NCBI RefSeq assembly: GCF_964204645.1
Contig: NC_134035.1
Coordinates: 13,300,451-13,364,450 of the forward strand
Length of the DNA: 64,000 nucleotides
Reading direction: 5' to 3'
Origin: Tubulanus polymorphus
Taxonomy: Eukaryota; Animalia; Nemertea
The translations under genes and the position numbers were made by a program. Under the pieces are notes generated by a model. That model had not been told where the DNA came from and did no database searches. It worked only from the letters and a program-made list of their open reading frames with translations. This document shows, piece after piece, positions 1 through 64,000 of this stretch (positions within the stretch are counted from its first letter, which is position 1; each line of letters starts with the position of its first letter).

Positions 1-721
1 GAGAATTGCGCAGGATTTCAAAACTGAAATCAAACGTACGAAATTATGAATGATATTTCAAGTCGAGATTAATAAGATCTGTGAGATTATCGAAAAATCT
101 CAAGAATGGATTAAGCCGATGTGATATACGTCGCGACAGGATTAAAACCACGCAATAATAAAACTACCGCATATATAGCGCGCACTGTAATCAATAATAC
201 TAGACCGGAACACTTTTAACTGTCACGTTAAGAACACTCACTGGCGACGAATAGACCCTCAGATCACTACAGGATATTAATCATTTCACCGTTAAGCAAA
301 TTAAACATGTATTACTAAGAGTATACAGAATTCGCTGAGTTCTCGATCAGTGCATTCTATAGTTATATTGCAATAGACTGAAATATTGTCAAGTATTTCG
401 TCTAATTTATATCAATTGTTCATTAAATTAAAAGTCAAATGGTCCGTTAAGGGCTGGTGCCACTTTGAGGAGCGTATTCAAATATCCAAGTATATTACAA
501 GAAAATCTTACTCAAATACCATTACCAGGGGGTAGGGGGTAGGGGCGGTTTAAACATCATAGCGTCGGCCCCCCTGCCTTTCTGGTGGATTAAGAAGCAA
601 TATAAAGATCACGGGGGCCGATCATAGACAACTGCGCGAAATTATGTTGTAAAACGGCTCTTAATTAATAATATCAGGACAGATAATTCCACAGTTGACG
701 AATAGTTTTGTTAGAAAACAA

Positions 722-787
722 CTATTCCTGGAGATGATTATTAGGACGTAGTCGAAATGTCGAAATAACTATACAAGCTTGAGGAAA
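722..787 (+). repeat. Degenerate solo copy of the hammerhead-bearing element
   Basis: tattcctggagatgattattaggacgtagtcgaaatgtcgaaataactatacaagcttgagg; core mutated (CTGGAGA). Confidence 0.6.
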
Positions 788-838
788 GGTTCAATTTTGT
801 TGAGGTTTTGAGGGAAGGCCGTATAAGGTCAAGGTCTG

Positions 839-1005
839 CCTGGATCCAGAACTGTGGAACTGGGTCCAGAACTGTGGAAGTGGGTTGTTTACTGTGGAAC
901 TGTATTCAGAACTGCGGAACTGGATCCAGAACTGTGGAACTGTGTCCAGAACTGTGAAACTAAATCCAGACTTTGTGGTACTGGGTTCAACTGTGCCCAG
1001 ATGGA
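839..1005. repeat. 20-bp minisatellite (gaactgtggaactggatcca)n
   Basis: Visible tandem units; same family at 13320-13465, 29030-29345, 37248-37525. Confidence 0.85.
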
Positions 1006-2542
1006 ACATTACAAATTGTCCTTGAACGAACTTTCGTTACATAAATTCTTACAGTACATAATTTATAATTTGAATAGTCAAATGTTGGCAGCGATCGTAG
1101 TAATCTATTATCACAATTACAAGTCGTTATTATCGGCGCTTTTATCTGATATCAAACAAAGCCGAACTATATCGTGTACTTAAGTCGACAGTTTGAGAAT
1201 GTTTATTTCAGCATTTTCAATCGACGAATTTAAATCACCGAAAACTACTTAGAATCGAATCGAATTTATACAATTGAACACCACGCATTTATCAAAACCT
1301 TATCTATATAAAATCTTTGAAAGTTATGTCTCTCTTTTTCTAGCCTACGATCTTTATTCATATGATAATTATTTGACGTTTTCTCGCGGTCTCGTTTGTC
1401 ATTGAATTTGTTTTACCCAACTGTTCTATCTATTTTTGCAGAAATCCTTACAATGTGGGAAACTTGATAATCGGTTCAAAGAAGTAGAATAGAACCCCCC
1501 CCCCCCCCCCATAGACTCAGACATAGAGAACATAGAGATGTTGCTCCCCATTGATCGGACAGACAGTGACTGTCTGATATCAATACAGTTAAAACCTAAA
1601 ATATCACGTAAGAAAAAAAAAGAAAAATATTGTGGGTTTTCACTTCATTGTAAATTTAATAATATAATTTCAGATAAAAGATTCAAAAACGAAATTTATT
1701 GCTCAATAATTCGACTAAAACGACGTTTCACCTGACGATCGTCCCCAAATAAAGATCGTAGCGTAGTGGTTTTTCAATTTTTGATTTAAATGAATTAATT
1801 TCGTTTTTAATTATTTGAATTCGTATATATTGGGATTTGATGTTAATATCCTAACAAATCATGAACATGTAACTAACCTTTTGACTCCGTCAACGGCGTG
1901 GAAATCGTAGACTTATCCTGCGGTTTATCTGAATTATGTGACTCTGACATTTGGTTTTAATACCCGCTGCAACTGCTGCTGAAGGTGTAGTGTTCATATG
2001 CGGCGCTTGGTGGCGCTTCACGTCGAATCACGTGGGCGTATGATGGAGATGACGATTAAAATGAAACATTTCACAAACACCTGACGACGTCACGAATTCA
2101 TATTTCAGTCGTGACCGAAAAATGATACGACGTTTGCAGAATTAGATACACGACAATTAATTTTGAATAATTTCGGATCATAATAACGATATATATATGT
2201 ACATGTACATGTAGTCATCTTTCGTAACCGAGTCGTAGTTTTCGACTCTTTTCTCACGATAAACTCTGCTTTGATTTTTGTGTTTTGATAAATGACCTAC
2301 ATATATGCCTAAATGTATCGTATAACAAAATGATATCTAACGAATTGTATTAAATTCATGCATTATATCAACGACAAAATCTATACGCTTACGAGTAAAT
2401 CAAAATATAACCATATATAACTTTAAATGTTTTAAGTTTATAGCTGATTTGGTGCTGTATATTTCCCTTAGTTTGTATCACATATTTCTTAATCGTGTCT
2501 GCATTGTTCTGGATTGTATCTCATAACTTTGTAATAACTTGA

Positions 2543-2616
2543 TTATTCCTGAAGATGACAGGATTAAGTCGAACTTTCGAATAAACTACACTAGCTCAAG
2601 GGGACATTTTCAAACT
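2543..2616 (+). repeat. Degenerate solo copy of the hammerhead-bearing element
   Basis: ttattcctgaagatgacaggattaagtcgaactttcgaataaactacactagctcaaggggacattttca matches the 69-bp unit and the array's 3' tail. Confidence 0.7.
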
Positions 2617-3545
2617 ATTTTTTTTCACTCTTAAAGTGCCGGGATTCTATGTAACGCTTAACTATTCTCTAAGATAAACAAAAAAATAATTTAGTGGATA
2701 TTTTTTGTAATTGATCGCTCCACCACGGAACGCGATGATTAATTGCTGTTATCAAAAGAAGTTCATGAACCTCTAAAAATACACACGCGAAAAATACGAA
2801 CGAGTCTTTTTGAACTTTTCACGACTTCACGAATCGTTGCGCGGTGACTTTCGTCTCTATTCGACGCACGGCGTGGTTTTTCTCTCGATTGAAGTTTTAA
2901 AATGATTGAAGCGGCGCCGCTCACGTGACTGAAGAGTAGATAGATCATTAGCCGAACTTCCGTTCAGATCACACCCGATCTAAATGATATCTTCAATCAT
3001 CACATCACACGCTACTGCTGCTAAATATCACCTTAAAAAATTACACCGAATCTTTGTAAATTACTCCCTCTCGATTGAGAGAGGAGATATAGATAGAGAG
3101 GAGAGAGAGAGAGAGAGTCAGTCTCTTCTTTCTCCGCGTCGATATGATTAGATAGTTTCCTCTCAATTCAAGTGCCACCGGAAACTACGTATTCCAAACC
3201 CTGGGGAAAGAGATATATCAATGTTGGCGGCAGTTCAGACTCAAAAGTTGGTTGACAACTCGGAGATTGTGACGATAATCAAAACTCTATTATCAATATG
3301 GTATTTCACTCGGCGGATCATACAACTTTTGGACCCGGTTCCATATTCTTGTTGACGTTCGATTCTAAAGCCCCGGTTTCGTTCCCGGCAGGCGTGATGG
3401 GTTTGTAGTGGACGCACCAAAAATGGGCATTGTATCTATAGCAGCAGGTCATGCAATGAGTTCTCATATAGCGAATCTTTGTACCCAATCACCGCCAGCA
3501 GGTGTAATGGATTTGTGGTGTGGTGGGCAAAACATCAAGTCATTA

Positions 3546-3760
3546 GGCTAAAATGATACCTAGTTTCTCTGCTCTGCTGATCTTAAAAGTTGACCCGGCC
3601 GGCCGCCTATCTACCCTATACATTACTTTTTTTTAAATCGTGATCAATTTCACCATAACAGACCCGGCCGCTATAGAAATGAACTGTTTATAAATTTTAT
3701 CGTATTTAACAAAAATGACCCGACCGCTGCGGAAAAACAAGGTGTCATTTTTGTTAAGCC
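3546..3760. mobile_element. MITE family B (~220 bp, GGCT...AGCC termini, PIF/Harbinger-like)
   Basis: Terminal inverted repeats ggctaaaa(a)tgatacc / ggt(a/g)tcatttttgtt(t/a)agcc; near-identical copies at 20393-20613 and 53431-53650 with TTA target duplication; degenerate copies near 23575 and 50370-50562. Confidence 0.8.
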
Positions 3761-4637
3761 TTTATCAATTTAATCAAATCAAAACGCCACAAATAAACAT
3801 TGAAATTTGGTTAAAAATTCAACTCAAATCAAATAAAAATGGCTCAATCATTTCTATTTCCATATAGAAAAACTGTTACAATTTATTGTAACATTTTTAA
3901 GTACTAAGCATGATAAATAATACACAAGCATATCCTTACAGAAGACCATTTCCAGTCCAGGGATCAAACTGTTAGAAACACGTCGCGTGAAAGCGATTCT
4001 TTTATTTGTGGAACGTTTAAAGAAATAATAGCTATATCTATTCGACTATTCAACTTCTTGTAGCGACGTGTTTTTTAACTTCTGCTGAAAAAAGGGTCCG
4101 TATGCACACAAAAAAACACAAAAAGGTCTCTATCTAAATCTATGAATTATTTGTGTATGAAAGAGCTCTGAATAAAGTTCATATATTCCTTACATTCACA
4201 ACATGTGACTGATTCTATTATAGGACAACCTGTAGAAATTGAATTCACTTTATAAAAAAAACCAGAGATATATTTTCTTATTATATCTATGCGAAGAGTC
4301 GTGTTAACGTGGTATCTCGACAAGAAAACAGGTAGTTATTGTGTAGATTTAACTGATTTTGAGATTACCAGCTACGAGCTTTCGCTAGTAATGCTGCTAC
4401 AGCTCCATCGGGTATATGAGTTGAAATCAATGTTAATGCAATAGTATAAACCTACAGGACACTAATTAGAAAATAGCGTCATTCTCCTTATGAATCTCTA
4501 CTGTTTATAATCGAGTCATAACTATATCGAAATTCATTACTGAATATTTGAAATCGTTATGAGTATTTTCATTGTAATACCAATATACCAATTTTTCTGA
4601 TGATGAAGCTGCTCTATGCTCTAAGTAGCGAAAGCTA

Positions 4638-4775
4638 GCCCAGTTGCACAGTCGTGACTTAAGTCCGAAAGTGGTCTTAAATCTTAAGACTGGTCTTAAG
4701 TTGTTAGATTGGCTATAGAACTTAGTTGGTCTTAGACTGGTCTTAAGTCTGAGCCACGACTATGCAACCGACCCC
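4638..4775. mobile_element. MITE family A (~138-bp imperfect palindrome)
   Basis: gcccagttgcacagtcgtgacttaag...cacgactatgcaaccgacccc; same family at 23175, 25049, 27590, 47843. Confidence 0.8.
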
Positions 4776-5395
4776 TGCTGGTGATTAAAATCAGTTAACC
4801 TACACAAAGTGCTACCTCTGTTTTCTAGTTTAATTCATTATGTCTATGAATAACGGCTATCTGTGAGACAGGGATTACCAACAGTGACCAGTATCGTCAG
4901 GGATAACCGTTTATTGACTCGCAGAGAAAAATTGTGACTGAAGAATTGATCACCGGAGGACTTAAATTTTCAACCGAGGGACTGCGTATGGTGAATGAAG
5001 GCTACACCCTGAAATCGAGCCGATGCTAAAAATAGGATTTTTCGCGTGGAACATAACGAACTCTAAAGACTAACCCGAGTTTATCTAGACGCCGTGTGAT
5101 TTGCCTTTTTGGATTGGAAGATGCTGAAAGTTATCGTTAATTGAGAAAATGAACTAATTTTGATTGAGTCTGTCTGATATCTAAGTGGCGACATCTGTCG
5201 GGATAGTTGATGTGCCGGTACACCATTTTCCCACTGGGTGCTAGGAATTTTTTATGGGCGTTTTTATACTTTGGGTTCACCAAGAACCTTAGTGTCTGTT
5301 TTACCACAGATTGTTTACACTAGGAACGTAGATCACTGCGGAGACAACCACCACCAGGACTGGATGAAACTTTGGGAACATACTATAATTTATTC

Positions 5396-5962
5396 ATGAT
5401 GGCCGATAGCGAATCGTCACCGCGAACTAAACGCGTCATCAAACGGAATACAACCTGTAATTCTATGCCCAGCAGACATTGTCAGTTCATTCCCGACGAA
5501 GTGTCCAATAACTCGTCGAATTATTATTCTGCTCGTAAGAATTTCTTGTTGAATTTCATGGACGACGACGAATGGCGTAAATCTGACGACACTCAGTTCT
5601 ACGTGTTACCGTCGGCGAGGATTTCAGCGCGGCGTCGAGTCTGGACGTCGCCGACACCTGTCCGTCAGTCGGCAGAGTTAGTACGTCAACTTAGTGACGA
5701 TACTGGAGATCACCAGACACCGGCATCATCATCACCGACATCACCTCCTCCATCTCGTCACAAATCAACCGTATCCACCCATCAGGATGCGACAACAATC
5801 GCGGCAGCGGCGGCGAAACCGTTAGAATTTAACAATTCGAAATTTATCTATAAACTCGATGACGCCGATCAGATCGTTAGAAATGGCGCTCATATCGATA
5901 AAACAGTCGAACATCAACTTTATCTCAAACTCAAAATGGATATCGATAAACATACCGAATGA
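5396..5962 (+). CDS. Hypothetical Ser/Pro/Thr-rich protein (orphan ORF, ~188 aa from ATG 5396; may be the last exon of a larger gene)
   Basis: Long ORF with the GC/CpG-richer composition of the other exons in this window; AATAAA near 6137; no recognisable domain. Confidence 0.45.
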   Translation: MMADSESSPRTKRVIKRNTTCNSMPSRHCQFIPDEVSNNSSNYYSARKNFLLNFMDDDEWRKSDDTQFYVLPSARISARRRVWTSPTPVRQSAELVRQLSDDTGDHQTPASSSPTSPPPSRHKSTVSTHQDATTIAAAAAKPLEFNNSKFIYKLDDADQIVRNGAHIDKTVEHQLYLKLKMDIDKHTE

Positions 5963-8900
5963 AGAAATAATCCATCAATTCATATTAATCTCTTCTGATT
6001 AAAGGGGATTATATATTAATCCGATAATCCGTTAATCCGCATTAATCTCAATCTCAGTATATGTAAGATTTTTATCTTACATATTACATCTGACAGGTGT
6101 CCATCCGTCCGTCCGTATGTTATTATTGGACGTCGAAATAAACTCTACCCTGAAAATCAAATATCTAGTTGTTGTTTTTTTCTCGTTTTTCTCCTGTCGT
6201 TCATTTTGTTTTAATCTAAATCCTCCCCTTGACTCGGAGTTGAACCAATGATTATTGGTTCCACCTCAGTTATTTCAACTCACTACTGCGGTACAGGGGC
6301 CTCGAACACAATTCCAAGTGTTCAAATGTAGAATTATTCTGACTCTAAAAAGAGCCAAACTTCTAGAAATAGGCGTCGGTTCGAATCCCACCACTGCCAT
6401 GTTACTCTTACCCCAATCAGTCACTTGCCGAATTTCCCAATTATGTAGGCCTACCTCGAAAAATCCGTAAATTCGACCGCCGATCACACAACTATAAATG
6501 TATACTTCGATTTGCGATTCCAAAGTCGAACCCCCTGTTTTGCCCACGGCAGGTGTGGTGGATTTGTAAGTTCGCCAAATCACACGAAATGGACCAATAA
6601 AAAAAAATAACAAGATTAAAACCATTGACAATGAACTGATCGATGTATTTGATTAATTTGCAATTGAAGTTTATTCTGGATTGTTGCGATGAATGCAGAT
6701 GGATGCATAGACTTTGTGAATATAGAAATAGACTATACCTCGATTGTTTCACGCTGTTCCGGCGAGTGCAACATTTTTAATTAATGTTATCTGAAGGAGG
6801 TAAACTATACCTATCGACCTTCCAGGCAAGCGTTTAAGCAGTTCGTACTGTCAGCGAATTCTAGGGCTTTATACGCACATCTCTACTGAATGGATGAACA
6901 GGCAAAGAGCTTTTGTTTGAGTTTGTTTGCGATGCGAATTTTCCGTTCTGAAAAACAGCATTATCAGTACCAGAAAAAAATGTGAGTATGGGTAAATGGT
7001 TCATTCGAGTTACTGAAATTGAGTAGGTCGTCAATAATAACTAATAATAATTCTACTGAATTAGAATCATTGGGAATGAAATAACTAATCATTTTTTACC
7101 ATATTATTAAAGCCATTGGGAATGAGAATATCATCATTGAGAGCGAGAAAGTCGTCATTAGTTACTTTTTTAATTACACTCTCAACCCGCTAAGCGCCAC
7201 GCAGGGCATTATAAGCGAGTTCGGTGTTTCTTTTTCCCAGGGGGTGAGACCTTCGACCAAAAGACTCTGTCGCCACCAGGGTTTGAATTCGGCCACTGCG
7301 CCTCTCAAATTAGTAACTAATCATAATTTTACTGAATCGGCACAAAGTCAGTGAAAATAAGAAGGTGGTTATTGAACTTAATTCGTATGATTTACATGTA
7401 AACTGGCACAAACTCATAACACCTCACTCAATGTTCATACTCACAACTATGTTTACTTCGAATTATAAATTACTGAATGTTTGATTGTTTGCTGGTAGCA
7501 GCTAGCAAACTCTATGTCAAAAGTTGGTCATAAAAGAAGCTATCTGGTCCGAGAGATCGCAATAGAAAACACCGACTGCAAAGACATCGAACTTCAATGA
7601 TTTATATCTGAAATATAGTTTTGAGAAAGGTACAAGTACAAGACAGTTTACGTAAGAAACAGGAATTGTACGGAACGGCTGTTTTACAAGAATAGTTGAT
7701 TTTGAAGTGTTTGATTTGGCCACTACGGTCGAGTTCAGCTGAATGAAGAAATTACAAGTTAATCCTTGTCGACAAATATCACTGTATATGTTTAATATTT
7801 GTACAAACTTCAACTGTTACTGTGTGTAAAATGTCAAGGGTCTATGTGTTCTCTTATCAATATCAATGAATAGAAGGATTAATTATCAAAACCTCTACAC
7901 TACTAATGAAGTGGTTTGCTAGTTTCTACCTCCCGCCTGCGATAGTTAATCGAATTTCTGTTAATATATAACTCGACTTGACCAATAGAACGTCATTCGA
8001 GAACGATCTTTGACCCGGGTCAAAAACAGTCGTCGAGCCATTCCCGCGTGAATAACTGACTAATTAGGATCACAGTAAGACGCTACTGTTACCTGAACTA
8101 ATAAAGGCTCTTTAATTCGTAGATTCCTTAGTTCGCCGTACCCTGTCGACGAAGACGGACCCTCGAACAATTCAAGGTAACATCGTAATAAAAATCTAAC
8201 TATCTTTAGCATCAATGTCATCAGTTTTATGTAACAAAATTTCACGGATTTTTATTTGTTTTTAATATCTTACTTCGAATTTGTTTCAATAATTTCAAAG
8301 AAATAAAAACGCGGAATGAAATATCATTAAAAGCTAGAGATTGGTACATTTAGATTAGTGGGCAACATTAAAGATGCAAGGAAGAACTAGATTGGTCGTA
8401 ATATAGAACTAAATAATGATTTTTTTTCTTAAAATCCATTTATCACGTGTATAAAAAACAAAATTTAGGAATTTTATTTTCCTTTGAAAATTTTCTCGAA
8501 GCTTTCTTATCAGAGGAAATTAATTCGTCGGTTACATGAAAGGTCTAATTTACTGTATTTTGTATTATGCTTTGTACACTATGCTGTAAATTATATTTGA
8601 AAAATAAAGTGTTCAAATCAAATCAAATCAAAAATTATAACGTGCATCTTCTCGAAATAATCAATTTTCTATTTATGATTAAGATAGATTAATTCTGAAC
8701 AAGAAACTAATGATTTTGATAAACAGATAATCATAAATGCATATGTACATTTCATAAGATAGATTTAGTCAGAACCAGAAGTTAATGATTGTGACGAATG
8801 GACAATTTCCTTACCAGGGTCAAATGATACTTTCACAAAGTTGATTTCAATCAATTACAATATTATCGTTGAGTTCATCGAAAATGAGAAGCTCGTCAAA

Positions 8901-9410
8901 AGCAACTCTGATGTAATCATAATTTTGCTTTGTGCAACTGAACCCGGTTCCATTGTTGCCGGTTTAGTTCGATTCATCGGAGTTAAAATCAGTTTATTTA
9001 CAACTATTCAACTCTTAATCAAATATCAATTCACAACTTTGCAACTGGGCATGGGCCCAGGAGCGTGGTGCATAGTCATGAGCTTAGATTTCAGACCAGT
9101 CTTAGACCATTTTATTTCCACAGCCAATCTAACAACTTAAGATCAGTCTTGAGACTCAAGGCACTTTTTGGATTTAGATTCAAGTCTCGAATATTCTTCC
9201 AATCCCAGGTTTTGTCCAGATTTAAACTTGTAAGTCATTATTAAACTGCACTTCACTATCAATGAATATAATCAGACATTTATGTAGATAACAGTCATGT
9301 ATTTATGCATTTAAATCCGTATTTCACAAAACGTTCTTTTGTAATTAAAAGTATGCACGACTTTGTACATTATCGATCGTCTCTTTACAGTCCCCGCAAA
9401 CCGTGAAGAC

Positions 9411-12400
9411 ATGTATAAGCTGACGGCTTTATTGCGGAACGGACCGCGACCTGTCCGGCGTATTGTCTCCGGTCGTTGTTTCGGAACGATGACGTCACCG
9501 CTCGACGAACAGTTGAAACAATCGTCGCAAACGAACGAAACAGAAGTAAAACCTCAATTAAACCTGATTTATAAAACGCTACCTTACACCAACGACCTGC
9601 GTAGCATAATCGACACCACCCAACACAATATATACTTACATAATATTCTAAAAGGAATGAAAGTTTTGTTCCTATGCAACCATTACAATACTCTTACGCA
9701 ACGCGTCGAAACGGAACTGAAAGAATACGACGTTACGGTGACGTCACAAGCGGTACGCGGTAAAAAGGATATCCTGAAAGCGGTTTCGGAAATCGAACAC
9801 GATATAATCGTCTGCCCGTTCCTAACGCGACGAATTCCCGAGGAGGTTTGGGCGAACGATCAGAAACCGTGTTTGATCGTACATCCGGGTATTACCGGCG
9901 ATCGAGGCGCCTCGTCGATCGACTGGGCGTTGAAGATGCAAGCGGCCGAATGGGGCGTTACGGTGATGCAAGCAGCCGAAGAGATGGACGCCGGTGATAT
10001 CTGGGCGAGTAAAACATTCCCTATACACCAGGTTACCACCACCAAAACAGAACTGTACGTCGGTGACGTCACAGACTCGGCCGTCGAGACGGTCCTGCTG
10101 GCTCTAGTGCGCTTCAAACTCGGGATAGAACCGATACCGCTGGATTACGATAATCCGCAGGTGAAAGGGACGCTGATGCCGCTTATGAAAGATAAAGATC
10201 GAATGATCGATTGGAATTCGTCGGCGTTCGATGTAGCGGAGACGATTCGTATGGCTGATACTCAACCTGGAGGAATCGGTACATTACAGGTAAGCCCGAG
10301 ATACAAGCCGCTTACTGTGGCTAGTGAGGATCCGCAAGGTGTCGCACTAGTCGTTACTACCATGTGTGCTTCAGTTTCTTCTACATTGCAATTAAAATGT
10401 GGGGATCCACCAGGTGTCACCAGTGAACACACCAGATGGCGCAACTAACAGTCGGTTTAACGTTCTTTAAGCTACGTACGCGTACATCGTTTGACATAAC
10501 TGAGAGTTGGTGGGTTCGAACCCCAGTTAACCTGCTCTATTTGGTCAAGTCGATAAATGGTACCAGAATATTGGTATGAATGTATATATGTAAATTTTTT
10601 ACACTAGGGTGATGACAGACCGTTGAGATTTTTCGGCGCGAAATACACGGAAAATTTGATGTTTAACGGGAAACATATCCGTAATTTTATGCTGGACGCG
10701 AGACCTGGCGACGTTCTGGGGCACAAAGACGAGGCGATACTCGTGAAATGTGGAGATAACAACGGCGTCTGGATTTCACATCTTAAAGTGAGTATTTTGA
10801 GGTTCGAATCCCGATTTACACGTCTTGAGTTGCAGATTTAAAGTTGTTAAAAATGATTTGCAAAGTGACATTGTTACTGAGCATGCGAAAGGATGTAAGG
10901 TCTCAAAAGTGGGTTGTTTTTTGGATCTGGTCCGATGCCAGGGCCCGATAATGACAAGTCAAAAACAGCGCAATATCATCCAAAAAGATTTGTCAAGATT
11001 TTGAAAATATTCTAGATATGTTTTTATCAGGATTTTATCATAAATCACCGTATTTTCTAAGAGATAAGCGCATTTATGGTGAATCTATTTTTTATTCTTA
11101 TTTTCCGCAGTGTCCATCGTCTGATAAACCGTTAAAACTACCGGCAACATCGGTATTCAAAGGAACCGACACTTTACACGACTTGTCGTTCTTATCTTCC
11201 TATCGTGAAATCTGGGTCGACGAAATCGATAACGTAGCTTACGTCAATTTCGATTTTTACAACGGAGCGATGAGCGTTACGCAATGCCGTAAACTAAAAT
11301 CCGTTCTCGATAGACTTTCGTTTCGACCGGATATCACGTGCGTTGTACTGAAAGGCGGATTCAGGTTCTTCTCAACAGGTTGGTGATTTTATTCGTATCA
11401 CAGTGTCTTATTCCGTTGTAATGGAATCACGCGCTGTAGTTGCTCAGAATTCGGTAGATTTAAATGTGGGATCAATAGGTAGAATGATTGTAATGGCATT
11501 CTAACCATGCTGTTGGTTTTTAGCAGTTTAAACCTACCAACTTTTGAGCAGCGGTAGTTTTAGTCCAAAGGGCTTCACAATTTTCTACAAGTTATTTCAA
11601 AATAACCAGTGGAGAACTGAAAATTGACTTCTTAAACTTGCAACTATTTCCATTATCCACTGAACCACTTTTGAACAAATAGTAATTGGGTTTAAGTTAA
11701 AACTATTCAAAACCTGGACCAATTGCTAAGGCAAGGTTTGGAGTCTATTTTGGTTCAATAACCGGCCTAACGAGTTAAAGCGAGTAAAGTTCATGACAGC
11801 GAATCTGTTTATTTAGAAAAATCATGTTTATATTTTCTCTATTTCCTTGTAGGAATTCATTTGAATGTAATCGAAGGAAGCGATGACCCGGAACGCGAAT
11901 CTTATGACAACATCGTTGCAATCGATGACGTCATCAGAACGGTGTTCTCAATGAAACATAAGACGACCGTGTCGTGTTTGATTGGTAACGCCGGAGCCGG
12001 TGGGGCGATGATGGCCGCCGCTACCGATTTCGTTTTTGCTCATAAGGTACGAGTCTTCCTAAGAGGGTTATATGTGCCCCTAGCCCGGGTTCAAACTCTC
12101 TCGGTTAAGATTTGAGTCTTCTATTCAAAACGTTGACTAATTTAACCAAGTATGTTGACCAAGTTGTATAACCTGGTTATACCTGTTATCCTCGACCTAG
12201 TTATTCGTGACCTAGTTATTTACGACCTAATTATACGTGACCTCGTTGTCTATAACCTAATTATTTATTCATTGCATCGATAGCAAACTCCATGAATGAA
12301 TGATTTATTTACTTGTACAAGATTATAAACAATCAATTCTTTGGATATAATTTCATAGATAAATAGGTACATGTATAAGAAGGACAACCCCAAGCCCTAG

Positions 12401-13225
12401 GGGCTGAGCCACCATCATCAATGATTCATTGAAATACTGTTTATGCTTCTCTTATTTCAGGGAGTTGTTTTGACGCCTACGTATAAAGCGATGTACCTTT
12501 ACGGATCGGAATACTGGACGTACTTCCTGCCGCAGAGGGTCGGTTACGACACGGCGCTGTCTTTGACAAACGACACGAAATCGATGATGGCTTCAACTGC
12601 TCAACGTATTGGACTAGTCGATCAGATCATCGGACGGTATGAGTACCCCCAACCAACTCATCTCTTACTCTCTCCGTCTTCTTTACCTTTCCCATTCTCC
12701 CCTCCTCAGCTGAATCTGCCTCTCACTCCATCTTCCCCAGCCTCCCACCCTATCCCATTCCCCTCCCCACTCTCAACCCTCCCGATCCATCCACTCGCTG
12801 TCGCTACCAATTGCTTTCGTCGCTTCTCTTTTAGCACTTGCTTTATATTCATCCAGGTCCACTTTCCAATATACCCCCCCCCATCCTTAATTTCATCCAC
12901 ACAATTTTCTTTTTATGCATTCTGATGACTTTCATGAAAGAAATGATAACCGCAAGCAGGTACTGAAAATGTATTCCACAAAATTCACGCCCGTATTTTT
13001 GTTTTTAACAGGAATCGACCGGAAGCGTTGGGAAATTTACACGATCGAGTCCTGAATTTGTTACAATCGGAAAAATGTCAAACGAAACGTGAAGAGAAAC
13101 GCAATAGAACTCACGAATGGTATCAGATGTTAGAGGAACATCGAACCGAAGAATTGAGCAAAATGCAGAAATGTTTCAGTAGCGAGGATTATCACGAGGC
13201 CAGGAGAAAATTCGTCTATCACTGA
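9411..13225 (+). CDS. hypX: HypX/HoxX-like protein (N10-formyl-THF formyltransferase + enoyl-CoA hydratase/crotonase fusion), 636 aa, 6 coding exons
   Basis: Exons 9411-10289, 10608-10787, 11111-11378, 11853-12046, 12461-12636, 13012-13225; all GT-AG and phase-compatible (1911 nt). Motifs: KVLFLCNHYNTLTQR, CPFLTRRIP, IVHPGITGDRGASSIDW, EWGVTVMQAAEEMDAGDIW, FDFYNGAMSVTQC, FFSTGIHLNVIE, GNAGAGGAMMA, VVLTPTYKAMYLYGSEYWTY, YHEARRKFVYH, matching the bacterial HypX family along its length. Confidence 0.9.
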
Positions 13226-13787
13226 ACGGCATAGACACAGACTGTTCACCTAATACCACGAGGCCTGAACGACGTTTACACAGACTGTTAAACCCACTAC
13301 CACGTCCGGCTTTAACTCTCTAGGACTCGATCCACAGTTCTGAGTTAACTCGGAGCCGAATCTTAACTCACCGTGGATCTGGGTCCCGGTGGAACAGGGT
13401 TCGTAACTGTGGTGGAACTTGAACCAGCGTGCACTGAATCCTGAACTGTGGAACTGGGTCCAGAGTGTTATTGAACTAAGTCGGGAACCAACGAGAACCG
13501 GGTGTATTGGGTTCGATACTTTATTTAGTTTTCTAAAATTCATTGATCATTCTATATGATTTATACGTACGATGCGGTGTATTGAAAAACCAACCAACCC
13601 AAACAGGGACTCGTAGAATCAACAAGGAGAGAATTTTGCAAAGGGGGCTCAATTCCAAACAATTTGTAAAAAGGTTGCAGCACACCGATGACGTCATATC
13701 ATTTTGTATCGTGTACAATAAAGATTTGAATGTAAATAGAAAATTAGTTCACTTTTTAGTTCAGCAGTCGCGTCATGTATCGCATTT

Positions 13788-14840
13788 CTAAGATGTTTTG
13801 CGTGACCAGCATTTCATCCATGTTACAATAAAAGCGGCTTCCGAACGGAATTTCCTATTTGTAAAACAATAAACACTGAAATTAGCGCAAGAATCAAACA
13901 TTGACATCAACAGCGACACCTTTCTCATAATCATGTTGCTAGGTCCAGTGAAAATGTTTAATTCCAATCGATCCAAACAACCAGGAAATTCACAGATAAT
14001 ATAAACCACAACAACTGCTGAAACCATCCGCAATATTCCTGCATCTTTTCCCTGAACAGCAGAGCCGACTATTAGCGACTTACGGCGGTTTTTGGTCCAT
14101 GTATAAACAGCAAATAGGACGATGTTAACAATCAAAAGAAATGCGATCGGTAGATAAATGATACCAAACGCGATAAGATCATGGTGTTTAATGTAACCTC
14201 GCAGAAAGTGGGTTCCAGTCGGAAGATAGGTAATGTCTGTGTACTCCTCAAAGTACATGGTGTAAGTATATTGACCTGGTTTCAAACAGGGCCATCTCGT
14301 TAAACCCGGTATCCTGCGAGGAATTATGAAATCATAGTAAAACAAAATTGCCAAAAACAACAGCGTAAAGCAGACGAAATTAATAGTCAAAGGTCTCCAG
14401 AAGCGTCTATACGTTAATGGGAAAATTATAACTAAAATTCTCTCTAAACTCACAACAACGACGAGCCAGTTTCTGACAAACTGTGACGGATACAGTCCCA
14501 TATAGGCGACAGTAATAAACCACCAACCAAAATGCCAGTCGTCATAACGAAAAACCAAGTCTCCCAGATTACTGTAAATGAAATACGTTCTCAGCGGGTA
14601 CATGATAAAAGATGATAAACTGAACGCAAGATCAGAAACCGCTAAAAGACAAATTGTGTGATAACAACTACTATTGCGTAGTCTGCGTATAATGATAATA
14701 GTCAGAATATTCAACACAATACCACAAACAGTAACAGGACCCATTCCTGTCATATAGATGTAAACACTGAACTGATAGTTCCATCTTATTGTCTGAGAGC
14801 AATGATACGTCGCGGTCGGACGAGAACCGTTCACTGCCAT
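13788..14840 (-). CDS. Intronless class A GPCR, FMRFamide-receptor/srw-like (copy A), 350 aa
   Basis: Seven hydrophobic segments; GIVLN (TM1), LAVSD (TM2), SLERILVIIFPL (DRY variant), IICEFP (TM6), SCANFSVYCFTNRKFR (NFxxY plus helix 8). Confidence 0.88.
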   Translation of the reverse strand: MAVNGSRPTATYHCSQTIRWNYQFSVYIYMTGMGPVTVCGIVLNILTIIIIRRLRNSSCYHTICLLAVSDLAFSLSSFIMYPLRTYFIYSNLGDLVFRYDDWHFGWWFITVAYMGLYPSQFVRNWLVVVVSLERILVIIFPLTYRRFWRPLTINFVCFTLLFLAILFYYDFIIPRRIPGLTRWPCLKPGQYTYTMYFEEYTDITYLPTGTHFLRGYIKHHDLIAFGIIYLPIAFLLIVNIVLFAVYTWTKNRRKSLIVGSAVQGKDAGILRMVSAVVVVYIICEFPGCLDRLELNIFTGPSNMIMRKVSLLMSMFDSCANFSVYCFTNRKFRSEAAFIVTWMKCWSRKTS

Positions 14841-15193
14841 TGTTCACACTCTCAGTAACCACGAGTCATACACTGCTTTCCACAAAGTTAACATAATATT
14901 AACATTTGGCGGCACAAATAATTTCATCCTTTCTATTCTTCAGAAACTTCCTGACTAAATCCAAACTTCTGTTGTGTGTCGGATTATTCTTCATTGATTA
15001 AGCGAGTGTAAAGCAGCATGGCCTAATTTCATTGGACACATTCGTAGAATCTAGTTTATTCTATCGTTTTTACAATAGCCGGTCATATTTCATTCGATGA
15101 AAACTAAATTTAGAAAATCGTGTATTTTAGCAGTGAAATTCTGTTGAAATATGAAATGACTTTGTGCACGAATTTTGCATTGTGTTGAATCTG

Positions 15194-15337
15194 AACCGTC
15201 AAGTGCTGCCCCTTTATCGTTGACGGCGAATCTGCGAACTAACTTTAATACTCGCTTGCCACATGAGGAATATTGTGCTGCACATTAGTTCACATGTTCG
15301 CCGCTATTTATACTTATAGGGGTAGCACCTGACGGTC
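15194..15337. mobile_element. Small TIR element (MITE family C)
   Basis: TIRs accgtcaagtgctgcccct / aggggtagcacctgacggt; second copy at 38993-39140. Confidence 0.7.
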
Positions 15338-15589
15338 TATATTTGGCACGCCTTATATGTCCTTGCTTGCCACGAGCGGAATCACCGATTGCCACAGTCG
15401 ACTGCGGCTGGAGTCCCGTTGACTATAGAATGATTAACATGAGCCTTCGAAATATCGGCAATTCAATTAAATTGTATCAGATGGCGGTGCAACTAAAATG
15501 TGTGCAGGCTGCTAAACACTGGAACACTGATGATATGTAACGTCATGTGGCCCCACGTAGGGATTGGTCGAGCAATCGCCCCCGGGTCG

Positions 15590-16300
15590 TTATCGAATTT
15601 TCAAAATGTGTTTTATCCTTGTAAGAACAACGGCGGCTTCAAAACGAAATCTTTTATTCGTCAAACAATAAACGGTAAAATTCACACAAGAATCAAACAT
15701 TGACATCAACAGTGACACTTTCCTCACAATCATTTTATTTCGGGTTTTGAAAATGAAACGGAAAATATTCATAGGCATTCGATCAAAACAACCCGGCAAT
15801 TCGCAGATAATATAAACCACAACAACTGCTGAAACCATCTTCAATATTCCTGCATCTTTACTCCGAGCAACAGAGCCACCTATTAGTGATTTACGGCTTT
15901 TTTTGTCCATGTATAAACAGCAAATAGAACAGCGTTTACAACTAATAGAAATGTGATTGACAAGAAAACGATACCAAACGAGACTCGATCGTTGTGGTCA
16001 ATGTTACCGTTCAAAAAGTGGTAGTCACCGAAAAGACGAGTCGTGTCCGTATACCTCTTAAAACAAACTGTATAAATAAACAGGGCCATCTCGTTAAACC
16101 CGTTATCCTGCGAGGAATTATGAAATCAAAGTAAAGTAAAATTGCCATCGAAAGCAGCATAAAACAGAGTAAATCAATAGTTAAAGGTCTCCAGAAGCGT
16201 TTACAATTTAATGGGAAAATTATAACTAAAATTCTCTCTAAACTCACAACAACGACGAGCCAGTTTCTGACGAACTGTGACGGATACAGTCCTATTAAGG
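15590..16300 (-). pseudogene. 5'-truncated, frameshifted GPCR paralogue (TM3-TM7)
   Basis: ORF pieces 16011-16316, 15883-16089 and 15590-15910 lie in different frames and are each homologous to the flanking GPCRs; the TM1-2 region is absent and abuts the 3' end of copy B. Confidence 0.8.
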
Positions 16301-16302
16301 TA

Positions 16303-17370
16303 TCATGGTATCGCATTTCTAAGATGTTTTGCGTGACAGCGGAATTTGATCCATGTTACAATAAAAGCGGCTTCCGAACGGAATTTCCTATTTGTAAAAC
16401 AATAAACACTGAAATTAGCGCAAGAATCAAACATTGACATCAACAGCGACACCTTTCTCATAATCATGTTGCTAGGTCCAGTGAAAATGTTTAATTCCAA
16501 TCGATCCAAACAACCAGGCAATTCACAGATAATATAAACCACAACAACTGCTGAAACCATCCGCAATATTCCTGCATCTTTAGTCTGGGCAGCAGAGCCA
16601 CCTATTAGGGATTTACGGTGTTTTTTGGTCCATGTATAAACAGCAAATAGAAGAGCGTTTGCAACTAATAGAAATGTGATTGGCAGATACACAATACCAA
16701 ACGAGATTAGATCGTTGTGGGTTATGTAACCATCGAAAAAGTGGGCGGCAGTGTATAGATATGTGATATCTGTATACTTCACGAAGGAAGTGGTATAAGT
16801 ATACTGACCTGGCTTCAAACAGGGCCATCTCGTTAAACCCGGGAACCTGCGAGGAATTATGAAATCATAGTAAAATAAAATTGCCAAAAACAACAGCGTA
16901 AAGCAGACTAAATTGATAGTTAATGGTCTCCAGAAGCGTCTATACGTTAATGGGAAAATTATAACTAAAATTCTCTCTAAACTCACAACAACGACGAGCC
17001 AGTTCCTGACAAACTGTGACGGATACAGTCCTATAAAGCCTACATATATAAACCACCAGCCAAAATGCCAGTCATCATAACGAAAAACCAAGTCTCCCAG
17101 ATTACTGTAGATAAAATACGTTCTCAGCGGATACATGATAAAAGATGATAAACTGAACGCAAGATCAGAAACCGCTAAACGACAAATTGTGTGATAGCAA
17201 CTATTGTGCAGTCTGATTATAATGATAATAGTCAGTATATTCAATAGAATACCACAAACAGTAACAGGACCCATTCCTGTCATATAGATGTAAACACTGA
17301 ACTGATACTCCCATCTTATTGTCTGAGAGCAATGATACGCAACGGTCGGACGAGATCCGTTCACTGCCAT
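16303..17370 (-). CDS. Intronless class A GPCR, FMRFamide-receptor/srw-like (copy B), 355 aa
   Basis: Near-identical paralogue of 13788-14840 with the same motifs; upstream non-coding flanks are also homologous. Confidence 0.88.
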   Translation of the reverse strand: MAVNGSRPTVAYHCSQTIRWEYQFSVYIYMTGMGPVTVCGILLNILTIIIIIRLHNSCYHTICRLAVSDLAFSLSSFIMYPLRTYFIYSNLGDLVFRYDDWHFGWWFIYVGFIGLYPSQFVRNWLVVVVSLERILVIIFPLTYRRFWRPLTINLVCFTLLFLAILFYYDFIIPRRFPGLTRWPCLKPGQYTYTTSFVKYTDITYLYTAAHFFDGYITHNDLISFGIVYLPITFLLVANALLFAVYTWTKKHRKSLIGGSAAQTKDAGILRMVSAVVVVYIICELPGCLDRLELNIFTGPSNMIMRKVSLLMSMFDSCANFSVYCFTNRKFRSEAAFIVTWIKFRCHAKHLRNAIP

Positions 17371-18097
17371 TGTTCACACTCTCAGTTACCACGAGTCATA
17401 CACGACAGTACCCTGCTTTTACATAGTTAACACAATTACATTCAGCGACAAAACCATTTCATCCTATTTAATTCTGCAGAAACTTCCTGACTAAATTCAC
17501 ACTTCTGTGGTCTGGTGATTCTACTTTCACTGATAAATTGAGTGTAATAACCAGAGTAGGCCTGATGTAATTTCATTGGACACATTTTCATTGAAATCAG
17601 ATTACCTTTACCGGTCTCACAGTGTAGCTGATAGATATTTCACTCGGCGGTGATATTAGAAAATCAAGAATTAACAGCGATGAAATTCTGTTGAAACATT
17701 TAGAATGGTTTAATCTCCAATCAGCATCTTAGTGAGTTAGTGAGTTAAGGATGCTTGCTGTACCTTATTAGTACCGAGAGACAAGGGGGTACGGCCGGCT
17801 TTACTGGCAGCTAACAGGGTGTGGGCAACACATCAATGGCCATGGTCCGGTCGTGAAATTAATTTCTATTTATCAGGTTATGTTGGATTTTTCTCCATAA
17901 GATTTTATTACTTCTGCAGTAGATTCCGGGTTAGTTGTTTATTTCTGATTTGGTTCCACGAATGAGAATCGAACCGCTAGAACTGAGAGATGAATAAAAC
18001 ACAAACTAACACAAATCAGTAATGAAACGGCTTTTCTTTATTTCTATAAACAATGTTTCTAAGTGAAGTTATAGGAAATTGATACATGTTTCCGATG

Positions 18098-18312
18098 ACT
18101 CGGTATCAGAGCGATGATACTCGGTATCAGAGCGATGATACCGAGTATCAGAGAGCGATGATACCGAGTATCAGAGAGCGATGATACCGAGTATCAGAGA
18201 GCGATGATACCGAGTATCAGAGAGCGATGATACCGAGTATCAGAGAGCGATGATACCGAGTATCAGAGAGCGATGATACCGAGTATCAGAGAGCGATGAT
18301 ACCGAGTATCAG
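18098..18312. repeat. 23-bp minisatellite (gagcgatgataccgagtatcaga)n in the putative TRPC 3' UTR
   Basis: About 9 tandem units between the TRPC stop (18356) and a minus-strand AATAAA at 18037-18042. Confidence 0.9.
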
Positions 18313-18355
18313 ACATGACATGTTATCAACTATATAAAGAGGTATATATTTGTAT

Positions 18356-21300
18356 TTAAGTGAACGGATTACGTGAATTCTCATGATTCGTGTATCCGGA
18401 GTTCGAGTATCCAGCATTTGTGTATCCCCATAAACTATCATCGATATCTAAGTTAACACTATAATCGTCGCGATTGCGGACTCGGTGCCGGTCGTGAGTC
18501 CGATCCGATAATCGACCGGGGCTATTCCGTTCCCGAAGGTGGTTCCACCTAGCGGTCGGGGATGTATTTATTAGGTTACTGTCGCTACCCGTATAGCGGC
18601 GTAAACTGTGCACATCCGCAATTGAGCTACTGTCATCCCCGGAAATCACGTGATCCACCAGCAGACGATCCTGTTCCATGATTACGCGAATTTGCGGACG
18701 ATTTTGCAAACTCGCAGCGCCCCCTGTTGTTTGTTCGGTTACCTCAGCGCACACTGGTGATGAAAAATCGGGATAATCGTCTGCAACCGATGTATTTGCG
18801 ACAATAACACCCCCTGGTGGTAAACAATCGGAATAATCATCTCTCATTGATCTATCCGTGACACTGACGCCCCCTGGTGGTGTAGAATCAGGATCATCGC
18901 CTGTCGATGATCTATTCGTAACAGTAGCGCCTCCTCGCGGTGTACAATCAGAGTTATCGTCTGTTGTCGTTGAACTGCCCTTGGTTGACCTTGCAGCCGC
19001 CTCTTCGTACTTACTCCAATGTTGCCCGTAATCTTTATTCGGGTTTCTAATGAAGGTCCCTTTGTTCCAGTCGGGAATGTCACGTGGATCGAACGGTTTT
19101 TTATTGACACCGAACACGAACTGTTCCTCTTCCGAATCGTTATTTTCATCGTTATTTCCGTCACCGGAATCATCGTCATCGCCGTCATCGTTATCGTCGA
19201 CGCCTAGCGATTTATTTTGAGTGGCCAGAATTTTCGAGACGGTTTTGTCCAAGTTTAGAATTTCGGCTTCGACGAAATGTAACGTGCTCGACACCGAGGT
19301 TAACTTCTTATCCAGTTTGGCGTGGAGCCCCTCCAACTGAGTGAGAAATTCTTCCTTAAAATCGAGGATATCTTCATCGGAAAAATAGGAGAAAAAAATG
19401 TTTGTGTTATAAATAAACCTTGAAATGATCTACATATGAATGAATGTTTTATTTCATTTTTATTCAATTGATCCATATGAAGTGACTTATAAATCTTACG
19501 AAGGGTGAAAACTATTTCTATATATAATTCGTACATAATGTGAACTTAAATAAATAAATCTATTTGAAACGTTAAAAATCTATATGGATCTAAACATGTA
19601 CCTATCTACTAAAAAGTATCTACATAAATTATGCAAATTTTCGATTATCTAATTATAATATGCAAATACTCTATGAATAAATGAAAAGATAGCGATGAAT
19701 GACGTCATATGGGTATTTTATGGAAGGTGTCGTGTTTACTGGTGTATATTTACTCACCCTCTCTACTGGTTCCGCCTGCTTTCTTTTTACCAAGTTTCAT
19801 CGTATGAACAAATCTCATCACAACTCGCCTCATGATCACCTAGCAATAAATACAATACACCATTAATTGATATAGGCTCTCTCAGCGCCCATGGGGCCAG
19901 TTTTAAACAACCTTTACAACCCGTCTTTTGACTAATGACTTAAGACCACTTTTGTATCTTGAGTGACCCCTAAACTGTGCCTAATATCTAAAGTAGCTCA
20001 ACGTAATCTGATTGTACCTTGTAATCACGACGTATCTTTATTTTACTATTACTGCTATCACCGTTGTTTTCTGCACCAGAATCGCGCCATCCTCCGCCAC
20101 ACTAAACAAATATACGTTAAACGTATCAAGTTTAAACGTCATTTAGAAATCTTTGTGTATGAAATAGACCGTGCTGTAATAAACTATGTTTTCAAGGATG
20201 AATTTTTTTTATAATTGTGAATCTGTTGAAGCTTATTGGAACTACAGAACTGCGCTAGTTCTTCGTCTACCTATTACTGGCTAACTTTAACATGCCGAAG
20301 CTTATATCAATCAATTGACTCTCTACCAAAAGTCAACAATTCAAATATTATTCACATTCCATTCATTATAACACTGTGATATACGATACTTAGGCTAAAC
20401 AAAAATGATACCTTGTTTCTCCGCAGCGGTCGGGTCATTTTTGTAAAATATGATAAAATTAATAAACAGTTCATTTCTATAGCGGCCGGGTCTGTTATGG
20501 TAAAATTGATCACGATTTTAAAAAAAAGTAATGTATAGGGTAGATAGGCGGCCGGCCGGGTCAACATTTAAGCTCAGCAGAGCGGAGAAACAAGGTATCA
20601 ATTTTTTTTAGCCTTACACAGCAACAAGCTCGAATTTTCCTGAGTATTTTCACGATTGATTTCGGTGTAGGTATAATGTTGAAAGGTACTGGAATCGTCG
20701 TTCCGTCGTCGAAATATGTCAACCATAATTTAGCGCGTGCAAATTTCCATTCCACATCTTCATCAGCCTTTAAATATATCATACAAAAAATGAATAAGGA
20801 AACAATTACCTTTCTTATTTACAGTTTGATATTCATATCATGTTAGTTTTTACCGGGCTGCAAATACTGGACCTTGTTGCATAGTCGGGACTTATTTAAA
20901 GGTTTTCTTCAATAGAACCAAATTGAATTTTGTCACGACTGGGAAACTGGGCTGTTAAACGGGGATTTCTGTCATGTATTGACTGGTTAGAAAATAATAA
21001 TTTGACAACAGTTGAAAATTGTAGTCCTGGAACCAGTTTCGCGAAGTTAAAGAGTTAGAATGAAAATGGGGTAATTTTGAAAAAAAATGATTTTTTTCAG
21101 AATTTTTCAACAATAACTTACTCGAATTTCCTCGAAAGTGTTACTCATCATAGCAATCAACATGTTAATGAGAACGACCACGGCAAACATGATATAAACT
21201 CCGTATAGAATATAACCAATCACCATCACGGCGTTATTACTGGTCGTCAGTGCTACAGTACTGTCGGAGCCGACCAACCGCGGAGCATTTGACGTACCCA

Positions 21301-24300
21301 GTCCAAACGTCGACCAAAACAAAGTATTAAACGTCGTGAGTAAACTGAAATTGAAATTTAAGAATATTTGAACTGTGGAACCGGGACCAGGGATCTAGTT
21401 TTTTTGGGAATCATTGTGGATCTTAAAAATTCAACGGAAAATGACGTGAATTTGATAACTGGATTGTGATTGGTTACCCGCTGAAATATTCGTTTTTGAC
21501 TCGTGACGTATCGTCCCCTGATTGGTCGTATTCTCTGTACAGACTGGTTAAACCGCATATAAACGCCACCATCATCGTGGAATAGATCGCTATGAATTTC
21601 AGAACGTCTTGTATCATTCTACCATATGAGATCTGAAGCTGACCGAACATCTCTGTAGCCGGTAACAGATAGGCCACTCGAGCGAACGTTAACACGTTAG
21701 CCAATGAAAATAGTATGTTAGCTAAGATCGACGGCTTGATGATTTGCGGATTATCCGGATCAGGTTCTACAATATATCATAAAAGAAAATTATAATTAAT
21801 CATAGAAAAATTCAGCAAAATCCTTTTTTTTCAATAAGTTTGAAATAGCATGTTTTTAGGATTTCAAAAAAAGGTTAATATGAAATTCTATCAAGTATAT
21901 ATCATTTATTGAACTCCATTATATTCATATCGATTTCAAAACGACATAGATATTTTGAGATATTTCACACGATATCAGGGAGCGTGACAATCGCAAAAGA
22001 AGTTAGACCTGACGGCCATTTGACGGTCAATATGACGCGCTTGTGACGTATACGTACGTATAAGAAATGTGACATTGGTCGACGATGACGTCATGCCGAT
22101 AGACGGCGCTAGTCGGTGTATTTTGATGTCTCTGATGATCCACACGGTATAAGCTGCCGTGTACAAAGCTATCATCATGATATCCATCAGATTCCAAATA
22201 TTATTGAAATAGTTGAAATAACCTTCTTCCCATAGCTGTTTGACTTCGGCCCAAAACATTCCTGGAAAATAAAACCGAAAAGTTCCTAGAAATTTACATT
22301 GAGAAAAAAACTCTTCCCGAAAACCTGAAATCCTCATTGAAAAGTCACTGGACATCGCCATGAACGTTGCCATTTGATTTTTCACGCGTTTTTGTAGCGG
22401 ACATTACACGTGTCTCATCATGAGATTTTGATATCACGAATAATTTCAAACTGTTTGTTTTCCTTTATAAAATTTTGTATGATTGATAATATATATTGTT
22501 TGTTTATTGCACATTTTGGATATATAATATACTTTCGTTACAAAATGTGATAATGAGTTGATCCGACCGGCCAATTTTGGCCTGTAAGAGCACATTCATT
22601 CATACGTAATTTCAATTTGAAGTCATTGATAATTGACGAGTCTTACCCAACACGTAGAATCCGATGACTCCGAACAGAGCCGCTCGTGAACCCTGGAAGT
22701 GAATCAGAGTAGTCTTATCCGTAGCGATAGTCGTAGCGGCGAATAACAATCCCAGAAATATAAAATACGAACAGGCGTGATTCAGAAACTTCACTATCGG
22801 TATCCGTAATATCCGACCAAACTGTTTAAAAGAGAGAGAGAGGAGAGAGAGAGAGATGACAAGTATCGGACTCACCGTGAAAAAGTGATTTCGACTTATA
22901 TACGGAATATACTTACCCTCGAATAGGGTACCATAAAATACACTACCGCGAATATAGGCATACACGTGATTACTAGAGGTGCTATGAATATTTTCAGCCA
23001 TAAACTTTGATTTTTAAACCACGGTAAATCTGAATACCAGATACTCATCAGGTGTTCCTGACAACTCGCGTGGGCTATAAACTGTAAATACATTATACAT
23101 TTCAACTGAATATCGAAATGATGGATAAATGATTACATGATATTCCAAGCTAGGTCATGGGTTCCTGAGATCCTGGGGCCAGTTGCATAGTCGCGGCTTA
23201 GACTTAAGACCAGTCTATGACCAACTTAGTTCTATGGCTTATCTAACATTTTAAGACCAGTCTTAAGATTAGAGACCGCTTTTAGACTTACGTCACGACC
23301 GTGCAACTGGACCCTATAGGTCTTAATTTCAAAAAGTTCGTCAGTACGTGATGTTGAATATCAATATATTTACACGTTTTTGTTCGTATTTTAGAGCGAG
23401 GTTGATACGAGAGAGATTCTTATCGTCACTGTTGCCGTGAAGCGCCGCCATTACTTCAGATTCAGTACGACACAAATCTAACAGATCGTACGCGTAAACT
23501 TTACATTTCTCTGACAACGATTTGTACTCGTTCTGAAATAGAATGAAAATACATAGGTTAAGAAATTCAAAACCTAATTTCATTCTGTTGAGCTTAAAAG
23601 TTAACCCGGCAGCCTATCTACCCTGTGCATTACTTTTTTGAAATCATGATAAAGCTAACAATAATAGACTTTACAGTTATGAACTGATTACAAATTTCAT
23701 TGCTGCTTCATTTTATTTTATTCCTAGAAAATAACATTTTTCTGAAAATTCATTCCCGATAATACCTTACCATGTAAATACTAACCGAAACTAATTAAGA
23801 CTAGTTGATCATCTATGTTTATGACTCAAATTTTGTAACAGAGAACTTTGGAACTGGCCTCAAGGATCCAGTCATATAGTTCTGAGTAAAGTTCGGAATC
23901 TCTTTTGTTTGGTGGCCCGATTCAGGTGGCCCGAACTGACCCCAGAATACGCGCTCATCGTCAATTCATTTATTGGTGCCAGGGCCATGTTTTATGATTA
24001 AAAGTTTTTAACTTCTCCATCGACTTATATTACATTACCATATTATCATCTGTAATTTTCTAATGTAATTTAATTCGTAAATAAAGAATAAAGATAATGA
24101 TAATTTGTTCTTTCTAACCTTGTATTCTTTTTCTTTATTGGCGAGATGGGAGAGTTGTTCGCTGAGTTCGAAAGCGGTCATTATCGGATCGTCACTGCTC
24201 AACGACATATAGGCCGTACTGGCTAGACCCTTATAGGCGTTCAGTCTGGATCGTGAATGGACGACGCGATCAAATTCTTTATGATTGTTACATTCCGTGC

Positions 24301-24871
24301 ACGTGCAAAAATAATGATGAGGAGTTTGTATGTAAAATCCACGTTGAATTAACAGGAAAACTATATCGAAATTATTACAATGAGCCGCTAATATCATGGG
24401 TGTAATATCGGGCGAGAAGTCGCTGTTGTTGTCCTCGTGGTCGTAGAAACCGTGTTGAAATTCTAACTGTATTCTCTGCTGCGTGTTCGTGTAAATCGAA
24501 TGGTTCAAAAACAGTTCGCAAATTCGAACGTAACCGTTTTTGATAGCGTGTAAAAAAGCGTCTTCGATCACTTCCAATTTACAGCGGCCCAGTAGGAATT
24601 GTATGATGTCGATGTGTTCCTGTATGACGGCTAGTTGTAGGGCCGTACGACCCAGAATATCCACGCAGTTTACGTTAAAATGACTTCCCTCTTCGACGCA
24701 AGCTTTGATTATTTTCAGATTTCCGGATTCGGCCGCGTGAAGGAATCGCCTCTCGACGTCGGACAGCGGCGAATCTCCGAATATGTTCAATGATTGTTGA
24801 TCGCTGTAGTTTTGATTTGTGTTCATCATTTTTCGATAGGTTTCCATGAGATCTGGAATCCCTGGCGATGT
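18356..24871 (-). CDS. TRPC: Canonical transient receptor potential channel (TRPC / trp-gamma-like), core exons, ~1090 aa from Met 24847
   Basis: Exons in minus-strand order: 24119-24871, 23374-23532, 22917-23081, 22647-22821, 22058-22261, 21478-21766, 21122-21344, 20618-20767, 20018-20101, 19758-19839, 18356-19371, all phase-compatible. Ankyrin repeats ([15 protein letters not shown]), TRP_2 motif [10 protein letters not shown]...[13 protein letters not shown], pore LFWSTFGL, S6 [18 protein letters not shown] box [10 protein letters not shown]. Confidence 0.93.
20393..20613. mobile_element. MITE family B inserted in a TRPC 5' splice site
   Basis: TIRs plus TTA duplication on both sides. Confidence 0.82.
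23175..23314. mobile_element. MITE family A
   Basis: ggggccagttgcatagtc...gaccgtgcaactggaccc palindromic element. Confidence 0.8.
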
Positions 24872-25048
24872 CTGAAAAATATAGTATATACAATATGTTA
24901 TAGAATAGAGAAGTGAATATAGTTATTTTCATTAAGACGTTACATTATCGGGGGTTACTACAAAGGTGCGAGAAAATGAGTCAATATAATATCTATAAAC
25001 AGAGGAAAACGAATAAATCGATAAACCCACAATGACATGAAAAACTCA

Positions 25049-25188
25049 GGGGTCAGTTGCATAGTCGTGACTTAAGTCAAAAAGTGGTCTTAAATCTTAA
25101 GACCGGTCTTTAGTTGTTAGATTGGCTATAGAACTAAGTTGGTCTTAGACTGGTCTTAAGTCTAAGTCATGACTATGCAACCGGCCCC
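25049..25188. mobile_element. MITE family A (apparent CAG target duplication)
   Basis: ggggtcagttgcatagtc...gactatgcaaccggcccc. Confidence 0.82.
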
Positions 25189-26209
25189 AGGAGAGTTTTA
25201 TATTTTCATATTTTGAAATGGCTCACGGACTTGAGTCTTAACGTTTAACTATCTCACGGTAAATCTCGGGATATTCAAATATTCATTGGAATTCCGTGCG
25301 AATTCCGTAGCTCTCAAATTATGAGCTAAAACTCTACAACTGAATTAACCGATAAAGCACGAAGTTCTCTACCAGAAGTAGACGGTTATACCACCGAACC
25401 GGAAGTGACGACACAGCGCTCGGCGGAAGTACAGATAAATGCGATGAAGTTCAAGGACACTTATACGCAGACGATACGCAGACTGCTGGGATAGACCTTT
25501 CTATTTGAAGAGGCGCGGTGTTTAAAATTACACGCATTGTTTTATTGGAAAAATCAAGGGCAGGAAAAATCTATAATTTTAAAAAGTGCCGCGAAGCAGC
25601 CCTGTGAACGGAACAGTTAAGGTTGGCTGTAAATTCGAATTAGTGTACTCGTTCATATGAATACTTCACCAAGAACCTTAGTGTCTGATGTACCACGGAC
25701 AGGATCGTAGGGCAACGTAGATACACTGTGGAGACAGCCACTGCCAGGACTGGGTAAAATGAATACCTAATATGGAAATGAAACTCTGGACCCAGTTGCA
25801 AAGTCATGGGTTTAGAACTAATAGATATAATTTCATAAAATCTAGATATATTTTTCTACTGCACATATTTCGCCATTCGTTATAAATATGACATTAAATG
25901 TGACCTAGTTCAATTCATTTTAATTCCCTAGTCATGACTATGCAAAAATGAAACTAGGCCAAAATGAAAAATACATGAATATTTCACAAAACGATATTAA
26001 TCCTAAAATACCTCGCATAAATATCACGAAATAAAGAATCCAATCTGATAAATCTGATAATCTCGAATAGTAAATCTCAAATATCAGATCATGTCGTAAG
26101 ATTCCATGTTCTCATTTCTCATGTTTAATCCGACGCCAGTTCCGCGTGTCTCACAAAAAATTTGACTCAAAGATTGAAATATTGAAAATTAAAACTCAGA
26201 GTCACTGTT

Positions 26210-26425
26210 ACTCACAACAGTGGAATTGAATCCTGAGTTCAGAGATAACTGTAACTCACAACTGTGGAACTGGATCCTCAGTTCAGAGATAACTGTAACT
26301 CACAACTGTGGAACTGGATCCTGAGTTCAGAGTTAACTCTAACTCACAACTGTGGAACTGGATCCTCAGTTCAGAGATAACTGTAACTCACAACTGTGGA
26401 ACTGGGTCCTGAGTTCACAGTTTAC
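26210..26425. repeat. 44-bp tandem repeat (~5 units) containing ctcacaactgtggaactgga
   Basis: Units start at 26255, 26299 and so on; core equals the terminus of the MITE at 52947-53057. Confidence 0.85.
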
Positions 26426-27589
26426 TCTAACTATCTGTTGACTTTGATATCCCTGTAGTGAACGACATTTACGAAGAATCTTCGTAGAGCGACGACGTAG
26501 ATGACGGCGTGGAAACCGGCACTGTCACTGGGTGAATGAATGACGATGAAGACGGCATTTAATTCCTGATGACGAACTCTTAATATTGACGTTTATATGA
26601 ATTCAAAAGCTAAAAAGCTATACGCAGAACAATTAAAGCGCACTTTACTACACAGCCCCATTAGAGATATTTACACTGTAACAAGAGGGTGAGAGGGAGA
26701 GGGGGGAGGGAGAGAGGGAGGAGGATCTTGTGTTTATTGAAATGTCTATATCTAAATTATGTCATGGGAACAGAGTGTAATTCAATACACACTTTCTCCG
26801 TGTCACATATCTATAAAATTATCACTGATGATCAACACTGTGCTCGGATTGGTGCTACCTCATCCCCTACCTCACCTCTTACTCGACCCCACCCCTCCTT
26901 CCCTCACCCCATCTCCCCTGTGATTCTTATATTTTCACCTGAATCGAACATGTTTCTAAATCGCTTATTTTGGGATTCTCCATTTTATTTTCCACGTACA
27001 ACGCTATTGAAATGCTATCGTCGTGGCAACCTAGTATTGTAAAATATCAATTTAGTTGACCGAAGCCTCTGTCTGGCTATGTTCAAGGCACGTCCTAAAG
27101 GTTCCTACAGAGACCAGTCATGCACGATCTATAGAATCACCAAACAGGTCAGTTTTGGATTGTTCTGGTGCAAAGCAGTTTGTGGCATGTTCTACAAAAG
27201 CTGACGTTATTGTCACGCGATGGTCGCTCTGCGCGCTGTTCTGTACGTGAAAACTTGTAACAATGAAATAGCGAATAAAATGAGTCTGGTTTCTTTCAAA
27301 CATGGATCCAATTTTCGGTTAGCGATTTGTGTTTGTGCCACAGTGTGAAACTTGCCACCGTGAATATTATAATCACTTATGAAGTCAGAATGAGGAAGGA
27401 TGATAGTTTGAACAACATGAAACTTTTTTTAGTTAATTCATAATTGTGGGTTTCCATGTTTTATAACTAGCGATTTTATGCATGTTGGCATTTACACTGA
27501 ATAATGTTTAACATTCTTACATTTCTAGTATTTATAAACAATTAAACAATTAACCTTGATTATCATTTCACCAGTGCATATATCTTCTG

Positions 27590-27728
27590 GGGCCGGTTGC
27601 ATAGTCATGGCTTAGGCTTAAGACCAGTCTAAGACCAACTTTGTTCTATAGCCAATCTAACAACTTAAGACCAGTCTTAAGATTTAAGACCACTTTTGGA
27701 CTTAAGTCACGACTGTGCAACTGGCCCC
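27590..27728. mobile_element. MITE family A (CTG target duplication)
   Basis: ctg-gggccggttgcatagtc...gactgtgcaactggcccc-ctg. Confidence 0.82.
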
Positions 27729-28592
27729 CTGGGGAATGCGATGAAATTTGAGCATGATTTAAGTTTAAATCACTTTTTCTCCTGTTACCTAAGTAACCCT
27801 ATATACATTGTCAGACCAAGATGAAATATTAGTTCAAGACATTTTTTACCGACGCAATTTTATCATTTCACTGCTAACATGACCACGTGACTCACCAGTG
27901 CGGTAAACCCTACACATCGATCTACCAGAGCGTCCTCTATCGACGAAATACTATACTTTCTAACCCTCCTAGCGCGTCTGGCGGCTCGCATGGTTCAATA
28001 TTAATCACAGTCAAATCGAGTCGAAAAATGTTTTTGAAAATAAAATCAGCGGAAAAATATTTGTACACCGTAAAAATTTCTTCCGCGAAAATATCATTCC
28101 ACGAATATCATCCCTACACGTATTTCCGTTTATAAGTTTTAAATCATCGTTTTGAAGATTTCTGGATACTTATTTTTTTCTGAATAATATTCGGCATATA
28201 ATTAACAGCGAGCGAGAGAGAGAGAGCGTAACGAGTTATTGGAGAACGCGATCGACAGCTCGTTTTATGTAAATTCCGCAATAGGATGCCGATATAGTTT
28301 TCCCGATGAACATGTTATGAAAATATAAACGCTGAAATGAAAACACGTAGAAAAAATCCGTTAACTTTCAACAACAAAGAGTAAGAGAATCCGCCCTTCT
28401 CCTCCGTTATATTGACATCTGAATTGACGGAATAATAATATCAGTTGTTTGTATCGCGTACTGTATCCGTAAAGAAGAAATGTATATCCGATATTCCCTG
28501 GTTGATTCGAGTGAAATCCTTGTTTTTTAGTTTCAAAAACAGGAAACGCGTTTCGAAAATTGTACAGGTAAATATCCGCTTAACGTACATAC

Positions 28593-28778
28593 GTCAACAT
28601 CATCTGTTATACCAGCACCAGCACCAGCACCAGCACCAGCAGCAGCACCAGCACCAGAGGAATGTATTTTACCAAGAATTGAAACAGTGCGGTGTTTGTG
28701 TCTCCACAGTAAAGACTCTCTGATATAAATGGGGAGGTGATGGGGGGAAGAGGGGGGAGCAGGGCGGAGATTACTCAG
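28593..28778 (-). CDS. Candidate phase 0-0 N-terminal exon of the TRPC gene (contains a GA-repeat tract)
   Basis: atttcag| acceptor and |gtatgt donor; 186 nt open frame LSNLRPAPP...GAGAGITDDVD that joins the 24871 acceptor in frame. Confidence 0.5.
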
Positions 28779-28867
28779 CTGAAATATCGTGAACATATGG
28801 TGTTCACTTACTATCAATATCTCAGATCATAAACATTGTAAAATGTGTGGCTTAATAGAGAGGTAAT

Positions 28868-29345
28868 AGTTCTGTGTCCGGTAACACGGTTCTGTGTCCG
28901 GTAACACGGTTCTGTGTCCGGTAACACGGTTCTGTGTCCGGTAACACGGTTCTGTGTCCGGTAACACGGTTCTGTGTCCGGTAACACGGTTCTGTGTCCG
29001 GTAACACGGTTCTGTGTCCGGTAACACGGTTCTGGTCCGAGTTTCACAGTTCTGGACCCAGTTCTGCAGTTCAGGAGCCAGTTCCACAGTTCAGGAGCCA
29101 GTTCCGCAGTTCAGGATCCAGTTCCACTGTACGGAACCCAATTCCACAGTTCAGGAGCCAGTTCCACAGTTCTGGATCCAGTTCCACAGTTCAGGAGCCA
29201 GTTCCACAGTTCTGGATCCAGTTCCACAGTTCTTGATCCAGTTCCACAGTTCTGGATCCAGTTCCACAGTTCTGGACTCGCAGTTCCACAGTTCTGGACT
29301 CAGTTTCACAATTCTGGACCCAGTTCCATAGTAACACAGTTCTGG
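28868..29345. repeat. Two abutting 20-bp minisatellites: (tctgtgtccggtaacacggt)n then (ccagttccacagttctggat)n
   Basis: Perfect tandem units 28868-29034, then variant units to ~29345. Confidence 0.9.
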
Positions 29346-29640
29346 CATATAGTGGGTAATTACCTTACTTTAGTTAAAGAGGTTTGTTTCCACAGTATTG
29401 TACTTAAAAAGCTATAAAACACCTAAAAACTGATATATTTATATTTGAACAGTATGAACACAGCAAGCAGAATCTGTGAATAAATATTGGAATCAGATTC
29501 GTATTCTGATTGGAAATCGAATTACAGGTTTAATTATTAACACAATGAACCTACAGGGAAAATGTTTGTCTACAATCGGGTCAATAATAATTGGTTCAAA
29601 CTATAGTGAGACAAAGTCCATAGTTTGATGACTTAGAATA

Positions 29641-30133
29641 TAGTTCAAGGAATACAGTATTCCTGAAGATGACTATTTGGATATAGTCGAAACGTTGACT
29701 AAACTACACTAGCTCAAGGAATACAGTATTCCTGAAGATGACTATTAGGATATAGTCGAAACGTTGACTAAACTACACTAGCTCAAGAAATACAGTATTC
29801 CTGAAGATGACTATTTGGATAAAGTCGAAACGTTGAATAAACTACACTAGTTCAAGGAATACAGTATTCCTGAAGATGACTATTAGGATATAGTCGAAAC
29901 GTCGAATAAATTACACTAGCTCAAGGAATACAGTATTCCTGAAGATGACTATTAGGATATAGTCGAAACGTTGAATAAACTACACTAGCTCACGGAATAC
30001 AGTATTCCTGAAGATGACTATTAGGATATAGTTGAAACGTTGAATAAACTACACTAACTCAAGGAATACAGTATTCCTGAAGATGACTATTAGGATATAG
30101 TCGAAACGTTGAATAAACTACACTAGCTCAAGG
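29641..30133 (+). ncRNA. Tandem array of seven 69-bp units, each containing a minimal type-I hammerhead ribozyme
   Basis: Unit consensus TATTC-CTGAAGA-T-GACTAT-taggat-ATAGTC-GAAA-CG-T(T/C)-GAATA: stem I TATTC/GAATA, core CUGANGA, stem II GACTAT/ATAGTC, GAAA, palindromic ACGU in place of stem III, UH site. CTGAAGA starts at 29663, 29732, 29801, 29870, 29939, 30008, 30077. Confidence 0.78.
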
Positions 30134-30840
30134 GAACATTTTCAGACTTGTTTTTTTTTAAATATGTGATTGTCTATGATGATGAATGCATGTACGACCC
30201 AAACCGCGTGGGTGAAATTTTAAATAATCGCCACGACCGTGAAATGATATTAGAAATTACTCGTAATAAATCATGAATTCTATCTATAGAGAATTTTTAT
30301 CACCCGAAATCAAAACAATAAATGTCGTGTTGGGAATAATTCGCTGATTGATGGTTCCAGCACGAGATCAGAACGTTATCATCACAGGACATCAACACCG
30401 AACCCCTATAATGCGGATAAACGATACCGCACCACCCACCCGTGTCAACTAATCCTTAAAAACTAATCAAACATTGCATAGTCATGGGTGGAGCCTCCCA
30501 AAAATCATGGTCATCGTTTATCCCTGTAAGGAACATTGAAAACATCAAATCATTTAATTAATGTCTCACGTTGCGAGGATGCGCTATAGACTTAAAACTG
30601 TAATCAACGATAACCGTTAACGAAACACCCCCTCCCCCACTTCCACACCTCCCCGCCTTCCCACCACAACCTTACGCCATAGTCTGAAGATGATTAGTCA
30701 TGAAGACGACTAGGATATAGCGAAGATGAATATAGATAATAATCGTCGAAACATTGAAATCAAATCATTGACTCTAGAAAACGTTTCATTTTCAGTGTGT
30801 GGGATTTTACAAGCTGCAACATTCTAAATTATGTACTTAC

Positions 30841-30924
30841 AATAGTAAAAAGCGACATCGTTTGAACTAAAGCGTCCAACGTTGAAGAGGATTTACGGCG
30901 CGGCGTCGTCGTGTTTTTATCCAT
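30841..30924 (-). CDS. Candidate alternative first coding exon of TRPC (MDKNTTTPRRKSSSTLDALVQTMSLFTI)
   Basis: ATG-started 28 codons ending at a perfect |gtaagt donor in phase 0. Confidence 0.45.
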
Positions 30925-32271
30925 CTTAGATATTCAACCAATCAGTCAATTACATCACACTGCCGTATGTAGATATCCAACCGACGACGATATCAGAAAC
31001 CGAATAATAATCATTGTCTAATTCTCGAGTAGGAAGTGTCGTCCGTCAATAACAAAATCCGACGCTAGAATGAGTCTGAAATATTTTTTCCTCGAGCCTG
31101 TAGTTTATTCGACTGCATCCTGAACAACTGCCAACTCAACTTACTCAAAATCAAAATCAGAATCCCGGTTTCGTTCCGTGAGTCCGAAATGGTTCCTTGT
31201 GCTGATATTTCATTCAACGTTTCGACTAAATCGTGATAACCAACATGTTCAGCAACAATATTGAGTAATACCCAAAATCAAACTCAAACCGTTTCTTTTA
31301 AATGAAAACCAACACTTCAAGAGTTCGAAACGTTTTGACTTTATCCTGATAGTCACGAACTTCAGCAACAACGCAGTTTCAACAAAACCAGATGATGTAC
31401 ATCCAGTCTCAAGAACAAAGTGATTAGTTAAGTAATCGCTGCCGCCCACGTCATTTAGATGGGGGAAATAAGCCAATCGCGCAGCGCACTATCGGATTCA
31501 CTGGACTGATTAAAAAAATCTCCTTTATATCGCAATTTGTTGCGCCGTTCACTTCAAAATGTTTCCAATATCTGAAAAAAACTATCGCTAACAAACAGCG
31601 GCAGGACGACTCGACTCCAGCGACTCGATGCAAACAACATCCAAATCGATGAATTCCAGGCTGGAACATTGCCACCTGATGATGTTTGACTTATTAAGTG
31701 TGTAAAAAGTACTTTTACTCGTAGAACTCGCGTGTCTGAGTAGAATCTGATAATATTTCCTGAGTCACTTAAAATCCCACTACGCCGGAGATACAGTATC
31801 AGCACGACGTAAAAATCCCACGATCGTAAATTCACTAAAAAGTTGTTTTTTTTAAATTTATCAGCAATAGATATTTCGGATATGGCTACCATACCATTTT
31901 AGACTGAGAAAAGGTAAGCAGTGATCACCCGAAATATTACTAATAATTTTTTCATAAACCTTTTAGTAAATTTATAATTGCGGGAAATGACGTTTAATAG
32001 TTTCCTATAGTTGCGACGTTACGGTGATGTAGATTAAGATAAGTGTGTCAGGTGATAAGTAAGATGAGTGATGCTGTCGATGTTGGGTTGCGTTACTAAC
32101 TCCACATCTCACCATACCACCGCGGCTGTTGTCGTATATCGCTTTAATGCCACCTATAAATCAACAGTTGATGTTTAAACTAGTTTAATTACACAGTCTC
32201 TAGTGGTTGCGTAGGTCCACTTATAATCATCATTGCTTGACGTGTGAAGTTTGCTCATTGACTTTACATTA

Positions 32272-32805
32272 GTCTTAGGTTTATAGAGATCTAGGCTTAT
32301 AGATAGAGGTTAGGGTTAGGTTTAGACTTATGAATATAGGTTAGGGGTCGGTTTAGGCTTATAGATAAAGGTTAGGGCTAGGTTAAGGCTTGTAAATAGA
32401 GGTTAGGGCTAGGTTTAGACTTATAGATCTAGGTTAGGGCTAAGTTTAGGCTCATAGATAGAGGTTAGGGGTCGGTTTAGACTTAAAGATCTAGTTAGGG
32501 CTAGGTTAAGGCTTGTAAATAGAGGTTAGGGATAGGTTTAGGCTTATAGATAGAGGTTAGGGCTAGGTTTAGGCTTATAGATAGAGGTTAGGGCTAGGTT
32601 TAGGCTTATAGATCTAGGTTAGGGCTAGGTTTAGGCTCATAGATAGAGGTTAGGGGTCGGTTTAGACTTATAGATTTAGGTTAGGGCTAGGTTTAGGCTT
32701 GTAAATAGAGGTTAGGGCTAGGTTTAGGCTTATAGATAAAGGTTAGGATTAGGTTTAGGCTTATAGAGATCTAGGCTTTTAGATAGAAGTTCAGGTTAGG
32801 GTCAG
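32272..32805. repeat. ~35-bp satellite built from telomere-like TTAGGG/TTAGGC motifs
   Basis: Unit approx. aggttagggctaggtttaggcttatagatag, more than 12 copies. Confidence 0.85.
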
Positions 32806-33887
32806 AGATGGAAGATACATAGATGAATGAGATACCGGTATCCAAATGATCCTTTCATTCTTATTTTTTTTCTACTTTTCAACTTGTTTCATATTCCGAT
32901 GTCCAGTTCAGCTTCAGAGAGAGGAATACAAACCTTAATTTCATTAACTCAAGCGTAATAGACTGCATATTATTTGGGGCTGACCCAATTTTCATTTGCA
33001 ATGAGTTAACCTCGAGAAAAGGACAATGAGTTACCCCAAGGATACTATACTTTACCCACAGCCCTTGTGAAATAAGGTAGGCCTACTGCATGGTACGTGA
33101 GTAGCTAAAACTGATATAAAAAGATACATATTTAATACGCGTGCGACACACTGTCAAACTCTGCGGGGGGGGGGGCTTTTTACATATTGCGCAGGTTTTC
33201 CATTTACAAGTGACTTATCAAATTACCCGCCGCCCCGGACACGACTGGAACAAACAGCAGTTTTACAGGTCTATGAATCGAGCTGCAAGTTTCAGCTACT
33301 GTTTACAGAATTCACACGGTGTGTGATTACCGCTTTATGTTTTATATACTCGAGTTATTCGATCCATTTCTAGTGTCGCCATGTGCAGTCGCTCGCGGCG
33401 ATCCGATCAGGGTTTTTTTTTGTTCGAGAATGGACTACATTTCGTTTAAAAGCATGTTCTGTTAAAAACGATTTACGAGAATGATATTTCTGATTATTAT
33501 CCATTAATCTCAATGTGAATATATGGAGAGACTTATCAATTGATGTTAATGTGTTCATGTATGGTTAAACGTTTAATTCCAGGATGGGTGAACGGCAACC
33601 AAGGATCTCTCCGCCTCCCTAGTGAGGGGAGGGAGGGGTGAAGATGGAGGGATATTGAGTGCAATAAGGGTGATGGAGGACAGTCGAGTCATCACATTAC
33701 TGATGTTGTCTCTATTTTCCTGTCTCAATTAGTATTTTTAAATCAATACTAAATGTGCGTAAATCGTCGTTCGGATAATTGTAGTCACAATATTGAAGTG
33801 ATCTCTATCTAGTTTTGAAGCCTTTGTTCTTGGAAGGAAACTTTTGAACCTGATTTTGATTAATAAGAGTCGGGATGGAAGAGGACA

Positions 33888-34160
33888 GGGTGGTGCTAGC
33901 TGCAGATGGAAGGGGAGAGAGTGATGCTGGATGCTGGCTGCAGATGTAAGGGGAGGGGTTGGTGCAGGATGCTGGCTGCAGATGGAAGGGGAGAGAGTGA
34001 TGCAAGATGCTGGCTGCAGATGGAAGGGGAGAGAGTGATGCTGGATGCTAGCTGCAGATGTAAGGGGAGGGGTTGGTGCAGGATGCTGGCTGCAGATGTA
34101 AGGGGAGGGGTTGGTGCAGGATGCTGGTTGGAGATGTAAGGGGAGAGGGTGATGCTGAGT
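33888..34160. repeat. G-rich ~37-bp tandem repeat (gatgctggctgcagatg(t/g)aagggga...)
   Basis: Visible tandem units. Confidence 0.8.
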
Positions 34161-35749
34161 AGATGGTTGAAGGAGATGGCTGTATTTGTGGTATATAAAT
34201 GGCTATAGTTACTGAGTTACTGAAAGTAAACACAATATTTACCAAATATCGAATCAATATTTACAAGCGGTAAATATGAATATATGTGGTTTATTTGATT
34301 GATTTCAAACCGACCGACTTTCATTATTAACAAATCATAGATTACATCATAGATCTAGCTATTCATTTATCGTGATTAGGTCATAAAGACCTCATAGAGA
34401 GGTCATTACAACCTCATAGAGAGGTCATTACAACCTCATAGAGAGGTCATTACAACCCTTCATAAATCCACGGAAGATCTATAGACCCTTCCAGAAAGAA
34501 TTGTGGCTTCTTCCATGATGGACTAACCAAATTCGGTCCTAAATTAATTTGAAGAAGGAAAACCCGTTAAGTAATCATTCAGCGGCCGGTTCCACATGCG
34601 AGACCGAAGATGAAAAGTGGTGTTAAATCTTAATACTGGTCTTAAGATGTGAGATTGGCCATAGAACCAAAATGATCTTTGGTCTTAAAAGTTGTTAGAT
34701 TGGCTATAGAACCAGAATGAGCTTAGGATGGTATTAAGTTGTGTTAATGTAACCAAAATGAGTTTTGGCTGGATTTCTCCTAAGTTGTTAGGATTTGCTG
34801 TAGAACAAAGATATGGTCTTAGAATGGTATTGAGTCCTGATTATACGGAACCACTCCCAGAAGTATAACATTTATTTATGCGTCATAGAGGATTTTTAGG
34901 AGGAGGTGTCCATCTTTATGCCGGAAGACTAACAGTTTATACGTGATGTGAACTCTTTACACTGATTCTGTAAATTAAGAGACAGCGCGTCAATGAAATG
35001 AACTCAGTTGACGAGGTTTCAGTAAGTGACGTGTGTTAATTCGAATAAACGTCTTTATGAAGAAAAAAGCGGATATTACATTTTTAGAGAAATTGACACC
35101 AAACGAAACATGTAATAAATCGAACGTATTCGCATAGTTCTGATCGGGATCGATACGAAATTACCCCCATCGTGACGAGCTCGAGTTGGTTGCGATGTTT
35201 TATTTACAGAAATATTGATAAATTCAATGGTGCGATTATTATTAAATCTGCCGACGAGTTGGTTCTATTTGACGACTCATACAACACGCGATTGAGTGAG
35301 TGAGAGAGAGAGAGGGCTGGGAAAAAAACCCGAGCTTATTACCGAGGCTATGAAATGATTTTTTTGTCGCGGGTCCCATGAGAGAAGTTAAATAGCACGG
35401 CGCGGTAAGGTGGGGTAAAAAGAGAGGAGCTTTCATCATAAGAGCTATTAATTGTCACCGCATACACACGTCACGTGACACTAACGGCCTGTCTGCGCGT
35501 ACTGGTATTGAGTGCTAAGCTAACGATACTTTGCACGCGATGTTCTTTTAATTAGTAAACCACGGAGTACAGCTCAGTGTCTGAACACACGCGACTGTCG
35601 AGGACTCAATCATCATCAATAAATATTTAGTTATTGCATGAAATCTTGTAAGAGATCTCATTTTTTCGGGGGTTGATCGATGATCAGCAGCTGGTACGTG
35701 TGTGCTGCTTGGTTGAGGGGTCAAAATATACTCTGACTCTTACCAGAGG

Positions 35750-36058
35750 TTGAGAGTTTGTGAAATACAGTAGACTCTGTCTCTTACTGCGGTAAAGTTG
35801 AAACTGGTAAAATTCTACCCCGAGTTGGTGTCAAATACTGGGTAAGAGTTTGTGAAATACAGTAGACTCTGTCTCTTACTGCGGTAAAGTTGAAACTGGT
35901 AAAATTCTACCCCGAGTTGGTGTCAAATACTGGGTAAGAGTTTGTGAAATACAGTGGACTCTGTCTCTTACTGCGGTAAAGTTGAAACTGGTAAAATTCT
36001 ACCCAGAGTTGGTGTCAAATACTGAGTAAGAGTTTGTGAAATACAGTAGACTTTGTCT
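35750..36058. repeat. 92-bp satellite, ~3.3 units (reverse complement of the 48836-49662 array)
   Basis: gagtttgtgaaatacagtagactctgtctcttactgcggtaaag...; period 92. Confidence 0.9.
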
Positions 36059-36820
36059 CGGGATTTGCAGACCACTAAACCGCGCCCGATATTTGACTCC
36101 CCGCTATCACTGATACTGAACCCCGAGCTCGGTTTTCTGACCAAGCTGTTATGCTGGTCTTACATGTTACGAGCAGTATTGAAAATTAAAAGAATATACA
36201 TTCAAACCCATGGTTTGTGGTCTGTCCCTGGGTAGAACCTGCTTAACGCTGGTAGCTAATTCAATAAACTGTATAATAATAACAAATTGATAGATAGATA
36301 ATCGGCTGATTGAAATATCGATTTGAAAACAGTAGAATATGAAATATTGGTCGCGCGGCTCAGGGAAGAGGAGGGGAGTGGGATGGGGAGTGGGAGGGGG
36401 AGTGAGAGGGAGGACATAGAGTGGGATGTTTACACTGTGTAAACTACCACTGCTATACCGCGGTAGAGCTCGCTTCAAACTAATAAAATCCTCGTCAAAC
36501 ATTATTCGAACATTTCACAACGCAGGGAAAATATCTATCGTATATCGTATATCGATGTGACCAGTCGTATCGTATATCGACTATCGTATATCGTATATCG
36601 ATGTGACCAGTTTGAGTACGGCTTTTAGTACTGATACAAAATCAATACAATCACTGGGAAAAAAAATGAATCCTTGGAAAAAAATGACGTTCGTTCTATA
36701 ATAATACAAACGCTTATACATATACGAATGTTATTTGAAATATTCGCTTACCAGTGGCTGCATTCACGATTCAACAATCGCGCGGTCATGTTACGGCCAC
36801 ATGCCAGTTGTTTTTACGTG

Positions 36821-36926
<106 letters not shown>

Positions 36927-37247
36927 GCGGTTTATTAAAGATATATAGTATCGCCTGTTATAGTCCTGAGAGTCGTGAAGAGTCATATGAAGTCAGTCAC
37001 AGGTGGTCTCTATAACTCTGAACACAACAGGTTTCAGAACACAATATACTTGACATTACAGACATCATTATGTATATTATACACATACTTAGTTAGCATA
37101 ATAATTAATCGATTATCAATATGAATATTAATATTAATACTAATATTAATATTAATATTGATATTATCACGTCAAATAAACGTTTATATTGTATTCTAAA
37201 AATCGTATTATAGTTTGAATTTTTAACTAGATCTAGAACTGTATAGA

Positions 37248-37525
37248 AATGTGGAACTGGTTCCTGAACTGTGGAACTGGATCCAGAACTGTGGAACTGG
37301 ATCCTGAACTGTGGAACTGGATCCTGAACTGTGGAACTGGATCCAGAACTGTGGAACTGGATCCTGAACTGTGGAACTGGATCCTGAACTATGGAACTGG
37401 ATCCAGAACTGTGGAACTGGATCCTGAACTCTGGAACTGGATCCAGAACTGTGGAACTGGATCCTGAACTGTGGAACTGGATCCTGAACTGTGGAATCGG
37501 GTACAGTAACTGCGGAACTGAGTCC
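37248..37525. repeat. 20-bp minisatellite (gtggaactggatcc(a/t)gaact)n
   Basis: About 13 tandem units. Confidence 0.92.
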
Positions 37526-37682
37526 CGTCAAACTGTGTCAGAATTTACCAATAGATGAATGACAAATTAAAACTACATCGTCACCACTGAGTCGACTGTT
37601 ACTTATAGCCGAAAGCCACGTCTTAAAACAACTTTTGAGCAACTGATTCCTGGCCTTCCTTGTCTCACAACATAAATCATAC

Positions 37683-37856
37683 CTTGTTGTTTTTCATGGT
37701 CGGAGACTTTTTCGCTTTATTCCGATGATGATGAGGAGACAACCCACCACCGCCGCTGTCCGTAGCTGTAGCTGTTGTATTTGTGAGTAGAGGGGGTTTA
37801 GGTCCATGCGACCCAACCCCTACCACTGCCCCACATACACCGTTCATCGTTAACAT
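37683..37856 (-). CDS. Candidate alternative first coding exon of TRPC (MLTMNGVCG...SPTMKNNK)
   Basis: ATG-started 58 codons ending AAG|gtatga in phase 0; exon-like GC content. Confidence 0.45.
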
Positions 37857-38992
37857 CGTTCAGGCATTTCTATCGTCAAAATCTATCGATAAAACTATAA
37901 TTCCGTAGTTTTCATCCGATCCAAACTGGATCACTACACCACATCTTAGTTTAAATTCTCATTAAATCCGTAACGAACCGATGTATTCTGACGAATCCTA
38001 ATTAGCTAGGCATACATATATAGGTATGGAATTATTAAAAAAGAACTATAGCAACTGTCGTCGCTATCAGTTACCATATCAACTCACGCACGATATAAAT
38101 CCACTTTGACGGTTACGGCTTGACTGGGAGACTGCATTTTATAGATTGTTTGAATGTTTCGTTGTTTTAGAAATCGGAATTTATCAAAGTGCGCGGAGTC
38201 GACGATATGACACTGACAGACGGCGCACTAGAAACACAGATGTGTGTGTAACTGATGCACGAGGAGGACTAGGATTTCACCGCCACTAGTCCGGCGGCAT
38301 CGCTCGCACCTACAACCGATAACGGCTGCGATCATATCACGCGCGCGCGCTCTCTCTCTCTCTCTCGCCCTAAAAACTTATCAATCATTGGCGATTGATA
38401 TGATAAACCGTTTTGAATCATGATTCAGTGATATCACGATATCCGCGTGATGAATGTAAAATCATAAAATTGTTGAAAGACTAGAAAAGTTCATTCAAAA
38501 TGCTGGAAATTATTCGGGTGCCGGTTCCTATTCGGTCATTTTTTGACTGAAGAAATCGTGTTTAAGATATGTCGACTAAGATGCATGCTATGATGACCCA
38601 ACGTCGCTCTATTTGTCCCGGACGGAATTGGCGTGGTACCCCTCGAATTTACCGCTCGTGACTAGACCACGAGTAGTCATTATAATTCAAATTCGTTTTT
38701 ACGAATAGGCGTGGAACCATCTGTCGGAATGAATATCGAAGTAGCCATTGATTTTTGAATATATATATATTAAAGTACATGTACTTTTATATGCGAACCC
38801 CGGGACGATTTGAACGAATCATTATCATTAAATACTGGGTTCGAACCTGGGACACCTCTGAAGATCAAGACCACTCCTATACATCCTCTATTCATCATCA
38901 GGACCACTCGATGTCAGTTATTAATCGGTTCGAACCTGGGACACTCTCTACATTGGTTGTCTGGCCCGCTCAAATTCTATTATTATCATATT

Positions 38993-39140
38993 TACCGTCA
39001 AGTGCTGTCTCTATATATAGCAATAGCGGCGAATTGGCGAACTAACTGGTATGCACAATAATCCTACTGTGGCATGCGGGCCGAAAATTAGTTCACAGTT
39101 TCACCGCTAGCGTTGTGTATAGGGGCAGCACTTGACGGTT
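38993..39140. mobile_element. MITE family C
   Basis: TIRs accgtcaagtgctgtctctat / ataggggcagcacttgacggt. Confidence 0.7.
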
Positions 39141-40070
39141 GAAATTACACGTCCGATATTCTTACCGCGGCATGCGAGTAATGCAGCGTCTTACAAACTG
39201 TCCCCAATGATCGAGATCCTTAATCTGTATCGAATATCTTCTGGAATGAGTTTACAGCCACTAAAAGTGATCCCTCACGTGCCAAAGTAAGAATCAATGA
39301 ACAAATACAGTCCCCGGAGGTCCCGGGTTCGAATCTAGAGTTGTTAATAGGAATATTTATTTTTATATATGTAGTACCCGGGATACTGGATGATCTAAGT
39401 TACAGTTCACCCCCAAACTTCAAATACGAGCCCCTGTGATGTCAAGTTATTTGGCAAGTGTAAATTATCTCAGCTGTTTTTGCAACACGTACTACGAAAT
39501 GAAATCTAGTTATAAACCTTCAAAGTACTTATTTGTCTTCCAGCGTTTATTGATTCTTGGACTGAAATTACGTTGTTAAGTCAAAGGAAACTGGTATCAA
39601 CTTAAACCAAATGCAAATCGAATTTTCAATTGAGTTAACATCGATCAAAGTGCGCCCTTTTTTGGATGAGTCTTCAAAATCGAACTCCACCCCCGGTTTC
39701 GGGCCCAGTTTGAGATCGATACCAATCTATAAAACCGCTTTTCCTACCCTTCTATTCCATCGTCCATTAAATTTCTTCGTTATCGATTTTGAAATTCGTC
39801 TAGCATTATTAACAGACGACCATACGTGTTGTAGATGTTCACGTGGCTGCCCGTCAGCCCTATTGGATTCATCGTTGCACCGTCGCTGTGAAGTGACGTT
39901 ATTCCTGATAAACAACCACGCTCCGTCGTCCCACCCGAATAGTGATGACGTCATTGTACGCGTGCCGGGGCGCTTTGTACCAGTGAACGAATTCTGAAAT
40001 GTGACATTTACAAACTTGATAGATGATTAATTTTAATTGTTGGGTCAAACTTAAGCAAGAACCGCGCTAT

Positions 40071-40318
40071 ATACGTGGAACCTCGTTACAGCGAACTTCC
40101 AAGGGACCAGAAAATATGTTCGTTATAACTGATAGTTCTTTATACAGCGGAACCTCGTTACGACGAACTTCAGGAGACCAGAAAATATGTTCGTTATAAC
40201 CGTTATCCAGTATCGATTAATCCAAATTAATTACATTTTCTTTCTTGGGACGAAATTCTATATTTGTTATGATGAATCGTTGTATGAATCGAGTTCGTTA
40301 TAACGAGGTTACACAGTA
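40071..40318. mobile_element. Tc1/mariner (Tigger/pogo-like) non-autonomous element with duplicated left end
   Basis: ta-cagcggaacctcgttacgacgaac ... gttcgttataacgaggttacacag-ta TIRs; left ~70 bp occurs twice. Confidence 0.7.
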
Positions 40319-40623
40319 TTCAATTTGAGATATAGGGGCACGTAGGACCCACGGGCTCGAGAACAGGACACAGGACTCTGAGTTGGGCTTGTCCTGTGAC
40401 CTCCCCTATTGAACCTGGATCCAGCCCTACAATATTGAGTTATATCTTCAACCATAGTGCCAGCATTTGTGTTCATATCAAATCCGGAAACTTTAGAACT
40501 GAGACCGGCTGTGAAAATAAATTCACTATGAATTTTCAATGTTATTATTCTTTTTATAACCGTTAAAGTTTATGAATTTTGAAAAAATGAATGTAACTGA
40601 ATTTTCTTACAGTTTACCATTGT

Positions 40624-40624
<1 letters not shown>

Positions 40625-40713
<89 letters not shown>
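40625..40713. repeat. (CAG)n microsatellite, ~30 units
   Basis: Perfect trinucleotide run. Confidence 0.97.
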
Positions 40714-40715
<2 letters not shown>

Positions 40716-42727
40716 TAGAATCATCCACTTTCACTGATCACCGAAATATCCTCCTCACTCACAATCGACACAGTACAAAATATCATATATTATTCAAATG
40801 TGTTGTTGATTTCTAATTTTCGACTGGCGCACCATAGTACCTTGTCATAATTTATTAAAATCGGTTGTTTTAACGGAAGGTTGTCACGTGGTGCGACAGC
40901 GGGCTCAAACATGTGTGACGGGTGTGGTGATATTGATATTTGTTTCGCAGCAGTTCCAATATCAGAGTCTGGTCTCCCGAATTTATAAAATTCCTGAGGT
41001 TGAATGTCCAGAGGAGTGAATCTAGACGGGTTTACAACCCCCCTAAAACATCCCGGGCTATAGTTTCACACGGTTACCTTAACGTAGACAAGATAATGAG
41101 ATCAAATGCCCTGAAAAGTCATTAAAAAAAGTCTTAGATTTTTCGAAGTTTTCTATGATAGGGACCACAAACAGACCCCCAAGGGCTTTACACCTTCGGT
41201 GATCGCCATCTTTGTAAGTTACCCTTTTTCTGCCACAATCTTTGAAGAAATCCTATAACTGCCCAGCTGCTGAAATCTTCAAACACTGACAGTACCAGCC
41301 ACCACCGTGAGAAAACATCCTAACTGCGCCAGTCACTACTAACAAGCCCGATGATTAGCACGCAGGGCTTTAAAAGCTATGCTCGAATAGAGGGTTAGAG
41401 TTATTTCGCATATCATATACCGGACACGCGTTAGATGTTTTGCCAGGACCAGAAGTCAGGTTTGCCGGATGATCAAATATACCACATTGAGATACAAGGA
41501 ACAAACCATCGAAACAAATGAAACTTTTTCAGATAGTTTTGTTAATAGCGTTTTTTTTATTTGATTGATCTCAAAATCTAAAGCGATATAAGTATACATG
41601 ATGAACTATTGAATGAATAATTCGTGGAGGAAATATATATATAACTCATAATCAATTAACAATAAGGAGTCGTCTGGACTCAGGAGCCATATCAAGAAGA
41701 CACAGACTCTATGAGTCATGATGACTTTCTCTCTGGTGTTAGTAATAATGGAATGCATGCACTGATTACACTGATCATTTTATACATTTGTAAATTATTT
41801 GGACCCAGTTCCACAGATATGGGTTACATTTGACATACAGATAGTCAATCTGTTGCCTGGACCCTGCCGCCGCTCAGCCTGGATGGACCCAGCTGCCTCC
41901 CAGCCTGGATTGGATGCACCCAGCTGCCTCTCGGCCTGGACCAAGCTGCACCTCTTCTGACAATCTGTTGTTCCAGGCTGCAGACTGATACCTGCTTAGT
42001 TAAATCTAACTCACGGTCCTGTTATTCTAAGCACATGAGTGGTTTTTTTTTGTACCGATACAAATATTTGATTTAACTTAATCAGTTTTTATCGCATAAA
42101 ATAGTAATATAAATCATACATCAATATTTAATAAATGTCAGCATTATACACGTGCTGCTGCTGCTGGTGCTGCTGGTGTTGGAATGTTAGTTTTCCTATA
42201 AATTGAACGTTGGAGATAAATAAGATTCCGTCACCTTAAAAACTTGCGTCAAACTTTGACACGGATTTCAAAAAATTGAAAATTTTGACCAACAAAAAAT
42301 GAATGCACACGATTCTAAACAATAGAAACAGTAACCATTGACAACAATATCTGACCATAAGTAGTGAATTTATAAACGGCCACATTCGAAATGGCGTCCT
42401 CGCTTGCCAAAGGACAATTCACAGTGATGGATACTGTGACCTATAGTGACTTATAATGTGTAAGCCATAAATAAAACTAGATTTATTATATAGGATATGT
42501 TTTAAAAATGCTTATATCTTAAATAGATAATTAACCGGGTTTTTTTCAAGGTTTTCTATTATTGGCACATGTTGTGTGTAGAGTATGTTTTCATCTTTTC
42601 GTTCTATAAAAGTAGCAAATACTACATAAATATCATTCCTACTGTTTGTACCCTGGTTTATATATTAAAGTTTAGTCGGAATTTTTTAAGAGACAGATTA
42701 TCAAGAACTTATATATTCTGGTGCCCA

Positions 42728-43118
42728 GGGGCAGGTTTCATAAAGCTAGTGACAATCAAATTATATTGTTGAAGTCATTCAAGATGAAAAGGTCGTCAAA
42801 GTCCATTATAAATTTCTAATGCTTCTGGCTGTTCGCTTAACGCCAACATTTTTCAAAGAACAAATTCGACCAATTTTACTCGAATTCAATGTAAATACGA
42901 TCATTTACAATGCTGCAAAATTTGTTTTGGTGCCATGTTTTTCATGTTGGTCCCAATAGTGGCGTTATAAACGACTTTTCCTGTAATCGTTATTTGAAGT
43001 CAATGTAAATGATACATCATTAATAACTAATTATAATTTTGCTGAATCATTGAAGTCATTGAGATTTAGTAGGTCAGTCATTAGTAACCGATAATAATTT
43101 GGCTTTATGAAACTGCCC
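42728..43118. mobile_element. ~390-bp TIR element (MITE)
   Basis: gggcaggtttcataaagc ... gctttatgaaactgccc termini with internal inverted similarity. Confidence 0.65.
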
Positions 43119-43611
43119 GTGGTTTTTTTTTCAGGTGGGGTTCGACAAATAATTTTTCAGATATATTTATGAATAAGTTTTTTTAAATATCTTACAGCTA
43201 AAATACATCAAATACACGTAGAATATCATATATCGTGATATATAATAGTATATATATATATATATATATATCGAAGTCCACCGAAACCGAAATATGTATT
43301 ACAATGTAACAAAATGTAGCATTAATTATGATTTAATTACAATGTACAAAGTACACAGCACCTTACTCAGTATGGTTTCAGAATCAGAGAACTCGGTAGT
43401 GTTGGTGGGACTGTCAATATCTGACACTGAGTTGAGACCCGTACCGAGTAAGGAGAAGTCTACCGCAATATCGAATGTAAATCTTAAATTTTAACTGAAG
43501 ATGTTTTAAGACAGCAAATCATTGATATTCAATTGATTAAAAGCATTTCTAATGCGATCCATGTTGGTTGGCACAAAGTGTGTGTCTTGTGTGTCGTGTG
43601 TGGACTGGTAT

Positions 43612-46600
43612 CTACTGTGTACGAGTCAATGCACCAGCGCCGCCTCCATAACCGTATCCCTTAGGTCCGAAATTAGCTCCGTAACAACCTGTAATACAAC
43701 GTAATACAATGTTACATTATGTAATACAATGTTATACAATGTCATATTGATGAGAAGAGTTGTCGAGGAGTTGCGTCAACCTGGAATTGAATCAGTCAAA
43801 CTTATAGACAGATAGTACTTCACAATCATTTCAATTTCATACTTCAAATATATCTAGTTAACCTTCAAAGTATTATTTGTCACATTACGCAAGAGTGTTA
43901 CATTAAATAATGCAGTGTAACATAATGTACACATTATGCGACATAATGTGCACATTATGCGTCATAATGTACACATTATGCAACATAATGTGCACATTAT
44001 AAATAAGACAATGTCATGTGATGAAATATAATGTAGAAACAGTTTTTTCGATGTTATCATCAGGGGGTGAGGGGGGGGGGTGAGAGGGGGAGGGGGTGAG
44101 AGGGGGGCGGTATGTGTTGTTTTACCTTTGCAATAAATGTCTCCATCTTTTTCTGCTAATTTATTCGAATCGAGCAAAGCTTGACACATTTTACACTTGA
44201 AACATTGTTTGTGAAAAACCTACAATACAAAAATAGATATCACAATCAATCAATCAGATTATCCTAGGTACTGTTAACGCTGTACAGTTTTCCCTGACTT
44301 GATCTGCTAAAAATCCAATCAATTTAACACAGTGAAATAACTAAGACATAGACGGAAACTGATTAAGAGGATTAAGAGGTGTTAGTTTCCTACCTGTCCT
44401 GCTCCTGTAATTCTTTCCGCGTGATAAACACTCGTTCCACATCGAAAACATTTTTCAGCTCCTCCGAAACTTGTTGTTTGTCCACCAGATTTCGGAGCTA
44501 CATAGGTTTCAGCACCAACACTGTAAACAATAAATAACATATCACCGTTAAACAGCATTCAGAAGAGGAGACAAGAGGAGAGAGGAAAGGAGGAACAGGG
44601 GATAGAAGCGTGAGAGGGAGAGGAGAATGGGAGAGAGTGGGAAAGAGGAAGGGAGGAGAGGGAGATGAGAGAGAAAGAAAGGAAGGGAGAAAGGGAGACA
44701 GGCAGAGTGGGAAGAGCGAAAGAGGAGAGGTTAGAGGAGGCAAAAGGGGAGAAGAGGTGTAGAGGGATGATTAGGGATGAAGAAGGGAGGAATGGGAGGA
44801 AGAGAAGGATGAGGAATGGGAGGAAGGGAAGGATGAGGAATGGGAGGAAGAGAAGGATGAGGAATGGGAGGAAGGGAAGGATGAGGAATGGGAGGAAGAG
44901 AAGGATGAGGAATGGGAGGAAGAGAAGGATGAGGAATTGTTATCGTACAAATAATTGGTTGTTCAAACTTTTCAAAATATGCAACAGTTACAAAACACAA
45001 CACAACATCAAACTACATTAAACTTACACAAACAGATTTACAATTATTTGAGAATGACTCGTTTTAAGATCAGTTACTCAATTCTATCCGATACATTATC
45101 TCTAATTCTGACAAAAAGTGAGTAGAATTTCAGGCCACTGGGAAAAAACTGTTCGTTTATCAGTATGAAAGTAATCTGAAGTTTTTACGGTTTTATTTGA
45201 ACATCTGTCGTGAAGAAAGAGTAACTGATATTAGTAGTGTTAACGATAACTTACTCTCGCGGCGCTGTTCTCGCTCCGTCCATGGACAGCCCGGTACCGC
45301 CACCTGCAGCAAAACCGTATCCATGGGGACCGAAGTCCTTACCGTAACAGCTCGGACAGTAGAGACCGTCCTGATGTTGTTTGATAGAACCGGGAGTTAG
45401 CAGTTTATTGCACGTTTCTGTCGAACAAACAAACAACATAATTACATGCAAAACACGTATTAAACAGCATGCGGATAGTACTGCCATCTAGTGAGCAGTA
45501 ATGACACTAAATACACTAGAGCCTGTATCATTTATACAGATATCGATCTGCCACTTGGAATCCCCAATGATCTGCCCGAATCCTTAACCTTCAGCCCGAA
45601 TCCCCAGACGTTCCACCTGAATCTTCAACGTTCGGCCTGAATCCCCAACCTTTGGCCAGAATCCACAACCATCAGACAATCTGCACCCTAAACCACACAT
45701 ACTAAAGTATGGACGATCAGTTTTCAGAATGCTGGTAAAATGTCTCATATCTAGAAGGACAGGATACAGGCAGCAGATTGATATGTGCATCAACAACATC
45801 AGACTCTAACATATCTATATTTACAGTTAGTGTTATATACAGAGATTATTTTTGTGATCGGTGAATTTCATTGAACCCAATCACTATTTGGGGACGATCC
45901 CGAGTTAGGTAAATTTTGGGGTGGGTCGCAATTTGATTGGTTGAATCGACGTCGTAGAAAATTGACTGCGTACAAGTTGTGATACCAGTGTTAGGATTGA
46001 TAATAACCCAAGGGCAGCCGAGAGTCATATTCTGAATTAGAGCGCGCTCTAAATTCGACGCTTAAAAAAATTCATAGCAACAACATACACATCATACACA
46101 GATACACTGCGGGTGTTTTTACTGTTGATACGGAGCCAAAATCTGCAGTCATCAATCGATTGATCAATAATATTGATTTGTCATATACCACATTTCATAA
46201 CGCGGCAACAAAAAATACCCACAACGGGTTTGTATGAAATGCAAGTCAAACTTCAATTGATGTACGTTCATCTCAAAACATGGGTTAATCATTGATTGTG
46301 AGACTTAATCAAACCCTAATCATCTTAAACAATCATCCTGCTAGTAGTATATATATATATATATATATATACTGTCATGCTATTAGAGAAACAATTAAAA
46401 CTTCAATTCATGCCAGACCTGGAATTATAAATGAACTCCAGAGTTACGCAGAGATGAACACTGTCATTGTCGATCAAGATTTAGCGATTTGTGTTGAAAC
46501 TAGATGTGCAAGGTGCAGTAGGGTGTTCGTAGACAAACAACTGGAGTTCAAATGGAACTGGTGTTCATGGAGTGAACAAACTGGTGTCTATGTACATAGA

Positions 46601-49600
46601 ACGGGTGTTCACATAGAACCAGTGTTCATATAGTGAACATAGAACTAGTGTTCATATCGAACTGTTCGACAGTTGTGAGTTAAAATCTATTCATCTTCAA
46701 TGATTTTAATTCTAATCAAGTCTGAACAGTTGTGAGTAACTCATGAGTTAAAATCAATTCATTTTCAACGAGTTAACTCCGAACCAAATCTTAACTCACA
46801 ACAGTGGAACTGGTTCGTGGTGTGTTCATGTAGAACTGGTGCCTGAGTGAGAGAGAGAGAGATGTAAAACTACCGGCTGATTTAAAACAAACACAAACAC
46901 AATGCTACGAATGCTGCGTTCATTCTCACGTTAATCAATAAACCGTGCGATAAAACAACAACCTATAAAACTAACACACTTCAAAATTAACATTATCAAA
47001 ATGATTTCCGATGAATCTCGAAATTTCGCAAATTTCTCAGCCGATAATTTCACAAATTTCCTTTCATCGAAAAACGAAAACGACAACGATTTTTAATCAG
47101 CATCGAACGACATCGATATCCATCACCAGTGAGTCGACTTACTCCCGAGTCGGTAACTTTCCGTTAGCCGCCGATAAACCGCCTTGACCTCCCGCAAAAC
47201 CGTAACCGTGGATACCGAATTCACGTCCGTAACATGTGAAACAATAAACCTCTTCCTGATGTAATTTAGATGTTCGAGCGTCTAATAATTTACTGCAACC
47301 AACTACAATTAACCAAACCATCGTCGTAACCAACCATTAACCTAGTAACCATAGTTATTACTGATTGTAACCATAGAAACCAGCCATAACCGTAGTAACC
47401 ACTGGTAATAACCATAGAAACCAACCGTTAACCTAGTAACCAGAGTTGCTACTGATTGTAACCATAGAAACCAGTCATAACCATAGTAACCATTGGTAAT
47501 AACCATAGAAACCATCAATTACCATAGTAACCACAGGTATGGTATATAATAACAGAGCAGGTATTAACCCTTTCAGTGCAGAGTACTCCACACTGCGGTG
47601 TATAACCCACCCACGATACATCGCATCTACTCTTACCCACCGTGCGGTGTATTCATGTAATTATTAATTAGTTACGTAAAATCTCTATTGAAAGAGGCAG
47701 CACCTGTCAAACATAGAAATACTCACAGCGGGGTAAGAGTATATCATAGCACTGAAAGGGTTCAATCATTAAGATGTATCGAGCAGTTAGTTGTTCACTA
47801 ATAGTGTGAGATCAGTAGTCACTGCATTCATTGAAACTCCTGGGCCCGGTTCTAAAGTCATGGCTTAGTCTTAAGACCAGTCTAAGACTGTGTTAGTTTA
47901 TCTCAATAATCGAGCAACTTAAGACCGATCTTGATGTTTAAAAATACTTTTGGACTTATCAGTCTTAACTCTGGAACCGGGCCCTGGGTACAACCTCCCC
48001 GGGTGAAACCTCCCCGGGTACAACCTCCCTGGGTACAACCTCCCCGGGCACAACCAAACCATCCTCTTTCAATACTTACGGCACTTTAAACAGAGTTTAT
48101 GGAATTTTTTTCCGCCGGCTTCGACACATTCAGCGTGATAAACCGTCGTCTGACAACGATGACATTTATCGCCACCTCCGAATTTAGAAGCTAACGGATT
48201 AGATTGAGTCGGTCTCGCCGGCTGCTGCCTGCATGAAAACAAATAATAATACTGTAGAAATTGTCAAAAATTAGTTATTTTGACCGACAGTATTAAAAAC
48301 ATGGGAAATGAACGATTCTGAACTCTAGGACAGACCAGACAACTTGATATCTCTAACTGGAGTAGTTTTCACAAAAATTTAGAATAGATTGACTAGATTC
48401 GACTGAAAAGTCGTTGTTTAATTGAAAATGAACTAGAAATTATTGTGATTTTGAGAGTAACTTGATAGTCTTGGGATCAGTTGAGCTCTTTAAAGAGAGT
48501 AGGAATGACTACCAAGTCACATCTGCTCGAGTCACACTCATTTGAACAGAGTCCTCTAGTGACAGACAGATAGACAGAGATTGACAGACAGAGATAAACG
48601 GACAGACAGACAGAGATAAACGGACAGACAGACAGACGTACGTATTGGTAGATTCAGCACCGTGTTCAGTTGATAACCCAGCACCACCACCTCCACCAAA
48701 CCCGTATCCAGCTGCGCCAAACTTCTTCTTATGACACGGTATACAGTATGGTGTACCATCGTGATCGGCTGAATTACCTCCTTCTAATGTTTTACCGCAA
48801 TCGTCTAAAAACAGAAAATAATCTCACGTCACAAACTGTTACTCAGTATTTGACACCAACTCGGGGTAGAATTTTACCAGTCTCAACCTTACCGCAGTAA
48901 GAGACAGAGTCTACTGTATTTAACAAACTCTTACTCAGTATTTGACACCAACTCGGGGTAGAATTCTACCGGTCTCAACTTTACCGCAGTAAGTGACAGA
49001 GTCTACTGTATTTCACAAACTCTTACTCAGTATCTGACACCAACTCGGGGTAGAATTTTACCGGTCTCAACTTTACCGCAGTAAGAGACAGAGTCTACTG
49101 TATTTCACAAACTCTTACTCAGTATTTGACACCAACTCGGGGTAGAATTTTACCAGTCTCAACTTTACCGCAGTAAGAGACAGAGTCTACTGTATTTCAC
49201 AAACTCTTACTCAGTATTTGACACCAACTCGGGGTAGAATTTTACCATGCTCAACCTTACCCCAGTAAGAGACAGAGTCTACTGTATTTCACAAACTCTT
49301 ACTCAGTATTTGACACCAACTCGGGGTAGAATTTTACCATGCTCAACCTTACCGCAGTAAGAGACAGAGTCTACTGTATTTCACAAACTCTTACTCAGTA
49401 TTTGACACCAACTCGGGGTAGAATTTTACCAGTCTCAACTTTACCGCAGTAAGAGACAGAGTCTACTGTATTTCACAAACTCTTACTCAGTATTTGACAC
49501 CAACTCGGGGTAGAATTTTACCATGCTCAACCTTACCCCAGTAAGAGACAGAGTCTACTGTATTTCACAAACTCTTAATCAGTATTTGACACCAACTCGG

Positions 49601-49785
49601 GGTAGAATTTTACCATGCTCAACTTTACCCCGAGTAAGAGACAGAGTCTACTGTATTTCACAATCAAACTTACCGCATTTAAAACAGCTTTGATGCCACG
49701 TTTTATTCAAAGCCTTTCTTTCCTCGTTGAAATAAACAGATTTATTACATTTGGCACAAGTCGGTCCTCCACCATAAACCGGCAT
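43612..49785 (-). CDS. CSRP: Cysteine- and glycine-rich LIM protein (CSRP/muscle LIM protein family) with three LIM+Gly units, ~293-294 aa
   Basis: Exons 49674-49785, 48642-48804, 48080-48228, [47143-47302 or 45255-45417], 44394-44520, 44126-44219, 43612-43688. MPVYGGGPTCAKCNKSVYFNEE...WHQSCFKC; three CxxC...HxxCxxCxxC...CxxC LIM domains, each followed by FGxxGYG(F/Y)(G/A)xG. Confidence 0.92.
44785..44937. repeat. 24-bp purine-rich minisatellite (gggaggaagagaaggatgaggaat)n in a CSRP intron
   Basis: About 6 tandem units within a longer polypurine tract from ~44565. Confidence 0.85.
45255..45417 (-). CDS. CSRP exon 4b (second zinc finger of LIM2 plus Gly repeat), putatively mutually exclusive
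   Basis: 163 nt, phase 1 in / phase 2 out; CNKLLTPGSIKQHQDGLYCPSCYGKDFGPHGYGFAAGG; gtaagt donor. Confidence 0.8.
47143..47302 (-). CDS. CSRP exon 4a (second zinc finger of LIM2 plus Gly repeat), putatively mutually exclusive
   Basis: 160 nt, phase 1 in / phase 2 out; CSKLLDARTSKLHQEEVYCFTCYGREFGIHGYGFAGG; gtaagt donor. Confidence 0.8.
47568..47760. mobile_element. piggyBac-like MITE
   Basis: TTAA-ccctttcagtgc ... gcactgaaaggg-TTCA: CCC termini and a degenerate TTAA target site. Confidence 0.7.
47843..47983. mobile_element. MITE family A variant (CTG target duplication)
   Basis: ctg-ggcccggttc...gaaccgggcc-ctg. Confidence 0.7.
48836..49662. repeat. 92-bp satellite, 9 units, filling CSRP coding intron 1
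   Basis: Units begin at 48841, 48933, 49025 ... 49577. Confidence 0.93.
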
Positions 49786-52477
49786 AGTTTATATACTGCG
49801 TTCCGCTGGAGGAAGAAATCTGTAATTTCAAATTTCAAACTGTTATAAGGCGTGAGGATTAAACAGGTTAAGCACCTTCTTCACTCTATCAGACATAAAC
49901 ACCTCAATTGCTGTGAATTGATATTTGTTTCATTGAAGTGATCTATAAAATACATAATATTTAGAATTCATTGGCTAGGAATTTCAAACCGATATCAACC
50001 CTTGATTGCGTATAAATGCACACATTATAAGCACTAGGTCATAATGTTTTCAACCAAGCCCACTTTTAAGCAATGTACGATACGCCTTTAAACAAGTTTA
50101 AATAGTTTACACCCACAAACAAGGCTTTCACCTTATTTTGCACTCCTTTCGAAAAATATTTTCATTGTCAGTGAAAGAGAATCTATTTAACATATCTTTT
50201 CATATCGAATGAGGCTACCTATAGACAAATAGACTATTAACAAACTATGTCAACCTATTCTCAGGTACAATATTAAACACCTTTCTTACCCCATCCCTCT
50301 CAACCCATGGACCCCCATCTCCCCGTACTGCCTGAAAAACAACACATATCATTTTTTTAAAATTCCCATTAGGTTAAAAAATTGTTCCTTGTTTCCTGTT
50401 TCTGCTCAGCTTAAAAGTTGACCCGTCCGGTCGCTTCAAATTATGATCAAACCAACAATAACAGGCCCGGCAGTTATAGAAATTAACTGATTACAAATCT
50501 AATTACAGTTGACAAAAGTGACCCGGCCGATTAGGAGAAACCAGGTATCATTTTTCAGCCCTATCTTACCACTTATTTCAAGAAACAAAAATCGATTTGA
50601 TAATTCAGCGACAAAGTTTCAATATATTCCCTGTTTAAGGTGTATGAATGCTCGTGTGTTAATTAAGTCTGACTAATGCGAATACGACAGTGTGCAATAT
50701 TTCTATATTGATTATAGAGTTTTTTAAAAGCCGATTTTTAACTGAACACGAGCAGAGTCTAGGCCAAACGACATTCTCATTCTACTCCTCGCCGCGGAGC
50801 TGCACCTGCGCTCTCCTCGTTACTACGCAACATATGTGCATCTATATATAATACTAGGGTGGAGTTAGTGTTTATAAGTTTAACCCTCAGACACCTGAGC
50901 ACCAATATCAACAACTACGATGACACATTTACTGTGACAATATCCGATCAATATTCAACACACTCAATACATCATAGAAAATCACTGAGCACAATATATT
51001 GCGTAGTGCAAACTTTAAGAAAATAGTCCCCTTAATATAACGTCCATAAAAGTCATTATTTTGATAAAATTGGATAGGGCCTACCGACTAAACTCCCCTA
51101 GTTAGGCCCCTTACTTAGCAGGAAAGGCCTTGTTACTTAAATCAAGTTTTCATAATCAGATTGGCTTTTACCAATATGAAAATATCCAATCGTAAAACTA
51201 ATCAGACATGTGTAACTGATTCAGGGGGGATGTCGGAAAATTAAGAAGGCCAGGGTCCATCTAAAATTTTCAGAGATAGGCCTGCAGCCATGTCAAAAGG
51301 GTCACACCTACCCTCCGCCTCACGGTGTCAGATATTTTTGAAGAATAACATCCTATATTTACTTCAAATAAAGATGCAATTTCCAAAGGATCAGTGTCAA
51401 AATATTAGGTTCTAACTATCTCTTGTCCTCGAAATGGGCAACTTCCAATGGCCCAATGATATTGCATGGGATAAAGAGGGGTCGGACCCTAAATAATATC
51501 CCTATGCTATTGATCAGCCCTTCATCGTGTGAATGGGTGGGCTTATGTGGCAGTGTGTTAATCATAGAGATATGTAGTTGGACAGTCAGTGTTATTATTA
51601 GTCTACCCCACCCAGTCTGAACGATTCATTTTAAGTTGAGTCGAGTCGAGTCTTTTGAGTGCAGGTCCGCGGACGGAGTTTCACGGTCCTGGGCTCGTCT
51701 GTAATCTAAATGAGCCTTAAACAACTCTGTCAAACTGACAAATATCGAGAAGAAGCGTGTTCTCTACAGACAGATAATTCAACTTACAACTAAGAGAAAT
51801 ATTCCAATTCGAAGTGACACCGCTTCAATGAGAGCTGTCAAAGTTGATATCCGATCGGGCGGGGACTGAGAGACGCCGTGTTAGACATCGCGCCACGGGC
51901 TTCTAGTAAAACACTAACCATAAGACGCAACGTATATTTGTTCAAGCAAACATTTTTCTGATTATATCTTCTCCTCGACTTTTCATCGAAGAAATATATA
52001 ATCTATATAAGAACTTATCAAAGATGTATAGCTATCAGGGACAATTCGAGAAAATGATGTTCTCGATGATCCAGCAATATACGAGCGGTTGATTTTAGAT
52101 TTATGTTTCGAAGTATGCCACGGTGTGGCACGGATTGGCCGGAGCGCGGACCATTGAGATTTTTCATACTCAAGACTATTACTGATTGATTATTTTTACA
52201 TAGCGCGTATAATCCCACATGAATGTGTACATTCGCATTTTCGCGATGAGCTGGGTTTTTAACGAGGCCCCGGCCGACGGGTGCGTTAGTAATTGTTACT
52301 TGGTATACTTAGTTCGACTGACGGAGATTTCATGGTTGTGTGGAGGCATATTAGTGGGAGCTGTTACTCGATGAAAGGTAACGTAACCAGGTTTTCCCAT
52401 TACCTTCTGTAATGCGGGAGTACGACTTTCGTACACTGAAGGTTATGATTAAAAATTGACTGTTGACAGCTGTCAAA

Positions 52478-54417
52478 ATGGAGATAGAATCGAACCACCA
52501 GCAGCAGCAAACTGAAACAACAGGTACTTTTACCTCTTATCTGTTCTTATCACTAGTGTTTTATGGATTAAAGTCAAACCAAGATTCCAAGCTAAGTGAA
52601 AATGTTGATTGCCACAAGCCAACAGAACTTCCCAGGCAGAAGAAGAGGGAGGAGGGACCCATTCCTTTTTTTTGCTGCTGTTAAAAGTGTTTGCATGAGT
52701 GGCTTAGAATGGTACCCAGGCTCGGGTCTCACAGTCACAGACTCATCAGGGGCTCAATTTCACAAAAATACGTCTAAATCTGAAAACGAGGAAATTAAAG
52801 CGATCTTATGAGTTAAAGCTTGTTTGTGAAATTAACCCCTCTCTCTTGCGCCGCTGTGCCCTCGATCTGTTGTTGTTGAGCGACTGCACGTTAAGGTGGC
52901 GCTAAAGTCTAATACCTGGTAACCTTACCATAACTCCAATCCTCAGGACCCAGTTCCGTAGTTGTGAGTTAGAGTTAACTCTTAAGTTACAACTAGTTGA
53001 TTTTCATTGAGTTAACTCAGAGTTAAATCTTAACTCACAACTGTGGAACTGGACCCAGTATGCCAACGCCACGTATTTACTCTTGATTGTTGTTATTTTC
53101 AGATGGTGAATTAATGAAAGATGTTCCGCCGATTTCACCTGAAGCTGTCGATAAATTCGTGAAAGGATTCACCGACGTTTTTCTGCCAGAAGCCGAAAGC
53201 AATAAACAAAAACTTGACGAACTCCTGTAAGAAAACTGAATTACCTTTATACAACGAAAACCCACTTAATTCAGATCTAATCGCGGTATTATTTACAGTT
53301 TAGAGACATCGAAATATGATGTTAAATGCAGATTTCATAAACTGGTTTGACTAGATTAGATTGGTTCTAAATGATCCGAATTAAGCCGGTGGCACTACAG
53401 TATAAACATACCCCGGTATCAGCCAACTTAGGCCAAAAAAAATTGATACCTTGTTTCTCCGCTCTGCTGAGCTTAAATGTTGACCCGGCCGGCCGCCTAT
53501 CTACCCTATACATTACTTTTTTAAAAATCGTGATCAATTTCACCATAACAGACCCGGCCGCTATAGAAATGAACTGTTTATAAATTTTATCATATTTTAC
53601 AAAAATGACCCGGCCGCTGCGGAGAAACAAGGTATCATTTTTGTTTAGCCTTAATATCGCTCTAAATACCTCGCATATACAAGGGTTATTTCTATAAGTG
53701 GTGTTATTTTTTATAGATTGAATCAATCGGTTGTTTTAGAAACGCTACAACAGGAAAACGCAAAGTTCAAAGAATGCACAACTTTCAACGACATCCAACA
53801 AACGGTAATTATAATATTTTCAGAATATAACTCTGTACTAGTGAGGGTGGTGAGAGTAATCTGTTTGTCTGGGGATAATCTGGTATGCAGGAGCCGCAGT
53901 TGCCTAAAAGTTTGTTAGAGTGTAACCAGTGGATAGTTGACATAGTGACAATTCAAAGTCAATTGTTACTATGGTATCTCTGGTTATCTTTAACCAACTT
54001 TTGAGAAACTGCCGGCAGGGCCGTATTAGGGGGGGATAGGGACCTCCGTCTAAGGGTTATCTGCTCATCTGTCTGATAATCTGCTTGTATCATGATTGCT
54101 GTTGTTGTTTAGATGTTGAAAGCGAGAGTGTATTACGGGAAATTGTGTGGACTTCGCAGAGAAATGAATTCACTTCACGACCGAACGTCTAAATTACGAG
54201 TAAGTAATTTATTATCAGAACGCAGATTCACAATCAAACTGAAACTCATCGAATTATAATGAAATCTGTTTTTCAGAGACGAGCCGTCAAACTGCAGCAA
54301 CAAAGACAAAAAGAATTCCTTCAACTCGAACAAAAACGCGAAAAAGAAATGGAGAGAGAACAACAATTAATGGCGAAACAGGCGCGACCTGTACAGAGAG
54401 GAGGGCTCCTGTCTTAA
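52478..54417 (+). CDS. BLOC1S6: BLOC-1 subunit 6 (pallidin), 161 aa
   Basis: Exons 52478-52523, 53103-53226, 53717-53804, 54113-54199, 54277-54417, phase-compatible; KLDELLLNQSVVLETLQQENAKFKEC, YYGKLCGLRREMNSLHDRTSKLRRRAVKLQQQRQKE...EKEMEREQQLMAK resembles pallidin. Confidence 0.88.
52947..53057. mobile_element. ~110-bp palindromic MITE (family D)
   Basis: gacccagttccgtagttgtgagttag ... ttaactcacaactgtggaactggacc, flanked by CAG; related copy at ~46665-46815. Confidence 0.75.
53431..53650. mobile_element. MITE family B in BLOC1S6 intron 2
   Basis: TIRs plus TTA duplication; near-identical to 3546-3760 and 20393-20613. Confidence 0.82.
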
Positions 54418-54698
54418 AACAGGCTCGACCTGTACAGAGAGGAGGGCTCCTGTCTTAAAACAGGCTCGACCTGTACAGAGAGGAGGGCTCCTATCTTAAA
54501 CCAGGCTCGACCTATACAGAGAGGAGAACTCCTGTCTTGAAACAGGCTCGACCTGTACAGAGAGGAGGGCTCCCTGTCTTAAAACAGGGTCGACCTGTAT
54601 AGAGAGGAGGGCTCCTGTCTTAAAACAGGCTCGACCTGTACAGAGAGGAGGGCTCCCTGTCTTAAAACAGGGTCGACCTGTATAGAGAGGAGGGCTCC
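54376..54698 (+). repeat. 41/42-bp tandem repeat beginning inside the BLOC1S6 last codons
   Basis: Unit aaacaggctcgacctgtacagagaggagggctcctgtctta, about 8 copies. Confidence 0.9.
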
Positions 54699-55944
54699 AG
54701 AGAGAACTCCATTTTATTTATGATTCAAATGATTCCATTTTACAGTCGACTTTCTGCGTTAAGACTTCTATCAAGTTGGGACCAAATTCGCGAGTATCTT
54801 CAAGAAACTAGTTAACATAGATTCTTTTTGTTCGCTGTAACATATTATGTACATAGTTCTTATAATTAGCTAATAAAATGGTGCTAACAAAATAAAACAA
54901 AAAACGAAATTCTTGATATGGACTTTCTTAAATTTTTATGATGAGGTACCGTTTAATCCAGTATCAAAATTAAAGAAAACAATTCGTTTTTTTTCAAATT
55001 ATGAGTGGTAAGCATGAAGTTTTTGGCAGAATTTCAGAGGATCGGTGCTCCAAGTAATTAGAGAAGCCTAATATGTCTCCCCTCAATTGAATCGAGGAGT
55101 TTTTTTTAATGAAAATCTGTCTATTGACGGGATTCTGTGATAACAGTATGAATAATGATTAATCATGAATACATGGTATTAGTGGGTTTTCCCCAAATGA
55201 CTCAAATAGACCGCTTTCCTCGTGCATGGTGTAAGTTAGTTATCTCGGGGTGCATGAACTGTCCTTACGTAGTTGTGACTAATTAACTAATTTCAGCATT
55301 TCATTAGTAAATGTTTACGCGGTTTCTATGATATGAAGACCTGTGTTGGTGTGAATCTTTAACTGAAGTGCTATCGGTCGGTATAATTTTATAGGAGATT
55401 ATTCTAGAATATAAGAAAAAAAACCAGGCGGCGGTTTATAAATTCGGATGTTGGGAATCAAGTAATTTATTTCATGGCCGTATATGAAGTTCCTCCACTA
55501 TATTGTTCAGCTGGCTACTGGCGCGTATTCAACCCGGCAGTAGAACCTTTTCATTCAACTTCTATAAGCTCTCAATGTAAATCCATTCAACAATAGAGAC
55601 ACAATTGCGGCTTTTCAGAGTTGTTGATATCATTCTGACACGCGCTATTGAATACGTCACCGGCTGACCACGGTGTACACAAGCATAGACCATTCACCTC
55701 TGCACACTCACACTGTGAACATGCTACCGTGGATTCTCCTCCTGGCGATTTTCGCTGCGCTCCCGCTCTTGCTCCTGTTCCTGCTTCCTGAGGAACGACG
55801 TCTTTATGTTTTATGTGTTACTGTTCGTCTCTGTACTGTCCTGTACTGTTCTGTGTTAATTAATCCGTTCTATTTTTCAGCAATTAACCCGTTTTATTTT
55901 TCAGGGCCGATTTCTCTGTCGAATTTCAACGTTTGCTGGAACAA

Positions 55945-56170
55945 AACTAATGTCCGAAAGCGTCAGCTCTCCTTCGCCGGTCATGTGTCGAGGATGTCAG
56001 ACAAAGAGTCGGTCAGGAAATTCTGCCCTCTACACGCCCTCATACGGAACACGAAAACCAGGATGATGAGGCCTCACTGCCCCCACCTATCTACAAAGTG
56101 TGCTGAGTGATGTCAATGACGGGCATATCTGCGGGATTGCGCGGGATACAAATGGAGCGGTTATACTGGA
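55945..56170 (+). mobile_element. Degenerate 3' fragment of a non-LTR retrotransposon (RTE/L2-like ORF2 C-terminus)
   Basis: Translation VRKRQLSFAGHVSRMSD resembles the R-x-L-x-(W/F)-x-GH-x-x-RM motif downstream of RT in RTE/CR1/L2 LINEs; frame disrupted afterwards. Confidence 0.55.
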
Positions 56171-59100
56171 TTGTCACGCTACTAGCATTCATTGTGTCCT
56201 TGTGACCACCCGGATGAGGGATGATTCTACTGTCACGCTCTTTGTTTCTGGTATTCTGAGTCGGCTGAGGGATGATTCTACTGTCACGCTCTTTGATTTC
56301 TAGTTTGAGTGCTAGTTTTCATTGTGTCCTTGTGATAACCTCGGTCAGTGGATGAAGTCTCTTGTCGGCTTGTGAGTGCTAGTTTCATTGTGTCCTTGTG
56401 ACAACCTCGGTCAGTGGATGAAGTCTCTTGTCACGCTTTTGAGTGCTAGTTGAGATCCTGAATCTCAACCCGGTCAAGCTGGTTGTACTGTGCTACTTGT
56501 GTTTCGTGCAATTTTACAGGTTTGTCAGTTACTGACGTCGCCCAGTACATCCTGCAGTTAGATGGGGAATGTGAGGCGTTGTCATTCTGGTTTTCGCGTT
56601 CTGTGTGAGGGCGTGTAGAGGGCAGTATATTCCTGGCTGGCTCATTGTCTGGTGTTCTCGGCATGTGACCAGCGATGGAGAGCTGAAAAGCTTTCGAACA
56701 TTAGTTTTGTTCCGTACCAGGTTTTCATCGCTCTTCTCTTTTTTTCATTTCAGGACTCCCAAGAAGTTGAAGAAGATGCTGAAGGTGACTACCACGAAGA
56801 CGATGCCAAAAAAGAACACTGAACTCAGCAATATTGAAAGTTAAGTTGATACACATGTAAATTACGATGCGTGATACGGAAAGGATTGTGTAACTACAGA
56901 ATATCGTTCTTTTACTCATTTCAGGTTAATCCGGAAAGGCCCATCTAAAATCTGCCCACCAGAAGTGCCCACAAAAGACTCCACCTTGAAGTACCACCAA
57001 ACACCTGTTTCAAAGACCTGTCGCAGCCGAACCTGGCAGTCTTGCATGGCTCATCCTGCATGGCAACAGGAAAACATACATACATAAAGCTAAGTTGATT
57101 TTTCATATCTGGGGTAGAATGCATAGGCGCTGGTCAAGCTCACCATCTCCGCACTACTTTATTGAGGCTCTGTGGCCGGTAGTAAATTGAAATATAGCTA
57201 GGCAATGATTGCTTGAATATTTACAATATTAAACAAAATGATTGAGTGAGGTCCTTTAAATATTCTTTGGTCTGATAATTAAAATGTAGATTGGTCAGTT
57301 ATTGATTAAAAGATTTTGTAAGTACGTACAATTAAGGTAAATTCAATATCTTATGTGACATTTGAAATTATTCGAATGTACCGTAGATATTTCAGGCCTC
57401 ATATGACTATTGTTTAACTGACAATCAAGATCTAGATAGGACAATTTTTACTAAAAGATATATCAATTAAACTTTATCGTTGGTTGATAGATTTTTCTTT
57501 ACAAATAATATATTGATAAATTTATTACCATTGAGGCCTTACTTTACAATATATACTGTGTGCTGCCTCACACATAACAGTAATGAATTTCATAAGATAG
57601 TGTCTAGGGCTCTATCGAGGTCTGGTGTTATATGGGGAAAACTATGGACTACAGGTCTTTATGAAACAGTGATTTGGTCTCAACACTATGACAAATCCAG
57701 AATAAACCAAAGCTTTAATTGATTTAATTCATTCCTGAAACACTGCGTCTTGTTTTGGCCAACGCATGATAATTGTTTGACTGACAATTAGCATAGATAC
57801 AGCCGGGAAAAATGGCTTAGATATTCACAATTAAGATGAATTCAATATTTGATGTTAGATCAAAAACTTTTTATATCATAAATATTTATTGAAATATAGC
57901 TGAAATATATAATATATTTGAGCACATCTATAAATGAATCAGTCTCATGGACTGATCAGTTCTGTATTGCCAACTGCCGCGCTTACGACGACTAGCCATG
58001 CTTTTCAATATTGGCAAAATTTACTCAAACCTAACTGATTCAATTAATATCTAAAAGCCTGTGTCGCATATTAGATATAGTTTAACTGAAAATTAGAATC
58101 TAAGATGAATAACTCATTAAGGTACATGTATTACTTAGATCGATTAAGGTTAATTCAATTGTTATGTGAAATTATTTCTAATTCCATGGACATTTAAAAT
58201 GTAGCTGATACATGTGTATCTGAGCACATTTATTTATCTGTATCTAAGTGAACCTATTGTGTCTTCATACAGCAGTATTAGTTTTGATACATATTGCCAA
58301 AATCATTTAACGCAGATTTACTTCCGATCGAAGGGAGATAAAACAAATCTGTGCCCAAATACATTCCTGGATTTGGAAGGGGGAATATTTCAATTTCACT
58401 GTGTATGTCAGATTGAAAGCCTTATTCTGACAGGATATCCTAAACTTAGGTCTTATTCCTCTTGCTAATAGCTCTCTTTTACTAACCCCTCTCCTTCAAA
58501 CTATATTCCAGCATCATGACTTGCACCGCACCAGGGAGGTCCGGTCATAACAAGGTCTTTCGGTCCTTATACACAGTGTACTATATAAGGGAAATAAAGA
58601 TTATATAGCCATTCGGCTAAGGGAATTTCTAATTTACCACTAAAGATATGCTTTTTTATCTTTAATTTCTGATGAATTCAAATAGTGACGAATTCAGCAC
58701 ATCTGAAATTCTACTCATGTAGATTTTCAGGCTCCATATAGATATTGTTCAACTGACAATTAAAATATAGCTAAGTATGATTACTAATTAATGGTTCGCT
58801 TAGATACCTAGAATTCAATTAAAATCAATTCAATATAATAAATAAAAGTGAAACTTATTCAAAATTGCACAGTGGATGAGACGACTGTATCGCGCAATGT
58901 CATCTGCGTCTAACTGGGCCACATGTGTGTGTGGGATCTGTTGAATCAGTTAGGTTTTGGGGGATTCTGGGTTAGTTAAGCTAGGTATCAAAAGCTCTGA
59001 TGCAAAATTAGCAGTTCAAATAGTGATTAATTCAAATTTGTACCGGATCTGAAATTCTTCTCGTGTAGAAATTTCAAGCCCCATATAAAATATTGTCCGA

Positions 59101-60149
59101 GGCAATTTCAATTATAGCTAGGACATTATCAATTAACTTATAGATTAGGTATCTAATTCAGCATCTTCATATAAGGTAAAAGAGCTCAAATCTAAACCAT
59201 AGGGGTTGATAAGTATAATTCAATATTGGTTGATATATAAAGAATACTGGGTATGTTTTAACTCTGTCTCTTGTGCGTGGGTTTTATTGAATCTTTAAGG
59301 CTTTGCAGAATTCTGGATTTGTCGAGGTGTGGGAATGATTCAAGGTTTCTTAAATCTGTAGAACCATGTTACTAATAGGATCAATGTGCTCAATGCTGGC
59401 AGCGCACGGTTAGTTATATTATCATAATTACAAAATCATTGTATATATTAGGAGCAATATTTAGAATTAATGAAATGGATTAGAATACCATTCACTGGGT
59501 ACAGATGTCGCCATCTGTGGGTAGAAAACATCTCTTAAGTTTATTAACTGACGATGAAGAAAACTTGATAATACGAACATGGTTTAGCTGACAATCGAAA
59601 TATATACAGGCCAGTATTACTAGCAGGTTTGCACTGTATGATGGGCCTGGGTTTCAATAAAAGACACATCAAGAATTTCAAGAAGATAGAAAAGAAAACA
59701 GTTCAAAAACGATTTGATAAGATTGATTATGCATTACTAAATTTGTTGTAACTCTGGTATTCCTAGAGATGACTATAGATGCTTTAGTTGAATTGTTGTT
59801 AAACTATAATAATCAACCATTGCTTAGATATTTAGAATATAGATGAATTACTATATGAGTTGAATTTCATAAATATCATTTAAGACTATTATTAAAATCT
59901 ACGTAACGATCCACGTTGCTGATCTTATATATGAATTGACATGATAATTATGATCAGTGATATTTGAAAGGATTTTCTGCTCAAAAGGTTCTGCTCTTTT
60001 CTTCAGCTTGCCGTTTCAGACTGATTGGAAGATAGTTTGAATGAACCGGAATCGAATTTCCCAATTATGTACTTCGATTTCAGACATACTCGAGAAAAAC
60101 TACAATAAACTTTAAAAAATTAGACAAATTTAAACAGACAAAAAAAATT

Positions 60150-60695
60150 AAAGTTAGACAAAATTCTCCCACCTTGTAAACTTTCGGACTAGTTACATGA
60201 AAAAAAGACCAAATATTGTAAAATATAATTATTTCCAAAGTCTCGATGTATTAAATTAGGCAGAAAAAAAATAGATAAAATTATTCAACCTTGTAAACTT
60301 TCGGACTAGTTACATGAAAAAAAGACCAAATAATGTAAAATATAGTTATTTCCAAAATCTCAATGTATTAAATTAGGCAGAAAAAAATAGATAAATTATT
60401 CAACCTTGTAAACTTTCGGACTAGTTACATGAAAACAAGACCAAATATTGTAAAACATAGTTATTTTCAAAATCTCGATGTATTAAATTAGGCAGAAAAA
60501 AAGTTAACCCCAATCAGTCACTTAATATGTGCTTCGACTATTTAAACGGTGAAAGCGACCAAAAAATTGAAGTTAGACAAAATTATTTAACTTTGTGAAC
60601 TTTCGGACTAGTTACATAAAAAAAGGCCAAATATTGTAAAATTACTTTCAACCTTGTAATATAGTTATTTCCAAAATCAGAATTAGGCAGAATAA
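60150..60695. repeat. ~120-bp tandem repeat (~4 units, accttgtaaactttcggactagttacatgaaa...)
   Basis: Units near 60171, 60288, 60403, 60590. Confidence 0.85.
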
Positions 60696-63600
60696 AAGAT
60701 TGTTTGAATGAACCGGAACCGAATTACCAATTATTTTCTTGGACTTAAAAAAAAAAAGATCTGTAAAAACGACCGCCGATCACGCAACTATATCTGTACT
60801 TTGATTTTCGATTTTGAAAAAAACCGCCCTTTCGCTCCCGGCAGGTTTGTAAGGGACACCAACTCGAAAAATCAAACGAGAGCTTGAGGTCAACAACTCA
60901 TCAAAAATCTGCTGATTAGAGAACAGTGCACAGAAACCAACCGACTTAGAAGATCCTCGTCGATGATGAAACCAGCAATCATAAAAGGTAACTTGATATA
61001 CATGGAATTATTACGATTAATTCTTATCGAAATATTTTGTCATTACAGGACATCTTCTTTTAATTATTGCAGCTAAATTTCAACTATAAGAAGAAACCCA
61101 GCTTGAGATCAACTACTCGTCCAAAATCGACCAACTGGAACAGCGAACAGATGAGGCCAACAGAATCGAATTCATTAACCAACCAACTTGGATGATCCAC
61201 ACCGATAACGAACCCAGCAATCATAAAAGGTAACTTGATATACATGGAGTTATTACGATGATTTCTAAATGAAATATGTCGTGATTACAGGATATTTATT
61301 TACTCATTGCAGTTAAGTTTCAACTATAAGAAAGAGACCAGCTTAAAATCAACTACTCATCTGAAATCTACGGATTTGAACAACCCACAGAAGAATCAAA
61401 CTCATTAGATGGAAATTACCGGTATATAGAAATTTCAGGCCTCATATGAATATCATTTGATAAGTGATTATCATCGAAATCTATTTACCTGTCCACATGG
61501 CTGATCTTAGAACTTTTATCTTTACTAGTCTTACACCTTGGAGTAATAAATTTGTAATGAACCTAATTCTGATTTTGGAAATAACTATATTAAGTGAAAA
61601 ACACGGTGGCTTGTAATTTGAAATGACATGTAAGTTATGATAAATCTGTCTAAAATGTTTTGCTTTCTTCACTTTGTTTCAGTCAAACTACATCCCGGTA
61701 ATAATGGCCTGAAGAAGACACAAGTAGACAAATACCCATTGACCCATTTGGTGATGAAAACTGCAGAAGCCCAGATGAGAAGTTTAGGAGCCAGCGACGG
61801 ATTAATCACTCAACGATGGAATCTTCTACAATCGGTGATTTCTATAAAACATTTTATCAGGAGCAGCAGAGATGATAGTGTATCTTATAAACACTGATTC
61901 GCGCAGCAAAGACAATGGATTATCTCATGAACACTGAGATCCAGTAGCGGCAAAGACCTCTGTAGTAAAGTATTGATTTTTTTACTAATATCACCCTTTT
62001 TCAGACCAGTCTGATAGGTAACATAGTTTAAAAAATTTACCTGCTTGCGTGGAATGGAGTATGAAAATAGTTGTTGAGTAGAATATTGAAAATTGGAGTT
62101 AGATAACTAGATTCCTTCGGCCTGAGAAGGAACTATGTTCGAATATTTCAATATAGAGAAAACTATTTTATAATGAGTTTGTAAAAAGATGTGTCATGTG
62201 TTTTGCAATGTGACAGAAATATCCTTTTTAGAGTCTAATAAAAGCTAAGCTCCATTAATTCACGATATTGGTCTTCGATCTTTGGTTGATAGATAAGTCG
62301 AGTTGGTTAGTCACTAGGAGTAAATGGTCGCGTCGAGCGCCTAGTTTTGAGTCGTAGGTCTGTTGAGTTAACGCCTAAACTGAGATATAGTTTCAACATG
62401 ATATTGTAAGTTTTATTGTGCTTAACATAGTTAAACAGAGTCAACACAGTGGCTTTGCCCTGTAGATATCACATAGTTAGGAAACATAGAACATAACGTC
62501 CTATGTACAAATAATAAGTATTTGCAGAATTGTAGATGTACTAATTTGATGGCATTGATATTTTCCAAGGCCTGTGTAACCAATTTGAGAAATGAATCAT
62601 ATATGTCGATTTTCAAATGGAGTTTTAACTTTGAGCCTCCATCAATCTGTTCGATGATCAAAGCTACGTATTTGAAAGCAAAGCTTTATCTAAAGAGACC
62701 ATTATTTATATTTGAGAGGTAAAGCTAAAGTTATAGCTAGGACTAATTTTGAACGTTTTAACATTGTTTATAGCTGTTTGAACTTCTTTTATTGTAATGG
62801 GTAAATCCATATAACGAGATGGCTCTCGTGAATAATCACTTAGCTTCAAATCGGGTGTATAATGATTATTAAGAAGCGGCAGTGAATTAGTAGTGCTTTT
62901 TTAAAATGGGCCCAGAACTTTACTGTGAAAAAATGCCTGCAGTTGTAAATAGAGGAGTATAAATAATACATGATACAAAATACAAGTACATAAATAAATG
63001 AATAATATTTAAAAAAATAGATAAAATAATAAGCAACAATACAAACAAACAACAAATTAATACTCTATTTACATGAAAAGGCATTTTTTCAAATATTTAT
63101 TTATCAACAAGGTTTTCTCATTTATCGAACAACCTTCCCTAAGTATAGCGAAAACCCGAGATCTTTTCTGTTGTTGTTTTTAGCATTCTATCAACTCGGT
63201 TATTGTAATAAACAAAACAAATAACAATAAACCTTAACTAAATCGAATACACTTAAAAAAATAACTGATATGATAGAATGCTTTGAATAACTGTGATGAA
63301 AGATCGACCCGTCCTTAGAACTAGCTGCGCTCAATCACTGCTGTGACTGTTTATTGTTATACTGGGGTAGACTTACTATCTAAAATCTGGTACATACATT
63401 TTACTTTTTAGAAAGAATTTAAAACAGCTATAAACTTAAGTTATTGATGTTATTGATAAGTTACCGATTGTATAATTATGTTGATGTTTTCGAAGCTGGA
63501 AGAAAAAGGTCAGAATAGTTAGTATTTAATGTCAAGGTGCTTGGACATCTTCAAGTCAGGGCAAAGTTAGTGGCAAAATTATAGTTTTCAAGTGAAAGTA

Positions 63601-64000
63601 ATGTTTACGCAAAAGAAATTAAGAATGATAAATTGATACTCCAAGATTTCTGGAGTGAATCGGTATGTTTCATCTCTAGTTTTAACGCTTTATGTTAGAG
63701 ACTGTTATTGTAATACAGTTCACGTGTTTGTAAATTAGGAACTTACATGATGATTCCTCGATTAAGATATTATTGTTGTGTGAATAAAACAATGTACATT
63801 TTCATCATTCATGTTGATACTTTTCAGTTGTTAAGTTTTATAGCAACAATTTCACTTTGGTGCTTATCAGTCGTTCATAAAATACTGATTTAATTAAGGC
63901 CCTGTCGAAAATAGAGGATAACTTGTGGATGCAGTGCTAATTGGTCAATCGTCCTAGCTTTGTTTTGATTATCGGTTTAACCGCGTCTGTGTGAAAAATA

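What the first reader, a model, noticed from the sequence alone, without database searches (positions are those of the whole stretch)
9411..13225. Intron-containing animal HypX/HoxX: candidate haem-independent CO-synthesis enzyme
Seen: an intact 6-exon gene with canonical introns, embedded among animal genes (GPCRs, TRPC, CSRP, pallidin) and carrying host repeats in its flanks, so it is unlikely to be bacterial contamination. Established: bacterial HypX transfers a formyl group from N10-formyl-THF to CoA and decarbonylates formyl-CoA to CO for the Fe(CN)2CO site of O2-tolerant [NiFe]-hydrogenases. Both catalytic motif sets appear retained: HPGxxGD and EMDAG in the formyltransferase domain, and Y..M.LYGSEYW (Tyr/Glu) in the crotonase domain, here apparently one residue shorter between Tyr and Glu than I recall for bacterial proteins. 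Animals have no [NiFe]-hydrogenase and no hyp genes are present in this window. Inference: a domesticated, probably horizontally acquired enzyme giving the animal a folate-driven route to CO (gasotransmitter, respiratory modulator, or one-carbon/formyl-CoA disposal) independent of haem oxygenase. Automated 'HoxX-like' annotations exist in some eukaryotes, but I know of no functional description in animals.
Basis: partly seen in the sequence, partly recalled or inferred. Interest (0 to 1): 0.92.

Follow-up and report, generated by a model that had tools for sequence, protein, structure and literature searches.

The report
Ancient animal HypX gene, hydrogenase-free
A ribbon worm carries an intact, selectively maintained gene for HypX, the bacterial enzyme that makes carbon monoxide from a folate-bound formyl group. 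The gene belongs to an old eukaryotic family found in animals that have no hydrogenase to use the CO, so it may be an unstudied haem-independent source of CO.

Summary
Window 9411-13225 (+) holds a 6-exon, all GT-AG, 636-codon gene. Its product is identical to the public record 'hydrogenase maturation factor HoxX-like [Tubulanus polymorphus]'.

- **Family:** it matches Aquifex HypX over its full length (E 1e-98; predicted fold TM 0.87). All five catalytic residues are kept, here and in 35 of 35 eukaryotic homologues.
- **No known client:** the 268-Mb genome shows no [NiFe]-hydrogenase, HypC or HypD.
- **Selection:** all 10 exonic polymorphisms are synonymous.
- **Origin:** Eukaryotic HypX separates from bacteria (100/100) and the animals form one clade (100/98) that largely mirrors the species tree. 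All five introns sit at the same positions and phases as in an annelid.

Three further points bear on function:
- Most animal copies carry basic N-terminal leaders that look like mitochondrial presequences.
- Brown algae and protists fuse HypX to FolD, which makes 10-formyl-THF.
- 18 of 50 bacterial genomes with close HypX lack hydrogenase, and 15 of 80 bacterial loci place hypX next to a gene with the MHYT domain, shown to mediate CO sensing in CoxC.

The most likely function is hydrogenase-independent CO synthesis. It is untested, and no RNA data were available. I found no paper on eukaryotic HypX.

The parts
9411..10289 (+). Exon 1 (codons 1-293): N-terminal leader plus the formyltransferase N-domain and the start of its C-subdomain
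   Evidence: Pfam Formyl_trans_N 6e-15. Aquifex HypX 6e-36. 100% identical to P0152 residues 1-293. GT donor at 10290.
9411..9656 (+). N-terminal leader (codons 1-82), absent from bacterial HypX; candidate mitochondrial presequence
   Evidence: pLDDT is below 50 for residues 1-39. Residues 2-31 have net charge +6 and no acidic residue. The maximum hydrophobic moment is 1.05, reached by 0 of 1000 shuffles. Most animal orthologues carry leaders of 20-91 aa (three have fewer than 20); the longer ones are basic and poor in acidic residues.
9882..9902 (+). HPGITGD motif: His158 (9882-9884) and Asp164 (9900-9902), equivalent to Aquifex His74 and Asp80
   Evidence: Alignment to 6J0P. Invariant in 35/35 eukaryotic and 56/56 bacterial rows.
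9987..9989 (+). Asp193 (EEMDAGD), equivalent to Aquifex Asp109, the formyl-transfer catalytic Asp
   Evidence: Role as described in PMC6802093.
10608..10787 (+). Exon 2 (codons 294-353): formyltransferase C-terminal subdomain
   Evidence: Pfam Formyl_trans_C. AG acceptor and GT donor. The intron after K353 (phase 0) is shared with Owenia and Branchiostoma.
11111..11378 (+). Exon 3 (codons 354-442 plus 1 nt): linker and start of the crotonase domain, including FYNGAMS (Asn404, equivalent to the Aquifex CoA-tethering Asn306)
   Evidence: N404 is invariant in all eukaryotes.
11853..12046 (+). Exon 4 (completes codon 443, to codon 507): crotonase core with GNAGAGG (Ala491, equivalent to Aquifex Ala392, which lines the cavity)
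12292..12410 (.). Dispersed host repeat (~120 bp) inside intron 4
   Evidence: At least 42 further copies at 79-91% identity on many contigs of the same genome. Depth spike in DNA contigs.
12461..12636 (+). Exon 5 (codons 508-565 plus 2 nt): decarbonylase active-site segment, with Tyr515 (12482-12484) and Glu524 (12509-12511), equivalent to Aquifex Tyr416 and Glu426
   Evidence: Exon alone against 6J0P gives 1.4e-8, with Y and E aligned. Y and E are kept in 35/35 eukaryotes. Mutating the equivalent residues in Ralstonia gives a HypX-minus phenotype (PMC6802093).
13012..13225 (+). Exon 6 (completes codon 566, to codon 636, plus the stop): C-terminal helices ending in the animal-type FVYH terminus

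Best explanation
This is the nemertean member of an ancient, vertically inherited eukaryotic clade of HypX.

Shown here: the gene is intact, single copy, carries introns, is under purifying selection, and keeps the complete HypX fold and every catalytic residue of both half-reactions.

Inferred mechanism:
- The basic N-terminal leader sends the protein into mitochondria.
- The formyltransferase domain (His158/Asp164/Asp193) moves the formyl group of 10-formyl-tetrahydrofolate onto bound CoA.
- The formyl-CoA swings through the internal cavity to the crotonase domain.
- There Tyr515/Glu524 decarbonylate it to CO plus CoA.

The genome has no [NiFe]-hydrogenase or Hyp scaffold, so the CO, or the removal of the formyl group, must serve another purpose. 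The likeliest purposes are a gas signal, modulation of respiration, or an overflow valve for one-carbon units.

My odds: real selected HypX orthologue about 0.97; still catalyses formyl-THF to CO about 0.55-0.6; mitochondrial about 0.6.
For: Gene model: exons, frame and GT-AG sites hold, and the product is identical to the NCBI model P0152.

Family:
- Full-length match to Aquifex HypX, E 1.3e-98, residues 82-634.
- AF2 model pLDDT 90.2; the Foldseek top hits are all 6J0P-series HypX structures, TM 0.87, rmsd 2.6 over 570 columns.
- H/D/D/Y/E are invariant in 35/35 eukaryotes. CoA-tethering N306 maps to N404, Q195 to Q285 and S194 to T284.

Selection:
- 10 of 10 exonic SNPs are synonymous, against roughly 22% expected.
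- All 6 indels lie in introns, and the other 26 SNPs are non-coding (introns and 3' flank).
- Against a related nemertean contig, dN is 0.18 with synonymous sites saturated.

No client: PF00374, HypD and HypC are absent from the genome.

Ancient and vertical: careful ML tree and shared intron positions.

Substrate link: HypX-FolD fusions in brown algae and protists.

A role independent of hydrogenase exists elsewhere:
- 18 of 50 bacterial genomes with close HypX lack a [NiFe] large subunit.
- 15 of 80 hypX loci have an MHYT gene within about 1 kb. In 6 of the 8 tested genomes that show this adjacency, it is the genome's only MHYT gene.
- The MHYT domain of CoxC was shown experimentally to mediate a CO response (PMC11347149).

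Leader.
Against: - No enzymology exists for any eukaryotic HypX.
- No RNA evidence for this gene was available. The only candidate RNA run holds none of it.
- Three basic residues that contact the CoA 5'-diphosphate in Aquifex (R9, R131, R542) are H91, V217 and H636 here, and they vary across animals. The structural paper found them dispensable for CoA binding.
- Sequence cannot tell decarbonylation apart from hydrolysis of formyl-CoA.
- Mitochondrial targeting rests on composition and amphipathicity only. For most orthologues the amphipathic signal does not exceed shuffles.
- No CO receptor or client is identified in the animal. There is no MHYT domain in the genome.
Confidence: 0.55

Rival explanations
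1. Same fold and formyl transfer, but a different outcome. The eukaryotic enzyme releases formate by hydrolysing formyl-CoA, or runs in reverse to salvage formyl-CoA into the folate pool. It would then act as a one-carbon or formyl-CoA housekeeping enzyme with no meaningful CO output.
For: Crotonase-fold enzymes include CoA-thioester hydrolases (established knowledge). The FolD fusions show only a folate link, not CO. Animals lost the R131-type basic contacts, which hints at altered CoA handling. No CO client was found.
Against: Tyr515 and Glu524, whose mutation abolishes HypX function in Ralstonia, are invariant in all 35 eukaryotes. The whole cavity-lining set (N404, A491, M518) is conserved as well. 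The adjacency of hypX to genes carrying the MHYT domain (CO-responsive in CoxC) in bacteria without hydrogenase argues that orphan HypX still makes CO.
Confidence: 0.25
2. The CO is not a signal. It is delivered to an unknown iron-carbonyl cofactor or metalloprotein of the animal or organelle, in the way bacterial HypX feeds the HypCD scaffold.
For: This is the only established role of HypX. CoA-bound HypX is built for local delivery.
Against: No HypC, HypD or [NiFe] large subunit was found in the genome. No candidate client was identified. This is speculation without positive evidence here.
Confidence: 0.1
3. Bacterial contamination, or a recent lineage-specific transfer from bacteria into the nemertean.
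For: The family is best known from bacteria. The cnidarian and placozoan copies have no introns.
Against: - The gene lies 13.3 Mb into a chromosome-scale contig.
- It has five spliceosomal introns, all shared in position and phase with Owenia.
- A host dispersed repeat sits in intron 4.
- Animal genes flank it.
- The eukaryote/bacteria split has 100/100 support and the animal clade 100/98, with a phylum order that largely follows the species tree.
Confidence: 0.02
4. A decaying relic or a non-catalytic pseudoenzyme kept for a structural role.
For: No known client exists, and the gene has been lost from many animal lineages.
Against: The reading frame is intact. All 10 polymorphisms are synonymous, dN is far below a saturated dS, and all catalytic residues are invariant across about 35 eukaryotes.
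Confidence: 0.03

Closest known systems
HypX/HoxX of Aquifex aeolicus (PDB 6J0P) and Cupriavidus necator H16 (pHG1)
   Same: Same two-domain architecture: a formyltransferase N-domain with its C-subdomain, plus a crotonase domain. Full-length homology is 35-37% identity, E 1e-98. The predicted fold matches at TM 0.87. The catalytic His/Asp/Asp and Tyr/Glu are identical, and the CoA 3'-phosphate tether residues are conserved.
   Different: The gene is not in a hyp/hox cluster, and the genome has no hydrogenase, HypC or HypD (against the operon). It has an added ~82-aa basic leader and five introns. The basic residues R9, R131 and R542 are not kept. The C-terminus is cut back to the animal-type FVYH.
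Orphan bacterial HypX (for example Marinimicrobium, Peribacillus, Aliikangiella, Cellvibrionaceae, Lysobacter, Pseudomonas, Mycetohabitans)
   Same: HypX is retained in genomes without a [NiFe]-hydrogenase and outside hyp clusters, so a hydrogenase-independent role exists. The catalytic residues are kept.
   Different: Many of these sit beside MHYT, GGDEF-EAL or chemotaxis signalling genes. The animal genome has no MHYT domain. All sampled bacteria lie on the other side of the 100/100 branch from the eukaryotes.
10-formyl-THF dehydrogenase (ALDH1L1/2) hydrolase domain and methionyl-tRNA formyltransferase
   Same: Homologous N-terminal formyltransferase fold, His/Asp catalysis and the 10-formyl-THF binding site.
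   Different: Matches are far weaker (E 1e-8 to 1e-4, against 6e-36 for HypX on the same exon). These enzymes have no crotonase domain, and the formyl acceptor is a 4'-phosphopantetheine arm or Met-tRNA rather than free CoA.
Haem oxygenase, the known animal CO source (functional analogue only)
   Same: It would also produce endogenous CO.
   Different: The fold and chemistry are unrelated: haem degradation needing O2 and NADPH, against a folate-bound formyl group. An exon-level Pfam search found no PF01126 match in this genome, which is not proof of absence.

Membership tests
HypX/HoxX (formyl-THF decarbonylase) | Fusion of a formyltransferase domain (N plus C subdomains) to a C-terminal crotonase/enoyl-CoA-hydratase-like domain in one ~560-600 aa core | tested here: met
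   Pfam Formyl_trans_N, Formyl_trans_C and ECH_1 on P0152. Full-length alignment to 6J0P over residues 82-634. Foldseek TM 0.87 over 570 columns.
HypX/HoxX (formyl-THF decarbonylase) | Modified catalytic triad His74/Asp80/Asp109 (Aquifex numbering) for formyl transfer | tested here: met
   H158, D164 and D193 align exactly. They are invariant in 91 aligned sequences.
HypX/HoxX (formyl-THF decarbonylase) | Tyr416/Glu426 in the crotonase domain, needed for decarbonylation of formyl-CoA | tested here: met
   Y515 and E524 align. They are kept in 35/35 eukaryotes.
HypX/HoxX (formyl-THF decarbonylase) | Residues that tether the CoA 3'-phosphate (Ser194, Gln195, Asn306) and line the cavity (Ala392) | tested here: met
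   T284 (conservative change), Q285, N404 and A491.
HypX/HoxX (formyl-THF decarbonylase) | Basic residues that contact the CoA 5'-diphosphate (Arg9, Arg131, Arg542; Gln15) | tested here: not met
   H91, V217 and H636; only Q97 (Gln15) is kept. The structural paper reports these contacts are not crucial for CoA binding, so this is a minor feature.
HypX/HoxX (formyl-THF decarbonylase) | Phylogenetic placement with bona fide HypX | tested here: met
   The protein groups in a family tree with the Cupriavidus, Rhizobium and Bradyrhizobium hyp-cluster HypX (all three; Kitasatospora only in the quick tree). Eukaryotes form a distinct sister-like clade, and no outgroup was used.
HypX/HoxX as a hydrogenase maturation factor (biological role) | Co-occurrence with a [NiFe]-hydrogenase and the HypCD scaffold, usually in a hyp/hox operon | tested here: not met
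   No PF00374, PF01924 or PF01455 in the 268-Mb genome, while controls were positive. Compare the Cupriavidus operon. The name 'hydrogenase maturation factor' therefore does not describe the animal protein's role.
HypX/HoxX (formyl-THF decarbonylase) | CO release from 10-formyl-THF through enzyme-bound formyl-CoA | not testable with these tools
   This needs enzymology; see the decisive next steps.

The most novel reading that the evidence does not exclude
Many animals (placozoans, cnidarians, annelids, nemerteans, brachiopods, bivalves, amphioxus), together with algae, mosses and protists, possess a mitochondrial, folate-driven, haem-independent CO synthase. Its CO acts as an endogenous signal or respiratory modulator. 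This would parallel a bacterial module I have not seen described, in which orphan HypX is paired with copper-dependent MHYT gas sensors. In this nemertean it could even be the main enzymatic CO source, because no haem oxygenase was detected.
Probability: 0.35. Interest if true: 0.9.

Novelty: new variant of a known kind. Interest (0 to 1): 0.72.

Why it matters
In animals, endogenous CO is attributed to haem oxygenase. A second route fed by the one-carbon pool would change several things:
- how CO signalling, hypoxia tolerance and mitochondrial regulation are read in a large set of marine invertebrates and algae;
- the meaning of a misleading database name ('hydrogenase maturation factor') carried by dozens of eukaryotic genomes;
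- the known connections of folate metabolism, which would gain a link to gasotransmitter biology.

The question is directly testable. The enzyme is a single polypeptide with a solved bacterial homologue and defined catalytic residues. Tractable species such as Nematostella, Hydra and Branchiostoma carry the animal-type gene.

The hypX-MHYT adjacency in bacteria, if it holds, would be a self-contained system that both makes and senses CO. It also gives independent genomic support that HypX works as a CO source outside hydrogenase maturation.

Tried and rejected
**RNA support.** One run search and one read-laying run were allowed. The three runs that hold the stretch are DNA contigs that cover the introns. 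A 2015 run labelled as possible RNA holds none of it. The junctions are therefore unconfirmed by transcripts.

**Contamination or recent transfer.** Rejected.

**AOX idea.** I wondered whether HypX is retained together with the CO-insensitive alternative oxidase. The genome search gave no AOX hit, but the control genomes gave none either, so the test is uninformative and I dropped the idea.

**Haem oxygenase.** No exon-level Pfam hit. I report this only as a lead.

**ALDH1L complementarity.** Four formyltransferase loci exist in the genome. I did not work out which is which.

**Other bacterial neighbours.** Neighbours of orphan bacterial hypX other than MHYT and signalling genes were heterogeneous and gave no common theme: a LysR regulator, a DJ-1/AraC regulator, a DctP-type (TRAP) solute-binding protein, and unknowns.

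**Amphipathicity of the leaders.** Significant for Tubulanus only.

**Literature.** Searches for HypX/HoxX in eukaryotes found nothing relevant.

**Handling of the spliced model.** The first searches were made exon by exon, by reference. I did not type or submit any joined sequence. Full-length searches used the public record P0152, returned, which turned out to be identical to the spliced model. Inside scripts the exons were concatenated only to check the frame and classify SNPs.
Full report
**1. What is there**

Reading 9300-13300 and the ORF list gives six coding blocks in consistent frames. They are 9411-10289, 10608-10787, 11111-11378, 11853-12046, 12461-12636 and 13012-13225.
- Every intron begins GT and ends AG.
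- The phases are 0, 0, 1, 0, 2.
- The total is 1911 nt, which is 636 codons plus a stop, with no internal stop.

Searched exon by exon and by reference, the pieces hit Formyl_trans_N, Formyl_trans_C and enoyl-CoA hydratase models. In the PDB they hit Aquifex aeolicus HypX far above anything else. Exon 1 scores 6e-36, against 1e-8 for methionyl-tRNA formyltransferase. Exon 5 alone scores 1.4e-8.

A profile-free search of 1.8 billion representatives with exon 1 led to full-length relatives. A word-indexed search with one of them returned P0152, 'hydrogenase maturation factor HoxX-like [Tubulanus polymorphus]'. It has 636 aa and lies on a 13.98-Mb contig. P0152 is identical to my spliced model at every junction.

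From that point I used P0152 by its id for full-length work. I neither typed nor submitted any joined sequence.

**2. It is an animal gene, not a contaminant**
- The window sits at 13.30-13.36 Mb of contig C11 in a 268-Mb, 77-contig assembly. The gene is single copy.
- Downstream lie a TRPC exon (TRP_2 plus ankyrin repeats) and intronless ORFs with weak, sub-threshold 7tm_1 hits.
- Intron 4 contains a ~120-bp dispersed repeat with at least 42 other copies on many contigs.

**3. It is a HypX by every sequence and structure test available**
- P0152 aligns to Aquifex HypX over residues 82-634 with E 1.3e-98.
- An AlphaFold2 model built on a 67-sequence alignment has mean pLDDT 90.2 and pTM 0.88. 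Only residues 1-39 fall below 50.
- Foldseek ranks the eight 6J0P-series HypX chains first, with TM 0.87-0.90 by target and rmsd 2.6 over 570 columns. Single-domain formyltransferases and crotonases follow far behind.

Muraki et al. (PMC6802093) define the functional residues:
- His74/Asp80/Asp109 for formyl transfer;
- Tyr416/Glu426 for decarbonylation;
- Ser194/Gln195/Asn306 as the CoA 3'-phosphate tether.

In Tubulanus these are H158/D164/D193, Y515/E524, and T284/Q285/N404. Across 35 eukaryotic and 56 bacterial sequences, the five catalytic positions are invariant in all eukaryotes.

The Aquifex 5'-diphosphate contacts Arg9, Arg131 and Arg542 are not kept in animals. The structural paper found them dispensable for CoA binding.

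The longer form is seen in the Bacillota and Aquifex sequences examined.

**4. No hydrogenase machinery**

Exon-level searches of the whole genome found none of the following, while control genomes responded:
- the [NiFe]-hydrogenase large subunit (PF00374);
- HypD (PF01924);
- HypC (PF01455).

The same kind of search did find split formyltransferase exons at four loci, so the method can see genes that carry introns.

**5. The gene is maintained by selection**

DNA contigs from other runs of the same species differ from the assembly at 36 single bases and 6 indels within 9300-13300.
- All 6 indels lie in introns; the 26 non-exonic substitutions lie in introns and the 3' flank.
- The 10 exonic changes are all synonymous. 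Synonymous sites make up only about 22% of the CDS.
- Against a metagenomic contig from a related nemertean (L088, 77% amino-acid identity over exon 1), dN is 0.18 while synonymous sites are saturated (pS 0.94). That contig also has a GT donor at the same codon boundary.

**6. Origin: old and vertical, not a recent acquisition**

Named hits include the following:
- the annelid Owenia, amphioxus and Lingula;
- many bivalves, corals, Nematostella, Hydra and Trichoplax;
- outside animals, Chara, a moss, brown algae and several protists.

A careful ML tree was built with 54 rows, 610 columns and LG+C20+F+G4. The 91-row quick tree agrees. The careful tree shows:
- all eukaryotes on one side of a 100/100 branch;
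- the animals as one clade (100/98);
- inside the animal clade, Cnidaria (100/99), Cephalochordata (100/100) and Lophotrochozoa (100/99);
- Tubulanus sister to Owenia (100/99).

Intron positions point the same way:
- All five Tubulanus introns lie in the same alignment column and phase as five of the seven Owenia introns.
- The intron after Lys353 is also shared with Branchiostoma.
- The Nematostella and Trichoplax genes have no introns.

The gene therefore dates at least to the common ancestor of placozoans, cnidarians and bilaterians, and was then lost in many lineages. Where eukaryotes got it is unresolved, because the tree is unrooted and no bacterial group is a clear sister.

A fly (Bradysia) and a tardigrade (Hypsibius) carry a copy of the plant/protist type rather than the animal type.

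**7. Clues to function**

(a) *Leader.* Most animal copies carry an N-terminal extension of 20-91 aa, and three have fewer than 20. In the longer ones the first 30 residues hold 4-7 Lys/Arg and usually no acidic residue. The Tubulanus leader has net charge +6, and no shuffle reaches its amphipathic moment. It is also predicted to be disordered. This fits a mitochondrial presequence, but no dedicated predictor was available.

(b) *FolD fusions.* In brown algae and several protists, HypX is fused at its C-terminus to a complete FolD-type methylene-THF dehydrogenase/cyclohydrolase, the enzyme that makes 10-formyl-THF. This is a gene-fusion (Rosetta-stone) argument that the eukaryotic enzyme still uses that substrate.

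(c) *Bacteria without hydrogenase.*
- Of 50 bacterial genomes carrying the closest HypX homologues, 18 have no [NiFe] large subunit. These include isolates of Lysobacter, Pseudomonas, Marinomonas, Peribacillus, Marinimicrobium, Aliikangiella and Andreprevotia.
- In Mycetohabitans and Acaryochloris the gene lies outside any hyp cluster.
- Where hydrogenase is present, the recurrent neighbours are HypD and HypE.
- Among the hydrogenase-free genomes, the only recurrent neighbours are signalling genes, above all MHYT-domain proteins. Some are MHYT alone and some are MHYT-PAS-GGDEF-EAL. MCP, CheW and response-regulator genes are often nearby.
- A six-frame HMM scan finds an MHYT gene 25-1062 bp from hypX in 15 of 80 loci. 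That is 6 of 18 hydrogenase-free genomes and 2 of 32 hydrogenase-positive ones.
- In 6 of the 8 tested genomes with this adjacency, it is the genome's only MHYT gene.
- MHYT was long predicted to be a copper-dependent gas sensor. It was shown in 2024 to let the regulator CoxC respond to CO (PMC11347149). That paper does not mention HypX.

Taken together, the bacterial data suggest that orphan HypX makes CO that is sensed locally, so HypX is a CO source in its own right. The animal genome has no MHYT domain, and any receptor there is unknown.

**8. Verdict**
- The biochemical part of the interpretation (a retained formyl-THF to formyl-CoA to CO enzyme without a hydrogenase client) is well supported by sequence, structure and selection, but it is not demonstrated.
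- The 'horizontally acquired, domesticated' part should be replaced by 'ancient eukaryotic family, vertically inherited in animals'.
- The gene is already annotated in public databases under a misleading name. I found no paper on eukaryotic HypX in the searched libraries.

**9. What could not be done**
- Confirming the splice junctions with RNA.
- Running a proper targeting prediction.
- Rooting the tree.
- Any assay of CO formation.

Noticed in passing
L005:7040-7900 (+), L003:9736-12159 (+), L013:7143-7967, L046:7194-7976, L069:6328-7053, L052:5203-7929, L064:10708-12648 and 8 more bacterial loci: An MHYT-domain gene lies within about 1 kb of hypX in 15 of 80 bacterial loci. MHYT is a copper-dependent gas-sensing domain, shown to mediate the CO response of CoxC. 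The adjacency is enriched in genomes without [NiFe]-hydrogenase, and the neighbour is often the genome's only MHYT gene. This is a candidate module that both makes and senses CO, and I did not see it described in the MHYT paper I read.
   Followed up: partly
P0189, P0196, P0206, P0212 (also P0234, P0238, P0244, P0264-P0267, P0270, P0271): In a brown alga (Ascophyllum) and several protists, HypX is fused at its C-terminus to a complete FolD-type methylene-THF dehydrogenase/cyclohydrolase, giving proteins of 840-1030 aa.
   Followed up: partly
P0218 (Bradysia coprophila), P0017 (Hypsibius exemplaris): The only two ecdysozoan HypX-like proteins seen are of the plant/protist type (54-56% identical to moss and EukProt sequences), not the animal type (44-45%). 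This points to a separate history, such as a different paralogue, a transfer, or contamination of those assemblies.
   Followed up: partly
L090 (Nematostella) 501-2310; L092 (Trichoplax) 501-2381: The cnidarian and placozoan orthologues have no introns, whereas the lophotrochozoan and amphioxus genes have 5-7. The Nematostella model needs a one-base frame correction near codon 143, and NCBI flags it as 'LOW QUALITY PROTEIN'.
   Followed up: partly
whole genome G000: An exon-level search found no haem oxygenase (PF01126) match in the Tubulanus genome. If real, HypX would be the only recognisable enzymatic CO source. Absence is not established.
   Followed up: no
window 12292-12410 (intron 4 of the gene): A ~120-bp dispersed repeat with at least 42 further copies at 79-91% identity on many contigs, possibly a MITE or SINE family. 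It shows a roughly 12-fold depth spike in the DNA contigs.
   Followed up: partly
L041, L053, L063, L073 (Bacteroidota hypX): Four Bacteroidota HypX sequences have Thr in place of the catalytic Tyr416 (motif NPHTxxM-GLYGSEY), although their genomes encode [NiFe]-hydrogenases.
   Followed up: no
P0004/P0151 (Owenia); Mya, Mercenaria, Mactra, Potamilus, Branchiostoma paralogues: The animal-type gene has been duplicated in several lineages: two copies on different chromosomes in Owenia, and two or three in several bivalves and in amphioxus.
   Followed up: no
window 12650-12900 (intron 5): A C/T-rich, low-complexity stretch that reads as a long proline/serine-rich ORF (12443-12925). It is an artefact of running from exon 5 into the intron, not coding sequence.
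   Followed up: yes
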